In this document: positions 1-19,703 of the stretch, piece after piece
Layout of the letters: the number at the start of each line of letters is the position of its first letter
Numbering within the stretch: position 1 is the stretch's first letter
Translations under genes and position numbers: made by a program
Source: an uncultured bacterium
GTDB taxonomy: Bacteria; CSSED10-310; CAZUFC01
Direction: 5' to 3'
Assembly (NCBI GenBank): GCA_964619725.1
Contig: CAZUFC010000030.1
Coordinates: 1-19,703 of the forward strand
DNA length: 19,703 nt
The notes under the pieces: model-generated
What the model was told of the DNA's origin: nothing
The model's database searches: none
What the model saw: the letters and a program-made list of their open reading frames with translations, nothing else

Positions 1-536
1 TTGGATTGTCCAAAAATTTGGGCTGATTTTGACCCTATTTTAACGATTTCTGAATTTAGTCCGACTTTCATTGAGTCATTTGGAAAACCTATGCTAAACA
101 AATCCAAAACCATGAAGAGCGTCAGTTGCATTTTTTCAAAAGGAGTTTTTGGTTTCCATCCATAATATGATAAAGATTTCAGTAATTGGATGCCGATCCA
201 AGTTAAACTGCTGAACAGTTCGTACTTCTTAAAAAATAACTTTGCTCTTTCGTCGCTTTTACCGATTTCTCTATACTGCAATCCGTTACTGCTGCTTGTT
301 GGCTTTGAAAAGAATCCTTCGGATTGTACAAATTCTCTAACCGATCTTCGAAAAATAGTTATATAATTAAACGGATCTTTGGAATTCAGAAATGACTTTC
401 TCTGGTTTTCAACCAGTTTCTTTCTAAAATATTCCTCCTGTTTTGAACTAATCACCTCTATTTTTTTCATTTTACTCAGATATTCTTCAAATAGCTCATT
501 CATTTCTCTTCTTGTCGTGTTTGTTCTATTCCCCAT
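1..536 (-). CDS. Hypothetical protein, 3'-truncated by the window edge (>=178 aa, MGNRTNTTRREMNELFEEYLSKMKKIEV...)
   Basis: Not in the ORF track. Manual translation from ATG at 536 has no stop down to the window edge. It starts 23 nt after the stop of the 1031-aa gene on the same strand, which is operon-like spacing. Confidence 0.8.
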   Translation of the reverse strand, partial: MGNRTNTTRREMNELFEEYLSKMKKIEVISSKQEEYFRKKLVENQRKSFLNSKDPFNYITIFRRSVREFVQSEGFFSKPTSSSNGLQYREIGKSDERAKLFFKKYELFSSLTWIGIQLLKSLSYYGWKPKTPFEKMQLTLFMVLDLFSIGFPNDSMKVGLNSEIVKIGSKSAQIFGQS

Positions 537-559
537 AACAAAAAATATCTCACAAAAAA

Positions 560-3500
560 TTATTCTTTTACTTCCGAGCAGATTTCTTTGAGTTGTAAAA
601 ATTTAATCCTGGACGCTACCTCCCATATGCTGCAGAGCGTGATCATTCTTCGGTAATAAAATTCGCTCATTATGCCAGGATGAATTACGTATTGTCCCTT
701 TCTCGATTTTATCATTCCAGGACGAATTATTTTGCCGCTGCTTATTTCATTTTTGAGAAGAGGTACAATATATTCTAAATAATCCCCGATCTTTTCTTGA
801 ATGTATGTACCTGAGCCCTCCATGTACATTGACTTAGGAAATTTTATCCCCTTCATTTTGTTGTGCAGCTCCAGAAAGTGGGTATCTATTTTCTTTAACC
901 AACCCCCACTGATTTTTAATAATTCGTGAATGTGACACGTAACGAACCATAGATTTCTCTCATAATCTTCCGACTCTCCATCTTCAAAACTCCGCCTTAA
1001 AAAAGGACAAACTTCTCCACATTCGTTAATCATCTCCCGTATCTTTTCAAACGGCTTATTCTGCCTTACGGAAATATAGAGCTCATCATTATCAATCAAA
1101 TCGTGGTTCGTTAATAAAAAACGCCATATACTCATCTGAATCTCGTGTGGAATGACCCCTGCCTCATATTCTTTTTCGTGAGAAAAGAGATAACCGCTCA
1201 GTACATTATTAAAAAAGAACCAGGTGATGATATTGTAATTCTCATTCCCTACTCCACTTACTCGTCTGCAAAACAAATCAGCAAAAACCTCGATAAATAG
1301 AGATTTTCTCGGTTCCGAGAAATCCGATCCTGGACAGGATTGCCGCAATTCATCAGGCAATAAATATGAGTAATAGAAATGACCGATTTCATGTATGCCC
1401 TGAATGAATGTTCCGGGATACTGAAGATGAAAAAAATTGATCAGATTGAGGTTTATTCCGAATTGACTGAAACGCTTGACATGTGTGTGCATTTCTGAAT
1501 AATTTGTAACCACTGTTAGTGCACGAGGATGCAATTTATCGATTTTTTTGCCGCCCTTTTCAAGAGCTTTTACAATCATATCGAGGATGAATTGATGCCC
1601 GCCTTGCGCCGCCGACAACAACTGCATAAGGTCTCCTTTAAAGACCGTGGTTATATCGTGCCTCTCGGATATAGGGTATCCCTGTGAATACCTGTTGTCG
1701 AAAGCCATCCTGAATTTATTGAGCATCTCAGTAAAATTCTCATGTTTCTCGGCTAAAGCTTGATTTTTGAGCTCAGTTCGTAATCTTGAGACGAGCTCCT
1801 GTTTATCCGAATTCTCATTATTTATATTGCTGTTACTGAACAATATTTCGATCGCGTCCTTTAGCCTCTCTGCCATATCGAAGAGATCAAACATGTAGTC
1901 CAACTGAAATTCATCACTTATGGAATCGGCAAATGTACCAATAATATACCTTGCAGCGAATTCCAAGGGTTGCGATAGAGAAGACCTGAAAAGATTCATC
2001 GAAAAATCCTGTTTTATAATCCTTGAATATAATTTCATCAACTTTTCAGGAGTGACGTTTGGTGTTTTAAATTTCTGAACGGCTGCATCAACCTGCGGCG
2101 TAACGGCTAATTCGGTGTTCATTTGCAGGACGTGTGATATATCATCTCGGTTAAAGGGAATTAGCATGGATCGAATTATCAAATAACCGATAATGAAGTT
2201 CCTGGGAGTGACTGGATTGAGTTTCTGATCGTTTTTAGCTTCATTTTTCGGCCTCGAATCGGGAAAAGTGGGCTTTATGGCTAAGTCGAATTTGCCGAAC
2301 AGTTCCTTAGGTTTTTCCAGCAACAATCCATAACTACAAAGTTTTTTCAATTCCTTGAGAATATAAGGAAGATGACCGGGCTTCAAAAGCAGCTTAATGG
2401 AAGGATACAAAAAGAATTCTTCCGAATCCGAGGTTTTCAGAGAAGCTATCCATCCTGAGTCATTATAATTCTTTTCGGTCAAAAACGAAGAAATATCAAG
2501 AATGACATCATTCGCAAAATTCTCTAATCCCTTCTTTTTCTCCTCTCCAGATTTTATTTCTTCTAAATTCTTCTCTTGTTTTTGTGAAATCTTATCGGAT
2601 GAAACAACTTTTTTGAATTTTGAAGCTTTCTTCATTCCATCCACGTAAAATTCAAACGGCATTCCAATCGTCGTAAAAGTCGTACTGCACACATGAAAAT
2701 TTTTTAAACTTTCAAGACTTAATTTTTTAGGCCGTCCTTCACTGTTTTTGTACCACCAACCCAATCTTGAACTGAACCAACGCCGAAAATCAGTTTTATC
2801 CCCCTCGAAAAATATTTCTTTTAAGCTGGTTTGCTGAATCTGTGTGCTTAAGATCGATATCAATTGCAGGCTTGTACTCTCCATCAATATCACAGCTTCA
2901 TTCATCCCGTGTGAACGAAAAGGATAAACAAACAACCTTTCTTTATCATCCCAAGAGATTTTACAATTCAACGTATGGCATTTTCTCTCCAATGCTAAGA
3001 CGAATCTTTTTATTAACTGGTTTCCGAATGCCATAGATAATTGCGAATGAAACTTTATTTTCATTAGAGCGGCAAACGGTTGTTGTGGTCTGTCTGGCTG
3101 CATATCCTTGAAAACTGCAGTCGAATCCTCAGCTGGTTTTAAAATGATAGGAGTTCCTATAGTAAAATGTTGGTGTGTCGCCACATCCAGATGCGACAGG
3201 TGTGCGGGCAAGTTTAAATCCGCAAAGTAGGATACGGCAAGCAGATCAAAGCGTCCCCACGTGAAATAAAGCGAAGGCTTCAAAGTATCGTCTTTGGACA
3301 AAGTATCAAAATCTTTTAGACTGGGATATGAACTTTCCGGATCATCGATTTTTTCGTTTTTACGTTCAGTCCTTATTGCATTGATGCGCTCGCGAGCTCT
3401 CACTATCTCACTGTTAATTTTTCTCCTGAAACTTTTTCGATCTCGGATTCCTAATTTTTTCTTCAAATTCTCTGTCCAAAAATATCTCTCAAGATCCTGC

Positions 3501-3655
3501 AGTCGGTACAGACGCTCTATTATAAATCGCTGTCTTACTTCATTGGCTAATGCCGTTTCACAACCTGCCAAGGCAGAAAATTCACAGATCAAGACTCCCG
3601 TGTGCTTTAAATCATATCTCTTTAATTGCTCAGGTACATAAAGAACCATTCTCAA
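560..3655 (-). CDS. Large hypothetical protein (1031 aa) with Lrp/AsnC-like G-x-F-D beta motifs and a C-terminal HExxH zinc-metallopeptidase-like motif
   Basis: Long ORF. GAGG precedes TTG3655/ATG3649. Motifs: TWGRFDLL (aa ~132-139), LFGKFDLAI (~452-460), HEIGH (755-759), EVFADLF (789-795). The CDS is secure; the domain calls are inference. Confidence 0.85.
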   Translation of the reverse strand: MRMVLYVPEQLKRYDLKHTGVLICEFSALAGCETALANEVRQRFIIERLYRLQDLERYFWTENLKKKLGIRDRKSFRRKINSEIVRARERINAIRTERKNEKIDDPESSYPSLKDFDTLSKDDTLKPSLYFTWGRFDLLAVSYFADLNLPAHLSHLDVATHQHFTIGTPIILKPAEDSTAVFKDMQPDRPQQPFAALMKIKFHSQLSMAFGNQLIKRFVLALERKCHTLNCKISWDDKERLFVYPFRSHGMNEAVILMESTSLQLISILSTQIQQTSLKEIFFEGDKTDFRRWFSSRLGWWYKNSEGRPKKLSLESLKNFHVCSTTFTTIGMPFEFYVDGMKKASKFKKVVSSDKISQKQEKNLEEIKSGEEKKKGLENFANDVILDISSFLTEKNYNDSGWIASLKTSDSEEFFLYPSIKLLLKPGHLPYILKELKKLCSYGLLLEKPKELFGKFDLAIKPTFPDSRPKNEAKNDQKLNPVTPRNFIIGYLIIRSMLIPFNRDDISHVLQMNTELAVTPQVDAAVQKFKTPNVTPEKLMKLYSRIIKQDFSMNLFRSSLSQPLEFAARYIIGTFADSISDEFQLDYMFDLFDMAERLKDAIEILFSNSNINNENSDKQELVSRLRTELKNQALAEKHENFTEMLNKFRMAFDNRYSQGYPISERHDITTVFKGDLMQLLSAAQGGHQFILDMIVKALEKGGKKIDKLHPRALTVVTNYSEMHTHVKRFSQFGINLNLINFFHLQYPGTFIQGIHEIGHFYYSYLLPDELRQSCPGSDFSEPRKSLFIEVFADLFCRRVSGVGNENYNIITWFFFNNVLSGYLFSHEKEYEAGVIPHEIQMSIWRFLLTNHDLIDNDELYISVRQNKPFEKIREMINECGEVCPFLRRSFEDGESEDYERNLWFVTCHIHELLKISGGWLKKIDTHFLELHNKMKGIKFPKSMYMEGSGTYIQEKIGDYLEYIVPLLKNEISSGKIIRPGMIKSRKGQYVIHPGIMSEFYYRRMITLCSIWEVASRIKFLQLKEICSEVKE

Positions 3656-3706
3656 ATTGCCTCATGCGCCATAAACCCGCAATTTTTGAAATTTTATGAA
3701 ATTACG

Positions 3707-3742
3707 AAAACTATTCCGCCTTCTAAAACTATTCTGCCCTCT
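3707..3742. repeat. Tandem 18-bp direct repeat (2 copies, 16/18 identical)
   Basis: AAAACTATTCCGCCTTCT (3707-3724) followed by AAAACTATTCTGCCCTCT (3725-3742), in the intergenic gap. Confidence 0.7.
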
Positions 3743-3755
3743 CTGGTATTCCTTC

Positions 3756-4097
3756 TTACTTCTTCTTTTTCGAAAAACCGCAGATGGCTAAATAATCAAT
3801 GTTATGCTTTTTGCAGGTCTCCAGAGCAAATTCATCAAATTTTATATCATTCGGCTGATCCCGCTCGAAAATATGATCATTTTCTGATACATGGCTGCTT
3901 CGATAACCCCGAATGTCCTCATATCCGAAATACTTCTCATAATCCTGCGGTCCTGTGCGTTTCTTGAAATCAATTCTATCTTCCCAGTAATTTGTCCTGT
4001 TAATCCAATCGTCCATCTCTTCCGGCATACTGAAATGATTTGTCTTTTTACTCCCGAATTTGTCTTCCCTACAAGATTTCCTGCTGCCGCGCGACAT
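3756..4097 (-). CDS. Small hydrophilic hypothetical protein (113 aa, MSRGSRKSCREDKF...)
   Basis: AGGAGG RBS 5 nt before ATG 4097 (the ORF track start at 4163 looks too long). Co-oriented with the two downstream genes. Confidence 0.65.
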   Translation of the reverse strand: MSRGSRKSCREDKFGSKKTNHFSMPEEMDDWINRTNYWEDRIDFKKRTGPQDYEKYFGYEDIRGYRSSHVSENDHIFERDQPNDIKFDEFALETCKKHNIDYLAICGFSKKKK

Positions 4098-4262
4098 TCC
4101 AACCTCCTGAGTGAATGAAGTTTGCTCTGTGGGCGGACCACACCCTTTATTAGAATGAAGCAAAAATCATACCCACATTCCGCATCTTTTCCGTCTTTCG
4201 ATCCATCCTCAACACACATTCCATCAATTTAACAATCAGTCAATATCATTAAACAGAAATAT

Positions 4263-4298
4263 CATGAATCATTTATCATCAATGATCCATGCTGTCAA
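4263..4298 (-). promoter_or_regulatory. Candidate sigma70 promoter of the left cluster, overlapped by a palindromic operator
   Basis: Minus strand TTGACA (4298-4293)-N17-TAAATG, with TG at the extended -10 position; the -10 is imperfect. Inverted repeat CATGAATCATT-N7-AATGATCCATG at 4263-4291. Confidence 0.5.
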
Positions 4299-4750
4299 GA
4301 AAAATTTTCGCTTTCTATGCGTTTTCATCTCATATCATCAGAAAGCTCCCAAGTATCTAATACTGATTTAAAAAAAAAAAATCAAATTCTTTTTAAAATT
4401 ATTCCTCGTCTTCTTTTGAGTTCACGAACAAAACAAACTCCCTCGTTTATGGATCAAAAACCGCAGTGACTGTCCAGCATTAAATTTTAAATCGATAATC
4501 GAGTTTATGGACAGGCGCTCCCTAAAAAATTTCCACATAAATACGTTAATACCGACGTGATTACGTAAATCATTATTTCATAGGTTTTAGCACAATATCG
4601 GTGAATTCGCGGCACTGCAGGGAGCAATTGAAAAAATTGAACTTATGGAATTGCCATACCCAAAGACGGCATTTAAGCAGAGCATCCTTTCATAACGACG
4701 CCTGCGGGATTTCTAAACGCCTTAAATAAAGTTTGAACATGACCTGTTAT

Positions 4751-4787
4751 TCTGAATTGTGTCCGCATACGGACAGTATAATTCGGA
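4751..4787 (+). other. Imperfect stem-loop / palindrome
   Basis: TCTGAATTGT-GTCCG-cata-CGGAC-agt-ATAATTCGGA. The two non-Watson-Crick pairs are G-U on the + strand. Confidence 0.45.
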
Positions 4788-4829
4788 CCTAAATTATCCG
4801 GCTTAAAATTCCATAGAAGTTTCCGCCGA

Positions 4830-4858
4830 TTGACACTCCCTTCATTTCCGACTAAACT
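4830..4858 (+). promoter_or_regulatory. sigma70-type promoter of the secreted-protein gene
   Basis: TTGACA (4830-4835)-17 bp-TAAACT (4853-4858), 59 nt upstream of ATG 4918. Confidence 0.75.
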
Positions 4859-4917
4859 TGTAAATGTAATCCGAAACGACAGGACGGTTTCGTCGGTCTT
4901 TGAAAAGGGGAAAAATC

Positions 4918-7900
4918 ATGAGATTCACGATACGACATAACAAGACATTTCATCAATTTTTAAGATTTGCCGGTCGCACGGGCGCACTCTTTTTCATTTT
5001 TTTATGCGGTTTTTCCTCAACCGCCGTATGGGGAACGGCAACGCCGACGCCAGAGCCTTCCGTCACGCCCACATGTCTTCCGCTTGTTGCAGATTTTGAA
5101 GCGCCGGAGCTTATATGCATAGGTGAACCTTCGTTGTTCCGGGATGCCTGCAGCGGAGACATTGTCGCCTGGTTCTGGATATTTTCCGGCGGCGGCATGT
5201 ATTTTTCTCAGGATGTTGTGCATACTTTCCAGGAGACGGGGAATCATGAAGTATATCTTCAGGTGCAGGATGTCTGCGGAAATTATGCTGAAGTTACTAA
5301 ATACGTTAACGTAGTGGATTGCCTGCCTCCTTTGTGGAATGTAGGGGAAGGGATACAGCCCGGATATGATGATGACTCGTCGCATCGATTGGACTGGAGC
5401 ATATACTGGACGCCGCTGTCCGATCAGCGCGATGAGATCAGATATACGGTTGAGCGTTCGATAGATGATTCCGAATGGATATCGGCCCCGGAAACGACGG
5501 GATTGTCGGGGTGGCATTATACGAATGAGTTCGGATATGAAGCGGGTGAAATGATCCGTTACCGTGTCAGGGCCGAATCAGATACGACAATCAGCAGATG
5601 GTCGTATACGGACGGCATACTTTATTCGGCTGAACCTTCAATCGGCCGCATCGTATTGAAGGACCCGGAAACAGACTCGATTACTTATACGAATGACGAT
5701 GAATTGAGAATATACCTGGAGAACGTTTCCGCCGGCGTATCCCGGATAAAAATTTCTGAGCATGCCGACTTTGATGGAGCGGAGTGGTTGGAGTATCCCC
5801 CGGCATCGGGTGATTACTATGTTTATGAGCTGGAAGAGCCGAACGACGGAACCCGGCAGATATTCGTAAAGCCTTCGGATGGTCAGCAGAAAGGATTGGC
5901 GGTGAATTCTCGTATCATCAGAGACACCAGGCCCGTTGAACCTTTGAAAGTCACTCTCATGGATACGGATGATTTTTCTCCTGTTCAGACCGATTCTCCC
6001 ACAGTATACGTTTTATTGGATTTAAGTACTGAGGAAGAGCTTATAGAGAACCCGGAAAAAGCGCCCGCAAGGATCAAATATACGGAAAACGCCGACTGTT
6101 CGGGAGGTTCCTGGGCGCTGTTCGAGCGTCCTTTGCCTCCTTATGATTTCACGGACGATACATACGGCGAAAAAGTTTTATATGTGATGACGGAGGACAG
6201 GGCGGGAAACCTTTCAGAATGCGTTCCCGGACGTATTCAGTATCTGGGAGGCGAGGCTTCTCCCGAAATATTGACGGCGGAAATAGCGGATGCTGATACG
6301 CTGAATGTTGATTACACGAACGACACGACCGTTCTGGTGCATCTGGAAACGAAAGGGGCCGTCTCGGAAATCCTCATCTGGGAAGGCGATGATCCTTCTG
6401 GAGCTTCCTGGCAGGGATTCACGAGCTGGTTCACCTACACCTTCGCATCGTCCCAGGAGGGTCTCAAGGAGGTTAGAATCCAGATACGAGGTCCCGAAGG
6501 CCGGGAATCGGAAATTATAACCGCCCGTACTATTCTTGATGCGACTTCTCCGAAACTAATGCTTGCGGGATACTGGAACAGTTCCCTTTCGCCGGTTAAC
6601 GACGGCCTGGTCTCGATCTTCTGCTATGTGGACGAATCCTATCCCGCGAATGTAGAAATCATATACGACGGAGAGCCAACCGGCTCGTTTTTACCTCAGC
6701 ATCCCGACATACCCCAGGTGTTTCATCTGCAGGACATTCCCGTCGGTCCTATGGGGGCCGCATCCAGGCACCTGTTCGAGTTGCGCGCCTCAGACCTGGC
6801 CGGCAACATCAGTTCCGTATGGCCTTATTTGACTGTAAATTACGCCTCAACGGAAAGCAGCGGATCGGCAGCATCCGGTCTGCAGAAAATTTCAGAAGCG
6901 CTGAGCAGTTTCGTTAAACTGGAAGGATGGAACATCGTCTCACCCTTCCCCGATTACGGACCTCAAATCATGGCTGCAGGCTGGTGGAACAGCGGCATTA
7001 CCGAGATGAACGGCGGAACGCTCATCCCCATGGCCTATGTCTTCGACGCAATGGGAGCCTCTAACGTTCGAGATGTTGAACTGCTGTATTCTCACAGGAC
7101 GACCGGGTTCAAACTCATGGACGACGGCGGACCGAACGACTTCAATCCTGACGACGGAATATTCGCGGCGAGCACGGAGCTTCCCGCGGGAATACCCGGC
7201 GGTCGATACTTCTTCCAGCTCCAGGCCGAAAACAAACAGAACATCACATCAGGACTGTGGCCTTATCTGGAAGTGATGCATGAAAATACGCCGCCTGTCG
7301 CCTGGATCGATTCTCCCGCGGACGGCGCTTTTTATGCCGCAGGCTCCCAGATTCATTTCAAAGGCGATGCCTTCGACAGGGAAACCGGAGATGTTCCCGG
7401 TTCTTATTTCAAATGGTTCTGGGTTAAAAACAGCTTGGGTGAGCAGTTCGCTGAAGGCAAAGAGGTCTGGACAGACCTGCCCGAAGAAGCCAGGGGTATC
7501 GTTAAAATCAGACTCATGGTTCAGGATGCGCTCGATCCGGATAACGTCGCGGGCACTGCAGAAACGGAGATTTCCCTCCAGGGCGATCCGCTGAACCTCG
7601 CTCTCTCCGCAACGCCCGATTCCGGTAAATTCCCCCTTTCCGTTCACTTTTCCGCAAATGTCTCCGGCGGCTTCCCTCCATTCCGCTATGTATGGTACTT
7701 CAGCGATGGAGATGAAATATTCGAATCCGACTCGCATGAATTTCGCCATACCTTTGATCATCCCGGCGTCTATGATGCATACTCGCTTATTAAGGATAAA
7801 AGTTCCTCCATCGTTTACGATCAAATATCCATAGAAGTCACCCAAAATGAAATTCCCGACCTGGTGATCGTCTCGCCGGAAAACAACGCTCACTTCTACG

Positions 7901-8430
7901 ACACCGATACTATAATGCTGCTGGGGACCGCCATGGACCGGGAAGACGGCGCTCTGCCCGACCAGAACGTGCACTGGGAATCAAACCTGGACGGATTCCT
8001 CGGCGACGGCTGGAACTGCTTTCCCGCTAACCTGTCGCCTTCAGACAACGCACACCAGATCGTTTTCAAAGGTCATGACTCCTTTAATGACGAAGGACTG
8101 GACAGCGTAGAACTCATCGTCGATCCCTGGACGCCCGTACGCGAACACATGATCCAATTCAACGGTTTCAAACTCTTCTCCTGGGTCCTCTTCGAAGACC
8201 TCCTTCCCGGAGAACAACTGCGATGGGACTGGCTCATCAACGGCAGAACCGCCGCCATAATTACACTCACCGTCGAACAGGCCGTGGAAGATGAAATAGA
8301 AATCACTACTGGTTTCCCCGGCAATCCTCAGTCAGGCGACCTCATCGAAGTCCGCTTCCATTATAAACATACCGGCGCCGAACAGTTCCGGCACGAACCC
8401 GAATTCGTGGATCACTATTCCTTCGATTAA
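4918..8430 (+). CDS. Large secreted multi-domain PKD / Ig-like beta-sandwich protein
   Basis: AAGGGG RBS before ATG 4918. Basic/hydrophobic signal peptide ending AVWG, then a Pro/Thr linker (TATPTPEPSVTPT). PKD-like motifs (ADF...WFWIF...HTFQETG..EVYL; PLSVHFSA...YVWYFSDG...HTFDHPGVY). Very acidic, with internal repeats. Confidence 0.85.
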   Translation: MRFTIRHNKTFHQFLRFAGRTGALFFIFLCGFSSTAVWGTATPTPEPSVTPTCLPLVADFEAPELICIGEPSLFRDACSGDIVAWFWIFSGGGMYFSQDVVHTFQETGNHEVYLQVQDVCGNYAEVTKYVNVVDCLPPLWNVGEGIQPGYDDDSSHRLDWSIYWTPLSDQRDEIRYTVERSIDDSEWISAPETTGLSGWHYTNEFGYEAGEMIRYRVRAESDTTISRWSYTDGILYSAEPSIGRIVLKDPETDSITYTNDDELRIYLENVSAGVSRIKISEHADFDGAEWLEYPPASGDYYVYELEEPNDGTRQIFVKPSDGQQKGLAVNSRIIRDTRPVEPLKVTLMDTDDFSPVQTDSPTVYVLLDLSTEEELIENPEKAPARIKYTENADCSGGSWALFERPLPPYDFTDDTYGEKVLYVMTEDRAGNLSECVPGRIQYLGGEASPEILTAEIADADTLNVDYTNDTTVLVHLETKGAVSEILIWEGDDPSGASWQGFTSWFTYTFASSQEGLKEVRIQIRGPEGRESEIITARTILDATSPKLMLAGYWNSSLSPVNDGLVSIFCYVDESYPANVEIIYDGEPTGSFLPQHPDIPQVFHLQDIPVGPMGAASRHLFELRASDLAGNISSVWPYLTVNYASTESSGSAASGLQKISEALSSFVKLEGWNIVSPFPDYGPQIMAAGWWNSGITEMNGGTLIPMAYVFDAMGASNVRDVELLYSHRTTGFKLMDDGGPNDFNPDDGIFAASTELPAGIPGGRYFFQLQAENKQNITSGLWPYLEVMHENTPPVAWIDSPADGAFYAAGSQIHFKGDAFDRETGDVPGSYFKWFWVKNSLGEQFAEGKEVWTDLPEEARGIVKIRLMVQDALDPDNVAGTAETEISLQGDPLNLALSATPDSGKFPLSVHFSANVSGGFPPFRYVWYFSDGDEIFESDSHEFRHTFDHPGVYDAYSLIKDKSSSIVYDQISIEVTQNEIPDLVIVSPENNAHFYDTDTIMLLGTAMDREDGALPDQNVHWESNLDGFLGDGWNCFPANLSPSDNAHQIVFKGHDSFNDEGLDSVELIVDPWTPVREHMIQFNGFKLFSWVLFEDLLPGEQLRWDWLINGRTAAIITLTVEQAVEDEIEITTGFPGNPQSGDLIEVRFHYKHTGAEQFRHEPEFVDHYSFD

Positions 8431-8462
8431 TCAGCGCCTTTTATGGGGAGCATCACATTTAC

Positions 8463-8519
8463 GATAATTCAATTTAGAATTTCTTCGAATTAAGTTAGAA
8501 TAAATTCTAAATTATTATC
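8463..8519. terminator. AT-rich inverted repeat between convergent genes (possible terminator)
   Basis: AATTTAGAATTT (8471-8482) / AAATTCTAAATT (8502-8513) is a perfect 12-bp IR, extended by GATAAT/ATTATC. It is not a classical GC-rich stem with a U tract. Confidence 0.3.
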
Positions 8520-8533
8520 TTTGGCGGACGCGT

Positions 8534-9922
8534 CTAATGCTCAAGCAGTTTTTCCTTGCGATAACGGAAAGTATGATGATTCATGTTCAACAGCTTGGCG
8601 GCCTTGCTGGCATTGCCTTCGGCCATTTGTTCGGCCTGTCTGATGTAATACTTTTCCATCTCTTCCTTGGCCTCGTTCAGATCAATGCCGGCGGGAGGAA
8701 GAGGCGGGAAAGCCATAAACCCATGCGATGGTTCGGTTGTCGATACTGCCGGCGCTGATTTTATGCCCAGGTCATCCACGGTTATCTCAGGTCCCTTCCC
8801 CATCAATACGGCCCTCTCCATCATGTTCTTCAGTTCTCTGACATTGCCGGACCAATTATATGCCTTCAAAGCGCATTTCGTCTCATCGGATATCCTTGTG
8901 AATTTTTTGTCGAATTTTTTAGAGTATTCGACCAGAAAATGCTCGGCCAGGGGAATAATATCTGACGGCCTCTGATTCAACGACGGCACCTGAAGCTTTA
9001 TGACCCCTAAACGGAAATAAAGGTCTTTCCTGAATTTTTCCTCTTCAATCAGCTTATTGATGTCCTTGTTGGTCGCAGAGACGATTCTCGTCGTTAATTT
9101 TATCTTTTTAGTCCCGCCGACCCTGTAAAATTCGCCGCTTTCGAGAAAACGTAATAACTTCGCCTGAGCCTGCAGACTTAAATCGCCTACTTCGTCTAAA
9201 AAAAGCGTACCGTCCTGCGACTGCTCGATTAATCCCTTCTTGCCTGTCGCACGAGCGCCGCTGAAAGCCCCCTTCTCATAACCAAAAAGTTCGCTCTCTA
9301 TGAGGTCCTCCGGTATGGCCGCACAATTAACGGGAATAAAAGGACCCCGAAAATTGGGACTCCGGTAATGTATCGCCTCCGCCAGCAGCTCCTTTCCCGT
9401 TCCCGTCTCGCCTACTATCAGAACAGGCGTATCCGCGCTCTTCGCCACCTTTTTGATCAATCCCATCACATCCTGTATCGCATCGCTTTCCCCTATGAAA
9501 CAGGGCATGTTCTCCGTTATATACTTCTCCTGTAAATTCCGGTATTCCAGTCGCATCCGCATGCTGTCCAACGCATTGCGCACCAATAACTCCAAACGAT
9601 CCATATCCACCGGCTTGACGACATAATCATACGCCCCCAGCTTCATCGACGACACGACCGAATCCACATCCTCGTACGCCGTTATCATTATCACCAGTAT
9701 CTCCGGAAACAACTTCTTCATTTTCCGGAATACTTCTATACCGCTGAGGTCCGGCAAACCTATATCCAGCAATACCAGGTGAGGCGGCTCCTTCTCCATG
9801 CCCTTCAATGCCGACTGACCCGTTGAAAAAGTCTTCACCTCATAATCACGCTCGAAAATGATCTTCATTCCCTTGCAAATCGATTCCTCGTCATCAACTA
9901 TGAATATTTTGTATTCGCTCAT
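8534..9922 (-). CDS. sigma54-dependent response regulator (NtrC/AtoC family: receiver, AAA+, Fis-type HTH)
   Basis: Receiver IVDDE...LLDIGLP...YVVKP; Walker A GETGTGKE; ESELFGYEKGAFSGA; Walker B LFLDEV; FRKDLYFRL; WSGNVRELKN; HTH GNASKAAKLL. Start at ATG 9922 (AAGGGG RBS) or 9937. Confidence 0.95.
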   Translation of the reverse strand: MSEYKIFIVDDEESICKGMKIIFERDYEVKTFSTGQSALKGMEKEPPHLVLLDIGLPDLSGIEVFRKMKKLFPEILVIMITAYEDVDSVVSSMKLGAYDYVVKPVDMDRLELLVRNALDSMRMRLEYRNLQEKYITENMPCFIGESDAIQDVMGLIKKVAKSADTPVLIVGETGTGKELLAEAIHYRSPNFRGPFIPVNCAAIPEDLIESELFGYEKGAFSGARATGKKGLIEQSQDGTLFLDEVGDLSLQAQAKLLRFLESGEFYRVGGTKKIKLTTRIVSATNKDINKLIEEEKFRKDLYFRLGVIKLQVPSLNQRPSDIIPLAEHFLVEYSKKFDKKFTRISDETKCALKAYNWSGNVRELKNMMERAVLMGKGPEITVDDLGIKSAPAVSTTEPSHGFMAFPPLPPAGIDLNEAKEEMEKYYIRQAEQMAEGNASKAAKLLNMNHHTFRYRKEKLLEH

Positions 9923-10007
9923 CTGCCCCTTTTCCATTCACCCGTCTTTATCTTGTATCCCGTCAAGTCGACAGGGCGTTATATCCTGAAGCACGCGTTC
10001 CCGGTAA

Positions 10008-10036
10008 AAAATACCAGTCGCACGCCGCACTGTCAA
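10008..10036 (-). promoter_or_regulatory. Candidate sigma70 promoter of the NtrC-family gene
   Basis: Minus strand TTGACA (10036-10031)-17 bp-TATTTT (10013-10008), with a TGn extended -10. Confidence 0.55.
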
Positions 10037-10093
10037 TCCGACGCCATCGTCACTCCTCAGCAGATACCATTATATGCTCATTCGTCAATCGTC

Positions 10094-10468
10094 TTATGCC
10101 AGATCAGCCAGAGCTTCCTCCAACTTCTCTATGTTGATCGGTTTTTCCAAAGCGTCATTCGCTCCCGCAGACAATGCCGCAGAAAAAACCTCCGGCTCAG
10201 CATAAGCCGATATGAACAACTTCAGCGCTTCCCTGTTTTTAATTCTTTTCAAGAATTCCAGACCGTCCATTCCGGGCAACTTGTAATCGACAATGATCAA
10301 ATCGTAATTGCCGCCGCCGTCAATCATCTCCAACGCTTCCTCAGCCGTTTCCGCCACGTCGATTTTCTGACCTATGCACTTCATGTAAAGACTCAAAGAG
10401 TGCCTGATCCACTGATCGTCATCCACCAGCAGCATCCTCGATATTAATAAATCATCATAAATGCTCAT
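10094..10468 (-). CDS. Single-domain response regulator (CheY-like receiver)
   Basis: LLVDDD...IIVDYKLPGMDGLEFL...ISAY...LEKP, with no output domain. The start is uncertain (ATG 10468; the frame stays open further upstream). Confidence 0.9.
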   Translation of the reverse strand: MSIYDDLLISRMLLVDDDQWIRHSLSLYMKCIGQKIDVAETAEEALEMIDGGGNYDLIIVDYKLPGMDGLEFLKRIKNREALKLFISAYAEPEVFSAALSAGANDALEKPINIEKLEEALADLA

Positions 10469-10574
10469 CGTAAAATTTCCCGATTCATTAAAATTCAAAA
10501 AAAATTCACCTGCTTTATCGATTGAAAACAGCGCTCCTTTTTCGTTAGCACCCTTTTCGTTAAAAGTAAAATTC

Positions 10575-10715
10575 TCACCAAAAGTTTTTCCTTTTAATCA
10601 ATAGTAGATCACATCCGAATCCTCCCGTTATTGAAACGCATGACCGGCTACTCCATCCTCTCCTCCTGATTCGATTTTCTCTGACGGCAAAGTAATCGGT
10701 CATGGGTTTCATCAT
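10575..10715 (-). CDS. Possible 46-aa leader ORF (MMKPMTDYFAVRENRIRRRGWSSRSCVSITGGFGCDLLLIKRKNFW)
   Basis: AAGGGGG followed by ATG ATG just downstream of the -12 element of the minus-strand sigma54 motif. No recognisable motif; it may be non-coding. Confidence 0.25.
   Translation of the reverse strand: MMKPMTDYFAVRENRIRRRGWSSRSCVSITGGFGCDLLLIKRKNFW
10632..10711 (-). ncRNA. Candidate structured leader or sRNA hairpin with a GGA-rich loop
   Basis: 21-nt arms at 10632-10652 and 10691-10711 (18 Watson-Crick pairs plus 1 G-U). Inner CCGUC/GAUGG pairing. The loop contains CAGGAGGAGAGGAUGGA. Confidence 0.4.
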
Positions 10716-10740
10716 ACCCCCTTATTCTCAAAAGATGCAA

Positions 10741-10756
10741 TGCAAAATTCACGCCG
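10741..10756 (-). promoter_or_regulatory. sigma54 -24/-12 promoter pointing at the receiver/NtrC genes
   Basis: CGGCGTGAATTTTGCA (GG-N10-GC with TTGCA). Confidence 0.7.
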
Positions 10757-10837
10757 TTCGTCGCCGTTCCGATTTATGAACAGTTCCTTACGCCGAAACC
10801 GAACAGCCTTCATTCTTTCTTCGTTCAAACCGCAGAA

Positions 10838-10853
10838 AGGAACAGTTATTGCA
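10838..10853 (+). promoter_or_regulatory. sigma54 -24/-12 promoter of amrS
   Basis: AGGAACAGTTATTGCA, 41 nt before ATG 10895. Confidence 0.75.
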
Positions 10854-10894
10854 TAATTAACGGCGGACAAGGAAGAAAAACAAAGGACAGGAAA

Positions 10895-11965
10895 ATGAAA
10901 GAAGCTGAATTTTACGAAAAAACAGAAAATAATGAAGTCAGGTGCCGGTTGTGTTCGCATTACTGCAGGATCGTAGAAGGGCGTCGGGGTTTCTGTCTGG
11001 TCCGGAAAAACGAATCGGGCGTATTGTACAGCCTGGTTTACGGTCGAGTGATAGCCAGGCATGCCGACCCGATTGAGAAAAAGCCATTATTTCATTTTTA
11101 TCCGGGTTCGTCAGCCTATTCCATAGCGACGCCGGGATGTAATTTTCGATGTCAGTGGTGTCAGAACGTTGAGATTGTGGAATTAGGAAAGCGAATGGAT
11201 AATTTGAACATAATGGAGATCGAACCGGAGGATATAATAGAGGAGGCGGAAGCGAAGGATTGTCTGACGATAGCTTACACTTATACGGAGCCCACGGTAT
11301 TTTTTGAATATGCGCGTGATGTAGCCGGGTTAAACAAAGCGAGAGGCGGTTACAACGTATTCGTAACGAACGGTTTTATGACGGAGGAGGGGCTGGAGGA
11401 AGCGGCGGGTTTTTTAGATGCGGTCAATGTTGATTTGAAATCATTCAAGGATGAGACGTACAGAAAATATACCGGCGGTCGCTTGAAACCTGTGCTGAAA
11501 AGTCTGAAGAAGATGAAGGAGTTGGGAATTTGGGTGGAAGCGACGACCCTGATTATTCCCGGCATCAATGATGAACAGGACGAGCTGGAAGAAATGGCCG
11601 GTTTCATAGCAGAGGAGCTGGGCAAGGAAACGCCCTGGCACATTACCCGTTTTTCGCCGGCTCACAAGCTGATCAATGTTCCGCCGACGCCTCCGGCAAC
11701 CCTGGAACGGGCATTCGAGACCGGCAAACGACTGGGATTGAAATATGTTTATAAAGGCAACATATTATCGGAAATCAACACCTATTGCTCTGAATGCGGG
11801 AAATTGCTGATAAAACGGGGATGGTCTTCCGTCACGGAAAACCGGATCAACGAAAACGGCGCCTGCCCCCATTGCGGCGAAACCATTGCCGGCGTTGGAA
11901 TGGGAAAAAATTCGAAGGTTGATCGAACACAAGTCACATTTGATTCAAAAAAATCGACGCAATAA
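10895..11965 (+). CDS. amrS: AmmeMemoRadiSam system radical SAM enzyme
   Basis: N-terminal CRLCSHYC...GFCLVR, DPIEKKPLFHF, radical SAM motif CNFRCQWC, AYTYTEP, VTNGF, NVDLKSF, C-terminal CSEC/CPHC. Confidence 0.93.
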   Translation: MKEAEFYEKTENNEVRCRLCSHYCRIVEGRRGFCLVRKNESGVLYSLVYGRVIARHADPIEKKPLFHFYPGSSAYSIATPGCNFRCQWCQNVEIVELGKRMDNLNIMEIEPEDIIEEAEAKDCLTIAYTYTEPTVFFEYARDVAGLNKARGGYNVFVTNGFMTEEGLEEAAGFLDAVNVDLKSFKDETYRKYTGGRLKPVLKSLKKMKELGIWVEATTLIIPGINDEQDELEEMAGFIAEELGKETPWHITRFSPAHKLINVPPTPPATLERAFETGKRLGLKYVYKGNILSEINTYCSECGKLLIKRGWSSVTENRINENGACPHCGETIAGVGMGKNSKVDRTQVTFDSKKSTQ

Positions 11966-11974
11966 ATTCCTTTT

Positions 11975-12257
11975 TCAACGGATAATTCTTCTTCGATAGG
12001 AGAACACCCCCAGGACTGCGGCGAATATGACTGAGCCGATTATTGCCCACACTATGGGGAATGGTTCGCCTTGAATATTGATAACCAGCAGGCGCGGCAG
12101 TTCCAGGGCGCCGGCCAGCCATTTTCCCAGAAAAGCGCCGATAAGCCCCACGCCGGTTGAAACCAGGCATCCTCCGAGGGAATACCCGGCCAGTAATTGT
12201 CCTATAGCGCCGCAAACGGCTGCAATGGAGTAAAAGCAAGAATCCTATTATATTCAC
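11975..12257 (-). pseudogene. GlsB/YeaQ/YmgE (transglycosylase-associated) family stress membrane protein, frameshifted after codon 10
   Basis: AGGAGG RBS and GTG 12257 give MNIIGFLLLL. Skipping one base at ~12227 continues IAAVCGAIGQLLAGYSLGGCLVSTGVGLIGAFLGKWLAGALELPRLLVINIQGEPFPIVWAIIGSVIFAAVLGVFSYRRRIIR* (TGA 11977-11975), which has three Gly-rich hydrophobic helices. Confidence 0.8.
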
Positions 12258-12384
12258 TTTTGTTCCTCCTGTGATGGTTGATGAGTAACGACAAGTTTTA
12301 AAACTCGGGCCTGAGTCAAATCAGAATTACCATTTATCCGAATCAGTTCTTCTCTTATCCGTGACAATCCGTGCTAACCGCTGT

Positions 12385-12400
12385 TGCGAAATATTTACCA
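12385..12400 (-). promoter_or_regulatory. Weaker sigma54-like motif upstream of the GlsB-like gene
   Basis: TGGTAAATATTTCGCA (GG-N10-GC; the -12 reads TCGCA rather than TTGCA). Confidence 0.35.
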
Positions 12401-12450
12401 CTGTTTCCAAAAGCCGGGACCTTTTTAATCACGTCCGAAAATTTCAGGCT

Positions 12451-14049
12451 TCATATCTTGTCCGCCATCTTCAACCAGTCCGCATCGCCTTTGGTAATAT
12501 CTTCTGCACTGGGACGCATATCGTTTTGAAGGCATGCATGAAGAGCGCACATTTCCTTCGGTCGGCTCATACCGGCTGCAGCGATCAGTTTTCCGCCGTA
12601 GAAATAATAGGCGATGAACTTACGTTCCTTTAAATCTCCGTCAATGAAGATATCGTCCCATTTTTCGGCGTGTCCGACATATTGCAGTCCTACGCCGAGC
12701 TGCCGGGTCCAGAAAAAGGGAATATCATTGAAGGCCGAACCTTTGCCTGCCATGTTACGCGCAGCGGCTCTTCCCTGCTGCTGAGCGGTTCGCCAGTGCT
12801 CAATCCTTATCCGTTTTCCCGTGGTGGGGCTGATGAACGCGGCTATGTCTCCCGCAGCATAGAGATTATTGTTTTCAAAACCTTTAACCCGCATGAACTC
12901 ATCAACGTCAACGCTTCCGTCCGAGTTCTTCATTTTTTCATCGAAATAATCCGTGGCCGGATCGACTCCTATACCCATTATAACCATGTCGGCGGGAATC
13001 GTTTCTTTATTTTCAAGAATCACTTTATCGACAGTCCCGTTTCCTTCAAACATCACCGGCCGCGTTTCCAGGCGCAGGTCTATTTCATTTTGTTCGTGCA
13101 ACTCTTTGAATACCTCTCCTATTTCCCTGCCGAAAATATTCTCAAACGGGACCGTTTCAGGAGCGGCAACCGTCACCAGAATACCCCGTCCGGCCAGGGA
13201 TGCAGCACACTCCATCCCTATGAAACTGGCTCCAATCACAACGGCAGTCTTGCTCATTTCCGCAGCCCGGATAATGTCCTCAGCATCTTCAAATGATCTT
13301 AAAGTGAAAACGCGGCCCAGTTCCGCCCCTGGAATTTTCAGTCGCCTGGGACGACCCCCTGTCGCTGCCAAAAGCTTGTCATATCCCAACGGTTGACCTT
13401 CTGTAAATTCTATTTTCTGTTTTAACGGATCAACTTTTTTTACCGTCTTACTCTTTAAGACTTCAATATTATGAAAATCATAAAAGGATTGTCCCCGAAT
13501 CGGAATCATGTCCAGGTCTTCATTCTGAGCCAGGTAACTCTTGCTTAACAACGTCCGGTCATAAGGAAACTGAATCTCCCGGGTTATCATCTTAATACGG
13601 CCTGTGAATCCTTTCCTACGGAGAGTTTCAACTGCTGCAGCTCCTGCGGCGCCTCCTCCCAGCACAACGAACAGCCGGTCCTCAGACACGCTTCCGCTTT
13701 TCTGCAGTTGAGGCGTTTTTCTGCCGGCGGCTCCCTGAGGAATCTTTACTATAACCTCATCTTTACGCACTTCAACGTCAAATTCTTCCAGATCATCAAA
13801 CGCCGGATAATTCTTCATCTCGCCGTTCTCCAGCGAAAATTCCGCATGATGCCAGGGACACATGACGCAGCCGCCTTCGGTTATGCCGTCCTCCAACGGA
13901 GCCCCGTGATGAGTGCATACTCCTCCGAAGGCGCGATACTCTCCGTCTTGCCTGGTCAGGATGACATCAATGTTGTCGTCGCTGACCTTTTTCAGTTCCC
14001 CATCGTTTAATTCATTTATCTTTGCAGCTTTTATTTCATTAAATTCCAT
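12451..14049 (-). CDS. Rieske [2Fe-2S] domain fused to an FAD/NAD(P)H ferredoxin-reductase-type oxidoreductase (AIF3-like architecture)
   Basis: Rieske motifs CTHHG...CPWH; FAD-binding GGGAAG; PYDRTLLSK; ATGG; GASFIGME; YAAGDIA; RIEHW; PFFWT. AAGGAG RBS. Confidence 0.93.
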   Translation of the reverse strand: MEFNEIKAAKINELNDGELKKVSDDNIDVILTRQDGEYRAFGGVCTHHGAPLEDGITEGGCVMCPWHHAEFSLENGEMKNYPAFDDLEEFDVEVRKDEVIVKIPQGAAGRKTPQLQKSGSVSEDRLFVVLGGGAAGAAAVETLRRKGFTGRIKMITREIQFPYDRTLLSKSYLAQNEDLDMIPIRGQSFYDFHNIEVLKSKTVKKVDPLKQKIEFTEGQPLGYDKLLAATGGRPRRLKIPGAELGRVFTLRSFEDAEDIIRAAEMSKTAVVIGASFIGMECAASLAGRGILVTVAAPETVPFENIFGREIGEVFKELHEQNEIDLRLETRPVMFEGNGTVDKVILENKETIPADMVIMGIGVDPATDYFDEKMKNSDGSVDVDEFMRVKGFENNNLYAAGDIAAFISPTTGKRIRIEHWRTAQQQGRAAARNMAGKGSAFNDIPFFWTRQLGVGLQYVGHAEKWDDIFIDGDLKERKFIAYYFYGGKLIAAAGMSRPKEMCALHACLQNDMRPSAEDITKGDADWLKMADKI

Positions 14050-14219
14050 AGTCCGTCGCTCCTTTGTTCTCTTGTTTTCCTTCCGAAATTGTTATTAAAA
14101 TTTTTTAAATCGTTTTCTTTCATACAATCTTTATCCTCTCCAGGAACAATTGCATCGTCACACTGAAAGGTCCGCCTTACCGGAACATGAAGCCCTGAAT
14201 GCTCCTGTGAATATTAAAG

Positions 14220-14235
14220 AGCAATTCTTGTACCG
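14220..14235 (-). promoter_or_regulatory. sigma54 -24/-12 promoter of the Rieske-FAD reductase
   Basis: CGGTACAAGAATTGCT, about 170 nt upstream of ATG 14049. Confidence 0.7.
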
Positions 14236-14368
14236 TTTCCGTCTTATCGCTCAGGAACTTCTAATCCAGCGCCTTTCCACAAAATCGTATCTTGATTCAA
14301 AATTTGAACATTGGTCAAAAATACGGCTTTTGAAGTAACAATTCTTCCGAAAATTCCATTATTTGGTT

Positions 14369-14422
14369 CCGATTTCGTTTTCGATTTCGATACCGATGCC
14401 GATACCGACCCCGATACTGAAA
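14369..14422. repeat. Degenerate hexamer tandem repeat (YCGATN x8)
   Basis: CCGATT TCGTTT TCGATT TCGATA CCGATG CCGATA CCGACC CCGATA, then CTGAAA. Confidence 0.75.
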
Positions 14423-14632
14423 TAAAGCGCTTTTTTAGGCTCAAATGATTTTCTTAATTTTTCTACGTTCAATGTTAGAAATTTTTCGAATTTTTTTCGA
14501 ATTTTCGCGACGGGAATCCGAAAGCCTTGCATAAAAATGAGTCCTTTCTTTTTATTTTATGGTCTTTATTTCATAAGCGGTTCCTGAATCATGGACTGAA
14601 AGGGGAGAAAAATTATGTTGGTCGATTCTGGC

Positions 14633-14648
14633 CGGCATTCTATTAGCA
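14633..14648 (+). promoter_or_regulatory. sigma54 -24/-12 promoter of pfpI-sor
   Basis: CGGCATTCTATTAGCA (GGCA at -24, GCA at -12), 92 nt before ATG 14741. Confidence 0.6.
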
Positions 14649-14740
14649 TATTAATTCATCGGTCTTATGCTTATGTTTGAACGAATCACATAATTCAAAC
14701 GAAACCGAAACGGTAATTTCATTTTACGAAAGGAGCGACC

Positions 14741-15250
14741 ATGGGGAGAATAGCCGTTATTGTTGATGATTATTTTGAGGATGTGGAGTATTCCTTGCCG
14801 GTGAAAAGATTTAAGGAAGCCGGTCATGATGTGGTCAATGTGGGCCTTAAAGAGGGTAAAACAGTTAAGGGCAAGAAGGAAGAGTTGCCGGTGGAGATTG
14901 AGGAGAAGGTCGACAAATCGGCAGTGAAGGAATTTGATGCTTTATTGATCCCCGGCGGTTATTCGCCGGACAAATTGAGGTCTCATTTTGAAGCCGTTGA
15001 GTTCGTGAAGGAATTTATGGAAAGCGGCAAGCCTGTATTTTCGATATGTCATGGTCCGCAACTGCTTATTACTGCGGATGTGTTAAAAGGTCGCACTCTT
15101 ACGGGCTGGAAATCCATCGTCCAGGACATAAAAAATGCTGGTGCGAAATATGTCGATTCGGACGTCGTGGAGGACGGGAATCTGATCACAAGCCGGGGGC
15201 CTTCGGACCTGGAAGTCTTCGTAAAAACCAGCCTTTCAAAACTTGAATAA
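14741..15250 (+). CDS. pfpI: PfpI/DJ-1/YhbO family (type 1 glutamine amidotransferase-like) protease/glyoxalase
   Basis: FEDVE, FDALLIPGGYSPDKLR, nucleophile elbow SICHGPQLL, VVEDGNLITSRGP. AAGGAG RBS. Confidence 0.95.
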   Translation: MGRIAVIVDDYFEDVEYSLPVKRFKEAGHDVVNVGLKEGKTVKGKKEELPVEIEEKVDKSAVKEFDALLIPGGYSPDKLRSHFEAVEFVKEFMESGKPVFSICHGPQLLITADVLKGRTLTGWKSIVQDIKNAGAKYVDSDVVEDGNLITSRGPSDLEVFVKTSLSKLE

Positions 15251-15324
15251 AAGACCGATTCGGTTTTCTTCGGTCTCAAAATTATCGAAAGTGAAAATAG
15301 CAACCGTAAAAAGGAGCAATTAAG

Positions 15325-15711
15325 ATGAAAGATTTTTTTCAAACAGCCGACTGGAAGTCGGAAAAGCACGTACCCGTCATAGAATTTCCTGAAGGAACGC
15401 AGAAAGGCAAGCCGCTGGCTTTTAAAGTATCCATAGGTAAAGAGATACCTCATCCCAATACAACGGAGCATCACATAGACTGGATTGAAGTCATATTTCA
15501 TCCGGAAAACGAGAAATTTCCCTATCAGATAGGCAAATTTGAATTCACGGCGCATGGGGCTTCGGTAGAAGGTCCTGACACCAGCACGATATACAGTCAT
15601 CCGGAAGTAAGCGGCGTGATGAAAACTCAGAAAAAGGGCACAATTTACGCACTGGCTTATTGCAACATCCATGGACTGTGGATGAACAGCGCCCCTGTTA
15701 ATCTGGAATAA
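15325..15711 (+). CDS. sor: 1Fe superoxide reductase (neelaredoxin-like, desulfoferrodoxin ferrous-iron-binding domain only)
   Basis: EKHVP, PHPNTTEHHIDW and YCNIHGLW supply the four His and the Cys ligand. No N-terminal desulforedoxin domain. Confidence 0.92.
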   Translation: MKDFFQTADWKSEKHVPVIEFPEGTQKGKPLAFKVSIGKEIPHPNTTEHHIDWIEVIFHPENEKFPYQIGKFEFTAHGASVEGPDTSTIYSHPEVSGVMKTQKKGTIYALAYCNIHGLWMNSAPVNLE

Positions 15712-15826
15712 TAAAAAGCTCGCAGATGGATTACCCGGCTTACAAAAAAAATTGCTGGTCAAGCAAGCTCTTCAGCCATAAGCCGCGTGAATCCATTCTG
15801 TATTTCACCCCATGATCGAAGCAAGC

Positions 15827-15866
15827 GCCCGGATTCGTTCTTGACGACGATCCGGGCTCGTTTTTT
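15827..15866 (+). terminator. Rho-independent terminator after pfpI-sor
   Basis: GCCCGGAT (15827-15834) / ATCCGGGC (15850-15857) stem followed by TCGTTTTTT. Confidence 0.65.
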
Positions 15867-15980
15867 GTGTTTCGTTTTGATAGAATAAGTAAACGGCAGT
15901 CGAATTAATCGCCGTAAAAGGCCTATCATTTTAACTTTTTAATTTCATATGCAAAAAGAAGCAAAAGGAGCGAAGGAAAA

Positions 15981-17135
15981 ATGTTTGGAAAGAGCATAAC
16001 CCTTTTTAAAATATTCGGATTCAAGGTGCGAATCGATTTCAGTTGGCTGTTGATCGCGCTGCTGATAACCTGGTCGCTGGCGGAAGGGGTGTTTCCTGAG
16101 AATTATGAAGGTTTATCCGAAACCGTATACTGGTGGATGGGCATAATCGGAGCGTTAGGACTGTTCATCTCCGTCGTCTTTCACGAGTTGACCCATTCGC
16201 TGGTTGCGCGGCAGTTCGGTATGCCTATGAAGGGGATAACTCTGTTTATTTTCGGCGGCGTGGCAGAGATGGAAGATGAGCCGCCCAGCGCCAAAGCGGA
16301 ATTTTTCATGTCTGCGGCAGGACCTCTTTCCAGCATACTGCTTGGTTTTATCTTTTACGGGATTCTATCACTGGGCGGGAACTGGCCCAAATCCATCACA
16401 GGCGTGCTGAGTTACCTGCGCTGGATTAATTTCATTCTGGCCGGATTCAATTTGCTGCCTGCTTTTCCGCTGGACGGAGGACGCGTTCTGCGCGCCATTC
16501 TTTGGGGATGGAAGAAGAAAATACGATGGGCCACCAAAGTGACATCGAGCATCGGAAAAGGTTTCGGTTATTTTCTTATGTTCACGGGCATCTTTAATCT
16601 TATCGTCGGCGGCTATATGGGCGGATTATGGTGGTTCCTTATCGGACTCTTTCTCTCCAACGCCGCAAAAATGTCTTACCGGCAGCTCGTCACCAAACAG
16701 GCGCTCAAAGGCGAACCGGTCCGTCGCTTCATGAAATCAGAACCTGTTACCGTTCCTTCCGGCATCACGGTGAGAGATTTTACGGAAAATTACCTGTACA
16801 AACATTATTATAAAATGTTTCCGGTGTCGGATGACGGTGAGTTGAAAGGCTGCATCACGACAAAGGACATTAAAGAGATTCCTCAGGAAGAATGGGACCA
16901 GCGTAAAATCGAAGAAGTGTACAGGTCATGTTCGGAGATCAACGCGGTAGGCCCTGACACTGATGCAGTCCAGGCTCTGACCATGATGAACAAAACCGGC
17001 AACAGCCGACTTATGGTCATGGAAGGCGATAAACTCATAGGCATCATTACCCTGAAAGATTTGCTCAGGTTCCTGTCGCTTAAACTTGACCTGGAAGAAG
17101 AAGAAATTGAAGATCAAATGCCGGTTAATCAATAA
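15981..17135 (+). CDS. Site-2 protease (peptidase M50) with C-terminal tandem CBS domains
   Basis: HELTH in a TM segment, LFIFGGVA, AAGP, FNLLPAFPLDGGR, then a CBS pair (VRRFMK...FPV...GCIT; GIITLKDL). Confidence 0.95.
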   Translation: MFGKSITLFKIFGFKVRIDFSWLLIALLITWSLAEGVFPENYEGLSETVYWWMGIIGALGLFISVVFHELTHSLVARQFGMPMKGITLFIFGGVAEMEDEPPSAKAEFFMSAAGPLSSILLGFIFYGILSLGGNWPKSITGVLSYLRWINFILAGFNLLPAFPLDGGRVLRAILWGWKKKIRWATKVTSSIGKGFGYFLMFTGIFNLIVGGYMGGLWWFLIGLFLSNAAKMSYRQLVTKQALKGEPVRRFMKSEPVTVPSGITVRDFTENYLYKHYYKMFPVSDDGELKGCITTKDIKEIPQEEWDQRKIEEVYRSCSEINAVGPDTDAVQALTMMNKTGNSRLMVMEGDKLIGIITLKDLLRFLSLKLDLEEEEIEDQMPVNQ

Positions 17136-17137
17136 CC

Positions 17138-17171
17138 GCCGGAGAAAAAGCGCCCCGGCATTTTACCTGCA
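17138..17171 (+). promoter_or_regulatory. Ambiguous element: weak terminator-like hairpin and/or sigma54-like motif upstream of the baeRF gene
   Basis: GCCGG...CCGGC followed by ATTTT, overlapping CGGCATTTTACCTGCA (GG-N10-GC, 17156-17171). Confidence 0.35.
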
Positions 17172-17366
17172 ACGCTTGTGAAAAAAAGTTCTCCGCAAAA
17201 TAAAAACAAATTTTGGGACTGTTGCAACAACAATATTCCGGGCTTGCTGAAAATGTTCAAACATAAATCACGCTTCATCGGGAACCTTCCAGCGCTTCAT
17301 TAATCATGACGGAACGGAACCCGCTAAAATATTTTTTCCTGTTTAATATTCAGGAGGAGGTTATTT

Positions 17367-18518
17367 ATGAGTTTACCGACACATGATGAATTAAAGAAAT
17401 TAACTGAAACGAAAAATAAATGGTGCATTTCGATGTATTCTCCTCTCCATCCCTCGGAAACCAGGAAGAACAGATTACATTTCAAGAATCTGGCCGCTGA
17501 TTCAGAAAAACAATTGGAAAAACTTGGATTGAAACAAAATGAGAGGACTGAACTGCTTTCACCGGCCAAAGAATTGCTGGATAATTCAGAATTCTGGAGC
17601 GAATGGAAAGGAGGGTTAAGCTTATTTATATCTCCTTCTGAAAGCCGAAGATATATCATTCCCATCGAAGTCGAACCGTTGAATATCGTCAATGAAAGGT
17701 TCCATCTCAAGCCGCTGCTGCCGGCTTATATGGAGGATTACCAGTATTATCTTCTCACTTTGTCCCTGGGCGACGTCAAACTTTATAAAGGAACGCTTTT
17801 CAATTTACAGGAGCTGAGCCTGGAAAATTCCGATATACCGAAGGACATAAGCGCTTTTCTGAAATACGACGATCCGGAATCTCAGCTTCAGTATCACACC
17901 GGAACTCCTTCCGGACCGTCGAACCGTTCTGCTGTATATCACGGTCAGGGTGTAGGCAAGGATGAGACAAAGACTAACATCCTGCGATTTTTTCAGAGTG
18001 TTGACAGGGGATTCAACGATTACATCAAGGACAAGAATCTTCCGCTTCTGATTGCAGGACTGGATCATCTGTCATCCATATATTCGGAAGCGAATTCCTA
18101 TCCCCCTTTACTGCATAAGACCATAAAGGGGAATCCGGAGACGATGAATACGGAAGAGCTTCACAAGCAGGCGAAAGGCTTTATGCAGGAAAACCTGGAA
18201 AAAGCGCGCAAGGAGGCTGCTGATAAATTCAACCGCTTTTCCGGTTCAGACCGCGCCTCCCATGACTTAAATTCAATTGTGCCTGCTGCTTTCCATGCCA
18301 GGATAGAAATATTGCTGGCTGCGTCAGATACCTCAATATGGGGAAAATACCTGGCCGAAGAAGAGAAGTTGATTATCCATGAAAAGCAGGAACCCGGAGA
18401 TGAAGACCTGGTGGACCTGGCAAGCGTGAGAACCTTTCTGACGGGAGGAAAAGTCCATTTGATCAAGTCATCGCAAATGCCCGCTGATTCGCCCGTCGCT
18501 GCTGTTTACCGGTTCTAA
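17367..18518 (+). CDS. Bacterial archaeo-eukaryotic release factor family protein (baeRF7/baeRF3-like)
   Basis: AGGAGG RBS. Family-typical motifs CISMYSP, FW...GLSLF, FHLKPLL, YHGQG, PLLIAG, GNPE, DEDLVDLA...GGKV, C-terminal AAVYRF. No GGQ motif. Confidence 0.8.
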   Translation: MSLPTHDELKKLTETKNKWCISMYSPLHPSETRKNRLHFKNLAADSEKQLEKLGLKQNERTELLSPAKELLDNSEFWSEWKGGLSLFISPSESRRYIIPIEVEPLNIVNERFHLKPLLPAYMEDYQYYLLTLSLGDVKLYKGTLFNLQELSLENSDIPKDISAFLKYDDPESQLQYHTGTPSGPSNRSAVYHGQGVGKDETKTNILRFFQSVDRGFNDYIKDKNLPLLIAGLDHLSSIYSEANSYPPLLHKTIKGNPETMNTEELHKQAKGFMQENLEKARKEAADKFNRFSGSDRASHDLNSIVPAAFHARIEILLAASDTSIWGKYLAEEEKLIIHEKQEPGDEDLVDLASVRTFLTGGKVHLIKSSQMPADSPVAAVYRF

Positions 18519-18735
18519 TCCATTTGATCATTGTCATTAGATGGCGAATTAAATTCTGGAAAAACACAGAACAGTAATCGACATCTCATTCTCGCAGGCC
18601 GGGCCGTCTTCCGATTCAGAGCTTCGATGCAGCGGAAAGAAAGGAATAATTCAGTTGCCGAATCGGGCTTTGATCAAACATGCGTCTTTGAGGTTAGCAT
18701 CCTGCGGATCATCCCTTTTTGTTTCAATTGATATC

Positions 18736-18760
18736 CCGATACCGACCCCGATTACTGAAA
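18736..18760. repeat. Second copy of the CCGATACCGACCCCGAT(T)ACTGAAA element
   Basis: Matches 14399-14422 apart from one extra T. Confidence 0.7.
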
Positions 18761-18820
18761 CAAATTGTTAAAAGTTCTGAAAGAGGCGCCGCACCGGTTT
18801 GATCCGTTCCGAAATTAATA

Positions 18821-18836
18821 TGGAACAATTTTTGCT
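18821..18836 (+). promoter_or_regulatory. sigma54 -24/-12 promoter of the ferredoxin unit
   Basis: TGGAACAATTTTTGCT, 53 nt before ATG 18890. Confidence 0.8.
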
Positions 18837-18889
18837 TATTTACTCTCCGGATGCTTTAATCATCTAATTTTACGAAGGAGTTATCAAAA

Positions 18890-19096
18890 ATGAAAGTAGC
18901 AGTCGATCAGTTAAAATGCGAGGGAGCGGGCATTTGCGTGCAGGAATGCCCCCAGGTTTTTCAATTTCAACCCGGCAGCAAGAAAGCTGCCGTGGTTCTG
19001 GATAAAATTCCCAAAGCGCTGGAGGAAAAATGCCGAATGCTGGCTTATAAATGCCCGGCTGATGCCATAGAAGTCGAAGAATCGACATTTTCCTGA
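18890..19096 (+). CDS. Single-cluster ferredoxin, probably [3Fe-4S]
   Basis: CEGAGICVQECP...CPADAI (CxxAxxC...CP, with the second Cys replaced by Ala). AAGGAG RBS. Confidence 0.9.
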   Translation: MKVAVDQLKCEGAGICVQECPQVFQFQPGSKKAAVVLDKIPKALEEKCRMLAYKCPADAIEVEESTFS

Positions 19097-19146
19097 TCAA
19101 TAAAATTGCAACCGGAACATCGCAAAATGAGAAAGGTGATTTCTAC

Positions 19147-19620
19147 ATGAAGCATTGTCAGAAATGCAACAAAGAATATGAAAACGATGAAATGAAAAAA
19201 TGTCCGGAATGCGGAAATTTCCTTCAGGACGGACCGCTCCCGGGAAAGGATTTTCAGCTTGAACGGGGAGACTGGGATATGGATATGAGGGAGGCCGCCC
19301 GTGTGGAAAAGCAATGGCAGGCGGACATTATCAGGGGAAGGTTCAACAGTGAAGGCATTTCATCGCGTCAGATTCCCTCGGAAGAAGGAAGAGAATTCCG
19401 TCTGCTGCCTGAGGAACCCCCGGAAGACGCTATGGAAAGCATAGCCGTTATGGTGAAGGAAAAGGATTACGACAGAGCCAGGGAAATATTCAACAGCATG
19501 ATGAAGGAAGGACAGGCCAGATTCCAGGTATGCCGGAAATGCAATTTCGTCTACGGGGCAGAACTGAGAAGTTGCCCCAAATGCGGGACCCTGGCCCAAA
19601 GCCGATCCGCTGAATTATAA
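19147..19620 (+). CDS. Protein with N- and C-terminal zinc-ribbon-like modules flanking a DUF2007/PII-like domain
   Basis: CQKC..CPEC and CRKC..CPKC. The middle ADIIRGRFNSEGI...IAVMVKEKDYDRAREIF resembles DUF2007. AAGGTG RBS. Confidence 0.75.
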   Translation: MKHCQKCNKEYENDEMKKCPECGNFLQDGPLPGKDFQLERGDWDMDMREAARVEKQWQADIIRGRFNSEGISSRQIPSEEGREFRLLPEEPPEDAMESIAVMVKEKDYDRAREIFNSMMKEGQARFQVCRKCNFVYGAELRSCPKCGTLAQSRSAEL

Positions 19621-19703
19621 AGCCGGTTTTTCAAGCAAGGTTTTAGTAATTTGCCGATCCAGGAATGGAGTTTTATTATCCGCGAAATTTCACGAATTCA
19701 CGC

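Follow-up and report, generated by a model that had tools for sequence, protein, structure and literature searches.

Background

Peptidases of the ImmA/IrrE type (MEROPS M78, PF06114) are cytoplasmic proteins in which an edge strand leads into an HExxH helix, with an E-x-x-A-[DN] helix further on; the group includes Zn-peptidase antitoxins such as that of RosmerTA, and ImmA and IrrE cleave cognate repressors. M48 peptidases (HtpX/BepA/Ste24, PF01435) also join HExxH to a later E-x-x-A-D helix. Pairs of toxin and antitoxin built on RelA/SpoT-type small alarmone synthetases are known as toxSAS; a full-text literature search found no work joining toxSAS with a metalloprotease antitoxin. A tandem ferredoxin-like topology occurs in chlorite dismutase/HemQ, DyP peroxidases, ABM-type duplications and Chlorobium CT0912, and we know of no such protein fused to a zincin domain. 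Among defence systems, RosmerTA has a known layout in which a Zn-peptidase antitoxin accompanies a toxin of unknown function (10.1101/2022.05.11.491447).

Here we compare these systems with a locus from an uncultured bacterium whose genome is repeat-rich and whose phylum is sparsely sampled. The window, by which we mean the whole stretch of 19,703 nt that was analysed, begins with three genes, gA, gB and gC. The preliminary description read them as an operon around a large peptidase, possibly a defence or signalling system. Our analysis supports that reading in part.

Results

A compositionally foreign block of three genes

Positions 1–4298 hold three minus-strand ORFs: gA (3756..4097, 113 aa), gB (560..3655, 1031 aa from a TTG, or 1029 aa from an alternative ATG at 3649) and gC (3..536, open at the window end). 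The ORF list and codon-frame scores confirmed that these ORFs are real, with the co-orientation and the gaps of 100 nt (gA–gB) and 23 nt (gB–gC) first described. The longest frame in 1–559 spans 185 codons, whereas none of 500 shuffles exceeded 121, and the longest in 3656–4298 spans 136 codons, which 1% of shuffles reach. Because such lengths are rarely or never reached in shuffles, the open frames of the gA and gC regions are not chance. Codon scoring with a model derived from gB gave +7.9 nats for the gA frame and +19.3 nats for the gC frame, each ahead of all five alternatives, and every alternative ORF overlapping either gene scored negative.

The GC content of the block is 0.379, compared with 0.516 for the gene at 4918–8430, as the described AT-richness had it, and with 0.472 (sd 0.026) on average for the genome. 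Of 7924 genome segments of 4.3 kb, just 0.3% have a GC content as low as this. Its composition marks the block as foreign and supports the horizontal acquisition proposed earlier. The genome's own high-copy repeats occur inside the islet as well as next to it, which marks it as resident rather than as bin contamination. By Kyte-Doolittle hydropathy (mean at most 1.32 in any 19-residue stretch), gA, gB and gC have no signal peptide, membrane segment or hydrophobic N-terminus, which agrees with the cytoplasmic module envisaged and supports a predicted cytoplasmic location for all three proteins. We found no integrase, tRNA, repressor or HTH gene in 1–4900, and no recognisable defence genes in the remainder of the window.

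The highly charged gA protein is an orphan, with no family match and no detectable relatives anywhere searched; its ATG lies 7 nt after an AGGAGG ribosome-binding site. The gA–gB spacer contains a tandem 18-nt direct repeat (3707..3742, copies 89% identical), possibly a regulator site. A shared promoter carrying a palindrome had been proposed upstream. The elements exist on the minus strand at 4263..4296, where a TTGACA hexamer (4296–4291) is directly followed by a palindrome (14-nt arms at 4263–4276 and 4278–4291, 86% complementary), but a consensus promoter scan made no call there. Positions 1–4950 contain no more promoter-like sites than chance would give (11 observed against an expected 13.4), and the hairpin at 4263–4291 was also listed as terminator-like, leaving the site a candidate for either a promoter with operator or a terminator-like hairpin. 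Further upstream, the intergenic region carries a copy (4435..4519) of a hairpin-forming, MITE/REP-like dispersed repeat of ~85 bp, with 333 BLAST hits over the genome's contigs.

An insertion element interrupts gC

An insertion element breaks the coding sequence of gC at codon 161/162. Positions 1..53 are the right terminus of this multi-copy element; its body falls beyond the left end of the contig, and its terminal inverted repeat, in minus-strand orientation, is TCAGAAATCGTTAAAA. The assembly contains identical or near-identical stretches of 49–58 bp in 13 places, of which 12 are contig ends. Contigs from public runs that stop at this terminus are 1.8–2.5 kb long, with a depth of 138.7x versus 7.26x for the unique flank. 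Residues 1–161 of gC (536..54) are unique sequence, and residue 162 onward is encoded by the element; the ATT at 54..56, which is codon 161 (Asn), is the presumed 3-bp target-site duplication. Elsewhere, 3-bp duplications give unique pairings for seven left and right flanks of the element; a left flank ending in ATT is absent from the assembly, as is the rest of gC. The gene had been described as truncated at the contig end, and it is indeed open there, but since positions 1–53 are the end of a repeat common to 13 places, contig-end truncation is not a sufficient account. No relatives of gC were detectable anywhere searched, and neither a P-loop NTPase nor a nuclease was found in it. No terminator-like site was found between gB and gC.

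gB belongs to a sparse family with a zincin-like core

The intact gB has no match in Pfam, NCBIfam, PADLOC or PHROG, no sequence relative in the PDB, and no viral relatives were found, including on viral contigs. An exhaustive HMMER search of 1.84 billion representatives returned four distant relatives at E≤1e-3, and context searches added further members to give a family of ten sequences. The relatives are 15–23% identical to gB, with homology spanning the full length in the five closest members. Family matches are absent from 40 related genomes and occur in one of 14 genomes of the phylum (that of gB itself) and in 2/285 genomes in the class of one relative, P0005.

In the translation of gB, a candidate zinc-binding and catalytic motif, HEIGH (residues 755–759; 1379..1393, minus strand), is followed after 29 residues by EVFAD (residues 789–793; 1277..1291, minus strand), which would supply the third zinc ligand from an ExxAD helix. 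H755, E756, H759 and E789 are invariant among the five closest members, and H755 and E756 are near-invariant across all ten sequences. Six of the nine full-length members keep HExxH and the downstream Glu despite ~20% overall identity, a conservation in distant relatives that bears out the giant putative peptidase placed at the centre of the block. In the other three the motif reads HEAAN and the Glu is missing, and catalysis is therefore not a property of the whole family; these three have kept full length and are 54% identical to one another. P0005 has Ala instead of the ExxAD Asp.

No peptidase family model matched significantly, the sole match being Peptidase_M78 at E=0.24 in one of five members, not gB. 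Profile-profile alignment (hhalign) of the strand and HExxH region gave P=5e-4 against the genome's own M78 (32 columns), the best of the gB peptidase comparisons, and P=6e-3 against its own M48; M48 versus M78 gave 3e-3, and a negative control with the N-terminal part of gB gave 0.4–0.8. The ExxA[DN] pattern recurs in this genome's own M78 (EKEAN, EKEAD or EDEAD) and M48 peptidases (EFSAD, ERQAD, EYLAD, EKEAD). Spacing from HExxH to Glu is similar in gB and M78 (29 and about 20–27 residues), whereas the Glu lies much further downstream in four aligned M48 proteins, as read by eye. Structural likeness to M48 is weak: the VIA match to E. coli BepA (6sar_A; rmsd 4.1 Å, 140 residues, model residues 675–948) has a Z of 6.0, a value that the tool itself flags as noise. 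Unlike M48 proteins, gB has no Pfam match, membrane segments or signal peptide. It also differs from M78 systems in not reaching the Pfam model, in the lack of a PADLOC match and of an Xre-type HTH in gB or gA, in being ~2.5–3 times longer, and in a predicted N-terminal module that M78 proteins lack. The sequence features support a zincin-type peptidase signature, through which gB would bind zinc and act as a protease.

A predicted double ferredoxin-like module lies in the N-terminal half

An AlphaFold2 model built on the ten sequences had a mean pLDDT of 49.8, with values below 50 for residues 919–1031 and most of 346–534. Because the model is poor, fold calls for gB are tentative. Residues ~15–345 (2621..3613, minus strand; mostly pLDDT 40–78, with 78 the local maximum) are predicted to form a double ferredoxin-like alpha+beta module of two beta-alpha-beta-beta-alpha-beta units. 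VIA-align matched this module to 23 chains of one alpha+beta-barrel superfamily, of the chlorite dismutase, DyP, ABM and CT0912 types (Z 7.9–10.6, 147–206 residues), at 6–13% sequence identity and rmsd 3.3–5.1 Å on the low-pLDDT model; the best Foldseek matches were HemQ and Cld (E 7e-3). A fold in common with tandem ferredoxin-like proteins does not imply a common function. Only D137, D146, E253 and P426 are invariant in all ten sequences, all in the N-terminal half, and K201, S248 and H321 in the module are near-invariant. The second ferredoxin unit gave a topologically sensible local alignment with GGDEF domains at P=0.023, where a true-homologue control of equally small alignment size reached 0.0078; the match is not significant and lacks the metal-binding Asp pair. 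No cyclase or polymerase was among the 50 structural matches listed. That the N-terminal half serves as a sensor is a guess.

Neighbours of gB relatives vary

Six distinct loci encoding gB relatives were compared, three of them kin (54% identity), and in none did we find a gene resembling gA or gC. So far as these loci allow a test, the three genes are not found together elsewhere, an outcome named at the outset as one that would refute the proposed system, and a conserved three-gene system is not supported. Since the gB relatives share only 15–23% identity with gB, the missing gA and gC count only weakly against a system confined to one lineage. Neighbouring genes vary from locus to locus. 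At G147, a 285-aa RelA_SpoT gene (PF04607, E 2e-19) follows the gB relative by 79 nt on the same strand and matches the PADLOC candidate model PDC-S33 (E 4.5e-7); at three loci, a convergent P-loop/pentapeptide/WD40 protein adjoins; and at G041 there is no partner gene. Likeness to the two-gene layout of toxSAS, toxin plus partner, is confined to the distant relative at G147. gC has no RelA_SpoT model match and does not resemble the G147 RelA_SpoT protein (E 1.2). No PADLOC model matched gA, gB, gC or eight gB relatives. The block does recall the layout of RosmerTA in setting a Zn-peptidase protein beside a small protein of unknown function (10.1101/2022.05.11.491447).

Discussion

The best explanation, to which we assign a probability of roughly 45%, is that this is the edge of a foreign islet whose gB is a regulated intracellular zinc protease, with gA and gC as orphans rather than conserved partners. 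An anti-phage or signalling system of all three genes, with gB as sensor-protease and gC or genes beyond the element as effector, would suit the low-GC islet, the tight gB–gC spacing without an intervening terminator-like site and the codon signature common to the genes; the RelA/SpoT gene beside one relative, the P-loop/WD40 protein beside three others and the RosmerTA precedent also favour it. We nevertheless find it quite unlikely, given that gA and gC have no detectable relatives and no co-occurrence with gB relatives in six loci, that PADLOC matched none of the three genes or eight relatives, that no defence genes are recognisable in the remainder of the window, and that gC is disrupted. 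The invariant residues of the N-terminal half and the persistence of full-length members that lost HExxH and the Glu could instead mean that gB is a pseudo-enzyme or scaffold, its HExxH a relic or non-proteolytic and its chemistry seated in the N-terminal module (D137, D146, E253, K201, H321). The GGDEF alignment leans the same way, but it falls short of significance, lacks the Asp pair and has no cyclase or polymerase among the 50 listed structural matches to accompany it, and three candidate zinc ligands have been kept in 6/9 members; we regard this reading as unlikely.

The foreign composition, the sporadic distribution of gB, the IS and MITE copies at both ends and the leading rank of the M78-like alignment would also fit an islet carried by, or left over from, a mobile element, with gB as its ImmA/IrrE-type anti-repressor protease. 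This is highly unlikely in our estimate: integrase, tRNA, repressor and HTH genes are missing from 1–4900, relatives on viral contigs were not found, and gB, which has no HTH, is ~3 times as long as this genome's own HTH-M78 proteins. We give equally little weight to a decaying foreign remnant without present function, in which gB stays open by chance while gA and gC are in decay. The interruption of gC, the orphan status of gA and gC and the weak promoter evidence speak for it, but a 1031-codon frame is open in 38% GC DNA with every family-conserved residue intact, and the coding-frame signature persists in gA and gC.

On the preferred reading of a foreign-islet edge, positions 1–4300 would be what survives of a small, horizontally acquired low-GC islet. 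gA and gC would be lineage-specific genes, at best co-transcribed with gB, and because gC is interrupted by the insertion element, the function of the operon is probably impaired here. A defence role for the islet is speculative. gB is a member of a very sparse, sporadic, unannotated zincin-like family, and may consist of three parts: the N-terminal ferredoxin-like module, a middle region of helices and, at the C-terminus, a zincin-type metallopeptidase core of the M48/M78 kind, with edge strand, HExxH helix and ExxAD helix. The N-terminal module may bind a ligand or partner and thereby gate cleavage of a specific protein substrate, and gB would then have an accessory role of the stress or conflict type, not a housekeeping one.

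An AT-rich islet with three open reading frames

The window, 19,703 bases long, starts at the first base of a contig of 70,867 bases that belongs to an assembly of 9.17 Mb and 344 contigs (90.9% complete, 6.5% contamination). Block 1–4298 at its left end holds three minus-strand open reading frames, with the positions and gaps reported in a preliminary description. gA (4097..3756) encodes 113 aa and starts at an ATG that an AGGAGG precedes by 7 nt; 100 nt further on, gB (3655..560) encodes 1031 aa from a TTG, or 1029 aa from the ATG at 3649 used by the source annotation; and after another 23 nt gC (536..3) begins and is still open where the window ends. Frames as long as those of gA and gC do not arise by chance: the longest open frame in 1–559 spans 185 codons against a shuffled maximum of 121 (500 shuffles), and the 136 codons open in 3656–4298 were equalled in 1% of shuffles. 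A codon model trained on gB scored gA at +7.9 and gC at +19.3 nats, above every other frame, and gave negative scores to all four overlapping alternative ORFs.

The AT-richness first seen by eye was borne out genome-wide. The block has a GC of 0.379, whereas the genome averages 0.472 (sd 0.026); a value as low is found in just 0.3% of 7924 genome windows of 4.3 kb each, and GC3 is 0.41 in gB, 0.46 in gA and 0.35 in gC against 0.57–0.60 in the adjoining genes. These values support an islet of foreign composition. None of the three products begins with a hydrophobic stretch or contains a membrane-like segment (the highest Kyte-Doolittle mean over 19 residues is 1.32), which agrees with the reported lack of signal peptides. 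The shared promoter carrying a palindrome held up only in its second half. The palindrome is present at 4263–4291, with 14-nt arms that are 86% complementary, immediately after a TTGACA hexamer; the promoter scan made no call there and found 11 promoter-like sites where 13.4 were expected, which is chance level. The hairpin scores terminator-like too, and we regard a promoter at this site as a weak candidate.

Two other sites in the block may be regulatory: a tandem 18-nt direct repeat, 89% identical, in the gA-gB spacer (3707–3742) and an inverted repeat with 12-nt arms overlapping the gB start codon (3649–3690). Searches of the window and of the end of contig C5, another contig of the assembly, gave no Rfam match, and no tRNA was found. 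The 600-bp intergenic region between gA and a divergent gene contains an approximately 85-bp dispersed repeat (4435–4519) with an internal hairpin, CTGTCCA...TGGACAG, and 333 BLAST hits across the genome's contigs. That divergent gene (4900–8430) has normal genome GC; its 1176-aa product contains PKD and Big_7 domains and, by eye, a signal-peptide-like N-terminus. Further along, a 383-aa protein (17367–18518) matches the bacterial archaeo-eukaryotic release-factor families (baeRF_family7, E 8e-44); its gene lies between an M50/CBS peptidase gene (15981–17135) and a zinc-ribbon/DUF2007 gene (19147–19620) and may be part of a separate module.

An insertion element interrupts gC

Positions 1–53 of the window are the right terminus of an insertion sequence, which is multi-copy, has inverted repeats and duplicates its target. 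This stretch recurs in the assembly, with 12 of its 13 occurrences at contig ends and a different flank each time, and another 12 contig ends are closed by a second, related terminus. The inverted-repeat core TCAGA[AG][AT]TCGTTAAAA is common to the 13 right and the 12 left termini, the terminal inverted repeats being imperfect. Seven left and right flanks could be paired one-to-one by unique 3-bp duplications (AGC, ACT, TCA, TTC, ATC, TCT, GAA), showing that the element makes 3-bp target duplications. At the window the presumed duplication is ATT (54–56), and no flank ending in ATT was found among the 12 left termini of the assembly; the unpaired ends are three right (ATT, TTT, AAT) and two left (both AGT).

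Contigs from four public runs of one study of microbial-mat metagenomes, one of which may be the source, gave an estimate of the size and number of copies. The terminus lies at the ends of contigs of 1.8–2.5 kb, with a depth of 138.7 against 7.26 for the unique flank, which points to an element roughly 2.3 kb long in about 19 copies. No contig in the four runs bridged an empty insertion site. The element body, and with it any transposase, is missing from the binned genome, where 25 contig ends are broken by it (for example C5:117–169, C313, C281 and C250). So repetitive an element breaks the assembly, and the present contig cannot be lengthened across it.

The gC frame runs on without a stop for at least 217 codons, and the element boundary falls inside it; residues 1–161 are therefore unique sequence and residue 162 onward is element-encoded. 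The third gene had been described as truncated by the contig end. It is indeed open at the window edge, but gC is broken by the insertion element and not merely by the end of the contig. Its remainder is absent from the recovered sequence.

Other repeats were seen in the same genome. One is a related terminus family (TCAGAGATCGTTAAAAAGGGGTG...). A short non-coding repeat of about 250–310 bp, ending in ...CTTACCGGAAGGACAC, occupies C5:1–55 and about 20 other places (for example C122, C326, C198 and C274); on C5 its terminus lies 65 bp before the right terminus of the insertion sequence, and it may be the interior of that sequence or a nested element.

gB belongs to a sparse, unannotated family

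gB and gA matched nothing in Pfam, NCBIfam, PADLOC or PHROGs, gB having no Pfam family at E≤10. PDB sequence searches with gB and the family alignments A1 and A3 returned only a chance coiled-coil (E 3.5), and a word-index homologue search returned gB only, both for gB alone and for a 5-sequence profile. An exhaustive HMMER search over 1.84 billion cluster representatives recovered four relatives, P0002–P0005, of 904–1167 aa (E 2e-10 to 1e-4), each a singleton cluster. A metagenome scan added four more, one of them partial; the context searches used a 2-sequence alignment, the 5-sequence alignment having no conserved stretch. Ten sequences align over their full length, with 15–23% identity to gB. 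In P0003 we noted that a stretch of about 118 residues (SSLLSMDDILKWEDIL...PQEIAKS) is repeated exactly within the protein, its second copy separating HExxH from ExxAD; we take the repeat for either a mobile insertion or an artefact of assembly.

Six-frame profile searches gave no gB match in 40 related genomes, the query genome as the only match among 14 genomes of its own phylum, and, in the class to which P0005 belongs, matches in 2 of 285 genomes; P0005 comes from an uncultured Ignavibacteria MAG. For gB the ESM Atlas offered only unnamed "hypothetical protein" clusters, to be read as leads only (best score 0.95, 733 aa, 53 members, commonest phylum Verrucomicrobiota). No viral relative appeared in two IMG/VR scans or among BFVD folds (best E 0.098). 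The gB family is thus sparse and unannotated in every library searched. Nothing on it was found in the literature; the family is unnamed and so not searchable by name, and this result does not show that it is undescribed.

A proposed zincin-like core in the C-terminal part of gB

The peptidase signature of gB is conserved. Its HEIGH motif occupies residues 755–759, with H755 and E756 near-invariant in the ten sequences and H755, E756, H759 and E789 invariant in the five closest members. E789 lies 29 residues past H759 in the sequence EVFAD, on a predicted helix (782–799). HExxH and the Glu are intact in the same six of nine full-length members (HEIGH twice, HEIAH, HEVMH, HEVGH and HEAGH, with EVFAD, EVFCD, EIFCD, EILGD, EIFCA and EIGAD as the downstream variants), and the Asp of the EVFAD type is kept in eight of nine. 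The other three members, 54% mutually identical, read HEAAN and have N or Y in place of the Glu. In an AlphaFold2 model of low confidence, HExxH falls in helix 747–765, preceded by strands at 711–717 and 734–740, with pLDDT of 43–70 there. Structure alignment of the peptidase region with VIA gave Z 6.0 for both the E. coli M48 protease BepA and DPP III, noise level by the tool's own note. gB thus shows two marks of the gluzincin type of zincin: an HExxH motif, placed on a helix by the model and conserved among homologues, and a Glu on a downstream ExxxD/ExxAD helix as candidate third zinc ligand.

We compared this region with peptidases of the same genome. In gB a predicted edge strand, the HExxH helix and a later E-x-x-A-D helix follow one another in the pattern shown by the M78 (ImmA/IrrE) and M48 peptidases of its own genome. 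With hhalign, the gB region aligned to three own-genome M78 domains at P=5e-4 (probability 32%, over 32 columns only) and to M48 at P=6e-3 (probability 6%). The control comparison of M48 with M78 gave 3e-3, and the N-terminal part of gB, taken as negative control, 0.4–0.8; we read the P values of the gB region as no worse than the M48-M78 control. Against Pfam, gB had no match above the curated cut-off to Peptidase_M78 (PF06114), the sole trace being E=0.24 in one of five aligned members, and no match to M48 (PF01435). A fused or adjacent Xre-type HTH partner was sought as well, and no HTH family was found in gA, gB or gC; the own-genome M78 proteins have an N-terminal HTH-like stretch by eye. 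Motif pattern, profile scores and near-absence from Pfam give gB the look of a zincin of the M48/M78 kind that belongs to neither family. Its motif places it inside the known zincin superfamily, with peptidase activity and zinc binding as candidate properties.

A predicted double ferredoxin-like module at the N-terminus

AlphaFold2 reached a pLDDT of 36 on the single gB sequence and, with ten sequences, a mean pLDDT of 49.8 and pTM of 0.46, rising locally to 78 in the N-terminal part. In this model residues 15–345 are predicted to form two ferredoxin-like units. The VIA matches listed for residues 1–345 include 23 chains of the chlorite-dismutase, DyP, ABM and CT0912 superfamily (Z 10.6–7.9, rmsd 3.3–5.1 Å, 147–206 residues); the best Foldseek matches were HemQ and Cld, at only E 7e-3. 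A double ferredoxin-like fold of the dimeric alpha+beta barrel kind is tentatively proposed on this modelled structure. D137, D146, E253 and P426 are the sole columns without variation among the ten sequences; all four fall within the module or close behind its end.

A GGDEF or cyclase palm identity for the module was considered and is unsupported. With hhalign, residues 100–450 aligned to own-genome GGDEF domains at P=0.023, the segment of the metal-binding DxD lying in a gap, and to cyclases at P=0.39, in a low-power test in which a true-homologue control (GGDEF against cyclase) reached P=0.0078 with alignments equally small; neither family is among the 50 VIA matches listed. The apparent combination of a double ferredoxin-like module and a zincin core in proteins of 700–1170 residues matched no named architecture.

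Neighbourhoods of gB relatives

gA and gC were not seen to accompany the gB family. Neither has a paralogue in the genome, and tblastn against seven loci (six distinct) with gB relatives found no look-alike (best E 0.45), which does not bear out the expectation that homologues of the three genes co-occur. This neighbourhood sample is small and partly kin. gC had no relative in a 5.8-billion-cluster search, no usable match in the ESM Atlas and two PHROGs matches of unknown function (E~0.05). Nor did the proposed defence connection find a system model: PADLOC-DB 2.0 returned no family for gA, gB or gC at E≤1 and none for eight gB relatives at E≤0.01, its only matches being neighbours of relatives (a RelA_SpoT protein to PDC-S33; WD40 proteins to HEAT-ARM_XIII and mad8).

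The surroundings of the relatives vary. The Ignavibacteria gene has no partner: a class II ribonucleotide reductase gene lies on one side and a convergent UDP-glucose dehydrogenase gene on the other. In genome G147, the gene for a 285-aa RelA_SpoT protein (E 2e-19; PADLOC candidate PDC-S33, E 4.5e-7) lies 79 nt downstream of the gene for a 716-aa relative. In three metagenome loci the HEAAN members lie tail-to-tail with a large P-loop/pentapeptide/WD40 protein (L020:3295–7524, minus strand; L018:3020–6241; L019:7126–7824). Variable neighbours, sporadic distribution and foreign composition fit an accessory or conflict-type gene.

Some details of these loci are recorded here as observations. The G147 pair resembles a two-gene toxin and partner module; its RelA_SpoT gene is at L016:6334–7191 (contig C27), and a DNA methyltransferase-like gene follows about 3 kb further downstream, past groES/groEL. 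Read by eye, the L020 protein (1409 aa) starts with a stretch resembling a restriction endonuclease and also has a P-loop NTPase, pentapeptide repeats and some 12 WD40 repeats. A RelA/SpoT-like effector identity for gC was rejected, no similarity having been found.

Proposed role of gB and alternatives

In our best reading, gB would be a regulated cytoplasmic zinc metalloprotease and would recognise a ligand or partner through its N-terminal double ferredoxin-like module. By analogy, its nearest functional counterparts may be ImmA/IrrE-type proteases and Zn-peptidase antitoxins. Extending the analogy, gC could be a partner controlled by gB, and its interruption by the insertion sequence would fit the loss of a gene that was costly to keep. 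A wider proposal, which we consider unlikely, makes the gB family a modular sensor-protease hub for conflict systems, in which the N-terminal module would sense an invader-derived or stress cue and the zincin domain would cleave or release a swappable effector. In one lineage this would be a RelA/SpoT nucleotide-pyrophosphokinase toxin and here the orphan gC, silenced by the insertion sequence as toxic; the lineage with the decayed peptidase site would have a nuclease-NTPase-WD40 partnership.

The preliminary description had interpreted the block as a foreign three-gene module with a possible defence role. Its foreign islet and its giant protein with a conserved peptidase signature stand; the three-gene system and the defence role find no support. 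A true three-gene defence system has lower odds than a regulated metalloprotease: the 23-nt gap between gB and gC speaks for it, and against it no gA- or gC-like gene was found in the six distinct loci and no PADLOC model matched any of the three proteins. Lower odds also attach to gB as a pseudo-enzyme with its chemistry in the N-terminal module: in its favour, the residues invariant in all ten sequences lie in the N-terminal half and three members have lost the HExxH; against it, six of nine full-length members keep both HExxH and Glu.

Two further alternatives concern the islet as a whole, and we likewise rate them below the metalloprotease reading. The block might be cargo of a mobile element, as its composition, the sporadic distribution of the family and the repeat copies at both ends could suggest; against this, 1–4900 showed neither integrase nor tRNA nor HTH gene, and the viral scans gave no relative. 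Or it might be a decaying remnant, of which the broken gC would be a sign; the full-length frame and intact motif of gB speak against that.

For annotation, the lesson is that the "operon" consists of one conserved gene and two orphans. A family as extremely sparse as this, of foreign composition and with neighbours that change from locus to locus (RelA/SpoT, P-loop/WD40), looks as conflict or accessory genes would be expected to look, which makes gB a reasonable, low-priority candidate for defence screens. If the metalloprotease reading is true, the intracellular regulatory metalloproteases, a group that includes anti-repressor proteases and Zn-peptidase antitoxins, would gain in gB an unannotated family whose architecture is new.
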